Made by a program: the position numbers and the translations under genes. From Patellaria atrata CBS 101060 (lineage: Eukaryota): DNA of 64,000 bases. Below, piece after piece: positions 1-64,000 of this stretch. Numbering within the stretch: the first letter of the stretch is position 1; each line of letters starts with the position of its first letter. The notes under the pieces are model-generated. The model was not told the DNA's origin, ran no database searches, and worked only from the letters and a program-made list of their open reading frames with translations. The stretch is from contig MU006090.1 in NCBI GenBank assembly GCA_010093705.1, positions 2,224,022 through 2,288,021 of the forward strand, given 5' to 3'.

Positions 1-1301
1 CTCAGATGGAATGATCTCATTACCGAAGCGAAAGAGGATATTGCCAGAATCGTAACCTATGAGACCGGCAAACCCCTTGCGGAATCCCTCGCTGAGGTTG
101 ACTACGCTCTAGGATTTACCTGGTTTTTCACGGGTGAAGCAGAACGGATTCACGGGACGGTTTCAGTACCTTCAGCACCAAATCGACGCAATTTCACGGT
201 GAAGCAACCGATAGGTGTTGCTGTTGCGCTGGTTCCTTGGAACTTTCCCGTAGCCATGATATTGAGGAAGGCAGGGGCAGCATTAGCAGCAGGATGTACT
301 ATGGTGATCAAGCCTAGTCCTGAAACGCCCTTGTCAGTGCTCGCACTTGTGCATCTCGCTTCTAGAGCTGGGTTCGAGAAAGGCGTTTTGAACGTGCTGA
401 CGACAAGTTTGGAGAATACCCCAGCGTTGAGTGAGGCGCTCTGTAAGCATCCGCTGGTTTCAAAGGTAACGTTCACCGGAAGTACGAAGGTGGGAAAACT
501 GATTGCTAGACATTGTTCCGAAGGGTTGAAGAAGGTGACGCTGGAGCTCGGCGGGAATTGTCCATTTCTTATCTTCGACGATGCGAATTTGAAACAGTCG
601 GTGGACGCGTTGATAGCATTGAAGTGGAGGCATGCAGGTCAGGCATGTATCACCGCAAACAGGGTATATATCCAAAAAGGGGTGTTTGGCCAGGTGGAGC
701 AGATGCTCATAGATGAGACGAGAAAGATTAAAGTCGGGCATGGGATTGAAACTGAAACTACCATGGGACCAGTTACGACGCCTAGGGGTATTGAAAAGGT
801 GGAATGTCAGATTAAAGACGCACAGAAGCATGGCGGGACGGTCTTGACAGGAGGAAAGAAACCATATGGGTTACCGGGGTACTTTTTCGAGCCGACAATA
901 ATCAGCAACATGAAGCCGGAGATGCTGATTTCGAGAGAAGAGACTTTCGGGCCTATTCTTTCACTATATAAATTCGAGACTGAGGATGAGGTGGTTGACC
1001 TAGCGAACAAAACTAGCATGGGTCTTGCAAGTTATTTCTTCACCAAGGACGTTGATCGTACCTGGCGGCTACTGGAAAATCTTGAAGCGGGAATGGTGGG
1101 TATGAATACCGGTATTTTCTTTTCTCCACACTCTCCTCCTTCTGCACTAAAACTTGTGCTCTAGGCCCGATGTCAGCCGCTGAATCACCATTTGGAGGTA
1201 TCAAGGAGTCTGGTTATGGAAAGGAATCTGGCAAAGACGTTGCGGTAGATGCTTATCTCATCACGAAGACTGGAACTATGACGCTTGAGGGACAGTACTG
1301 A
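1..1301 (+). CDS. Succinate-semialdehyde dehydrogenase-like NAD(P)+-dependent aldehyde dehydrogenase, 5'-truncated by window edge
   Basis: ALDH motifs PWNFP, FTGSTKVG, TLELGGN, GQAC (catalytic Cys) and EETFGP. Intron 1112-1164 (GTATTT..CTAA..CTAG) joins a last exon reading PMSAAESPFGGIKESGYGKE..GQY, stop TGA at 1299-1301. Confidence 0.9.
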
Positions 1302-2386
1302 AATATTACATATCTTTCTACTTTGTGAACTTTTGCTCGTTTGCATAATCAACCCTTCCTTGAACCAACATCTAAGACTTAGGTGTGAATGTAATGAGAT
1401 ATGCAGCGCGCAAAGGATGGGCAGTTTTGACAGGGTGAAGATGATATAATTATACAAACTAAATGAGATCTAAACCTTTCAAAATAGCTCGTCCGCCTTG
1501 GATTTTATATCACAAAGGGGTAAGTCTAACCAAGAAAGAACCAGCTCGGCTCTAGTTCTAACTGGTTCTAGCTCTAAATGAATAAAGCTAAGAGTTAACT
1601 TCTTAGGTAAGCCTTAAGCCTTCCGTCTGACCGTCTCAAACTCTCAATTGACTTTGAACTTCATCTTTGTAGATCTCTCATGGGAGATCAGTTTTCTACT
1701 CGTACTGTACAGAGGACAGCTTTGATATACTGTACCGGGATTTAACTACCAGTCTCTTGACTCCACTTACTGGACCGTGGCTATACACTTGCAGTAGAGC
1801 CAATCACTAGAACTAAGTACTGTATGCTAGTTCTACACTCACATCCTCGTGAAAGGGATTCCTCCTGCTGTCTTGCAGCATGTTCCTCAACTCCCACGAT
1901 TAGCATTCCTTCTTTCTTCCTTCCGTGCCATCACTCTAGGATATATTAGGATCTAGGAATATATCAACGAGGAATATCCTGCACTACATCCCCCACGATA
2001 CATGGAGAGGTGGTGGCCTAATATTACATTGCTAAATTTGGACCAACTGATTCAGACCATCAGTCAGTTCCAGAATCCATGGAAGTCTAGCCTATGCCAA
2101 TTGTCAGTTGCTTACTAGAAATATATCCTAATACGGAAGAGGAGATAACTAATTCAACACTTTCCCACGATCGAAATTATACGAGCTAACCAATGACCTG
2201 GACAGTTCGATCCTCTTTAGGTATCCAACCAAGGCCATAGATCAGCTCTAGTTTCGTCTTCCAATGTGTTTAATATACATATAACGAGCATCTTCCCCCT
2301 TCTCTGGAGAATGGGACCATACTACAGCAACCTCTTCTATCAAGGACTTGCATTAATATTGAATACTTGTGACCATCACCTCCGCA

Positions 2387-3923
2387 ATGGCACCGAAACG
2401 TGCCATCACTCCAGAAGACATCACCACCCTACGTGATCTTCTCTCATCCACTGAGGCTAAAATACTTTCTCCGGATGATGAAGGTTACTCCGACACCATA
2501 CTCCGGTGGTCTCGAGCAGCCGAAAAGCCGGCCGGAGCTTCTCTCGTACCGACTTCATCGGAAGCGATATCGATCGCAGTTAAGTTCGCAACCTCAAAGG
2601 GCATCGACGTAGCCGTCAAAGGGGGCGGTCACTCAACTGCAGGTGCTTCCTCAACAGATGGAGGTCTACTCATCGATCTTAGTTCCATGCGGAAGGTCAC
2701 GGTAAATTATAACAGCAAGACCATCACGGTGCAAGGTGGTGCTACCTGGGGAGACGTTGATACCGAAGCGGATAATCATGGACTCGCAACCGTGGGCGGT
2801 ACCGTGAACGACACCGGCGTCGGAGGTTTGACGCTAGGGGGTGGGTTTGGCTGGCTTTCCGGTGTCCACGGTCTCGTTATCGACAACCTTATATCCTGCG
2901 AAATGGTTCTAGCCGACGGTACGATCAAGAGAATCAACTCAACTGATGAGCCTGATCTCTTCTGGGCAATTAGAGGTGCGGGACAGAACTTCGGTGTTGC
3001 GACCGAGTTTACGTTCCAAGGGCACGATTCACCACAGATGTATACTGGCATGATCATGTTTCCACCGGTACCTGAAATTGTAAGAAAAGTAGTCGATGCA
3101 TGGAACACTCTGTTCACAAGGGGTGAAGACGGTCAGACCAAAGGACACGGGAAACTCATGGGTGGCCTAGCTTGGATCAAACCACCCCCCACGCATGATG
3201 CGTTGCTCATGGTGTTGGTAAACTTCATCGGTACCGAGGAAGAAGGAAACAAAATTCTTGCTCCTATCCTCGAGGCTGGTCCAGTCTTCAGCAACCTGAG
3301 CATGAAGTCCTACGCGGAAGCAAACAGACTTCTCCAAGCACCAATTGGTGGCAGAGCTAGTATGAAGGGAGTAGCTTTCGAGATACCGCTACGTGCGGAT
3401 TTTGTGCTCGAAACGTTCGAGCAATACCAGAAATTTACCACCGATATACCAGAGGCAGCAGGAACAGTTATCATGTGGGAGATGATGGATGCAACGAAAG
3501 TCGTTTCTATTGCAGGCAACGATGAAGCTGGATTTGCAAATCGAGGTTGGCACATGAATGGTGTTGTTATGCCATTCTGGTCCGACAAAGCAAAGGATGC
3601 TGCGTGTAGACAGTGGGCGCGGGATATGGCTGATAAGTTTAGAGAGGAATTGATCAGGGACGGTGTCGAACCAGGCCGGGGAGTTGAGGGTGGAGTTGGG
3701 AAGAGAGGGGACCACGGAGCTGTGATGCTCTATGGGAACTATGACCGTAAGTCGGGATCTTTCAACTCACAGTAAGACCCAAGACTAACATGTCACAAAA
3801 GAATACGATGAGAAATCTAGAGATATCTTCGGTTTCAACTATCCCAGGTTACAAGAGCTGAAGGCGAAGTATGACCCTACTAACACGTTCAACAAGCTCT
3901 TCCCGATCGATCCTCAGAAGTAA
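2387..3923 (+). CDS. FAD-linked oxidoreductase, berberine-bridge-enzyme / 6-hydroxy-D-nicotine oxidase-like
   Basis: KGGGHS flavinylation motif, TGVGGLTLGGGFGWL and DLFWAIRGAGQNFGV. Intron 3747-3801 leads to a BBE-type tail IFGFNYPRLQELKAKYDPTNTF, stop at 3921-3923. No signal peptide apparent. Confidence 0.88.
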
Positions 3924-4815
3924 ATTTGATGTTCTATGTTATCAAGGAAATTAGAGAACCAAACAAAGGAATCGTTAGAGTCGTGAATCAGAGGAAATCG
4001 TCATATAGTATTCCTTCACGCGATCGCTAGTTGTACTTCCAAAATTACTTAGGGCTACTACCTGTAGAGTAATCAGATATTTAAAAGGATCGCTGCTTAC
4101 CACAACACCACTCTAGACCTACTATATTAACCCTTTGAATTTGTCATGATCTCCAAACTTCACTAAACGCTCTTTATGGAAAATGCTGATTCCTCCTGTC
4201 CAGGACTCGATTAGCACCTCTCGCTCAATGCTAATGATACGTGTACGCGCTTGTCACGATGATCTCGCCTGATAATTCCAGCAACTATTGAAGTAATTCC
4301 TCGACAGTACTCTAAACCTGACCCTCTAAATGGTAGAATGGGAAGCAAATTCTACAGAACAGTGCGCATGAAAGTTGTTCTAGTACTATCACATCATAGT
4401 ATAAAACGTGTTAAGATGAACAATGATAAAAATGCAATGCCCACAATATCGCACATTAACAGTAATGCTCTGTTCCTATAACTCCTTGATGCATTAGAAC
4501 CCCCTTTCTATAGTACCAGCCAACCTTCTACAATCAATATCCGCAAACATAGGACATAAGTTATCCCAAACAGAAACAATTGTCGGCACATGAATATTCA
4601 TAGATCGGAGAGCTGAATACCAGGGGTGAAGGCCCATGTAGATCAATGCAAGAAAGTAAAGAAAGAAAATAAGAAACTCCACATATGCAAATAGCAACAA
4701 AGGAGAAATCGGTAGTGTATACAAAAGCGGAGACAGTACACCAAGGATAGAAAATTACGAGATTAGCAAAAACATCTCTGTATGCTTTGGGGATCGGAGA
4801 GTATTCGGAAATCTT

Positions 4816-6634
4816 TTAGATACCGGAATCGTTGTCAGGCTGAGTCCAGTTATTATCGATGGTCCACTGCTTCCACTTATTGCAAGTATTTGTGACATCA
4901 TTGGTGTTGATTAGGCTGCGTATTTCACTCTTTCGTTCGACAATCTGCAGGCCGAACCCTTGGAGTGTGTGGTATCCGATGTGGCAATGCATGAGCCAGA
5001 TACCGGGGTTGTCAGCTGGGAACGCCATGACCAAGTAACCGGGTTGGGTCAAAGTAGCCGTATCACGACGAGGAGCGTTGTTGAGCTTGAGTTCAACATC
5101 AGAGGTATATGGAACGGTTCCTTGAGCTAGTACCGAGAAATCATGACCGTGCAAATGAATTGGGTGGGAAGGCCCACCTCCGGCACTATTGATAACGAGA
5201 TAGGTCCAGTCATTTGCTCCGCCTTCAACGTTGATCACTGCTTCTTGTTTCGCGAAAGTAAAGTTGTTTGCTGCAGCTCGCATAATACTTGGGTTCTTCA
5301 GATCCACGAGCATGTTGGTGGAGTTCATGGTCCAAATGAATCGACCATTGACATCCCGAGTAAGGCCTAGAGGAAGGTCATGTGTCTTTTGAGCAGGTCC
5401 GACAGGGGTGTTGACTACGGGAACAAGCTTATTAATGGGCTCGTCTTGACAGGCAGTGCGGGTGCTGATACCGCTCGTCGTTGGATCAGCCGTGCTAGTG
5501 CTATCATATCTAAGAATACCTTTGATATTCATAGGATTGGTATGCGATGAGCAGGACTGCGGAACGGCACGAATCCAGTAATTACCAGAAGTTTGGTTCT
5601 TCGCCTTGACAATGATATCATATCGTTGACCCATAGTGATGGATAAGGAATCAGTCTCGTAAGGTACAATCGGTGTGAAGTCAGATGCAATGACTTTGAA
5701 ACTGTGGCCATCGATGCCAAAGCTGAAGAATGAGTCGATTGCGGCGTTGACAATTCGGATGCGGTAGGATTTTCCAGGCTCGAAGACGGTTTCGAAACGT
5801 TTTCCCGTAGTTGTAGTTCCAGAGGTGAAGACGTTTGTTCCGTTAATAAGCCCGTTAGCTTGGGGTGGCGGCGCTCCTCTATCGGCAATGAGCTGTTGTT
5901 CATGGCAACTTCTGTGGTCCCAGTCATTTAAGAACAGGGCGCCGAGATCTTCTTGATAGTCTTCACTAGCAGGGCCGTGAATGATTATTGGACCGAAAGC
6001 TCCATCCCAAGCTTGCAAAGAGTAGTGACTATGATACCAAGAACTGCCATACTGTTCCGCCTTCCAGGTATATGTCATGCTTTCTCCTGGCTAATGGATG
6101 TTAGAGAGATATCTCACATGAAGAGGTGCGTCAGTCTTACTGCGAGTGGGCACTGTGTTATTGAGGGAACGCCATCACTCTCAAAGCTGCCTCTTTGGAC
6201 AATGCCGTGGAAATGGAGACCTGTTCCTTGCTGGTCCTGCAGGTTATTGGTCAGATGGACGCCTATAGGTGTTAGAGCGGAACGTTTATCAGAGCTTCCC
6301 ATCCCCTATGATACTTACGAACGGTATCACCCCAATCTGCCTCAATCAATGGTCCAGGCATTTGACCATTAATTAGAACAGCGTACCTAGGAACCCCGTC
6401 TGGAGCCGTTGCGGCGGTCAACGTAGCGTTGGATATTTCGAAGAAGTACTCCCGCACACGTCCTGTAGACGGTGCTGGTTGGTGAACGTAGTCATAGTCG
6501 ATGTCTTTGTCACACCATTGTCGCCTAGTAGTATCCGTATTTCCATTGCACGCAGCACGAGGGAAAAGTTGACGAGAGGGTAATGCAGAAACAGCGTGTA
6601 ATAGACCAAGTGCGAAAGGGACTAGAAACTTCAT
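4816..6634 (-). CDS. Secreted laccase / multicopper oxidase (AA1)
   Basis: Signal-peptide-like MKFLVPFALGLLHAVSA. Four Cu-binding motifs: HFHG, WYHSH, HPIHLHGHDF, HCHIGYH. C-terminal DSGI. Introns 6263-6318 and 6091-6140 join the frames correctly. Confidence 0.93.
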
Positions 6635-9600
6635 TATGTCTGAACGATGCTCTTGAACGAATGAGAGTATAGGAAATGAAAAGTCGTAACGACTGACTAT
6701 GGTGAGAGGAGTGTATAGTGGCTGATCGACCTAAATGAGGGCCGATAGAGAGAATATTTATACTTCAAAAAATAGGGATATCGTGAGAGCATTTCCAGTA
6801 AGGCTCCCGATGAATATTGAATGTTGCCCTACCAGCATCGTATAGAACGCAAGGTAAGCCATATCTGACTAGAATCGCGAAAGGCAGCTTTCACTGTTTT
6901 GCTTCACCCATAAAAAGTAAACGCAATGGCCGGACAGCGGAAGGGCTCAAAAAGCTTGTTTATCCTAAGGAAAGATCTCTCTAGTCTCGTATCCAATAAT
7001 ACTGTTTACCCATGGCGGTAAATCCGAAAGGATGGATTGAGCTACCGGGACAAGGAAACCGCAGCAGAGATAGCAAGCAGGCAGACGACCAAACGGTATG
7101 AGCTGAAGGATGTGGTGATGTGCTGTACAGTAAGCATGGTTGGATGGTTACTGTAAGTAGCTATCCCTTCAGGGGAGTGCATCTCGGCACGATGGGTGGA
7201 CGTCCACGCGGATCCCGTTGGAAGTTTAGCGAAGTAACAGCATGATAAAGGTGTTCGAGCGAAACTTAAAGTTAGGGCGTTTCTAGAGCCCCGGTTCTAC
7301 AGTATGTTGCGTCTCTGCAGGAAGGACTGTGAATAGCGTAGGGTGTACGGTATGTAGAGCCTGAAGTCCGCAACCTGATCAGCTTATCCCAGGCCAATAT
7401 ACGGCACGTGGTGGTCCTGACGGATCAAGCTCTCGCATTGAGTTTCGAAGATTTTCATACCGGGAGCGAAGGATGGAATTGTGTTAGAGAGGACAGGGAT
7501 CGAATACGGAAATAGATGCACAGGTTGAAGATTTTTCTTTGATGCGAGCTCAGATACGATAGTAAGACTCATCTTACCAGCAGCCTCCATAGGGCTGAGT
7601 GAAAGGCTGAACTTCAATGTAGCTGAGAGTATTGCGATGCTGAGAGACGGAGAAAGAACAATTATCAGCGAAATGATGATTAGTGCAAAGGGAATGGAAA
7701 GCGAAACGGAGAGAGGTCCAGCTATGGCAAAAGGGGCACTGGGGCAGTGAGTGCGACTGTGCGCTGTGGAGAAGACGTTGGAAAAAGGGAGCGCCACCAA
7801 CCGGGACGGCGGCTGCGGCCTGAACTGGTCAAAGTCCTTGTGATTATTGATTGTTTGATATCCTTCCTACAGTAACTACCTTAAGGGATCCGAGACTACC
7901 GTTCACCAGGTTGGAGTTAGGTCTTAGGTTCAACCCGTCAACCGGGGCAAGGTAGTTCTATCTCCTATCTCAATAATGATAATGATCACAGTGGAGATTC
8001 ATGGAGCTTACGTACCTGATAATCAAGGGCTTTCGTATCTGCGAAGTAGATCTTTTGAAGGGAGAGAGTGGGATGATTCTCTCCAAGGAGGAGAACTCAA
8101 ACTCAATAATTGAGTTTCAAATCGAAATTCTATACCTTACCTTACTGTACTGTAACTTAAGGACGGACGCTACCTTAGATCTAGCTCTACGGAAGGTACC
8201 GTAGTTCTACCTACCTTTACTAGTTCTAATCAAAATTCAGGGTGGAAATAGGCGAAAATGCGTAAATGTTTCTCCCCTCCCGTCCGTAGGGTTAGCCACT
8301 ACACTTTACCTTAATTCATTGAAATCCAAATGGAATAGAACCCGAAGCTGCTTTGTATATTCAAAAAAAATCGAATGCATCCAGTCTCCTGTCCGTTCCA
8401 TTAGCTTGATCCAAACCTGTAACTCCCCACCATTGAGCTTCTTCGAAACGGAGTTAGTGCAACCGGTGAGAACTTCTCCCCTGGATATCGGATAGGTCAA
8501 AAGGTACCTCAGCTGCAGTGACGGACATGCAGCTCGCGCCTACGGTATCATCGGTATGCTGCCGAGCTGGGTGGGTGGACTCCATTTGCCGACTGTGGCT
8601 TTCAGGAATCGCAGCGCTGATAAACTAAACTAGACGTACCTTACGAGAATGTAAGGTACACTGAGAAGCAATTTTAATGCATACGCCCTATTACCCACAT
8701 AGTTCTCAATAATAGGACAATGGATTAGACAGAATGGGATAGTTCGTATTCTGGAACACCGAGGAAGTACGTTGTTATCACATTGGATTTGATGGTTCCA
8801 TGTCTTCTTTGATATTGGCTGCGCCATGTAGAGCTGCCCTGCAGAACGAGATACCTTAACCGCAACAGGGGCACGACGAACGCGTTGTCGGTGATATCCT
8901 CTCGATTGATGCTTTACCACCGTGTGGGAGACGGATATGGCAAAAAGAGCATCCCGATACCCGGCTACACGGTTGTTCGAATCCTGGCTGCTTTGGAGTT
9001 TCTATTCCCTTTACTCCTTTATATCTTTTCCCTACTTATCACAGCTTCAGAGTTCGAAGTTATTATCGCGAGCATGTTGATTTTGTCTTCAAGTCACTTA
9101 CTATGCTATTCTATCTCGTAATACATCATCGCGTTCCAGTACGTAAATTGCAAAGCATGTTTATTCTCGCTTAGGACTAGTTCTAGTTCTACAAGATACC
9201 TAGGAGGACGTGCGTTCTAATTCCACTTAACGGATTGGTGGCACATAAGGCAGAATCAAAGGAGTCTCACCCAAGCATAGTAGGTGAACCTTAGTTTATA
9301 CTTGCGATTGTCAGTATCACGATTAGATTGATGTTTCATTATCATCATGCTTAATAGGCCGCCCTTGTCTGACTTTCTCGGGAGTACTGTCTCTCTCATA
9401 TGCCTGCATCTCGACAGCACGGTACATTCTTATTAGAGTTGGAGACATACGTAGCAGCATATGACCAATATAAACCTAATTCCTTCCATCGAGGAAGATA
9501 TTAGCTAGCGTCGTTTGTGTAGCGGGCTCAGATCTTCACGTAAATCGGTACTCGGATCTTCTAGTGTACATTGTAGTCACCGGATCGTGAACGCTTTCTT

Positions 9601-9970
9601 GATGCGTGGGAGGATGAGATGGATGCACCAGTTATTTTGCCTGTATAGTACGTATGCGCTTGCTCGCCTGAATCCAATATGTTTCTCTTCTCATTACTCT
9701 TTCGTGACGTCTCACATCTCTCTTTCAAAGGATCGGACTTCTTTCGTGCGAAGATTCGCATCAGAACAAATCCGCCTGGCGATTATGAGGTTTGTGGCGC
9801 GAAAGTATCACGTCTCTTGCCTGCTTCAATCATGCATTCGATCACTATCAGCTTCCATCAAAGGATGTCAGCCCCCTTCAGGCCATTTACGTTTTACTCA
9901 ATGGCGAATTAGGGGTAAAGTCATCGGAAAAAAGCTACATCTATTTACATGAAGGTAAAACAATGCGCAG

Positions 9971-11040
9971 TCAATTCGATATGCTCAATGGAGTCGACAT
10001 ACTTGGAGAAAAGCTCAGGACTGAGAGGAGAAACTCACCTATCCCCTCCATATACTTCGCCATTGGACCACCATACCTAGCTCCTATAGGAGAAAACTTC
10101 TTCAACATCTCATTAATCGCATCCAAGTCCTCTTGCACCAGTTCCACCCGCTTCATATTCTCTGTAACTCTTTCCACGGAGGAAGCACCAGGTATGGGGA
10201 TGATTGTCGGCATATCAGGTTTATTACTAAAAGACTTAACCCAAGAAAGGGCGATCTAGCCAGGTGTAACCCCCTTCTTCTCTGCAATAGCATCTACCTC
10301 TTTGACGAGTCTGAGGTTCTCCTGGAAGACGTCTTTAGAGGCAAAGTGAGGTAAGTTACGGCGTCTATCGTCAGGCGCTAGGTCGTCGAGAGATTTGATA
10401 TGACCTGTCTGGCGAAGGTGTTAATAAATGACCTGAGCATTAAAAGAATGTCACAAGACGTACTAATATACCTCTTCCAATGGGTGGATAAGCATATGTT
10501 GGGATTCCCAGTTCGCCACAGGTAGCCGCAACTCCATTTTCCAAGATCTCCGTAGCCCACAACGAAAACTCTAATTCCACAGCGTCTATCTTTGCAACGA
10601 TCGCCGCACGGCGTATGGTTTGCGCCGAACACTCCGAGATCGCAATACCACCAACCTTTCCTTCGTCAACATACTTCTTAATTGCTAGGACCATCTCTTC
10701 GACTGGTGTTACACCATCTACCCTCGAGTAAGTGAAGATGTCCAAGAACTTCTTCCCGTCAAGGACTCTCAGGTACTCGTCGATACTCCTTTTGACATTC
10801 TCGGGTGAACCGTCAGGGATAAACTTTTCAAGATTGACGACCCCTTTCACGCTAATCACAACCTCATCTGCGTCCCCGGGATACTGCGTAAAGTAGTCGC
10901 GAAGGTGTAAGCTGTTTGCATGCGGAGGACCATAATGTTGGGCGGCATTCCAATGGTTGGCGCCGAGGATGAAGGCTTGCTTCAATGCCTTTATGGATTC
11001 TGAAGTCGGTGGTGGCCGTGATTTCTAGGTGAGGCTAGTA
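9971..11040 (-). pseudogene. Pyridoxal reductase-like aldo-keto reductase pseudogene
   Basis: AKR motifs YGPP..NSL, VVISVKG, GKVGGIAISE, ELEFSLW and IPIPGAS. Intron 10409-10463. In-frame TAG at 11025-11027 (SLT*K, where the family has W) and at 10256-10258 (TPG*IAL, where the family has Q). No clear start codon. Confidence 0.82.
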
Positions 11041-11806
11041 GGTTTACCTAGAGGGGTTACTATTATTGAAGGTTGGCAAGAGCTGAAACTGGATGAAACG
11101 GAAAGGTTTTCAGGGGGGGTGGAAAAGCCTGCGTTTGTAGAGTGTGATATCACAGATCTAACAACTTTGTGAAGAATTGAGATGATGTTGTGGAATACTA
11201 ACATATAGTTGAACCTTCTCATATCTTTATACTCTGTGTGAATCCTCTTTCCGCCTATCGTTTGAATCACTTGCCTTACAGATCCATCGTCAACACGATA
11301 CTCATCACGGCACACATCTGACAACTGTTTCCGGATAAAGATGCGTTTAAGTCCGGGCCGTGAAGCTTTATTATTTTCGAGTAACTGGCCTTCGACATTC
11401 ATCTACCTTATCCCCCGATGCTTGACAACAGATTACTTATTACCTTGCCACGATCCAAATGATTTTACATTGCAAAAATTGAGTCAATTGACTCAGTTGA
11501 GCCGAGACATAGCGGAACTCTTCAGCTACTCAATTTACTGAATACCATTACTGTACCTGTGATGATCGGACATTGCGGAGTTTGCAGCTCATACGCCACT
11601 TCCGGTTCCGGTCCGGTCCGGTGAACAAATGCTCAGGGAAGACGGAAGCGAGTCTTATCGATAACAGCTGCCCTTATCATCGCGGCTAGAACTGCCATAA
11701 TAAAGATCTTAATCCATGCCAAGAATTAAAATTTCACTACAACAACGAGTGCTACGATAAACAGCTGGAAGTGTTCAGCAAAGTCGAACCTCCCGATTAA
11801 TCATCA

Positions 11807-14606
11807 ATGGGGAAGAAGCGAAAAGCTTCTGCAAGGCCTGATGGCGATGAGTCAAGAGCTCCGGAAGCGGCTGGGAAACCCATCCGCGGAGCCTCCAGCA
11901 AGCAGAAGACGGTTAAAGAAGAGAAGTCCTGTTTGGTAAGATATTGTTTAGGAGGGATTCATTTCACCGGGAGCAAAGCTTATTCTCTACAGATATTTGA
12001 ACCGCGACCAGATTGGCATGCTGCCGAGCTGCCAAAACTACCCATAGCTGAAGATGCATCACCACTCCCGCGAGACATCTGTAACGAGCTTCAACACTAT
12101 GCCGATGAGATTCTTGAAGCGGACAGTGCTACTTACAAAGCGACCCGTATAGATACTTCATCGTCGAAGAAGTTTATGTCTACTATCATGGAATCTGGGA
12201 CACTGGAGGACAAAGTATCTGCGCAGACATTGCTTATCCAAGAATCACCGGTCCATACCAGGAAGGTTTTTGAAAATTTATTGACATTATCGAAGAAGAA
12301 AAATAGAAACCAAGCACTATTGGCCCTGAGCGCTCTGAAAGACTTGCTAGGTAGAGGTGTAATCTTGCCCCCGGAGCGTAAACTGCGAGCATTTGCGAGA
12401 CAGCCTGAACTCATTAGCGCGTTTAAAGGAAGGCCGCAGAAGTGGGTGCGGGGAGATAGGTTACCTGGAAAGGTCGAGAAAGCCCATCTTATATCTTGGG
12501 CTTACGAGGATTGGCTCAAAAAGACATACTTCGACGTTCTGGAGATTCTGGAACAATGGTGTAATGATGAAATTACTTATTCTCGGAGCCGCGCCGTCAC
12601 ATTCGTCTGGGAGCTCCTCAAGGAGAAACCTGAGCAAGAAGAAAACCTGTTAAGGCTATTGATCTACAAGCTGGGTGATCTAGACAAAAAGATAGCTTCA
12701 AGGGCTTCACATTTGATCCTGCAGCTTGAGACACTACATCCTCTAATGAAATCTGTCATTATAAATGCTATCCAATCGGAATTGTTGTTCAAGCCCGGAC
12801 AGAGCTCTCACGCAAAGTACTATGCCATTATCACTTTAAACCAGACTATACTGAACATCAAGGAACATGAAGTTGCGAACAAATTGCTCGAGACATATTT
12901 TAGTCTCTTCATTGAGCTACTTGAGAAGACCAATTCCAACAATTCTAAAAATGATTCAAAACCTGCTGGTAAAAACGGTGTCACTCAGGGCGGCGGAGGT
13001 AAACCAGGGAAGAAAGCAAAACAAAAATTGAAGGAGAAGGAGAAACAAAATGAAGCCGAGATTCAACTCGGTGATAAAATGATTGCACAAGTCCTGACAG
13101 GGGTCAACCGTGCCTTTCCATTTGCCAATACTGACGATGCTACGTTTGAGAGTCAACTGGACACCATTTTTCGAGTCACACATTCTTCCAACTTCAACAC
13201 AAGTATTCAGGCACTTATGCTTATTCAACAGATCACCCAATCGAAGGCTTATGCCGCAGATCGATTCTACAGGACGTTATACGAAAGTCTTCTGGATTCA
13301 AGGTTGCTGACGTCCTCAAAGCAGGTCATGTACCTTAACTTGTTATATCGATCTCTCAAAGCAGATGTCAGTATCAAACGTGTCAAAGCTTTCGTTAAGC
13401 GATTGCTTCAAGTTGTCTCGCTGCACGAGCCACCATTTGTATGTGGCGTGCTCTTCTTAATCCAAGAGCTTGAGACGACATTCCCAAGCATCAGAGCTAC
13501 GATTGAGCAAGCAGAACATGATGGCGAAGATGAGGAGGAGCACTTTTATGACGCCCCAGAGGAGGGGGCAGACGTTTCCACCGCCCAAAGAAAGTTGCAA
13601 GAGAAGAGCAAGGGTAGTAACTCTTATGATAGCCGAAAGAGAGATCCAGAACACAGCAACGCCGAGAAAAGCTGTTTATGGGAGATTGTAAGTTATCCCA
13701 CTAGCCAACGGTTTTCGAAGCTAACATTGTTAGAATCCTTTCATGTCTCATTTCCACCCTACAGTGTCGCTCTATGCTTCCCGTATCATTACGAACACAC
13801 CCATGACTTCTAAACCTGACCCTACACTACATACCCTGATACATTTCCTTGATCGGTTTGTCTACCGTAACGCGAAATCTAAAGCTGGTTCCACTCGCGG
13901 AACCTCGATAATGCAACCACTCGCTGGTACTAGTGCGAGTGACCTTCTTATTAAAGAACGGTATCACGGAAAATTGGAGGTACCACTGAATACGGAGGCT
14001 TTCTGGAAGAAGAAAATTGAAGACGTTTCAGTGGATGAAGTTTTTTTCCATGCTTATTTCAATCAAGCCGGTAAGGCTCGAATCGGAAAAAAGAAGAAAG
14101 ATACGCAAAAGGATGGCGATGAGAGTGGTGATGAGGAGGATGAGGAGGAAGAAATATGGAAGGCGTTGGTTGATTCGAAGCCAGAAATTGAAGGAGACGA
14201 AGACGAAGACATGGACGATGGGTTCGAAGATCTCATGTCTGACGACGAAGGAGGCATCAACTTGGAAGATGGCAGGTCAGATGACGAGAATAGCTTACTT
14301 CTGGACGATAGCGACGAGATTAGCCATGTGGATGGTCAAGAAAGAAGCGAGGACGATTTTGACGCTGTTGTATTGGATAGCGATGAGGATGCTTTCATTC
14401 AGAGCGATGATGACATACCCTCTGATATGGATATTATTCCAAACGAAGACCAGGACAGTGCGGCCGTCCTAGAGGGTATCCAAAAGAGCAAGAAGGGTGA
14501 AGATACTAAGGGGAAGAGCAAGAAGAGGAGAAAGTTGAAGCATCTACCAACCTTTGCTTCTGCAGAAGACTACGCTAAACTGATCGGTGATGACGATGAT
14601 GTATAG
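11807..14606 (+). CDS. MAK21: Ribosome biogenesis protein Mak21/Noc1 (CBF/CEBPZ family)
   Basis: SGTLEDKVSA, LTGVNRAFPF, DRFYRTLYESL, YDSRKRDP, HFHPTV and HFLDRFVYRN motifs; acidic tail ending LPTFASAEDYAKLI. Introns 11936-11992 and 13688-13733. Confidence 0.93.
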
Positions 14607-15362
14607 AGCGCGTTCCAGAATTATTGGACGAATTATACCGCATCAAAGATATGCTGGTCCCAAACTGATATGGTGAGAGTGCTTATCAACTTCGTAGTGG
14701 CACCGGTATGTACTCCACGATATGACTCAGTCTGCTGTCTGCTGGCAGAACCCATCTGACTGCTCGGCTGCAAGGGCCGGCGCCTATGAAGAGAATACGT
14801 TTATATATATAAGAGGCATACGATGCACTTTTAGTATGCTTGGAGTGCCATGTGACAATCGCCAAGCTACCGCCCATCTCGAGAGCTCGAGAAATGTACA
14901 GAACAAGGGCACAACTATATGCCATTGGCATTGAAATAGAGGCATTGCTAGACTATAATAATACAAATAGATTTGTGTCTCTTTTGATAAGGCCGCCAAA
15001 ATGTCACTGAACTAATTTTCAGGTTTTGATAGAAGCGTTGCTGGTCGTTGTTGTATATTAGGAGTTGCTTTCAGTTTATTTTTGAGGAAGCTACGAAGGA
15101 AAGGGAGAGGGAAGGAGCGGTCGGGAGGAGGAGGAGATGGAGAAGTAGGAATCTCTTACCACCTACCTGACTAAGATCCGATTATTAAGGTGTAAGGTAT
15201 TTCTATTATTTGTGCCGAGGTTCTCGGTGTTTTGCCGGCTCCGAGTTTCGTCCCCAACAAAAAGTCCAACGTCAGTTTGGTCAATATACAAGCTAATAAG
15301 TAAGAATACAATATTCACCAAATTCACCTCCTCCCATTATTCGCTTGATGATCTGATCGTGT

Positions 15363-16726
15363 ATGCAACGGATCTCACAGATGCTCACCGATACCCTCAG
15401 ATGCTCAACCCGTTCGCTATCTTTGCCATGTCTAGCCATACCGCGGCAGCTAAATGCTCCGGTTATGCGGACGGGACGCTTCATTATATATCAACCTAGC
15501 TTGCTGCCCGAGATATACATCCGGAATAGTTTAGGAATCAGACAGAAAAGAGGTTTGAAACAATTGAACGATATCAAGATTGGTGTGTGCAATCTTTTAT
15601 ATACTATGTGATGATAGGTCATATTGTCCATAGCTTTCACTCAGTAACTATCTCCCGTCCACACTCCCCTGTGCTTTCTCGGTCAGCTTTCCACCGTCCC
15701 CAATTGAATAGAAACACATACTTATGCTCATGTAGAATACGACCCGTCCTCACTGCGAGACCCAAACCATCAAGCGCAAAACCCAGAAATCCCCTCCCCT
15801 AAGCGCCCTCTACCTCTCCGTATCATAGCTACCCTCTCTCTCTTTGTTGTCTTCACATCCGCCGGCTTCGCCATGGCCGCTCAACCTTCCATCTCCACCC
15901 TTAACCGCTGGGCGAACCCCCCTTCCGATCTCGAAACCCTAGAACAATGGCAACCAAATCCCGGCACCGTCGCCGCAACCGCAGATCAACTGGTCTGGCA
16001 CCACCCTTTTACCCAATACCTCCTCCGAGACCCCATATATAACGCCAGCCGTCCGCACCTGAAGATCCCTGCAGAAATGCGCGCCCAGAACCTCACGGGC
16101 GGCACACTTGTAGGCGAAGACATGATTCCGAGCCCACCCCTTACATTTGTGACTGACGACGGCTCGGAACTCGTTAGCTTCACATACGTCGGCCCTTCGT
16201 TGTGCGGACACCCCGGTATCGTGCACGGTGGGTTATTAGCAACATTGCTAGACGAGGGGCTCGCGAGATGTTGTTTTCCAGCACTCCCGAATAAGGTCGG
16301 AGTCACGGCGAGCTTAAAGATCGACTATAGGGCACCAACTAAGGCGGGCCAGGTTGTCGTGCTGAGGGCATGGACGACGAAGGTTGAGGGAAGGAAGGCC
16401 TGGGTTAAGGGGAGATTGGAGACGTTGAGCGACCCGGATAAGTGGACGGAAGCGTGGGAGAGCGGTGAGTTTGCGCAGAGAGGAGGGGTAGGAAAGGATG
16501 GCGGGGCAGTTGTGCTGGTGGAGGCGGAGGCTCTCTTTGTTGAGCCCAAAGGAGCGGCGGTAAGTCCGAGTTCTGGTCTACGTCAGGTCGGGGTGTTGTG
16601 CTAACTACTTTCTTTCAGAATATGCCGAAATTATATGCCCCTACTGGCGATGGATCAAGGGTAAAGGTGACCGCTGACGGCCATGTCCACGGTACCGTTG
16701 ATAGCACTGGCAGCGGAAGCAAATAA
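15363..16726 (+). CDS. PaaI/hot-dog fold thioesterase, probably mitochondrial (5' exon structure uncertain)
   Basis: LCGHPGIVHGGLLATLLDEGLARC and GVTASLKIDYRAP motifs. The frame stays open upstream of ATG 15873 to an acceptor near 15734 and includes a hydrophobic segment. A candidate Arg/Ser-rich first exon starts at 15363. Intron 16560-16618, stop at 16724-16726. Confidence 0.8.
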
Positions 16727-17265
16727 GCTGCTTCGATATCCATTATGGCAGAGGATTCGTGCTCCGCACATTGGGGTGTGCATAATATTAGAGGTAGACA
16801 TAGAGGAGTTACGATTGTCGTCTCCCGTATTAAGTCATAGTAATTCTATAGGCATGTTAAGAGATTGTTGTCTTAATTGTCTTGTGGCCTCACTCGCGAT
16901 TTTCCCGAACTGAGTAACAATATGTCTCTCCCATTGACCTACTTTTATCAAAGAATTCTACTTTATTCCTAATTCTACTACCACATTTCGACCTAGGCGA
17001 CTTAGCTGTCTGGTAACTCAGCGTAGGCTTTCAGTCTCACGTACCAATTAAAGAATGGAAGGGTATTCTGTTAAATACTGAAACGTAACGACAAACTCAT
17101 GTCCATTTTTTTAACACATTGAGTCTAACAATCTGATCCCATTTGGCTACTCATCTTTGTGCCTGCATTCCCTACAATGAGACCCTAATCTGTACGAACG
17201 CTCAAGTCTCACGCATCTCCTATCTCTCCAGTCCCCATTCTCACATAACCTCCCAAAGGGAAGTT

Positions 17266-18561
17266 CTACTCCATCCCCTCCATCAAACTAACTTTATCCA
17301 ACACCATGCCCCGCAGTCCAATCCACTCCCTCAATTCCTCCCACTCCTCCCCTTCCTCCTCACCCCACCGTCCCTTCTGTCTGAATCCCCACGCGCACGC
17401 AATCCGATCGAGCGCCTCACGCTCCTCCTCCCGCATCCACCTTTCTCTCAACGGCATCCCGAGCGCCCACGTGACCCGCTTCATCTGGTCGTTCGCCGTC
17501 GCAACCGCCACGACGCCCACGCCCGCAGTAGCGATTACGTAAGCGAGCGTGGCCGAGGTAACGATGCCGGTGAAGAGAGAGGGAGACATTGTGGTCTGCT
17601 GAACCGCGAATTGAGAGGCTGCGAGGTAGATCACAGGCGGTGTGAGGAGGAAGAGGGCGAAGGGGGGAAAGAGACGCTTTATTATTTTCGAGCGCCGGAA
17701 GGATGGATGTGCGAAGGTCAGGGTGATTATGGAGAGTGCGGTGGGGAGGGATTTAGTCGCGATGGCGAGATCAAGAGCTGCGTTTGCTATTGGGGGTGGA
17801 ACGGCGCTCGCAGCGGCATTGGGGGAAGGTGTAGTGTATTTGATTTCGGGAGCAGAGTCTTTAGTGGGTTTTTTCGAGGGGCGAGGGGCGGGTTTGGTGT
17901 GATATAGGTCGAGGATCTCTGGGAGGGTGGAGGGGCGCCTGAGGAGTGATTGGATGGTTAGGTATTCATATAGTATTTTTGGTGTAATGAACACGGACGG
18001 ATGGACAACGATTCTGTAGGCTATGGTCTCGAGGAAATCGAAACTTTTACTTTCGGAAGCGGTTAGGGGTTTGTCAAGGGAAAGAAGAGCTGATGTTGGA
18101 GTTGATGTCTTGTCTTCGCTCGAGGATATTTCGCCTTTTGTGTCCTGTCTTCCTGTTTGGCCAGTCAGTCGGCGCGCTGCCTCCTCGCATAAGAGAAGAG
18201 CTGTAAGAGTATCTTCCTCCGTAGGTATTTTCTCTGAACCGAGAAACTTCTTCACATGATCTTCAACTTTTGATATTATAGAGGCGGCTTCAAAAGCAGA
18301 AGGCTTGGACGCCGGTATAGAGCTAAGTGCGCTTGGTGACGGCGTTGTAGCAGGTAAATCAGGTTTCCTAGTTGATCGAGATAATTTATGAATTATAGGC
18401 GTCCGCTTGTTTGAAGCTGCCGATGCTGTAACTGGCACGCGCAATATCGATGTCGAACAGAGGAAGCGTCTCTGGAGAGTTTTTCGAGAAGCAAGAAACT
18501 GGTCGCATATCTGACATATCGCTTTTTGCTTCGGTCGAAGGACAATTCCTTGATTTCCCAT
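17266..18561 (-). CDS. Uncharacterised fungal membrane protein, possibly mitochondrial
   Basis: Long single ORF from ATG 18561 (MGNQG). Basic N-terminus, two hydrophobic segments, and a Trp/Glu-rich C-terminus NDQMKRVTWALGMPLRERW..ACAWGF. Confidence 0.72.
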   Translation of the reverse strand: MGNQGIVLRPKQKAICQICDQFLASRKTLQRRFLCSTSILRVPVTASAASNKRTPIIHKLSRSTRKPDLPATTPSPSALSSIPASKPSAFEAASIISKVEDHVKKFLGSEKIPTEEDTLTALLLCEEAARRLTGQTGRQDTKGEISSSEDKTSTPTSALLSLDKPLTASESKSFDFLETIAYRIVVHPSVFITPKILYEYLTIQSLLRRPSTLPEILDLYHTKPAPRPSKKPTKDSAPEIKYTTPSPNAAASAVPPPIANAALDLAIATKSLPTALSIITLTFAHPSFRRSKIIKRLFPPFALFLLTPPVIYLAASQFAVQQTTMSPSLFTGIVTSATLAYVIATAGVGVVAVATANDQMKRVTWALGMPLRERWMREEEREALDRIACAWGFRQKGRWGEEEGEEWEELREWIGLRGMVLDKVSLMEGME

Positions 18562-18910
18562 CTTCTCGTAGCCGTTAGCTAGGATAATTGATGCTGAGCG
18601 TTGTCTCCTGGTTCCTAAGAAAGAGGTTGTTGTATAGCATGTAGGTATTGTATACTGTACAGTAAGGTAAGGTAGTGGCGTACTGTATTTGAGCTGTCGT
18701 GGCTGAGGCCAACTGACGACAACCCGACCTGACCCAAGCTCAGAAACCTTACAGTACAGTACAGTACAATTACAAAACATATCAACAAGAACAGGCAACT
18801 CTTTCACCACAACCATTTTACTTTTAACACTCCAACGCCCAACCCCAACTCGAGGGAACCAAATTGCCTTCAAGACCTACTCTTCCTCTGAAGGGAGCAT
18901 CGTAACCATT

Positions 18911-20454
18911 ATGCCTCCTCCTCCTCCTCCTCCACCACCTCCACCTCCTCCGCCACCGATGCCTGGCTTTGGGGCAGGTCCACCTCCTCCACCGCCGATG
19001 CCTGGTTTTGGGGGGGGACCACCTCCGCCTCCGCCTCCAGGAGGTTTACCAGCAAAACCACCAGCAGCTGCTGTCAAAGGAAGAGTGCGTTCATATCAAA
19101 TCAGATGGAGAGTGATCGGAAATGTGAAGCTAATTTATCTCAGGGCGCACTTTTAGGAGATATTCAAAAAGGGGCTAGGTTAAAGAGCGTACAAACAAAC
19201 GATCGGTCAGCACCACAAGTCGGAAAAGCACTGGATGGTCCCTCAAAACCCGCAGTTGGAGGCGCACCGCCAGTGCCTGGGATGGCGCCGAAACCGCCAG
19301 GGGGATTAGTACCGCCTGTACCGGGAGGAGGAACTAATAGAGGGAGGAGCAATAGCGATTCTGGAGATGCTTCAAGAGATAGTATGGCCGGTGCGCCGCA
19401 ACTGGGAGGACTGTTTGCCGGAGGAATGCCTAAGTTGCGGAAATCGGGTGGAGTGAACACAGGAGCAGACTCACATTCGCCATACCTTTCGGATCCAGAA
19501 ACGTCTCAGTCGTTCACGCCGAAACCGCCGACTGGGAGCGCGCCGAGACCACCGATGGCGCCCAAAGTACCAACATCTACTCCCCCAAGGCCTCCGCCGA
19601 CCGTCCCTGGAGGTGCGTCGCATCCGATAATATCAAACCTAAAGAACAACCTTCGACCGTCATCAATCGCTTCGACAGCATCCGCACCCGATATCCCCAC
19701 CACGAAACCGAAACCGCCACCACCAATAGGCAAAAAACCGCCCATACCTCCCCCAGCATCTCGAAAGCCATCTGGTCTCGCACCCCCACCGCCTCTACCA
19801 GCATCAGCCTCACCACCTGTCCCTCCACCACCACCGCCATCTTCCGCGCCTGCTCCCCCACCAATTCCACCCTCATCAGCTCCACGACCGCCCCCATCAC
19901 GCTCAACAGCCCCTCCTCCGCCGGTATCAGTAGCCCTAAACGGCCACCCCCCATCCCTCGCCGAACAAGCCGCCCGCAACGCCTTCGGCCGCTCATCCCC
20001 TAGCATTGCACCGCCCCCGCCGCCGGTCTCTCCTCCACGATCCCCGGCTCCAGTGCCTCCAGCACCCCCGTCCTCAGCACCAAGACCACCCCCCGCAACT
20101 GTCGTATCCGCACCCCCTCCCCCGCCATCCACGGCACCAAGGCCGCCACCGCAATTAGCCCCCAGCCCGCCGCAGTCGAGACAGCAGAGCCAGGCGCCGG
20201 TGAGGTCCATGTTAGATCCGAGCGCTTATACGCTTACGAATGGTGGGGCGTCCGCGGGGAGGGGTCAGGGGATGATGAGTGGGGCAGGAGGAGTAGGAGC
20301 AGGGAAGGCAGGACTATTGGTGATCCATGATTTGAGGTGGCGGTTTCAGGATGAGAGCCAGTTGCCCAAACCGAGGGAGTTCATGGGAGGGCAGAAGAGG
20401 TATAGGGCGGGGAGGGGTAGTAGTGTTCCTTTGGACTTGAGTTTGTTTGAGTAA
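18911..20454 (+). CDS. VRP1: Verprolin / WIP actin-assembly protein
   Basis: N-terminal polyproline. WH2 motif GRGALLGDIQKGARLKSVQTNDRS is formed across intron 19085-19143, followed by LGGLFAGGMPKLRK. C-terminal RWRFQDESQLPKPREF..YRAGRGSSVPL. Confidence 0.92.
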
Positions 20455-21595
20455 AGAGGGGAGTTGGACGGGTTCATGTGGAAGGGGAGAAGGATGAGTT
20501 CGTGATAGATAATAGTTGATGGTGGATGAGGAGTCAAACGAGTTCCTTTGTGTTTCGGTGTTTGGCAAAAGGTAACGGATATGCTGTAAAAGACCATGGA
20601 TAGAGACTACTTGATGCTTCATTGCTACGTTCTACTACCTTCCTTCTGTTAACGCAGGTGCGTTGACCCAGGGCCTGCCATCTTCATCAAACCTATAATG
20701 AAGCCGTGGTGCCACGAACCTTCAATAGACTGATTGAAAAGCTCTCTTTCGTTTGGTAGTTACAAAACCATATTAACTTGTTCCGTTGTGCGTGTCTCGG
20801 TTGTGCCTATTAATACGCTGCTGTGAGGGTATGTTGGCACATGGTTGGCAATAATCATTACAGCTTACAAACACTGGGCCTTACGATCTGTCATATTAGT
20901 CCAAGCGACAGTATTTCAGCCCTGGTGACAATGATACAGGTGCCCATAAGGTATCAGGGCCAAATGACAGCCATCTCATGAAGACAGCAGCGAGTCTCAA
21001 CTACAAAAGGGATCATAATAATAGTCAACATAGTACCCCAGTAGTACGGATTATGATAACTAGAAGGGTGGAACCAAGAGGCAAGGGTTTGAGAATAAAG
21101 TTGAGAGATTTTATCGTGAGATAGCTAGACTTATCTTAAATCAAAACCCGCGCCAAATAATCCACGTTGTAGAAAGTAAAACTCAGAAGCTCGCCCATTT
21201 CCTATAGCATCCAAGACCTGTCTAAACTCCTTTCGCACCGTCGCTATGCAAAGTATTAACTTCACCAAGCCCCATCGAACCGAAGATCCAAGAAGAACCC
21301 AGATAAGTATGTATGTTGAAGTGAGATGTGCCCATAAGCGAAATATGACCAAGCAAAGAAGCAAAGAATATGTCGTAAAATTCAGGTCACGGAAAAACCA
21401 GGCTGATATGGATCGATAATATTAATATTGGTGTAGTAGTGTCGAGACCGGTTCGTACATAGCGAAGATGTTCGGAAGCGTCATGGAAGAAATGTTCGAG
21501 ACGAGATTTTAGAAAGATAGTGAAGATTGTCACCGGCCATGATAATCTACGATGATTCGGATAAGGTCATCCTAGGAGTCCTCGGTCGCGAGACC

Positions 21596-23297
21596 CTAAG
21601 GACCCACGATACCATCCTCCGGTTCAACGGGATCAAGTTCATCCTCGACCTCTGGGCTCCCGTCCACGTTCCAGAGTATGAACGGTCCAGAGTACATCTG
21701 ATGGGGAAAGTAAGTAAATGCCCAGATTGCTTGACTAAAGGATAACTAACCTCTGTGGTATTGATAGCACCCTCTTCAGGGCTCCACCAACGTCCGAGCA
21801 TTATCTGGCCACCAGGCAGGACGACACCTTCGTAAGCCCAGAGAGCATTTTCATCCGGTTGACCATTTTCATCGTAGAAGAACTTCATCATCGTCATTCG
21901 CTGCCAACCAGCAATGCCGTATTGGTTTGGAAGGGGGTTAAGCCAGCCGGAGGAATAGAATGGCTCGCTATCGTAACCATCACCATTAAACTGGAACGAG
22001 ACAGCAGGTCCAGCAGAAGCACCTCCGGAGCGATGTTGAGCCCGGGTGCGCGGCAAGGAACGCTCAGGAAGGGCGTGAAGGTGCTTTTCGAAGGTATATG
22101 GCCATGTAACCTTTTCTTTCGGAGGGATCTCGAGGCGAAGAGTCTAGGACGTGGTTAGCGGAGAGAACATCACCACCTGTGGACATGATAACCCGGTGAC
22201 GTACCTGAATGGATCGTTCTCCTTGGTCGACATTGTGGTCAGGATATACATATGGGTTAGCTGGATGGTTCCTCAGGTTCTCCACCTCGTCGCGGTCAAG
22301 ATAAGCTAAACGGAGATCTTAATTTTGTTTCAACAGAATGTATGTATTAACTTTAAACGTACCATAAGTGCCCTTCCAGTACTTGCCAAGTTGTTGAGCG
22401 TTAACACGTTTTGCAGGATTCATCGTCCAACCTTTGGCCTTTTCCAACTCATGAAGAGAGTCGTGGTAAGGGTAGTACAGGGTAGCCTCCGTCTCCCGCA
22501 TGATATGCCATCGAAAGAAATTCATCATGTGGAGGACCCAAGACATATTGATATGGGTTTTGTTGACATCGGTAAAGATAGGGGCGCGTTTGGCACATTC
22601 GTATGCCATCTTCTGGGAATCATCAAAGCTGAAGACGGTAGGGTTTAGGGCGAGGTCGAGTGTGAAATGGCTGAGCGCAACTTGAACCGCGGCAAGTCCA
22701 GGGTGAATGTTGTGGATGGGGTGAACGGAGTTATTTTGCTTGATTGGTCGCAAGATGTTCTGAATGATATCCGTGTTGTAAACAAACCTGTGAAGACATT
22801 CAAGGTTAAGGCAGGTTAAGGTTCCGTCGGGGAGGATGAGCTCGTCCTTGCCGTTGAAAGACTCTGTTTTCAGTGTTAATGAAAAGCAGATGGAAGACAA
22901 TCGGAAAAGAGGAGGGTAAAGGTACTCACCATTGATCAGATCCTTTACAACCTGAAGACACTGCTTTTCTTCCTTCTTGTGCCCGTAATAGAACTTAGAG
23001 CCTCGTTTCAACCACATCCGACGAGTCTGGTACAAGCGCATATACTCGGCGTTGGTAGTCTCGCGACCTGTAGGATCGAAAAACTGAAGGAAGCGGTGGC
23101 GCCAGAAGGATAAGTGATCGCCGTCGATAGCATTGCAAGCATTTTGACAGACAAGGCGGAAGTTGCAGAGGTCTTTATCGCTTTCCAGATAACCAGCAAT
23201 CTCCTTGTTGAGCTACCAATATGCTGCGTTAGTAGACAGCACCATAATGGGGAAATACAAGGACACCAACCTCTATGGGCAAGATATTGAAAGCCAT
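21596..23297 (-). CDS. F-box domain protein
   Basis: Spliced N-terminus MAFNILPIE|LNKEIAGYLESDKDLCNFRLVC is F-box-like. Further GT-AG introns (about 22864-22929, 22309-22359, 22162-22203, 21698-21750) join the frames. Ends MYSGPFILWNVD..IVGP with TAG at 21596-21598. Confidence 0.78.
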
Positions 23298-24392
23298 TGC
23301 TGGGAAGCTGGAAGGGTAATGAAGCCGAGTCCAGGGGAGGTATGGAGAAGTCAGTTTCACCCAAGGGCCAGTTGAAAGACTGCACCAACACCGAACGATG
23401 GCTGTGGGATGTGGTCAAGAGAGAAGGGAGCGGCCTATATAGACTTCTTATAAGCCTGATGACCAGGGTCACTTTCACCAGAGAGATATGGGGTAGGGTG
23501 CAAACGGACGAGGTCACGGTTTGATAATGTGAATCCGGTCGGCTGCCAGAGACTTCGGATGGTCGCGTGAGGTCTCTCTCTCCAATGGTTGGTAAGGTAA
23601 ATACGAGAACTAAAGCTTCACTTGAAGCAATTGTCCCTTGACCGAGACAAAGCACGTAAATTAGAGGAAATGGAATGGACTAAGGGAGAGAGAGGTAGAG
23701 CGGGATAGGGTGATATGGGATGGCGTGGGTGCGAAGTTGTTAGAAGGAAGGAGAGTTCTTTGAATGATTTGGAAGTAGACAGCAAACTCTTAAGAGCAAC
23801 GAGAAAACAATTGAAAGTCGGCCTCAAGGTAATGGAAGTGATAATACTCTCTCCTCCTTTCAATTCTTAATGTTGTCGCCGTTACTGCCTGCTGGTAGGA
23901 CGTCGGCTCTAATTCTTCTCCGCTCTTGTGACCTGGAGCTTGACAATAAGGAAGCAACGACAATTGTAAACGGGATACCGATACCGGAACCGATATAGAG
24001 GCAGATATCGCTGCCTAGGTACGTCCTCTCTACATTTAATTTGACATTTCGGGATGCCGATGTAGTTAGTTACGTCCTCCCGAGCTCACCGTTGCATCGA
24101 TACTACCGACATCGCCTCCGGTCTGGTCTTTGGCAACTCTCTTATTTTAAATCTACTCGCCTCTGCTGTTCACACTTACTGCACTTTTACAGACCTGCAA
24201 TTTTTAATGAGTCGTCTTGATCTATTAGCCATGGCTGAGTGACTGATGGGGTGTTGACAACACACGCTACAAACGCTTAGTAAGGTAGGCATACGCATCT
24301 AATCTGCTGGACAGGTCATCCACCTAGTGGAACGTAATAAGAATCTGGCATATCATATGGACAAAAAGGTCGTTACTTTTACAAACGTCTTT

Positions 24393-26063
24393 CTACAGGA
24401 AGAAGACGTGGATCATGAGCGCTATGAGCATTGCTATGCCGCTCTGTTTTCCATGCATCGACGATGCTGAACCCGTCGTTGTTGCCGCTGCTCCCCCAGT
24501 CTCCGTTCCTGATGGAGTTTCTGAAGTGGTCGGTGTACCTTGGGAGTCTTCGTCTTTGATGATGGCGTAGATCTCACCGGTGCGATCACTGCTCATGAAA
24601 AGTCTGCCTCTACTATCAAAAGCGAGGCCAACTGGTCGAAAACAGTCGTCGGGACATCGTGACGTGCCTTGGTTAGCCATTATGGAGATAGCGGCTGATG
24701 TGCTGTCGCTATCTTCTACTGGCTCGCCCTCCTCATTGAATCGTATCATGCCTACGTAGTATCCAGCTGGGTCATCTCTGTTCCTATCTTCACAGTTAGT
24801 CCAGCACGTCACTCTTACCAGATAGAAGTTGCCATTCGCGGCATGAGCGCATTCAGGAGTCAAGGTACGGAATAACAGTAGTAAAATTGTCATTCATGAC
24901 ATGGCCAAGAAGGGAAAGTTAGATAACATACCAGCTACCATGGAAGGAGACCCAAGCCTCTGTCCCCCCTTCATTGAAAACAAGGTCTAATGGTGCCGTA
25001 TGTGCCTCGAACGTTAAGCGGGGTGCAATTCTATCTTCTGAACATATAGTATCGTTGACCGTAGAATTCTGTTCTCCAATGGCAAACTGATCACCAACGT
25101 GGATATCATCGTTCCCAGGAATGCTGTCCACATCCCAAGCGGCAAAGCAAACTGGGTATCCATAATTTTTGCCTTGTCCGCTGAAGTCGTTATCTTGGAG
25201 GGTGCCATGGTAATTCAGTTCTTCTCCTGGGTTATCCTCGTGGATATCTTCCCCTTCCCTCTCCATCTCATCTATGCTATTCTCCACGCTGTATATACCG
25301 CCTGATTGAGGATGCTCCGCCACGCCGACCGAGTTGCGAAGACCCCATCCAAGCAGTAGGCCATCGTTGTTATAATCGTAAGGAAGATTAGTATCATCGG
25401 TGAGATCGAAGGCCTTTATTTGAGAATGGCCCGAAGTCACATCGAGCGTTTGGAGGTCGAAATTGCCCTCACTCCCTCTGCTGACGACTAGAGTTCCGTT
25501 GACCTTTTTCGACAGTAACAACGTTCTTGATATGTGACCGCCATTATTGCTCATATTCTCGACCAGGATTCTCTGATCGCCGCGGACCTCCCTTGCTTCG
25601 GCGTCATAGTTCCAAGCAGAGACTGATTCTGAAGTGGAAGCATAGAGCGTCTTGCCGTCATTGGAGACTTGGAGGCCGTGATTCAACTTGAAAGGTGCGT
25701 GGATCGTTAGAACGGTGTTGTTGTTGCTGTTGCAACAGCAACTCTTCCTTGAGAGATACTTACGCTGCCATCGTTCACGACTGTGCGCCTATCGGAAAGA
25801 CAAGTCCCATCTCCATCGAATGAGAAGGCAATTACACCCTTCCCCTGGTCAATAACCAGTAAGTTTCCATTCTTATCAAATGTAATAGCACGAGGGCTTG
25901 ATAACCCGTTCGCGACCAATTGGGCCCTATACCCAGACGCAAGCGACGGCGCAGGGTAATCCGGCGTCAAGGTGGTGGAGCAAGCACTTTGAGCTGCCAC
26001 TACTTGAAGATTAGGAAGGACAATTTGAATCGATAGAAGAAGCAACTTGTAATCTAGACCCAT
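24393..26063 (-). CDS. Secreted PQQ-dependent glucose/sorbosone dehydrogenase-like beta-propeller protein (AA12-like) with GPI-like tail
   Basis: Signal peptide. Motifs LNHGL, GHISRTLL, GWGLRNSVG, DNPGEELNY, HTAPLDL, SFHGSWNR and CFRPVGLAFD. Introns about 25688-25763 and 24784-24931. Ser/Thr linker then a hydrophobic C-terminus. Confidence 0.85.
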
Positions 26064-27301
26064 GGTTGTGACAAGGAGGCGTTGGTATTGTTCATAACTT
26101 CATACTGACATCTATGGGGCGAGTAGGGCGGATGTTATAGGTGGATGGAAGTGATCGACTTGTGAGATATGCAGCCTGTATCTGCAGAATGCGGCAAAAC
26201 GGCTCAATTTGTTAGTACGGAGTACTCTGTTACAAGCTGGTGCAGACTTCATCTTCAACGCGTCATCACTTATTATTGTTGGACTCTAATAAGATCATGG
26301 AGTTGTTCGTAAAACGTGAGACGACGCTAGTTCTGGAAACTGTACGCTTTGCGTGGACAAATTCGATAGTGCTTTCATTATAAAACTATCAATGCCAAAA
26401 TCATCTACGGCCGGTCTAGGAAGACTGAATGCACTGCATCGGGTAATGGAAGCTGTAACTTTGTAACTTTACAACTTACCATCTCACAACTGAAAAGGTA
26501 ACAGTAACGGAACGCAAATCATTTCGGAATCGATTGTGCAGTACTATTGTTCTTCCGTAGGATGAGAAATTTAGGGCAAGGGGCATTCGAACGAGGCTTT
26601 TCACACTTGAGAACTTGGATATTATATTGTCATAATCTATCGCCGGTAATATGTATATTTGAAGTGTTACGGTCACAGCAGATGCAAGTGCTGGGTGACC
26701 AAAGCAGAGACCAGACTTTTATCTCGCATTCCTTCATTAATCACTCCTCTTTTTCTATGGAGCGTCATTCCTTCAATCGCAGACATCCAGAAAAGCATGA
26801 CAAAAAAAAAAAAAGAAAAAGGGGACCCAGAAGCAGAGCCAAAACCCAACGTGCATGTTTATACAAGAATTTTGGGTCACGAGCCCGCGGCACATCGTGG
26901 TGGGAGCAAGTCTAGGTGAAGGAAAAACATTAGAGTAGACCCTCTTGCAACGGATAACCAGAAAAGACACATAAAAGGTTCCCACGGTGAAAGAACGCTC
27001 CGGCTTTTATATGCTGCACTTTTGGACTGAATCAAGACCATTCGGACAATGCGAGAAGCAAAAGGAAATGTGAGAACGCTAATATGCATGAAAAGATGAG
27101 GCCGCGATTCAAAAAGAGAAATGCAACAAAGCACGTAGTATTGCAGGAAGCGGTACCACCCATGCAACGGACAAAATTGTAGTCTAGAAGCATTCATTCA
27201 GAGGGCAAGGCGCTCACGTCAAACTTTTCAGCAGAAGCGGAGGACGTAAACCGCTTGCAATTGATATGTGCTCCAAAATCCATGGAACATAAATGTAAGA
27301 A

Positions 27302-30300
27302 TTACATGACTGTCATTAATTTCATTTGTGCCGACAATTCGGCGTCAGGCGACTGAAAAGTCTCGTCGGTGAGGGCAGGACTTTTATTCGTTCTTTGTCG
27401 CCGGCCTTTACGTGAAGATGGAGATGATGGAGAGCTATCCGGTGGCTCTCGAAACAAAAGGCTTAGCGCTGGTTCGACTGGTTTGGGACTTTGGGCCGGA
27501 CTGGAGTAAAGCCCTTCGGCTTCACGTATGATTTCTTTGACCTTCCGCATCAGAACACTGACATATGGTACGATACGCCGCAGAGTAGCTGTGTCAAACT
27601 CAACCTTCTTTCCGGCTGGGACGGGTTGTAGTGGGAGCGGGTGATCTACGGTGCTCTTCCTCTTCTGTAGGGCTTCGATAACCGATCTAGCTGCCGCCTC
27701 TGAATCTTTACGTGGACGATTCGTAACAGGAGTGGATGGTTTGGATGCGATGTTAGGGGTGGGGTCAGTCTTCGGCTCGTTGAATATGTCACCATTAGGT
27801 GGGAGGACTGATTTTCTTCTTGGTCTAGCTGTTGTTGTCGTTGCAATAATGGGATGGCCTTCTGTGGACTCTTCATGAAATGAAAGACCAGATTTGCGCC
27901 GTTGGCCTGCCTTTTTAGGAGGAGCTTCTTCAAAAGCATCGAAGTCGAAGCCTGGCGAGGAGGGAGGTGAAGCCTGCGGCGGCATCACCGGTTCCTCAGC
28001 TTCCTGGTCTGCAAGATCAATCATGGCATCTACCTCTTCCCATACATCACCCTTCCTTGCTGCAAGAATGCCCAGGTTCGAGGCTCGAATTCGAAGTTCT
28101 TTCAATTCTTCAATGAGAAGGCCCCATTCTCTCAATAAGCCGATGTTTGCGAGCACATTGCTTTGTTGTTCGCGAATGCTTTGCGGAACAAACATTGCGT
28201 GCCCACTATCAACTCTCTTATTGCCATCACTCCCCTCACCAACGGGTTCATTTGTCCTCGTCTCCTCAAAATCGAAATCATCGTTCCAATCCTCGCTGAC
28301 GCCTTTGCTCCCAACACCCCAGGTTCCGAATTTATTGGTGACAGTAGTGTCTCGCTTACCACCAATGTCGGGAACGACGGGAACACTTTGGCTTCGCGCA
28401 TGCAATGCACTGGGTGCACGTCGTCCTACAGACCGACTACCTCTATCACTAAGATTTTTCTTGCCATGTACTGTCTTTGGGCGCGGAGGTGCTCCGTTTC
28501 CAGGACTGTTGTCTGAAGGTTGTTGTTCTGCCCAGTCAAAGAGGTTGCTTTTTGCATCTCGTTCGCCGGCTTCAATTGATGGTCGCGGTAAAGCTGTCAA
28601 TGGGCTCGAGAACGATGACACTAACATCGGGTTACTTCTTCTCAACGTTAGTGGTGTAGCAACATGCTCCGTGATTCCCATAGTATCTTGGTCTCGATCC
28701 CAGTCCTCTTCTTCGTTCTCGTCATTCAGAGTCCACATAGCCTTATATCCATCAAGAGGTCCGTCCTGATCACGAGATGCAGGGTTTGACGAGTGAATTT
28801 CTGTTAGCGCAGAAGATGACATGTCGAGTGGCATAGCAGTCCAATGTTCACCATTTTCGGGGGACACCTCATTAAAGGTGAGCTTGATCGGTGTAGAGAT
28901 ACTCTCTTCCTCCTCAATAATGCAATCGTCGTCCTTGAAATCCATCGGCTGCTCTCTAAAAACACCATTTACGAGTAGATCTTTCAAGGGTGAGATTTTC
29001 CCTTTACTTCCCGAATGATGAACAGAATCGTCAAACATAGTTTCAATTAATGGACCACGGGGTTGATTCCGCGTCATCCCGGGACGTATTGAATCAAAGA
29101 CGGTCTCACATTGAACGTCGACATCATCTTCCTCACCAGATCCTACGCCTCGAGTTTCACTGTCCGAACCAACTAGAGTGGACGCTTGTTCTGAAGGTGT
29201 GACGGAATGACGAGAAGGGCGAATGTTTGCTTGCACAAGCGTTGGTGATGGTGGTACCCGAGTTGATCCAACAATGCTACTTTGTGAAGAGTGACTATGA
29301 GTGGGCGGAGAAGTATATTTAGAGTCGGCGGTAGGGACTGCAGGCGGGCCGGAGGGTAAGTCTCGGGTGGTAAACGACGAAACGTTGTTTACATTGAAAT
29401 AACTATCTCCGTTAGATGTTTTACCAGCAGGTGGCGAGAACAAGGATCGCTTAGAAGCCGTAGGGTCCGTAAAATCACGTTTCTTTGAAGGTCGCTCAAA
29501 GTCTCCATGTGCAGTTACGCTTTGTCTGCTGCCCATCGTAAGAAGTGGAGCTGAAAATGTTCTGCGTCCAATTCTTTTGGAAGGGTTAGTTATGCTTTGG
29601 GCCTTACTTGGACGCGATTTCCACGATTGAGCATTCGTTGCAATCAGGTCACTGATAGAGAAAGAGCGCCTAGGTGATCGATGTTCAAGTGATCCAGATT
29701 CAGAAACTAGAGTATCTCTCAAAGGATCGGTGAGCGCGGATGGATCTTCACAAGTTGGAGACAACAATAGTCCAGAGGGGGTGACAGGCCTGCTTCCGAA
29801 ATAGATACTGTCACCATCCTGACTGAGAGAATCATCGAATTCAACAGAGGACGGGGCGACAGCTTGAGCCATGAGCAGTGTAGCTGTATGTTTTCCGTCT
29901 GGATATATCCGCTTTATTGATCGTGAGTCGCTGGTCGCAACGCGTTTCTTTGATATCACCCCTTCTTTTGCAACCTTGGGGCTAAAAAATTGTCGCCATT
30001 GCACATCTTCATGTTCAAGCAGCACAAAGGGGTTGTTACTCGTATAGCTTCCCTCTGTGCTTATAGCCATCAAGCTTGATCGACGTTGTAGGGTGGCTGA
30101 GCGCTGGTGACTTGTTGCCGGCCTCCTCAACGTTGGCCTTCTACTTGTGTGGCTATCAGATGGTGAGCCGTGTATAGTCCTTTGCGAGGATGAACGCTTA
30201 ACAAGCTTGTTGGGTGGTAGAGGGGGCGGACTTGGCTTTCCAATGATAGGCGCGGTCGACCCGTTATATGAGAACGCGGTGGAGCCATTGGAAACAGACA

Positions 30301-30992
30301 CGGTGGGTGACTCTGGTCTTGGGCTGGACGAGGGGCTGGATGCGTGCGATGATGAGAGTGTAGATAATCGCTTCATCCAGGATGACCTTGACCGTAATGG
30401 GAGTCCAGGGTCAAACTCCACCAACTCGTGCTCAGCAACAGAAGCCATGCCGCTCAAATCAGTGTACTGATGCAGAGCGATATCCCCACCAGTCATCCTC
30501 CTAGACCTTCTTGACGATGTACGAGCATCATAGCTACGGCGACTGCTCCCTGAGCGAGGAGCGGTAGTGCCAGTCGGGGTGAAGGGTGAATTTGAGTACG
30601 GTGTTTGGGTCGACGATGACAGGCGAGAGGGTACCATTGGCGTGTGGTTGAAGTCGTGATGTTGTGGGGTATTCCTTCTACTCGACATTGCTTCCGGGTT
30701 TCGCTCAGCACGGCCTAGAGAGAGACCGGCGGAGGAGACACCCACGACCGTAGCAGTAGCACAGAGCTGTATCACATAAAGTCAGTTAGTTTATGCCGTC
30801 ACATACGGTTTCGCAAGCTTCAATTGGGAGTGCTTGGGAGGTGAGAGAGACGGAGGCTGCTGTCTCGGGATGCCGAGACAAGCACGCTGGACTGGTTGGA
30901 GACTCGTTCAAATCGAGGTATGGGAGTGGAGAGAGTGATGAGGTAGGAGATGCAGTGAGATGGGGGAATCGTACCGTGGGAACCGTTTTCAT
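27302..30992 (-). CDS. Large Ser/Pro-rich hypothetical protein (start at 30992 via a 40-nt intron, or at 30688)
   Basis: Open frame of more than 1100 codons with ordered-looking blocks FGTWGVGSKGVSEDWNDDFDF and NIGLLREWGLLIEELKEL. Candidate intron 30767-30806 (GTATGT..CTAAC..CAG) joins an upstream 62-codon exon in frame. Confidence 0.75.
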
Positions 30993-32911
30993 GCTTCTTG
31001 GACTTCTCGGAGCCCAGAGCTGGCGGGAGAGGACGAAGCAACCTGAAGTGTTGAATGGCGGTACGCTTGCTTCGAAGCTGTGCTCATTATGGCTTCAAGG
31101 GCACGATGAGAGGGTACCTTGGGAGATGCAGCGTGAGCAGTGAGAACGTCTCCACCCGAGTGAGGATAGAGGGAGAGGAGCTCCTCTCATGAAGAGGAAG
31201 ACCAGCTCTACTTTGGGACCGATAGGATTTAGCCTTCCTGGTGGCAGAGTGATCAGTGCTGAGGTTTAGGTGGTTTTGTGTTTGTGTACGGCTTAGACGG
31301 CGTGGACGGGTATGTAGGGGGGAGAGGTGAGTCTACCGGTAAGGTGAAAAGTAGGTAAAGATACAAACCAGCGGGCAGGTTCTTGCTCACAACTCAAAAC
31401 TCACAACAAGCGAAGATATCCACTCCCGTCCGCCGTTTATTTTCTTTCCTTTTCTTTCTTCCAGCATCAACGAGAGAATCAGAGTGAAGTGGAAATCAGG
31501 CTGTGAAAAATTCCGAAAGCTACATAAGGTAGACGGGACAACCCTCTCCCTTCCTCTCTCACTCTACCTACATCCTCCTCTTTCCTCCTCCAAGGACTTA
31601 CCTGGGAAACTTGTGCATTCGCGCTTATAAAAAAAAACTTCTCTGTTACACCCACAAGCAGCGCTCTCCACAGGAGAACATGGATCACGGTTACTAACTC
31701 TACTTGAACAAGACGCTGTTGTGTTCATCTGTACGACTGTAAGACGCATGACCTCGTCTTTCTCACGTTTGGAAATCGCGCGGCGACTACGAGTAAAATC
31801 AAGTTGGATGAATGGGTCAAGCGACTCAAGACTGCATTTGTAGCTCTTCATTATCTCACTCCTCTCTGACCGACAAGAGACGCCGTCAGATTGTCTCCAC
31901 CACAATCTGGCATAGCGGAATCTGGATCCTGGATTCCAAGCTGGAGGATACAGAGATTACCGAGCAGGGAGGATGCTTCGACTTTGATATGTAAATGCAA
32001 ATTCCCAGCTTTCATTCATTTTCCTGGCGCTTTGACATATGATGAGATATCGTAATATTGTACAGTAGCCCTATCGCATCATTTCCCATGAGAAGGCTCA
32101 GAAGACCAAGGAATAAAGGACGTCGTTCTCAGCTTGCTCCTACGCATATCTAAGAATGATCGTCGACGCATATCATAATAATCGCTGTTGCGCAAATAAG
32201 AGCGCGTTCCGCCTCTGCTGCCCGCCATCCATCTGGCATTTCATACCCTTTCACGCCTCTCTTGTATCCGCCGGAAATGTAACCAGGCCGTGCAGGCTGT
32301 CGTTAAAAGGCGCCCAGCCATCTGCTCTACCAGGACTGGGCTGAGGAGCCTGAGGAGCCCCTTGGCCCGTCAATCTGCGATGTGCGTTTTAGGCCATTGT
32401 TGCAATCCAATCACTAACCGTGGAGATGTATTCCCTGAAACTCCATGACCCGAGACGAAAGAGCACGTCAGCCGTAACAGACTCGTAAAGCTACCGTAAG
32501 GTGGGTTTTTGTAGGCAGAGCAGGCAGGTTTTTGTCCAGAAACAAGGATGGCATGGTTCTGTGGCTGGCGTTGGTGTCGAGCCACTGGGGAAACCATTCT
32601 ATTCGGGCTAATAATAACAGATGGAGGACACGGCACAATTATAAGAAAGCGGAGATATGAGGCGAGGGAGGGGGGATCTTCCACCACATGTTACTTTTTT
32701 TTCTCTCGACATGTCTGTCTGATATCTCAGGTTTATCGAATGATATAGCTGTCCAGCGCTGCTTATAACCAACCGTTTGATAAAATCACAATGGTGAAGG
32801 AGTCTAGTAGGACGTATTCATACAAGTCTACCGTAGAAGCTCTATGAAATGCTCATCGGCATGCAACGAACAAAACCTCTGTGTGCTGTACAACGAAAGG
32901 CTGAGGGGTTC

Positions 32912-32940
32912 GTGAGAAGTGAGAAGTGAGAAGTGAGAAG
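32912..32940 (+). repeat. (GTGAGAA)4 tandem repeat
   Basis: Four perfect copies read directly from the sequence. Confidence 0.85.
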
Positions 32941-33490
32941 CGAGTTGTAAGGATGCTTGTTGGTCACCATATGTAAATGTTCTGTACTCCGTATTGTACA
33001 GGCTACAGTATGTCCTTGAAAGAGATACTGGCTTCGTCACCTGCAATGATACATGGAATCGCATGCCCCACTGCGAGATGGCCGAAAAAAGACGCCGTCT
33101 TGTTCGGAAAATAGCTTCCACAATGATGAATTGCATAAGTAGTGCGTTTTGCCGCCAGGCTTTTTGCAAATGCTGTCGACGTGTCGTGTGTGATTCGCGT
33201 ATGCAAGTTAAATGCCCTGAAGATGGTTTCGCTTCAAGCCGAAGAATACCGCTCGATTGGATTTAAGTACAAATATCTTTCTAGAAAGTCGACCCGGAGA
33301 TAATTACGGATAGCAATATTTAAGCAAACTTTTCCAAAGAACTACCGTAAGGTAGCGACTAGTAGAGGATATTATATGCGTGTCACAGCTCCTCTGGTGC
33401 AGTACTTATTGTTAGTCCTAACGTCAAGAGATACACAGGTATCACCCGAGTATCTTCTTATCTTATTACACTGGTACGGCCACAGGCTAA

Positions 33491-33542
33491 GGTAAGGTAA
33501 GGTAGGGTAAGGTAAGGTAGGGTAAGGTAAGGTAAGGTTAGG
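33491..33542 (+). repeat. (GGTAA/GGTAG)10 pentanucleotide microsatellite upstream of GCN20
   Basis: Read directly: ggtaa ggtaa ggtag ggtaa ggtaa ggtag ggtaa ggtaa ggtaa ggtta gg. Confidence 0.92.
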
Positions 33543-33822
33543 CCCGGCTCCCGTAATTTTTGCGTTTGGCGCCACCCGACACCAAGTGGCTTACAAAGAT
33601 CAGAACCTAAATCATAACAGCAGCCAGAGCAGCACTGCCAAGTCTCAAGGGTCTTAACTTGACCTGAATCATCATGTTTTAAAAAGTTAGAACGTCAGCC
33701 ACTACTTCTGATTTCGCAGAAAGCTGTCCCTGTGACTTCCGTCCCCCTAAAGCTAGCTCATCGAGAAATTGATTCTTCGTTTATCCAGGAGATTGGTCTC
33801 ATCAGGTAGGACAACTGTGATA

Positions 33823-36237
33823 ATGGAGGCTGAAATTAGAGAACAAATACCCAATATCGACCCAATCCTTACCGATTACTCGGTTGGTTACTTGACACAT
33901 GCATCCAATACATATACATCCGATACGGACCCTAACGGCCCTTCACCGTTAGATGACGCAGCAGCCAGTGTACAAGCTCTGCTAGTCTCCGCTTCAGGTG
34001 ATTACTCTCCCGAAAACGAGATAAGCATTCGAAACTTGGTGGAGAAGTTCATTTCAAAGTTGAATGCTGCGAATGGCGTCGATGGCGAGAAACGTCAGAT
34101 GGCCCCTTCTGCAAAGAAGTTGGATCAAACCATTAATGTTGCGTCCCAAAGGAATATATCATCAACTCTTGGACTTACAGGCGGAAATGTTGATCTCGAA
34201 TCAGCAAACACGCGGAAAGTGGAATCACGAGTGGACCGTAAGAAACTGGAGAAAGCAGAACGCAAAATCAGAGCGAAGCAGGACCGCAAGGTCATGAAGA
34301 ATGTTGAATATGAAGCATCTCGTCTGCTTAATCAGACTGATGAGACTCAGTCATACGAGGAATTCTTCATGGCTGTCAATCCCTTACAATTAGGTGCTGA
34401 CGCAAACACGAAGAGTAAAGATATCAAGGTTGACGGAATCGATGTCTCAATATCTGGCAAGAGAATCCTCAGCGATACAAGCTTGACGCTAGCATACGGG
34501 AGACGTTACGGCTTGGTAGGTCAAAATGGTATAGGTAAATCTACTCTTCTGCGTGCGCTTAGTCGACGAGAAGTCGCTATCCCCACCCACATTTCCATTC
34601 TTCACGTTGAACAAGAGGTGTGTGGGACTATCTTGATATCATTCTATAGCCTACTTACTATTGATACAGATCACTGGGGATGATACACCAGCACTGCAAG
34701 CCGTGCTAGATGCAGACGTGTGGAGAAAACATCTTCTAAAGGAGCAAGACGTGAGAAAAACAAGCATCCATTACCCGTACAGTAACTAATGTGTACCAAG
34801 AAAATCTCCAAGGAGTTGGCGGAAATCGAAGTGGAGCGTTCGTCAATGGCAGATACATCTGTAGACGCTGCCCGGCTAGATAAACAACGTGAAGGGTTGG
34901 ACATCACACTCAGTGATATTCACGCAAAACTTTCAGAGATGGAGTCTGATAAAGCAGAATCTCGAGCCGCAAGTATTTTGGCAGGCTTGGGTTTCTCCCC
35001 TGAACGCCAACAGTTCGCAACAAAGACATTCTCTGGAGGCTGGAGGATGAGATTGGCCCTCGCGCGTGCCCTGTTTTGTGAACCTGATCTGCTACTTCTC
35101 GACGGTAATGTTAATTTCCCTCTTGATCATGACCCCTCCATCTAACTCTGCGTAGAACCGTCGAACATGTTGGACGTCCCTTCAATCACCTTCTTATCTA
35201 ACTACCTTCAAGGCTATCCGAGTACAGTTCTGGTAGTCTCCCATGACAGGGCTTTTCTGAATGAAGTGGCAACCGATATCATCCACCAGCACTCGGAGCG
35301 TCTCGACTATTACAAAGGAGCCAACTTTGATTCCTTCTACGCCACCAAGGAAGAACGACGAAAGACTGCAAAGCGAGAGTATGAGAATCAAATGGCGCAA
35401 AGAGCGCACCTTCAAGCATTTATCGACAAATTTCGCTACAATGCCGCCAAATCCTCAGAAGCACAGTCGAGAATCAAAAAGCTGGAAAAAATGCCGGTTC
35501 TTGAGGCCCCTGAAAGTGAATACACAGTTCATTTCAAGTTCCCGGAAGTAGAGAAGCTCTCCCCTCCTATCATCCAAATGACAGATGTTTCATTCGGATA
35601 TACGAAAGACAAACCGCTGTTACGGCATGTCGACTTGGACGTTCAACTGGATTCTAGGATTGGTATTGTAGGACCCAACGGAGCCGGTAAGACCACGGCG
35701 CTTAAGCTTCTCATTGGTGCTCTTCAGCCCACGTCAGGTTTGATCTCACAGAACCCCCGGCTTCGGGTCGGCTTCTTTGCCCAACATCACGTCGATGGCC
35801 TCGATCTAAATGCTAGCGCAGTAGGCTTCATGGCAGCTAAGTATCCAGGCCGATCGGACGAAGAATATCGCCGGCACCTGGGAGCATTTGGTATCACGGG
35901 CATGACCGGTCTTCAAAAGATGGAATTGCTCTCAGGAGGGCAGAAATCGCGCGTTGCGTTTGCTTGTCTTTCTTTGACAAACCCACACATACTGGTACTC
36001 GATGAACCGTCGAATCATTTGGACATCGAAGCTATGGACGCATTGTCTACTGCACTGCAGCAATTCCAGGGAGGTGTTTTGATGGTAAGCCACGACGTGA
36101 CGATGCTGCAGAACGTTTGTACCAGTTTATGGGTGTGCGACAACGGTACAATTGAGCATTTTGATGGCACCGTGAAGGATTACAAGCGTAGAATCACAGC
36201 TCAAGCGAATGCTGCAGGCGTGGTACAAGCTCACTAG
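33823..36237 (+). CDS. GCN20: ABC-F translational regulator Gcn20 (ABCF3)
   Basis: Two ABC domains (GQNGIGKST / FSGGWRMRL / LLLLDEPSN and GPNGAGKTT / LSGGQKSRV / LVLDEPSNHLD) with no TM segments. Introns 34618-34669, 34751-34800 and 35105-35155. Confidence 0.93.
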
Positions 36238-36498
36238 ACCTATAGGTTGGATGAAGTAGAACTAAGCAAGTGGCTCTACTTTAGGGTTGAGCATTTTGTA
36301 GAAATCACGTTTCTGATTGAAGAGCCATTAAAGTATCTTTGATCTAGTCACCGTGCCTAGGTAGTTCTATCTAATATCCCGCAGATCAAAAATGTTTTTG
36401 TTAGTTCTACGGCTTTGACAGCAGGTTCAGTCTCGTCAACTGCATCACCAGTAACACCTTTGCTGATACACTTACTTCACGGTAGTTATTAAGACTAC

Positions 36499-36520
36499 CA
36501 CGTGACCACACGTGACCAAT
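36499..36520 (+). promoter_or_regulatory. Two tandem CACGTGAC E-boxes followed by CCAAT, upstream of WHI2
   Basis: Sequence cacgtgaccacacgtgaccaat matches the bHLH (Cbf1-type) RTCACGTG consensus on the minus strand. Confidence 0.5.
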
Positions 36521-36728
36521 CCTGGGAAGGCGCTCGGTCTGCTCCTTGAACCCAGAACTTGTTGACCTCTCCCGTCGCGGAAACGAGAAAGTGATCCTCA
36601 CCAAGCACGATCAACCTGCACCACCATTGAACTCCTACTTCTTTGTATTCACCTTCAGATGATTCTCCATTACTGACTCTTCTTCTTTTCAGCCAAAACT
36701 CCATATTTCAAATGGTGTAGGCATCCTC

Positions 36729-38557
36729 TTGACCAGCAACGACACGCTCCTCAATTGCCAAGCCTCTGAACAATTACACGCAGCTGCAGACGTCCTTTCC
36801 CGAGTACCTCTATCTAAATCCTTCACCTTGTCGCAGACACGAGACTCAAGTCGCGGCTCGTCCGTATCAGTCACTCATTTAAGTTCTCGCCCGCATAGCT
36901 ACGAACGTGAAACACTCGATCCTCTCTTTCTCGCAACCGCAGCTGAATCTGCGTCGTCTTCCCACGTATTCACCAGCGTTGACTCGGCTTCACCTCCTCC
37001 ATTCTCCTCCCTTTACTTCCCCCCTAAGGATTTAGGTAGTGCACCGCACAATCTAGTCGTCACAGGCTGTGGTACCGACACTTTACCTGCTTTTGCGCCA
37101 GCTCCCCCGTTTACGGAATCGTCTTCTGCAACCGCAGCAGCAGTCGCAGAAACCAAGGCGGCTCTCCCTCAAGATACAAAAGACGGATCGTCAAGTAAAG
37201 ACTTAGACGACGGAGAACCACCACCGCCGTACACCGAAGGCTCTAGTCCGTTAGAATCCTTTACATACGTCATGGCAACTGCGGGAGGACCTGCAAGCAT
37301 TATCACGCAAGTTCAACAGGGAGGAGCCCAACCCATAAACTCTCTTGCCGGTAGGATCATATCAATTAGCGAGCATGTTAAATAGGGTCTCGTTCTAACA
37401 TCTTAACTTAGGTGGCGTTGATGAGAACATAACTCTCGATCTACGGTAATATTCCACTGCGGAAGTTCCAACCTTGCATGGCTAATGATCACAGCGGCAC
37501 TCGATTTACTCTATCTCGAGATGAACTCCTCACTCTTCCGGAGTTCGTATTACTCTCGTTATTTCCCAACGGTTTGCTCCCGGATGGCCATATGAATTCA
37601 TACCACGACGGGGATGTGTACCCCGTAGATGTTAGTACTGATCCAATTACCCATACCCCCGATAATTTCAATCCCCCTTCGGCTATCACACTCATTCGTG
37701 TTACATTATCCAACTCTTCATTATACTTATCTGACACACTATTTTCTTCCCAGTATGACCCCAATTCGCTGCAATACATGCTGGAATTCTTCCGCAATGT
37801 AGCCCAAACCATCCCTAATTCACCCCCGTCTCCATCCCAGGATCAGGGTCACGGGGAAGCCGTCCCAATTGAACCCATGCACGGTTCTGCAAGGGATATG
37901 CTCCAGGACCGAGCTGGCATCATCGTGCTCCGGGAGGATCTTGACTTCTATGCCATACCTCCAAGAAGAGACATTGAGCAGACGGAAATGATCGAAGTGA
38001 AGCGTGCGGCGGGTAAAGCGCTTCTACGGCAAGATGGGATTTTCTCCGGGCTAAGAAAAAGCGAGGAGCCGGGGACGACTGAGCAACACTTGATAGAGAT
38101 GTTGACAGCTGGGTAAGGGAATTCCTATCTGATAAGAGAAGAGAGTGCAGAGCACATGTGGCTAATCTATTACCGCTCCAGAGGCTTCAATCATGATGAT
38201 TCTTGGGGTCATCGTGCAGGCGAACCGAACAAAGCTGTCATTTGCAGCATTGCACTAGCTCGGCTACGAACGGACATCAAGGGGAACGACCTCGCCAACA
38301 GCAACGCAGTTGGGATGGCCCAAAAATTGCTACTCTTCTGGCGCAAGCCTGCAAGAAGGTGTTGGTGGGAAGGTGTAGAGTTGGATAATGTGGAGGGAGT
38401 AGAGGGCAAACTGAAAGTCTGGATCAGGAGAGTTTGGACGCTTGAGATGGTGAGTTTTACAAAGGAATCCCTTTCTCTCTTGAGATTCCCTCCGTCACGA
38501 GGAAGAAAAGAGCACGGACTGATACTTTACCCGCAGAGCGTTATCGGCTTGCGTTAG
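36729..38557 (+). CDS. WHI2: Whi2-like stress/nutrient regulator (BTB-like); first in-frame ATG at 37272 with an open upstream extension
   Basis: SIITQVQQGG, LRGTRFTLSRDELLTLPEFVLLSLFPNG, IIVLREDLDFY, KLLLFWRKPARRCWW and KVWIRRVWTLEMSVIGLR. Introns 37351-37411, about 37446-37494, 37631-37753, about 38113-38181 and 38450-38536. Confidence 0.88.
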
Positions 38558-39420
38558 CCACCTAAGCCGACTTGACCCTGCTCCGTTCCACTCATTCCTT
38601 ACAGCTCCAGCTGTTCTTTCATGTCCAATGTCGCCGTTTCGACCTTAACCTTACCCCGAGTACAATATCCAAATAAGCGTTTTTGTATTTCGACCGGTGC
38701 GGTTTTTCTTGATTCATTTTGGCATCAGTATGCGTGCATACCAAAATCACCATCGATTTGTCTTTCGATATGTCCTTTTTCCCAATACCGGTTTTCCTAT
38801 ATACCTTTCTTCAGTAGCGGGCGTTTTGTGGGGGTATCATTTCCAGTCTTGGTGGACAGAGGAAAGGAAAGGTAGATAAATGTAAACAGTAACCGGGGCA
38901 GATTTCGAGCAGGCTAAGATACTTACCTACTAATATTCGATTTACTTGCTCAGTCTATCATTTCAATACAAATAATATTCTGTACTATACTGTACTGTGC
39001 AGTAGTACAGTACACGAGTTGACAAAGGTACCGTATTCGTGCACCTTGGGTTAAAGTTCTTTCCACCTTAGGTTGCTCCCCATCCTAAGTGATCACGTGG
39101 TGATTCTTCCAATTCGGTTGCCTCGTCGGAATCCGTTGTGTTCGAAATATTCGAAATGACAGGGATATTAACAGGAAGGCTCAACCCAAGGGGGAAATGT
39201 CTAATTTGGGGAGGTGCAGTTTGACCAGGGGTTGAATACCGAAGGAGGCGTGCGCAAGAAAATCCCAGAAAATTCCCCACCTCACACTGGACGTCTCAAC
39301 GCATAAAATCTTCCTCGCCCCTCATCCGTCTACCTTTTACCTTACGCTTTTCTTTCCCTACATTTACTTCTAATCTAAGGTATTCAATTGCTCCCATATC
39401 CTCTGGAAACCCTTTTCACA

Positions 39421-40989
39421 ATGAGTGCCCCAGCCGGAAAATTCAAGGTCGCTGATATCAGCTTGGCTGCCTTTGGCCGCCGCGAGATTGAGCTCGCTGA
39501 AAATGAAATGCCAGGTCTCATGGCCACCCGCAGCAAGTATGCCGAAGAGCAGCCATTGAAAGGTGCTAGAATAGCTGGTTGCTTGCACATGAGTACGCAT
39601 TCGTCCATTTTCTAGCAAAAGTCTCTTCTAACCATCACTTCGTGTAGCCATCCAAACCGCAGTCCTCATCGAGACCCTGAAGGCTCTTGGTGCTGAGCTC
39701 ACCTGGACAAGTTGCAATATCTTCTCCACACAGGATCATGCTGCTGCCGCTATTGCCGCGGGAGGCACGCCTGTGTATGTAAACATCTTGAATAATTTCG
39801 ACCACACTTTGCTGATTTCCATGCCAGCTTTGCCTGGAAAGGCGAAACCGAAGAGGAGTATCAGTGGTGTTTGGAGCAACAGCTCACGGCCTTCAAAGAT
39901 GGCAAGCACTTAAATCTCATCCTCGATGACGGTGGTGATCTTACGTCTTTGGTCCACACCAAATACCCCGAGATGCTCAAGGACTGCTATGGCGTATCAG
40001 AGGAGACGACAACGGGCGTACACCACCTATACAGAATGTTGAAGGATAAGGGCAAGCCGCACGGTCTCCTCGTTCCTGCCATTAACGTCAATGATTCTGT
40101 CACAAAATCGAAGTTTGACAATCTATACGGCTGCCGCGAGTCCCTTGTTGACGGGATCAAGCGTGCCACCGACGTTATGATCGCTGGTAAGGTTGCTGTT
40201 GTCGCAGGTTACGGTGATGTCGGAAAGGGATGCGCGCAGGCTCTTCACTCTATGGGTGCCCGTGTTATCGTGACCGAAATTGATCCCATCAATGCACTTC
40301 AAGCTGCCGTCTCCGGCTACCAGGTCACCACCATGGAGGAGGCTGCCCCTATTGGACAGATCTTCGTCACCACAACAGGCTGCAGAGATATTCTCGTCGG
40401 GAAGCACTTCGAGGTCATGAAGAATGATGCCATTGTTTGTAGTATGTGTAATGCGTCTCGATCCCTTACCAGTGCTGACTTTGCTTAGACATTGGCCATT
40501 TCGATATCGAAATCGACGTAGCATGGTTGAAGGCGAACGCTAAGAGCGTCCAGAGCATTAAACCTCAAGTCGACAGATTCCTCATGCCCAGTGGCCGTCA
40601 CATTATCCTGCTTGCTGAGGGTCGTCTCGTCAATCTTGGTTGTGCCACTGGCCACTCGTCATTCGTCATGTCTTGCTCCTTCACCAACCAAGTCCTTGCG
40701 CAGATCATGCTGTATAAGGCTGAGGATGAAGCGTTCGGAAACAAGTATATCGAATTCGGCAAGACTGGCAAGCTCGACGTTGGCGTCTACGTTCTTCCAA
40801 AGATCCTTGATGAGCAGGTTGCCCTGCTACATCTTGAGCACGTCAACGCCAAGTTAACGAAACTAACAGAAGCACAAGCAGAGTACACCGGTCTACCGAT
40901 TGAAGGTCCTTTCAAGAGCGATATGTGAGTGACGTTATCCCGCTTCGAGTGAGAACGAAACTAATATCCATTGCAGGTATCGCTATTAG
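39421..40989 (+). CDS. SAH1: S-adenosyl-L-homocysteine hydrolase
   Basis: [59 protein letters not shown] and [12 protein letters not shown]. Four introns; ends FKSDMYRY with TAG at 40987-40989. Confidence 0.97.
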
Positions 40990-41928
40990 ATGCGTATTCG
41001 GTCCACATATCCGTTTCTCATGTTCAACATAAAAGAAGCATTATGATACCACAAAAGTTTGTTCTGTCCTTCAACGGCATATTTTCAAATGGAGTCTTGC
41101 ATATCCTATAACGCAGCGCGTTCTTTCAACATGGACGGGAAAGGTTTAACTTCAAAGGAGTTTCAAGGCGTTATGCGAAAAGATGTGATGATTAATCTGA
41201 CGACGGCTCTGCTGATGGGACCGAATCATGATTTAAGAGTTTTAGTAGGCTTTTCAACCACAGCCGTAGCATGATAAGTGTGGATTTTGCATAGATGAAT
41301 GAATAACACCATAGGTTACGATGAAACATAGAGTAGTGAAATAAGATCACTGTTCGTGTCTACGATAGACTGTTACTCTTTCCAAGTGAAAGTGGATATC
41401 CTCAGCCTTGTGACTTTGATTGTTCTCTAGCGCAGTCAACCCCGAAATCTTAGTTCTGAAGGTTCGTCATAGTCTTTTAAGAAATTTTAACATACACGCC
41501 CAACTCATATGAGAGAGTAGAAATCCCGTACCTGTATCTATCAGCTTCCTCAGCATATATCAACGGCTTTAGTTTGAGGAATCTCTAGGTTGGACCCGCC
41601 TATTTCGAAATCGTTCTCGCGCTTTATCTTTGCTCAAGGTACGAGAGATCTATCTCATGCAAGATATAGACCCAAGAACCCTCGTGAATAGAACTAAGCC
41701 AGATAGCCTCTCTAAACCCAATAACCCACCATGGAAAAACTTCTGAAAGATTTTTCTTTCTTCACTCGTTTGCCCCCTGGGCCCGCGGCTGATATATGAA
41801 GAGGCATGATAGCCCGGTTTTCGAATTCGATTCTGGGAGGATTTGAGGGTCTCGAGAGCGTTCGAGCGTGGTTTATTATGGTGGGATGGATGGACGACCG
41901 CACTTTCGTCATTGTTGATGAACTTCCC

Positions 41929-41966
41929 TTTTTTTTTTTTTTCTTTTTTTTTTTTATATATATTTA
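41929..41966 (+). repeat. Poly-T / TA low-complexity tract
   Basis: About 27 nt of nearly pure T followed by atatatattt, between the 3' ends of SAH1 and SLD3. Confidence 0.75.
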
Positions 41967-42363
41967 GAAACTGGGTTGGAATCGTTGATCGTGGGGTAAC
42001 AAAGTGCATATTGAGATATTGAGAGCTAAGAGGGTTTCAACAATCTTCTAGCACAGGACAGGTTCATCTTGAAGTGGGTCTTACGGAGCTACTCGATGTC
42101 ATTGCTAATTCTGACACCTAAAGATACAGTATAAACTATCAACCGAATGCCAAAGACTCCCTTAGTCCTGAACGAGTAACACCAGCAACATCATCCTTCC
42201 CTTCTAAATCCTACAACAAACCCCATAAGTATAAAATGAAACATACGATTGCCACGTGTACCCGCGCTATGCAAACCGCACCCGAACTCCACAAATGCCC
42301 ATTCCCCGCAAACTATGCAATAATCCTTTAGCGCCCTAAATACAGGACATGATGTACGAGATA

Positions 42364-45254
42364 CTAAAGCAAACCGCCATTATCATCGTCCCAGCCTAAA
42401 GTCTTGAATATGTCACCATCATCTGCATCTGCACCCCCAACATCGGAGGGTATTCCCGCTGCGAAGCCCTTGCTCTCAGGAGTCTCCACGATATCTACAA
42501 TCTTCTTTGACTTTGGCGTTGCGGCAAAGGCAACAGAAGACGCCATCGCTACCGTCGTCTTTCGGATAAAAGAAGGAGAAGATGGGTGTTCTATTACCCT
42601 ACGACGCTTCGACGGGGTCTGATCCACTGCTGTTATGTTTGCGCTATTGTCACCTCGTAGCTGTGTGAAGTGCACCGTCTTGGACAATCGACGAGACGGA
42701 GTCTCTTGAACCGATGGGTTGGTCTCACTAGCAAGAGTTCGCAATGCCCTTAGGGGACGTATATCAGTCTCCAAAGAAGTTGACGGGCGAACTGCGGAAT
42801 TCTGTATGCGAACATCATCTGAGGATGGAGCATGGCCATATCCCGAATCTCCCAACGAAGCCCGATGAGGAGTCTGCTGAACGAGCTTGGTGATTTTCTT
42901 GACTCGCCTGGGGGTTGCAGTGACCTGAACTCTGTCGAACAATTTTCGAGTGGTCGTGGTCGGCTCTGCGGGATTGTTAGACATTCATTCAGATATGGAT
43001 AAGGACGGGATGAATGGCGTACTTCTCGAACGGTGCGAAGCAGCTTGATTGCGCTGATCAGCCGAATCAGCCAGCTCTTTAACCGCCATGTCCCGATTCG
43101 GTTTTTTGAGCGTCGAGATCGCATGCTTGAGCTCCTCTTCTATCGCAGCTTTCCGCTTGAGCTTGGCTTCCGTAGCTGCGGATATCGCACTGAAGTCGAC
43201 TTCCTGCCGACTCATCCGACTGTATTGAGCCATTGCACCTCTGCTTCCAGACTTGATCTGGGAGTCGTAAAATGGGATGGTGGAAAGCGGAACCTCGCTG
43301 CTTTCACGTTTGAGGTCGGGTAGCACGACAGGGTCTGTTGCAGATCGAGATAGAATCGGTTGCCACGGTTGAGTCTTGTTGGCTGTATCGGTAGCGATTC
43401 GTTGCAAAGGACGCCGTGGGTTTTTGGATCCCCCATTCCTTACTTCTACTTCTCCAGGTGCTCGGGAGGCAGATGTTTTGGTCGACGGACGTTTGACCGG
43501 CGAAGCCGCGCTGGGACCGCCCATCTTTCGATTGATCATTGTTCCTTGTTCAGGTAACCGTGACATGTAGCTGGTACGTCGTTAATAGGTCGGATTGAGT
43601 GAGTTCTGTTGAGTATACACCTACAAGGGTATGATAACTTCAACACAAAAGTTTCTTAGTCGGTCATTTGTTCTCTCCTCTGACGTCGAGGACACTACTC
43701 CTCCGGCGTCAAGGGCAGCGGAAGATTTCCCTGCAGTATGTAGGCATCCCTCACTTTCATCAACTGACTGCCAGATGCAGAGTTTATCGACGAGAATATC
43801 TAAGATTAAGTTAAGATCTTGGGGCCTTTTCGCCCTCTTCTTTCGAGAAGTGCTCGCTTCGGTTACACCTTGTGTCTGGGTTTTAGTATTAGCCTCTTGT
43901 ACTTGTGTATTTGATGCCTGAAACGATGGGGAAGCCTCGAGAGCTAGGATTTCAAGTATGATGATTAACTGCGCTAAAGTCTCTCTGAATCGCAGTTCGG
44001 CGAGACGGTTCTTTGCAAACTGTTCCCCCGAAGACGGATCCTGGGTATATGAGAGGGTTAACTCTTTGGAAAACCACCATCTTTTAACATACTCATCCTC
44101 TGAGGGAAGTAACCCATCTTTGTCCGATTTAATCTTCTTGGCTTTCTTCTTTTTCTTCATACCTACAGGCGAGATCGCATTTTCATTCTCCGATAAAACC
44201 AGCAGAGGTAACTCTTTTATCATGCCGGGAAGTTTTTCTCTGTATTTCTTTTCCATTATCGTCAGCGGCAAAGTGATTGATCGTAGAAACTCAGTTAGCT
44301 GAGGTAACGCTAGTGATGACAATGAGGATCCGTGATCAGAGGAAAAAGCTGCCCGTGCTCGCGATAATGGGCCTTTTGCAAAATACGCTAACGAAGTCTT
44401 GGAAGTGTAGATAGCCTCTAGATACTGGGATACGACGTTTTCGAAAACTTGCTCGGCTCTCAACTGAGGTTCCATCAGATTGGACGGGTCTTGCACATAT
44501 CTGACCCCAGGTGGAGCACTCGTCAAGGTGTAGCCTGGGGTGCTATGCGTGAGGGTATCAACAATGGGCTGGATTAACGATTGTCCCATTGACACACGGG
44601 GCCTCTTTGCCGGTGGCTGTTCCGACTTTTCAATCCTCGTCATCACTGCTCGTTTCCACCATTGACTGGCGGTTTCAACACCCACATTTCTCGGTCCAAC
44701 CAAGTTTGAGGTAATATCCGTGTCCCCACTTAACATCTCAGATATCACTCTTTCCGTTACCTGGGTTGCAAGTTTGCAAAGCGCATACGTGGCACATCTG
44801 ATCCGCTCAATGGCATAAAATCTGTTATCAATATCCGCCCTTGCCACTAATATTCGCACCCCGGAAGACGACGTATCTTCGACATCGTCGGATGGCTCAA
44901 GGGCATCGATGTAGGCGGTGAAGAGTGCGGGTAGAGACGGACAGTTATGCGATTGAACGCTTATGAATGAAAGAGGGACTTGAGAGCGGTAAAGTATGGC
45001 GACTGACGTTAGAGTAAAGGGCGTTTTATGAATAGATGATAGGCATGGCTGAGGAGGTACAGTACAAATTAGCGATGGTAGGGTTGAAGTCAGGATAATA
45101 GTACCTCTATGATGAAAGTTTTGCTCAAAGAATCCTGAACGCACGCATGTTCTCGTTTTCGTTTCCTTGTAGAAGTTGTCTCTACTGTCGTCCCGTCCCG
45201 TCCGGACTTACTGTGTACGCGGTCGTTTATCTGGACATTGTTCATGTAGGGCAT
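42364..45254 (-). CDS. SLD3: DNA replication regulator Sld3
   Basis: YLEAIYTSKTSLAYFAKGPLSRAR, RETLAQLIIILEILALE, LVDKLCIWQS, LRNFCVEVIIPFYMSRLP and AISTLKKPNR, with many S/T-P sites in the C-terminus. Introns about 45049-45105, 43571-43624 and 42966-43022. Start at 45254 or 45245. Confidence 0.85.
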
Positions 45255-45870
45255 AGTACTTTAGCAATAAGATAAGATAATCGTATACGGAGTCATGATT
45301 CGTAATAAACGTTGAGAGTAATAGACAATGGAGGTTAAAGAGATATGCAAAGACGCTGACGGGAGGTGTTGGTTCGCGTGTCGGAGCTAATGTACAAAAT
45401 CCCTTGACGCGCTGGGCGCGACAACCTGACGTCTTCCATTCACCTCTCAACCCCAACTATAGAATCAGACCTCAAGAATTTATAGTACCCTTCACTACAT
45501 TGCAAGATTGACTCCTGGAGTTCACCAATAGCCATATTAATCACGAATGATGCTTCTTCACATGTAATACAACTACAAGACCCGTAAAATTCATCATTCA
45601 TAATCATGTGCTGAAATACATATCCTGATCCGCCTCTAGACTGCAATGCCATCATTTCAGAAAGCATGGAGCAAGCAAAAGTATACACACTGGTCCATGA
45701 TTCATCCCATCGTTCATCTTTTATTCATGACTCGCCAAAAGAAAAGGTGTTAAAGTAACAGGTCCGTGATCATAAACCCTTTCCACTCGTCGACCTAACA
45801 ATAAACACCCACCCCCTGTAAAGGAAACCGTGAGGAAAGAAAAGGAGAAACCTAGTTATGGAAGAAAGGG

Positions 45871-47568
45871 TTAATATCTGCCCGGTGGAGCACCCATGGG
45901 AGGTGGTGGTAGTTGCCCGCCCACACCGCCGTAAGGGTTCGCATCGGCGTACGTTGACGGACCGCCTCCGAACGATTGAGCTGGATAACCACCATACGGA
46001 TTAGCAGGACCATTCATCATCATCATCATGGGTTGTTGTCTGGCCTCGCGCTCCCGCCTTTCCCTCTCCTTCTTCCTCTTGCGTCTCCTCTTTTCTAGAT
46101 CCTGCACTTCGTGTCGCTGCTCATTCATCTCTTTCCACTCGCCGAACGCACTCTTAATTCCTAGAGCTGCGATCCCGATCGCAGCGGCATCCTGCAACAT
46201 ATTCTTTGTCTTCGCCTTACGAGCTTCCTCGGGCGAGATCTCTCCTTCTGAAAGCAACTTGCGACGCTTTTCCGACGCGACCATAGAGCCATAAACACCA
46301 TGTGCCGCATGGACGGTTGCAACAGTGGCCAGGCCAGCAGTGAGAAGTTCCTTACCTCGCATTTTCCGTCTTCGCATCTCTATGTCTGTGGTAGACTCTG
46401 AGCTAGAACTGTTACTCCGTTTCTTGTCAGCTGCGGCTACGGCGCCAGCACCAGCGGCTGTACCTACACCTCCGCCGATATCACGGCTGGGGCCATCATA
46501 TTCCGTGTCAGGGCCTGACCGGGGACGATCGTAACGACGACCGCGGGAAGGAACGAAACTGTCGACACTGGAATCTCTGCTGTGGGAACGACGTCGAGAC
46601 TTGGATCGGTAGCGACTATAGAGAGCTTTGCCTGCGGCTGCGATAGCGCCAGCTCCTGCAAGCTTCCCAAGCCCGCCACCACCGCTAGAAGAGCTTGAGC
46701 GAGACCGACCTCGGGATTTAGAACGACCGAAAATGGATCGAGAACGGGATCGTGACCTGGACCGTCCGCGACTGCGTGATTGTGAACGACTGCCGTTCGC
46801 GATGCGGTTGGCGGCCAGACCACCGATAACGGATTCGGCAAGATGTCGCTTGCTCTTCTTGTTGGGATCTCTGTCCACCAAACCGTCGATCCCGGCGGCA
46901 CCGAGTGCAGCGGTTGCAATACGTGTACCTTTCTCGCCAGTCCACGGCCCAGGCTCTTTGCGACTTCTAAAGGCTTCCACAGCACCTGCGACAAGTGCTG
47001 CTTGAGCAGCTTGTTGCCATTTGCGTTCCGTGCGAGCGCCATGGCCTCGGTCACGGCTACGGTCACGGTCAGAATAGTCGTCATCATGACGGCCGCCTCC
47101 TCGGTGACGCGAGTGACTCCTGCTGCGGTTTTTGCCGATAATCGCGCCAGCAACGCCTCCTAGCCCGAGGTCTTCCAAAACCTCTCCGACCTTGGACTTG
47201 CGACGTTCCTTATGGCGAGGACGATCATAGTAGTCGGAATGGTAACCGTCTCTGTCATCGTATCGATTGTGGGGTCCGCGAGTAGAGCCAGCGAAGTCAG
47301 AGTAGCCGTCATCGTAGTAATCGCGTCGACCGACAGAGCGAGTGCGAGCTGGTCCACCGTATCCAGAGCGACGATAGTCAGCGCCTGGAGGTGGGAAGTC
47401 TCTTGGAATGTCTTCGATACTGTCTTCGCGGGGCCGATAGGCGAGATCTTGCGGTGGTCTTCCGGTACCTCGCTCGACGTATGTAGTTTCTACGTATTCT
47501 GGTTCCCTGTCTCGCGCGCGCGTTGATCTATAGCGCCTTGGAGGGTTGTCGTAGCCGTATTCTGACAT
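45871..47568 (-). CDS. Arg/Ser/Gly-rich DUF3824-like protein
   Basis: Single 565-aa ORF with WQQAAQAALVAGAVEAFR..GPWTGEKG, LLTAGLATVATVHAAH and LQDAAAIGIAALGIKSAFGEWKEM blocks plus RS repeats. Confidence 0.75.
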   Translation of the reverse strand: MSEYGYDNPPRRYRSTRARDREPEYVETTYVERGTGRPPQDLAYRPREDSIEDIPRDFPPPGADYRRSGYGGPARTRSVGRRDYYDDGYSDFAGSTRGPHNRYDDRDGYHSDYYDRPRHKERRKSKVGEVLEDLGLGGVAGAIIGKNRSRSHSRHRGGGRHDDDYSDRDRSRDRGHGARTERKWQQAAQAALVAGAVEAFRSRKEPGPWTGEKGTRIATAALGAAGIDGLVDRDPNKKSKRHLAESVIGGLAANRIANGSRSQSRSRGRSRSRSRSRSIFGRSKSRGRSRSSSSSGGGGLGKLAGAGAIAAAGKALYSRYRSKSRRRSHSRDSSVDSFVPSRGRRYDRPRSGPDTEYDGPSRDIGGGVGTAAGAGAVAAADKKRSNSSSSESTTDIEMRRRKMRGKELLTAGLATVATVHAAHGVYGSMVASEKRRKLLSEGEISPEEARKAKTKNMLQDAAAIGIAALGIKSAFGEWKEMNEQRHEVQDLEKRRRKRKKERERREREARQQPMMMMMNGPANPYGGYPAQSFGGGPSTYADANPYGGVGGQLPPPPMGAPPGRY

Positions 47569-48739
47569 GATCGCAATGCGGCCCCGACGAAGTCGATCCG
47601 GTAGATACTTTGGATGACAGATGCCGATCTTAAGCCTTCGCGTAAAATAATCTTTGGAGTTCTGTGTTTCTCAAAAAATACCGTCAGATGAGTGTAATTG
47701 TAAGAGTGTGGATTGTTCGTGATTTGTCTCTCCTTGTAGTGGGGGGGGGGGGTGACGAAAGGAGTGGAGGGGTAGAGGGTAGAAGGCCGGAAAGGATGGA
47801 GGGGGGTTTTCAACACTCACTTCCTAGGGTTGTGTTCGCTTCAGAGCAATCAGGTGATGACTGATGCTGAGCTGCGCAGCTGGACAAGCCGGTGGGGTGA
47901 TGAAATTTGAGGGAACAATAAGAGTGCAGGAAAATGAAAGGGAAGAGAAAAGGGTTGTAGGAGGGTAAGGAAGGCTGTTCGTTTTCGAGAGGGCGAAATC
48001 AAGATATTTATTTGTCGGGAGGGTAAGGTAGGTATGATGTAGGGACAGAGGTTGATACCTGGAAGTCTGGGCAAGAAAGTCCCGTCCTGCCTTGCGCTTG
48101 AATCGGGGCGTAGATGCTTGGTGGGTGGTCAAGCAAAGAGTTCTGAAACCTAACTAGGCTGGATGAACCGGTCAAACCGTAAGAGATGTAGGAAGTAGTA
48201 GTTATGCTGGATATGTCGTGTCAAGCTGAAAGGAGGTGGTGAGTGCGATGGTGATGATGAAGATGACAGAGAGAGATGGATGGAAGAGTTGAAGATATGG
48301 GAGGAGAAAGACGTAACGAAAGAACTCTGCCAACGTGTAAGTCAAGGTATGAGGTACTTCCAGATGAACCCAGATTTATGTTACTATTCGAGTACCTTGT
48401 ACAACTCATGTGGTGAAGTGGCGGCACTTGCGGGGTGCTTTACGGGCGCTTCGGGGGGGCTCAGGTTGCGGTGAGGTTTGCCGGCCGGTGACATACCTCA
48501 GGCGGGCACGGCGGGATAGCATACCGTATGAATACGTCATCAAGTGGAAATTTCACGCTAATATGAAGTGGGATAGATTCCTTGGCAACACTGGCTGAAG
48601 CACGTGATACAATTCTTTTTCTCGGCTAGCGTAGAATTCTAATCGACTTCATCTCATCAGACTTGCTATTAAATTGTGTCTGCTGACTGAAAAATCATCA
48701 TATCGTACAAAATAAACAATGCTGTATCTATACCACTTT

Positions 48740-50481
48740 CTAGTTCATCGTAAAAGGAATTATATTCTGGCGTTTTGCCCCGCTTGCTCCTGTTGAGGGA
48801 TCTGCCCACGTACCACCCAGTACGCTTGCCGTCCTCTTTCCGGAAGACGACTCACCAGCAGCGCTGGAACTAACTAACGGTGGTGATGGGACTGCAGGAA
48901 TCTGGTAGAAGGTATTGAATATATGCCTCGCCGCCCTTTCCTGCTGTTTAGCTAGCGAGGCCATGACCAACATCCCCGATTCCGTATCCGACCTGTTGGC
49001 CTGGGGGTTGGTGGAAGAGGACGGACTTTGCTGCTGTGACGTGGCAGCAACCAGCATGGTGGACCGTACCGGACTAGAGGAGGAGGAGGATAGAACGTTA
49101 ACACCGTCCGGTAGGGGCGATGGGAGAAAGGAAAGGGATGAGCTGCTGTGGTGGAGCAGCATCCTGAGCGGGCGGGACGGAGTCGATGGTGGAGGAAGAA
49201 AGAGGGGGATGTTCTGGTAGCAGGCCGCCTAACCTTGTTGTAGGAGAGCTTGGATATTCGACTTGGTATTGCCCGAGCGTACCAACCCTCTGAGGCAAGG
49301 GGTCTACAGGCTCAGAACTTATACTCTGCTGTTCCATCTCAGGGATGATCAGCGCGATGTGTTGCTGACCAGCAGTAGTCTGTTCGGATTGCTCTGACTG
49401 GTATCGGCTTGAAAACGCCCCAACAAGCGCCTGTTCGAATCCTTTTTGTAGCTCGATCCAGTCGTTGTTGCAGAACCACACTTACAGATTCTCGCATACA
49501 GCCATGACGGCCTGGGCATTACTGGTAAGATCAGCTATTGAAGCGCCAGAGGTTACTTGCGCCGCTAGGCTAGCAGCCCTGGCGTCAATCTCCCTGCCCA
49601 GAGTTGCCGAAACGATGGGGTCATTCAGGATCCTTTCGAGTCTCCTCAGTTGGATGGCTTTCTTCTGGACTTGGGAGCAGGTAGCCAGCTCCGCCACCAT
49701 CTCATCGTCGGCCTTGTTGTACTTCACAATTTTCGAAATCCTTTGTAGGATAGCGCCATTTGCGGCGAAACCCTCCACTTTCGTAACTTTTCGATCTTCA
49801 CATCCTTTTTCTCGGAATCCTTTTTGAGCTCTTTCTCATTCCTCTCTAGGTCCCGGATCTTCGATTCTGCATGCTTCTTCTCTTCTTTAACTCTCTCGTA
49901 TGCCTTCTCCATGTCTTTGAGCTTCTCCACAAGCTTCTCATTCTCCCGTTCCGTCTCTTTTTGTATACTACTGGTACACTCTTCTGTGGTCGTCTTCCGT
50001 ACAACCTTCAGACTTTTAGCCTGCACGGCTTCGAACTGACCAATCTTCTCGTTATACTCCCTTCTCTGCTTCAAAGCACGGTTGTAGTTTTCTAGGTCTT
50101 TTGGTGAACCTTGATCTCAAGTTTTTGGATAGTCATTTTTTGCTCGGCTACCTTTTTGTCAAACCCCATTTTATCATATTCAGTTTCAGCCTGTTCTCTC
50201 TTCACTTGTTTCACCATTGCTTCTGATCGTTTAGCCTTGCTCATTGGTGGTCACCCGAGTAGAATTTGAGATCTTCGATCTCTTCTTGTGCACCGGTGAA
50301 GCGATCGACGGTGCGCTTGATTTTAGTAAACAAAGAGCCAGAGATGAACGGGGAACCATCAGGTACAACTAATTTTTGAGCCACGCTTGATACCACCAAT
50401 GAGACTGCTTACTGGACTGAGGAGAGGACAGCTGGCGGTCTGCGTGGCAGAATTGCTGCTCAAGTTTGTTGTTGTAGCCAT
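48740..50481 (-). pseudogene. Degenerate orphan coiled-coil gene with several frame breaks
   Basis: ATG 50481 in CAAAATGG context behind a pyrimidine-rich leader. Successive same-strand coding-like segments (E/K-rich coiled coil 49724-50074, then 49482-49778, 49098-49481, 48740-49162) change frame near 50250, 50100, 49790 and 49130 without clear introns. Confidence 0.55.
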
Positions 50482-51664
50482 TTTGACGACTTCGAAAATG
50501 AATCGAGATAAAATTGGTGTAGGTATGTATTATTGAAGGATATTAGCTTTCTCGTATGTAGGAAGTGTGCGATGTTGGTGTTACTTGCTATTGCTTGAGA
50601 AAGGTAAACAGGAAGAAGAGGAAGGGGGAAGACCAGGTCGATTCAAAGGTTATGCGTACAAACGGGCAGGTGAGAGACCTTCACGTAAGCGGGGAGTGGT
50701 TAGGCACTATTGCACAATAGTATGTTGTTATTGTACTTGATATGTGAATAAGTAATGTCGGGATCATGCGCGTAACTCCGCTTCCAGTCCACGCGCGACG
50801 GTCCGCAATACAATGACATTCACCAATTCCATGGAATATATACCCGGGTATTGTTGCATGACAATGCCTTCACCGTGCACATGGATTTATTTGTAGAGGG
50901 TACCGCTCATCTGCTGCGAAGAGCTCATCCCTAGTTAAGATTGGTACTCCTGAGTTGCTACACGCTTGCTATGCACTTGCTATTCCCTCCTCATCAAGAT
51001 ACCTCGTTCTTCAATAGCAATAGCATATCATATACGGTCCATAGGTTCGTACAGCTTCAGCCCTTATTACAGTCTGATTCAATACGTGTAATGGAATTAG
51101 AGGCTCCTTTCTGATAGGAACCGCACAGTAGGTCAGACTGCTCGAAGGGAGGAAGAATTACTATTGCGGCATTCCTTCCATAATCCTGAATGGGCCAATA
51201 CGCAGTCATCATTGTACAGAACCTATTCCCCCCCTCGGGGAAATTGAAATGAGAATCATATCAATGTTAGATTTTATTCCCAATTATTTAGAGAAAAAAA
51301 AAGGGCCTATGATATATACTAATATTGGTTAACCAACGTGGACATATTGACTACGTTGATAAGTACTCATTAGATACGTGATATCGTAGTTTGGTATAAT
51401 AACCATGATGAAGATAACGTTTGATTAAATGAAGTGGTACGTACCCCTTCGTACGGCAAGCAAACTGAAAACTTGTCGTGACTAATTGTTAGAACTTCAG
51501 AACGAAAGTTCCAGTATTCACTTCCCCTACAGTCTACCGTAGCCGCTTTACTTATTTTACCTACCCCTGAGCAGCTTCAAGTGGACATTCATATTAGTGA
51601 ATATTGAAAATAGAATTTCCGATGCCTAATGGCCTCTTCGAAGTTAAATGGACAGTTATAACAT

Positions 51665-53859
51665 CTACTGTAGCCTTTCAAGCAGTAATCTTGCGCCTAA
51701 GTTTCCCTTCCATTTTTGATCAACCTTTTTCTGAGTCCCATTCTCTGCCTTTTTGGACTTAGCAGGCTCCTCATCCTTACCACCAATTTCCGCAGCTTTC
51801 CTGATCTCTTTCCTTTTCTTCTTTAATGCTTTCAATAGTGCCTCGGAATGACTGAAATCCTCAGCCTCAATCATATTGACGATCACGAAACTACTCTGCC
51901 CGATCGCCCAGTCACCAACCCACTCCTTCACGACTTCGTACAACGCGTTACCAAATTCTAACGGGGGATTTGCCCGTACAATCTCCTTCGACTCAACGTT
52001 GAACCGGCCTCCTTGAACCAGTGTCTTAAGCATCCTACCTGCATGACTTGAATTTGCTATGTGCTTCTCAGCATTCGGGTCTCCAGCTGCGGTTACAGCA
52101 ACAGCAGAGACCGCAGCAGATTTGTCACCCGAGGCCTCAAGCAAAGCATCGGTAATGAGGTGGCACCCATATCCTGTCGTTACCAAGTCCTGCGCTCGTG
52201 CTACAATGGTCGAAAGTATCGGCGTGGAAATACCCCGGATGAGCTCCTCACGTCGCGTTGCAGGGTCTTTCTTGCTTGTATCTTTCCTGATTTCAACAAC
52301 TTTCTTCATCAGGTTGACAACATGGGTAGGTATAAGATGGCGAGATATACCGGTAAGCGGATACATGAGAGCTGCTCGTCCTATGATATGGTTTGTTAGA
52401 CTCAAGACCTTCTCATATTGCGCGTCTCCGGGTTCTTTTCCGATAAGCTCAGGAAAAATGGATTTCGAGGTCGTGACCGTGTCGTCAATAACTTCGTATG
52501 CTGTAAGCAGGATTTGATGACCGTGTTTGTCGAAGGCTAACGACTCAATATTGTCTTTGTACGCTTTTAGAATATGCCGCCTGTCTTTGGGTGTTCCGTA
52601 TGCGAGAGTAAAGCATATGACCTGAGAGCCAGAAGCGGTGAAGGCCAGATTCTTGAGGAGATCGCCTTCTTCATCGCCTTTGAGCAGCTCTAAAAACTCT
52701 GCGCTTTCCTCTGAACTTGGCTTTAAGTTTAAGTAGTACTGCAACATTGCATCATGAAGCATTGTGAATGCTGTCATTTTTTTCTGAACCAGTTGGTTAA
52801 TCATACGATGAAGATACTTCAGAATCGGAGTACGCTTCTCAGGTGCGGTTGTAAGGATAGACGAGAGGTCAGCGGTCGAATCCTTTTCCGAAGATTCAAA
52901 AAGCGAAAATTCAGCGCCGTACCATTCACGGAGGAGGATGGCTTTCTGCGATTTAGTAGCAACCCCACGGTAAATGTCGTCTAGGATCCAAGCAGCTTCC
53001 GGGTGGTTTATAAGACGCTTAACGTGGCCGTAAAATTCAGGGACAATCATGTCGCGGACTTTATCACCACTAAACAAGTCCGTCAGTTAGACAAGTAGAT
53101 GAAAGTATGCTCCACGACTTACCCGCTAACTATTAGTTTGGCAACTAGGAATTTGGCATACCGACTCTCCGCCAGAGTCTTGTAGTCTCCTTTCAGCTCT
53201 TGTGCGATCATGATGCGTTGTTCCGCATTCGCATATTTCAATGCACATTGTACGGCTCTGACAGCATCATGCTTGAACACGAAATCCTTAATTTTCCCCG
53301 TAATAATGTCAAACAGCTCCTCTACCAGCTGCTGTCGCTCCTCTTTGGCTACGGCAGATTTTATACGCAAACGTTCCCAGATCTTCTTGGACCGATGAAT
53401 CGAATTAGCATTGGGTTTCGCCGCTTTCCGCTCTTTGGCAAGAGCTTTCTGTTTTGCGTGAGTTTCTCGAGAATTTGTTCCTGGACGAGGTTAGATCTCA
53501 TTCTACGTCAGTCCTTGAGATTTTATACCGTTCAAAATAGTGGATGGACCTCCACCTGAGATATTCTTCTGAAGTGATGGTTTGCTGCTTCGGGGAAGAC
53601 GTGCGCCTTCATGTTCCTCGTCTTCACTGTGGGTATCTTCAAGATCTTTTGAATCGCCTTCCTTGGCGGAAAACCCATAGAACCCGTTGTCATCCTCTGA
53701 GGTATCGGATTCAATGAGCTCTTCTGATTCGAATTCGACTTTCCCTTCACTCTTTTTGCTAGGAATAGCTGGCTTTCCCACCGTACTTATGGGTTTGAGT
53801 TTCTTCGACTTCACGGATTTAGTAATGTCACTTTCTTGCTTACGTTTAATCCCAGCCAT
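51665..53859 (-). CDS. PUF6: Pumilio-repeat ribosome biogenesis protein Puf6
   Basis: K/E-rich N-terminus, KKIWERLR, FVFKHDAVRAVQCALKY, ESRYAKFLVAKL, EFYGHVKRLINHPEAAWILDDIY and TSKKDP. Introns about 53482-53529 and 53070-53122. Confidence 0.9.
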
Positions 53860-54410
53860 ATTTGAATAGCGTCACAATGCTTCGTTCCACGAAGAGCCTA
53901 ATGGTATCAAGAAATGGAGTTGCACGCCTTTGAAGTTCCCAGAGGAGCAAGATAATTTTTCTGCCAACGCCAAGGATGATCGGCGTTTACCTGGTTGAAG
54001 TGCCGTCACCGCCCAGATCCCCTTAAAAACCAACTTCGAAAGGGAGATCGGATACGGGTAACTCAAATGAACGATGGTCCGTTAGTACCGCATTCTCAAA
54101 GTACAGTAACAATATAGACGGATGAAGATACAAAAAGACTACATGTATTCGTCTTCAGGATGGCGGTTCATATTCGGATACTCTGTAGAATTTGTATGTA
54201 TTCAATCATGCTATTACATTAATACGTCTCGCGAACAGGACGAGTCCATTTCATGCTGGAAGTTAGGCCATCTATCGCAAAGGTTATCGATCCCTCCAGT
54301 TGCTTATGTCACAGAAGCTCTATCCATAACGCCATTCCCCGAAACCAACTACCAGGAGTAATCGATAGTAGCAATGGTATTGTCCCACTTAAGAGACCAA
54401 TCGAGATTGT

Positions 54411-55296
54411 CTAGACAGACACCTCGGGGCTTTGCTTGGTCTCATTCTTGGGCATCGGCCTGAGCTCTGACCCCGTTCCGCTTTGCCCTCGCTTACGTCC
54501 TGTGAAATGAAATCCATGATGGCTCGAAGATGGTCTACTCTCCGAGTGTGAATGATCGTTGTTAGAGTCGCCGAACCGGGAGAACAAGCTACGCTTCTTC
54601 GGTTTGACTTCATCGTTTAACCCTACGTCCTCAAATCCCTCTTCTGTGGTTGTTTCTGGTCTGTCGATGCGACGATCTTGAAATGATGACCGGGGCGGGT
54701 TCAGTCTCCGGGTGTCGAGACTCTGGCGAGGGCTGTGAACGTCCGGTATAGGCGATCGTGCTGAGATGTCCTGTGACAATCATAAGCAACGGTAAAATAC
54801 AGCGATGTACAGGGAGTACCAACAAATGAACGTCTATAAGAGTCGAAAGATTCGCGTGAAATACTGAATGGCTCCTCGCTGAGAACACTCCTATGCGACG
54901 ATGCGGTCGAGCCATTTGACCTCGTCTGCCAAAAGGACTTCTTCTCCGGAGGAGAGGGCTATGTCAAAATATCAGTTTTCTTCCTACCGGCAAAGGCGTA
55001 AAATAGGATGCTCGTGGTGAGTCTATACCGGAAGATAAACGCCGCTGTCACTGATCTCTACCATACGTCAGCTACCGACCGTCTCATGTTATTGACATAA
55101 GTTAGAGAAAATCGTTCTGTTAGAAGGCAGGCATACCGCTCAACTTATATTCCACGGGCTCTTTGATCTCAATTGCCTTAGACCCCGTAAGTTTTGTTTC
55201 CCTGAAGCCTCGATCGTCATTGGTGAAGGGGCGGTTTTCATCCTGAGTCTCGACCCCGCCAGCGGGTTTCCTGGTAAAGGGATTGCGAATAGGCAT
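54411..55296 (-). CDS. Small fungal hypothetical protein
   Basis: Four exons splice to MPIRNPF..EPVEYKLS|EISDSGVYLP|PSPPEKKSFW..SISRESFDSYRRSF|DISARSP..FEDVGL..GRKRGQSGTGSEL. Confidence 0.78.
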
Positions 55297-57214
55297 ATTC
55301 GGTAATTTAATTGAGAGAAAGGAAGAAGGATTCAAACTGTCACGCTCGTGGGAATAGAATGCACAGGTATTCTGCAAGATGGAAAGGCTCAGCTAATTTG
55401 GGAAGACGGAGTTGGACGGAAATGTCAGCGGTTGTAAGCAGAAGTGCAGAAAGCGCAGGTCCCGCTCCTTGGGGATTTCAGGGTGCAAGGATCCGACCTG
55501 AAGGTAAGGGTTCTATGCGTCATGAACGGGAGTAGTAGATCCCGCTGCCCGATCTAGGTCATATAACCTTATTAAGGGACTGTAAAGATTATATAATAAT
55601 GGGATTTTCCCGTCTGACAAGGTAGGGTCACGTAAGGTATTTATGATTGAAATTAATTCTTTCGTAAGGTAGGTAAGTTAATCATCTCGAACATAGAGCG
55701 TTCCCGTCTGCCATTCTTCTTTATCATTATTAGATCGCGTTGGCTTTGTCTTTGGTCGCCTATCTGACTTGGCGATTTCCGCGAACAACCTCCCATGTTC
55801 CAAGGCACCTCAATCTACTACAACTCCACAAGATGAGCCCTTTCATCGCCAGGCAAGTCAGAAATAATCTCCGCGCCCCTTGTTTGTCTGATCAGGTACG
55901 ATCTTAGAGATCAGAGCTAATAATACGACTTCATACTCGAACTACATTGTACCTCAGCATTTTGCTCTGCCACATCAGGACGTAGGACAATAAAGAGGAA
56001 CTGTTTCTCGTTAAGAGCATGGGATACAAGGAAACTTACACGACAGGGGCGGTGTGCTCTTTGCATTACGAGTTACCGTTCATAACGTTAAATGAAATTT
56101 GGAAGATGACCTTATGAAGATATCTTAGCGTTGACTCCGTTTCCGCTACGATGACCAAGGCTGAGTGGGCAAATTTTCATTTTATCACAGAAAACCGGCG
56201 TCGATGGTAGATGTTCATGTCATGATCGTCTCCGAGATCGAAGGTTGTACAGTACATTGTGATGTTCACGTCATGCTAGAATCGAACCTGATGACCCTGA
56301 TTGTGCAATAATAATGCTATAAATTCGATCATTGTACTGATGATCTTCTTGGTTATCTCTCCATCTATTTGGAATCTCCCTAAGTCTTTATATCGACGTG
56401 AAGTTTTTGTATCCCTGCGACTTTGCATTTGTACCCTATCAATACGCGTAGCTGCATATATAGCACATATTGGCCACGAGGAAAGAACTGAGGGTACTAC
56501 GCAGGTGATGAGTCTGTACCTGAGCGGTGACACATAAGGTATCCATGAATCCCTAAGACAGATTGCGTTAAGACTTCCCTTTGACGACTCACATTTGATC
56601 TATGAACAGATACCAGACCCATATCACCAAACTCAAAAACAGTGGAGGTCCAACCCAAGAAACATATACCAAGCTCTGAGGTGGATATCATTCACATCAG
56701 ATTGTTTGCCATCTTCACTTTCCGAGGCGGGCTGCAGGTGGGATGTTTCAGTAAGGTACCTTACCTTATGTTTGTTCTCATCGTTAGAGAAGGCAGGCAC
56801 GACCAACGCCCAATGACTTTACCTTAATAAGTCGGATTTGTTAATGAGAATCACCTCCCGTCGGGTGTACCTCCACTTAGGTCAGCTTCTGCGAGGTCTT
56901 TCCAAAACTCAACCAACCTCAACCTACAGAGTAAATCATTACCTTACCTTACGTTGCCCTACCGAACCTGCAAGACTAAGCACGCCTACCGCGTCTATCC
57001 CGTATCATACCCACCATTCTACCTTATCTACCCGACTCGACTGGATTCTACCTCAGCTCCCGAGGCGTGTATTCATTATTTCCGGTCCTCTCGCTGTCTG
57101 TAGCTCGCGCTATCACTCACGCGCTCACTCGTTTGCAACTTTATTTCCTCTCTACCACCAAAGAACTTGGATCAACTTTTCTTTTTGCAATTCTTTCGAT
57201 ATCCTCACATCGTA

Positions 57215-58695
57215 ATGGGTACTTTCTTCGTGAGTTGGCAATTATGGCAGGAATTGACCTTCGTAAGTGACTTCCAGATCGCAGCTATCGGTAACTACTC
57301 ACTGATGCTCATCCTCTCAGGTTCTAGCATGCTCACTTGTATGTCCACATCCACAACCATTCCGTGTGATCTACTGATTTATCGTAGGTCCTGACTCTCC
57401 TCGCCGGTTGTTTGAAACTACTATTTGAAAACAGAAGGATCCGCCGTCTCCATAACAACACTCGAGCAGGAGAAAAGGAGAGGATGCAGATATCAGAACA
57501 ACTTAGGGTGGATGAAGAGACGGCCCAAGTTTTGTTCGGAATACGCGCGCTTGAGAGCGGAATTGAAGTCGAAGGTGTTTGGATTTCGAGAACGAATACG
57601 CCTGCTCAGAATAGCCCCGCAACCTCCATCGCATCTATCCCATATGAAACTTCTTTCGAGACTAGCTTCTCGAGTCTCGAGCTGTCCTTGCCTCAACCAA
57701 CGTCCCCTCTTGCGGCAGATGCGAGGCCGCAAACTGGACTGGCGAATACATATTCAGGTTCTGAATCACCCATAGATGGAGTTGAACTTTTAGTTCCTTC
57801 GCCGATATCTCCCTATCCGGTAAATCGACTCTCACGCGCGAAAAGGCCTTCAAGCAACGGGTATTCCCAGCTGAGGCAGTCAACAACCTCGAGCTCACTT
57901 GAAAATTTGGAAGAGCTAGCTACAAAGCATGAAGAAGATGGTAAGTGGAATATGGAACTTGCAATACCCTCGCATATTAAGGACGGGGATATAGAAGCGA
58001 ACAAAGGACAAAGGATGGTCGATAATGATGAAACCGTCTTGCCTTATATCCACGAATCCCTCATTTCAGACCCGACCGGAGACCTCACAGACCCAAGAAT
58101 ATATGATCCCAATGGTGATCTCGATCTCCTCCGGACCCACCGCATGTCACACGTTGCTGAGACAGGTCAATTAAGACCGCGCCCTCGGATTGCTAGATCA
58201 AGTAGTCCTAGGCCAGACATGCGCGAATCACTTGACATCTTAGGCTTAACGGGCGAAACTCAACACAACCCTTCATTGTCATGTTCTCGTCACCCATCAC
58301 CTTCCCGTTCCGTAACATCTCTCGACGAGAGGCCGATCGCGTCGTCAACACCAATTTCGGAAGACAAACTATCGAACATAGCAAAGCAAAACAAGATTTC
58401 CTTGATACTGGAAAGAGAAAGCTTCCAAATAGCGCCGGAGGACGTTGTCCGGGAGGAAATTCCAATTCCATTGGCGGCCATAGAAGTGGGCACATTTAGG
58501 CACGAGAATCGCAATTCTCAAGTGCTGCGCAAGGTCAACTCCGGCTTTGAGATCCTAAAACCGGGTACGTTTACTACCGCAGCGCCTGATAACGCTACAG
58601 AGGTAAGTCAAAAGAGACAGTCGAAAAAGTTGCAGAAGAAGAGACCAGGATCTTCCTCTTCCCGCAAATCATTTGGCTCTGTAGACCACATGTGA
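57215..58695 (+). CDS. Fungal single-pass membrane hypothetical protein
   Basis: MGTFFVSWQLWQELTF|VLACSL|VLTLLAGCLKL across introns 57263-57320 and 57339-57387. Later motifs FGIRALESGIEVEGVWISRTNTP, HRMSHVAETGQL and RKVNSGFEILKPGT. Confidence 0.78.
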
Positions 58696-59124
58696 TGCTG
58701 GAGAGCGTCCTAGTGGTTCTAACCGAACAGACAAGTCGTCGTATTGAGACGATTGGGGATAGAGGTAAAGGTATTTGGGTTGCGAATTGCGGGCTGGAGA
58801 ATGATAAGACCATAGATTGTAATTATGGACCTGTATATCAAGGCATTTTGGACTGCATTAGGAGAGTTTTGTAATGTGTCTCAGCTTTCTGCTTGGATGA
58901 TGATATGGAATCTTGAGAGTCTGGTTTGGAACGAGTGACGATCGCATAGCGAAATCAGTGTTTTTCTATTAGTTAGCCGCATGTTGTGTGCTATAAGTCC
59001 CGTCACTTCTATCTGAGAGGATTGTAATGTACCGCGAGATCCATGGATGAGGTGATGTCGTCCTAGGGCAGGCGAATTACCTAAGTCAGAGCAAGGATGG
59101 AGGAGTCACGTTATCCAGACCACA

Positions 59125-59165
59125 TTTCGCGTTTGCCAATGTCGCGTTTACACCCCCGCGCGTCG
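59125..59165 (+). promoter_or_regulatory. Cluster of three MCB/SCB-like CGCG elements upstream of RAD51
   Basis: tttcgcgttt, gtcgcgttt and cgcgcgtcg within 40 nt, about 170-200 nt before the ATG. Confidence 0.55.
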
Positions 59166-59331
59166 CCACATAAAGTTACACCTCGGAAATCAACATTGTT
59201 TCGATTTTCTTGTTCTAGGTCCCGCCTTCCACATATACAACCATATTAGTTTACAACGAATATCAACGTTCAAATTCCGGCAAAGCCTTTTGATTAAACC
59301 TCTACCACTATTGTCTCAGATCGCAGTAAAC

Positions 59332-60673
59332 ATGAGCGCTGAAGAAGATCAATTCGATGACGGTAACTTGGGAGGTCCTGGCGCTCCGACGCCGCTTTCA
59401 GCTTTGGAGGTATGCTTCCTGCGATTGAGAACCTTTAAAGTAGTAGAGCTCTAACACATGCTAAGGGCGTAAACGGTCTTACTGCCAGGGATATTAAGCT
59501 AATAGTAGAGGGAGGGTACAATACTGTGGAGAGTGTAGCTTATACGTAAGTGTTTCCCGTATGAGAGGTTAAAAGTCAGATATCTGAGCGATTTAATTCA
59601 CTGTGGTAACGACCTGAGGTTAGGGGAGCGCGACCCCTAAAGAAGGAATCTCAATGCGGCGTGGATATATTTAGCTGACACTGAAAAGACCGAGGAAAGC
59701 CTTGGAACAGATAAAAGGAATATCGGAGCAGAAAGCGTCTAAAATCCTGGCGGAAGGTAACTTTCTCTGCTTGAAATGCGTCTCTGGAAAAAGAATTGCT
59801 GATTTTCGTTAGCTGCCAAACTTGTTCCCATGGGTTTTACAACTGCGACGGAAATGCACCAGAGAAGAAGCGAATTGATCTCAATAACGACTGGCTCTAA
59901 ACAACTGGATACTCTTTTAGCAGGTGGAGTAGAGACGGGTTCGATCACAGAGATCTTTGGGGAGTTTAGAACTGGGAAGAGTCAAATCTGTCATACACTC
60001 GCGGTTACCTGCCAACTACCGTTCGATATGGGTGGAGGAGAGGGTAAATGTCTGTATATCGACACCGAAGGCACATTCAGGTAAATTGCTTCATGTTACG
60101 GAAATGAATGTTGCACTAACGAAACCCAGGCCCGTCCGATGCCTCGCTGTCGCCAACCGCTATGGATTATCGGGAGAGGAAGTTCTTGACAACATAGCCT
60201 ATGCCCGTGCCTACAATTGTGATCATCAATTGCAGCTACTCAACCAGGCTGCGCAGATGATGACCGAAACCCGCTTCTCCTTACTCGTTGTTGACTCGGC
60301 CACGTCGCTCTACCGGACCGATTTTATGGGCCGTGGGGAGCTCTCATCTAGACAAACTCATCTCGCAAAATTCATGCGTACACTGCAGCGCCTGGCGGAT
60401 GAGTTCGGCATAGCAGTGGTCATTACAAATCAGGTGGTCGCCCAGGTTGACGGTGGCCCCTCCGCCATGTTCAACCCAGATCCGAAAAAGCCCATTGGGG
60501 GTAACATTATTGCGCACGCTAGTACTACAAGGTTGAGTTTGAAGAAAGGGAGGGGGGAGACAAGAATATGCAAGATATACGATAGTCCATGTTTACCAGA
60601 GAGCGATTGCATGTTCGCTATCAATGAAGACGGAATTGGAGACCCTAGTCCCAAGGATCTTGAGAGGGATTAG
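59332..60673 (+). CDS. RAD51: Recombinase Rad51 (uvsC/mei-3 orthologue)
   Basis: [20 protein letters not shown], Walker [15 protein letters not shown] and [15 protein letters not shown]. Introns 59410-59465, 59546-59688, 59757-59811 and 60081-60130. Confidence 0.97.
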
Positions 60674-61112
60674 TGTATCAATGAGGAAATTCTTAGGGTT
60701 GTAGATCTTAAAGCGCATCTGTTATTACCCACGACGTTGGTGCTGTTCTCTGTACGTGATTGACTGCTGAGTTGATATGGTGTAATACTCTGCATGGCGT
60801 AGAGGTGTCATTCCAGATATCCTCCTCTGGGCTAATTGATAAATCTGAATGTTGATGTTGATATTTATACCCGTTAAGTGGACGAAATCTGTTATACATC
60901 TAAATAAAAGTTATTGCCGTACCTACCACAGATCTGGATTGAAGTGACATGTGGCCCAAGCTCCTTGCTCCTAAGTGCGCGCCCTAAGTAGTTCTACTTT
61001 TGTAAAACGCGAAAACACAAACCTCTCACAATCTACTAGATAAACCATCAACCCAAGACAACGACAACGACAATAATCGCTCGAGCAGAAATTGCGCCTA
61101 TATGGCCCGGCC

Positions 61113-64000
61113 ATGTCTCCGCTGTTCGCGCCCACCCTATTCAAACAAACTCGCCTAAGTCCATCACCGGCGTCTACGAAGTCGATCGTCCACATTACCT
61201 TTCCTCCGCATGCCACAACCAACTTGTCTGTCACGAAAGCCGCGCATAAACATGAAATCATAAACAACGATCCTGTGGATTTGGATGAGGAGGAATTTGC
61301 AAAATGGCACCTGGCTACGGAATCCAATGTCCATTTTAGTCGCCGCAATGGGTATCCGCGCATGTTTTTGTGGAGGATTCTAGACGATAGACGAGTCCTA
61401 GAAGTTCAATGTGCAGATTTGGTAGCCCCACATGATGAGAAAGCTATTGCTACTCTTACGTTGCGGTTTACTTTTCCGAAGCGTATATACCCGTTTGGCG
61501 TCAGCTTTGCGGAACCGAAGAGGGGTCTGGTTGTAATCTACGTATTGACGGAAAAAGGCCAGCTTTATACGTTAAACCTAGGAAAAGAGGCTTTTGTGCG
61601 TCCAGGCTCCAGCGAGGGAACAGATTGGTGGGACGTCTGGTATTACTCGTCCCTTTCCTTCAAGCAGCCGTATCGGTTGTTTGCTGCAAAAGAAGCCGAA
61701 TTATGGATCAGTCTAACTGAGGGTTCACTTGTAAGATTACAGAGGAAAGGTGGAGAACATGGTAAAGGTAAGTGTGCAGCTTGTTAATAGGGACGTTTAA
61801 CATAATAGCGCTAACTGATAAAGCCTTGGGTTGGGACACCCTGAATTTTGGAAACTCTACAAGAAAGGGTTACATATTCTGGGCGAGCAACAAGCAGTCT
61901 TTGAAGTTCCGGGATCATGAAATCGATACTTCTTCTGTAGCGGATGTTGCATTTTCTCCTGACGGTAAAACTCTATGGACGGTATCTCTAGACCATACGC
62001 TTAAATCACGGAACTTAGAGACAAGAGCGATCGGATTACACATGGATCTCTTCGGTGATGGGAACGAGAGCCAGCAGAAAGGACTACAGCATCTTATTGG
62101 ACCCGAACAGCCGAAACTCATGCAAATTGTGCAAGTTCCAGGGAGTGCGATGGGATCACAGTACTATGTTGTTGTCTATTCGCCGTTGAAGCATCAATTT
62201 AAGTTCTGGCAGGTGACGGACGCCGATGACCCTATTTCTGGAATCACTGAACTTCAGCCTAATGTTTCTTTTGTGCCTCCAATGGACGAGCTCATGGATA
62301 CAACTGTGTGGAATTTGGAAGAATTCCACCTCACTTTAAAACACTCGTTCATGGAAATGGAGTTGTGGATAAGGGTGCGATCAGGACCGAATTGTAGGAT
62401 CTTCGGTCTCAGATTTGACCTCTCTGATACCGCAAAGTTGCTCAAATTGATTTGGAGGAACAACTGGCTCAGTGTTGACCAGGGAAATAACACCATAGAT
62501 GCATTAGAAGCGCATCCTACTTATCCCGGCGAAACAGACCAATATAACTCGGAAATGCACAGACTTTCAGCATCTGAACTGTGGTTGGACTTTCTCTTTT
62601 ATCCCGGACGATTTACCATAGCTACTTTGGAAACCTCTCTGGTTGTCTACCGAAGAAGCGTAGAGTCCGTCTTGAATGGTGCTCAGAGTAGCTCAGGCAA
62701 TCTTCCGCTGAAAGAGAGGTTGGTCAACGCTATTCAAACCAAAGCTCAGGCAGGTCGGACACATACTGGAGAGATAGATCACGACCGCCTTGATCTGGAT
62801 ATCTCATCACAATGGCATGTATACTATGGTATAGTAAGGGATCTGCACATACGACGCGCCGAGCCACTGGCTTTGGCCTATGACGAACAAGAAGAGCTCC
62901 CTGTGGTTCTAGAAGCAGACTCCATCACTCTTGTCAGAACGTCTAGTGAAGTCGAACTTCTGGTTGACAATGTGGAGGAGCTCATCTCACAAGAAGAACT
63001 TCCAGCAAGCCATCCGCTAATCAGAGCTTTACAAGATAACTCATCAATAGACGTTGCGGCTTTATTCCATGCGGCGTCATGTTTTCGAAAGTCCCTACCT
63101 AAAGGGTTTGGATTTACTCTTTCTCAAGCTATTAATGCCGAGATACTGCAGAATCCCCTTTTCTCCATCTCTGAACGCATTCAAACTTTTGATGACAGAA
63201 GCAACCTATGCATTTCAGTCACAGATGACGATTTCAATAAACTCAGTACCGCTATTGACAATATGGGAGGCTTTCAATCCCTTGACAACGACATATTATT
63301 TGGTGCGATTATGCGGTTAGGTGCAAAACAGCAGGGTCGCCACCAGACTATAAACATTCCCGTAAGATTTGGCCGGACGGCGCTAATCTGCGGAGCACAG
63401 GAGACAGTAGAACTCAGCAGACAGGTTCTAAGGGACCTTCTTGTCCTTGTTGTATTTCTAGCTCTCGAGATAGAACCTGCGGAACTCTCGGCAGGATTTG
63501 ACGCTGCAGAGCTCTTCACCGAATTATTAGACGTTCTCAAAGGGTACGAAATGATCTGGTGGATGACTTCTCGTTCTCGGAGGGAGACTGCGGGACACAC
63601 ACTGCCCAAATTAGCGGTAGATGGAAAGACCGATACAGTGATGACTGTGGAGGACGTATCAGTAACGCAGACATTAGTCTCAACTTCCTCATCCTATTCT
63701 TCATCTCACCTTATAGGAACATTGACGATTGCCGAAGATCTTTTTCTGGGAGATTTCGACAACTTGATGACACCCTCAGACATGGCCTTTCCAGCTTTAT
63801 TGACCTATTGGATTCGTGCTTGGACTTTCCAACCGCTTTTGCATTCGCGTGAAGCTTTTGGACAATTAGTACTAGGAGATCTAATAAAGAACGAGAACTG
63901 GGATGCGGCAGAGCAATGGATATCCTATGCCGTTGATACGCCATGGACAACCTACTTGAGAGCTCGAGTAGATCTGGGAAGAGGAAGGTTGGAGTTGGCA
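61113..64000 (+). CDS. NUP120: Nucleoporin Nup120/Nup160, 3'-truncated by window edge
   Basis: LFKQTRL, YPRMFLWRILDDRRVLEVQCADL, LWTVSLDHTLK, HQFKFW and WLDFLFYPGRFT. Intron 61768-61823; the frame appears open to the window end. Confidence 0.82.

Follow-up and report, generated by a model that had tools for sequence, protein, structure and literature searches.

Use of near-cognate start codons has been reported for Neurospora crassa cpc-1 (Ivanov et al. 2017, PMC5487733). According to that report, cpc-1 and its Pezizomycotina homologues carry a conserved AUG-free in-frame extension with near-cognate starts in optimal context, the identity of which follows phylogeny, together with an upstream uORF and a link to amino-acid signaling. 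The WHI2 locus analyzed here resembles cpc-1 in each of these respects. There are also differences: cpc-1 uses several near-cognate codons and has two strong-context uORFs, one of them inhibitory (PMC5487733), whereas WHI2 appears to have one dominant start, mostly UUG, and one short uORF in weak context, with no uORF between the two starts and with a PPxY motif added. The term Whi2 is absent from the main text of PMC5487733.

Whi2 is labeled a BTB/POZ protein in published papers and is described in Neurospora and Magnaporthe as a regulator of TOR, cell fusion, endocytosis, and mitophagy; the Neurospora papers take it as a protein of 297 to 298 aa (PMC6987382, PMC4184795). Human KCTD11 is likewise a BTB protein, can replace yeast Whi2 in TORC1 suppression, and has a reported upstream AUU start (PMC6566181, PMC6126876). 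Its 39-aa extension completes the BTB domain, whereas the fungal Whi2 extension precedes the core and carries linear motifs; because its authors, in these reports, did not infer homology beyond the BTB domain, we regard KCTD11 as a parallel and not as a case of demonstrated shared ancestry. Mammalian C/EBP resembles WHI2 in combining a short uORF with alternative in-frame starts that give long and short isoforms, the ratio of which can follow eIF2-alpha phosphorylation (PMC5487733). Rsp5 adaptors with PY motifs (CreD/Rod1) are comparable to the predicted long Whi2 in having PPxY in a low-complexity region with lysines nearby (PMC8399174). Unlike CreD/Rod1, Whi2 has no arrestin domain, its PPxY would be present in the non-AUG isoform alone, and its ligase binding is predicted.

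The literature searched, including PMC6566181, PMC8295519, PMC5487733, PMC6987382, PMC9141721, PMC4184795, PMC8399174, PMC5800702, and PMC6126876, holds no description of this Whi2 extension and no match to the extension peptide motif. As far as searched, a non-AUG extension is new for Whi2.

The WHI2 locus of Patellaria atrata

The window analyzed is a stretch of 64,000 nt from Patellaria atrata CBS 101060 (contig MU006090.1), and all coordinates are window positions (Table 1). WHI2 takes its name from the database labels of its homologues (general stress response protein Whi2 or WHI2-like) and is single-copy in genome G000 by the search made; overall identity of the core is 66 to 89% in alignment A1. 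Because a search against Pfam and PDB sequences gave no match, the BTB fold of Whi2 is taken from papers. The short form, from ATG 37272, has 298 aa (33.0 kDa), and the long form, from TTG 36828, would have 446 aa (48.4 kDa). The best database match (P0001, labeled Patellaria atrata and “partial”) is 100% identical over the matched part and starts without Met, within the extension. It retains the third and fifth introns, which are stop-free and multiples of three in length, as coding; intron-free homologues do not. Upstream of WHI2 is an ABCF3/GCN20-type gene (33757-36237), also found upstream in 9 of 45 loci, all of the window's clade, and an S-adenosylhomocysteine hydrolase gene follows downstream on the same strand (39421 onward). 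Gcn20 is a co-activator of Gcn2.

Table 1. Features of the WHI2 locus (window positions)
Feature	Position	Strand	Evidence
uORF of two codons (Met-Val, then stop); weak context with C at -3; lies 116 nt before TTG	36712..36720	+	Shared ATG column
Putative near-cognate start (TTG 36828-36830; context C-A-C-C; next codon Ser)	36824..36833	+	Conserved column and 47 loci
N-terminal extension, 148 codons, Met-free, 15.4 kDa, rich in Ser/Pro/Ala/Thr	36828..37271	+	Homologous proteins, dN/dS, ATG depletion
PPPFSSLYF motif (PPxF type)	36993..37019	+	P56, P57, F59, and S61 invariant in 21-row alignment A3
AETKAALP..TK..SSK block with K110, K118, and K124 of the long form	37146..37199	+	In A3, invariant K118; 90% or more for K110 and K124
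E-PPPPY, PPxY motif, 14 codons before the AUG	37215..37232	+	Present in homologous proteins
AUG start of the short form, G at -3, G at +4	37272..37274	+	Met invariant in A1 and A3
WHI2 core coding region	37272..38557	+	GT-AG introns give one open product, in agreement with intron-free homologues
WHI2 introns (five, GT-AG)	37351-37411, 37446-37494, 37631-37753, 38113-38181, 38450-38536	+	

Between 36712 and 37272 (560 nt), ATG is absent from all plus-strand frames. A stop at 36660-36662 precedes the open WHI2 frame, which runs from 36663 to 37385. An earlier note on this DNA had claimed an ATG-free stretch of about 550 nt, a WHI2 frame without a stop back to 36660, protein-like peptides that include E-PPPPY, and three near-cognate codons in the WHI2 frame (TTG 36729, ACG 36744, and TTG 36828), and on all of these points its reading holds. 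Its figure of 8 to 9 expected ATGs assumed uniform bases and is too high: mononucleotide composition predicts 5.9 and dinucleotide composition 2.3. Because an out-of-frame ATG count of zero, given the encoded peptide, has a probability of 0.11 in this genome alone, and because a longer ATG-free gap (654 nt at 19555-20209, the longest of the window) is found in an ordinary proline-rich coding frame, the gap in a single genome is modest and only suggestive, and the case depends on orthologues. The frame that contains the longest gap (19402-20460, plus strand) is very proline-rich and resembles a verprolin/WIP C terminus.

Conservation of the extension, its start, and the uORF

An extension query matched 412 proteins among 7,999 scored, of which the best 120 are listed; Leotiomycete-like and Sordariales extension queries matched 185 and 196 proteins, respectively, and a profile search with the extension matched 191 representatives. 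The named matches include Dothideomycetes, Lecanoromycetes, Leotiomycetes, Sordariomycetes (Sordaria, Trichoderma, and Xylaria), and Eurotiomycetes (Chaetothyriales and Onygenales); the extension is present in two Sordaria proteins. Among the best matches listed for the extension searches, there is no yeast, Pezizomycete, or Aspergillus name. At the nucleotide level, the best 80 of 123 loci were taken together with the window; removal of 12 loci without the anchor and of 9 duplicates left 60, of which 49 had at least 520 nt upstream.

A near-cognate codon opens the frame to the AUG in 47 of these 49 loci (TTG 34, GTG 7, ACG 4, and CTG 2), the four ACG starts being the weakest, as they rest on a chosen motif and have a TTG or CTG two codons further on. 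The start was assigned by motif in 45 of the 49 loci; in another two, a CTG or GTG opens a shorter extension. When loci were thinned to 35 at less than 75% identity, 26 TTG, 4 GTG, 4 ACG, and 1 CTG remained. Codon identity follows the tree, changing by clade but always one base from AUG, and position -3 is a purine in all 47 loci (A 44, G 3). In the column of TTG 36828, the 31 rows that encode Leu-Ser comprise 29 TTG, 1 CTC, and 1 TTA, whereas the same rows contain no TTG and 1 CTG among the 89 codons of three control Leu columns; the context in these rows is C at -4 in 30 of 31 and A at -3 in 29 of 31. The 55 open codons before TTG 36828 show no conservation in the alignment. This comparison establishes the position of the start: conservation begins at TTG 36828, which is the predicted start of the long WHI2 form.

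Two loci are broken, one by an in-frame stop (L042) and one by a frameshift (L076); P0381, a close relative, reads through the region of that frameshift. L004, removed as a duplicate, has a frameshift that is absent from its duplicates. In the lineage of L036, L074, and L076, the extension is much shorter, with a CTG or GTG start a few codons before the PPPF motif.

Comparison of the loci also establishes coding constraint on the extension and exclusion of AUG from it. Pooled dN/dS (18 non-overlapping pairs, Nei-Gojobori simple counting, some pairs saturated) is 0.19 for the extension, 0.06 for the 22 codons that follow the AUG, and 0.75 for up to 40 codons before the start, and the extension gives 0 to 0.33 across all 18 pairs, with dS up to saturation. 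The last 45 residues of the extension nearly match the core in conservation. ATG occurs once in 19,908 nt (45 extensions), against 82.8 ± 7.8 expected under synonymous redraw (minimum of 62 in 300 draws), and the control CAT is not depleted (236 observed versus 204 expected). At the protein level, 1 of 416 anchored proteins, a fused model, has an internal Met no further than 100 residues from the AUG. A test of whether indels keep frame (multiples of three in 39 of 89 versus 19 of 68) was discarded as uninformative, because the DNA aligner splits gaps. The AUG at 37272 is itself conserved in context in the 47 loci (-3: G 37, C 8, A 2; +4: G in 45). Both starts appear to be used, because the removal of AUGs from the other frames is consistent with ribosomes scanning across the extension until they reach the conserved AUG.

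These results modify the earlier note in part. Its extension of about 180 codons is real coding sequence, but its length is 148 codons from TTG 36828. Among its near-cognate candidates, TTG 36828 stands, conserved and in the good context ascribed to it; TTG 36729 and ACG 36744 were rejected as main starts, having T and G at -3 and lying outside the conserved region. The alignment of WHI2 5' regions that it had proposed as a check finds the open frame kept in 47 of 49 loci, and the stops or frameshifts that it had named as counterevidence are confined to the other two. With TTG in 29 of 31 rows against 0 of 89 control codons, codon switching between clades, dN/dS of 0.19, and one ATG where about 83 were expected, its proposal of a conserved PPxY-bearing extension with non-AUG initiation is strongly supported.

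The PPxY motif is present in all 120 listed homologues and in 416 of 416 anchored proteins, counts that are biased upward because the search queries contained the motif; a second PPxY occurs in 205 of 398 proteins, and PPxF occurs in 386 of 398. K110, K118, and K124 are candidate ubiquitin acceptors. One gene of this genome has three WW matches, all in a single frame, with HECT-type sequence after them, as in Rsp5-type ligases. The PPxY of long Whi2 would most likely dock an Rsp5/Nedd4-type ligase. Phosphosites S103-S111 of Aspergillus nidulans AN10545 were set aside as irrelevant to the extension because they fit the numbering of the short form, and the supplement searched contains no AN10545 rows.

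RNAalifold gave no consensus pairs, and 80 nt of the window fold no better than shuffles (z = +1.4). A 4- to 5-bp hairpin about 27 nt after the TTG (about 36857-36871) is paired in 79% of cells but was rejected, its covariation not being above that of shuffles (83 to 240 of 500).

Comparison likewise establishes conservation of the uORF. Within the window's clade, 10 of 12 rows have an ATG in the column of ATG 36712, with diverging flanks. An upstream ATG is present in 43 of 45 loci, the nearest at a median of 107 nt above the start with a median length of 4 codons, and 42 of these uORFs stop before the start. The nearest uORF has at most 6 codons in 24 of 37 cases, versus 5.6 ± 2.2 in 200 shuffles. 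ATG density per kb is 0 at 0 to 30 nt above the start, 17 at 90 to 120 nt, 4.8 at 150 to 200 nt, and 21 to 24 beyond 300 nt. In the set of 33 thinned loci, an ATG lies no more than 180 nt upstream in 28, of which 23 have a uORF of at most 6 codons, and the other 5 loci have no ATG in that range; 29 of the 44 upstream ATGs in these loci open uORFs of at most 6 codons and 38 have a pyrimidine at -3, compared with 25 and 36, respectively, of 99 ATGs in an opposite-strand control (the p values ignore kinship). These counts lean toward selection of the WHI2 uORF for a regulatory role, with the caveat that a general filter on leaders also leaves short, weak uORFs. GCN4/cpc-1-type control would involve an optimal context at the uORF1 AUG, where WHI2 has a pyrimidine at -3 in 38 of 44 cases, and a downstream inhibitory AUG uORF, which the single ATG in 19,908 nt of extensions does not provide; under such control, the inhibitory part would have to fall to the WHI2 UUG itself. 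Just above the uORF (36673-36693), a branch-like CTGAC, a pyrimidine tract, and CAG could be a 5' UTR intron acceptor. As a source of an in-frame AUG, this site was rejected: no upstream ATG joins in frame, and by eye it is not obviously conserved.

Alternative readings and fused gene models

The extension would begin at an ordinary AUG if an upstream AUG were spliced into frame, for example ATG 36712 via an intron at 36715-36836, as the earlier note had considered, and four GT-AG joins from ATG 36712 do yield an open frame in the window. However, no consensus branch site was found in these four joins; of 43 loci, only 3 have GT after the upstream ATG and 2 have AG at the corresponding acceptor; and the splice 36715-36836 would remove the invariant TTG-TC. 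Two sequencing runs compared with the window behaved as DNA contigs without joints; both come from one study, possibly the source of this DNA, and they speak neither for nor against the join. Nor does the acceptor-like site at 36693 give any upstream ATG an in-frame join. Three intron-free orthologue contigs (L002, L007, and L010) look like spliced transcripts because all introns are missing. Their open frames span 467, 483, and 456 codons, respectively, and a stop precedes the TTG by 24, 39, and 14 codons. From the upstream ATG through the TTG, L002 and genomic L005 are collinear. Each of the three contigs keeps the TTG and none contains an in-frame ATG, which argues against splicing. The orthologues thus do not appear to uphold this join, and we consider it very unlikely. 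We think it similarly improbable that the functional protein is mainly or exclusively the long UUG form, with the AUG merely encoding an internal Met. Conservation of the last 45 extension residues close to that of the core would fit such a reading, and out-of-frame AUGs could be purged on other grounds, such as decay; but these AUGs are purged over the entire extension, as scanning would predict, the Met at 37272 never varies and has G at +4 in 45 of 47 loci, and tagged N. crassa WHI-2 was reported near 32 kDa on a blot (PMC4184795).

Less probable still is conservation of the extension as an RNA or DNA signal, or as a decaying relic, without useful translation. The two broken loci (L042 and L076) would be in line with it, and the literature searched yielded no direct evidence of extension peptides, but dN/dS is 0 to 0.33 in each of the 18 pairs, the frame is kept over several fungal classes, and no consensus RNA structure was found. 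The last alternative, that WHI2 is truly fused to the upstream GCN20/ABCF3 gene, is the one to which we give the least credence. It is the arrangement in many database models, Dothideomycete ABC-Whi2 fusions of about 1,220 aa being common, and GCN20 does precede WHI2 in 9 of 45 loci. Yet GCN20 has its own stop (36235-36237), the fusion junctions vary between models, the partner varies by lineage (dehydrogenase, hydroxylase, kinase, WD40, or G-patch), and the intron-free contigs contain WHI2 alone, with stops upstream. Of the best 120 of 412 homologues, 72 exceed 700 aa, and many are fusions to unrelated, lineage-specific upstream genes. Lineage-varying fusions are the pattern to be expected where a gene caller finds no ATG. 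Sordariomycete and Onygenales Whi2 models (P0161-P0305) are misnamed as dipeptidyl-peptidase III, peroxin 20, or G-patch protein, apparently through names inherited from fused neighbors.

Predicted Whi2 isoforms and their possible roles

On this comparative evidence, we propose, with a probability of about 0.85, that WHI2 mRNA has two in-frame starts and that leaky scanning gives a minor UUG-initiated isoform of 446 aa with PPxY and a major AUG-initiated isoform of 298 aa. A widely conserved WHI2 non-AUG extension of the cpc-1 kind is very probably real. Most scanning ribosomes would pass the weak-context two-codon uORF at 36712, and a minority would initiate at UUG 36828 in optimal context, giving the 446-aa Whi2 with a Met-Ser N terminus. 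The remaining ribosomes would scan 444 nt free of AUG to AUG 37272 and make the 298-aa form. The long form, with PPxY and nearby conserved lysines, may then dock an Rsp5/Nedd4-type ligase, which would either ubiquitinate long Whi2 or be brought by it to the complex that Whi2 forms with the Psr phosphatase at the cell periphery. Long Whi2 would accordingly be short-lived or a minority adaptor subunit; the latter option would suit N. crassa whi-2 because of its reported cell-periphery location and endocytosis defect (PMC6987382).

Published observations bear on the expected amount of the long form. Near-cognate output of cpc-1 was reported to be less than 1% of that of AUG in vivo (PMC5487733). 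In N. crassa, WHI-2 with an internal HA tag was expressed under about 1.5 kb of native upstream DNA, and its band lay “very close” to the 32.2 kDa predicted (PMC4184795); any long form there would accordingly be minor or unstable. A Pccg-1-driven whi-2-gfp, apparently of the 297-aa form, shifted the endocytosis profile of the mutant towards wild type (PMC6987382). Yeast Whi2 protein increases in low amino acids (PMC6126876), a finding that lends plausibility to translational control of Whi2.

A more tentative extension, which we consider doubtful though possible, is that the UUG works together with the weak uORF as a translational switch linking Gcn2 signaling to TORC1 via isoform choice. With abundant ternary complex, ribosomes that scan or re-initiate would use the UUG, and PPxY subunits would recruit Rsp5 to Whi2-Psr, so that Whi2 would act as a HECT-ligase adaptor or be degraded. 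In amino-acid starvation, eIF2-alpha phosphorylation or altered start stringency would shift the ratio, and TORC1 inhibition and endocytosis would be tuned.

A non-AUG start would explain a common annotation error, seen as partial models and false fusions to neighbors, by which many public gene models are affected. WHI2 would be a clean case of a single dominant UUG start kept over several fungal classes, and Whi2 constructs that start at the AUG would omit one isoform. Through its candidate ligase-docking motif, a hidden conserved isoform would provide a connection, open to experiment, with the endocytosis phenotype and with the response of Whi2 levels to amino acids. If the switch is true, Gcn2 would be joined to TORC1 by the isoforms of one gene across filamentous ascomycetes.
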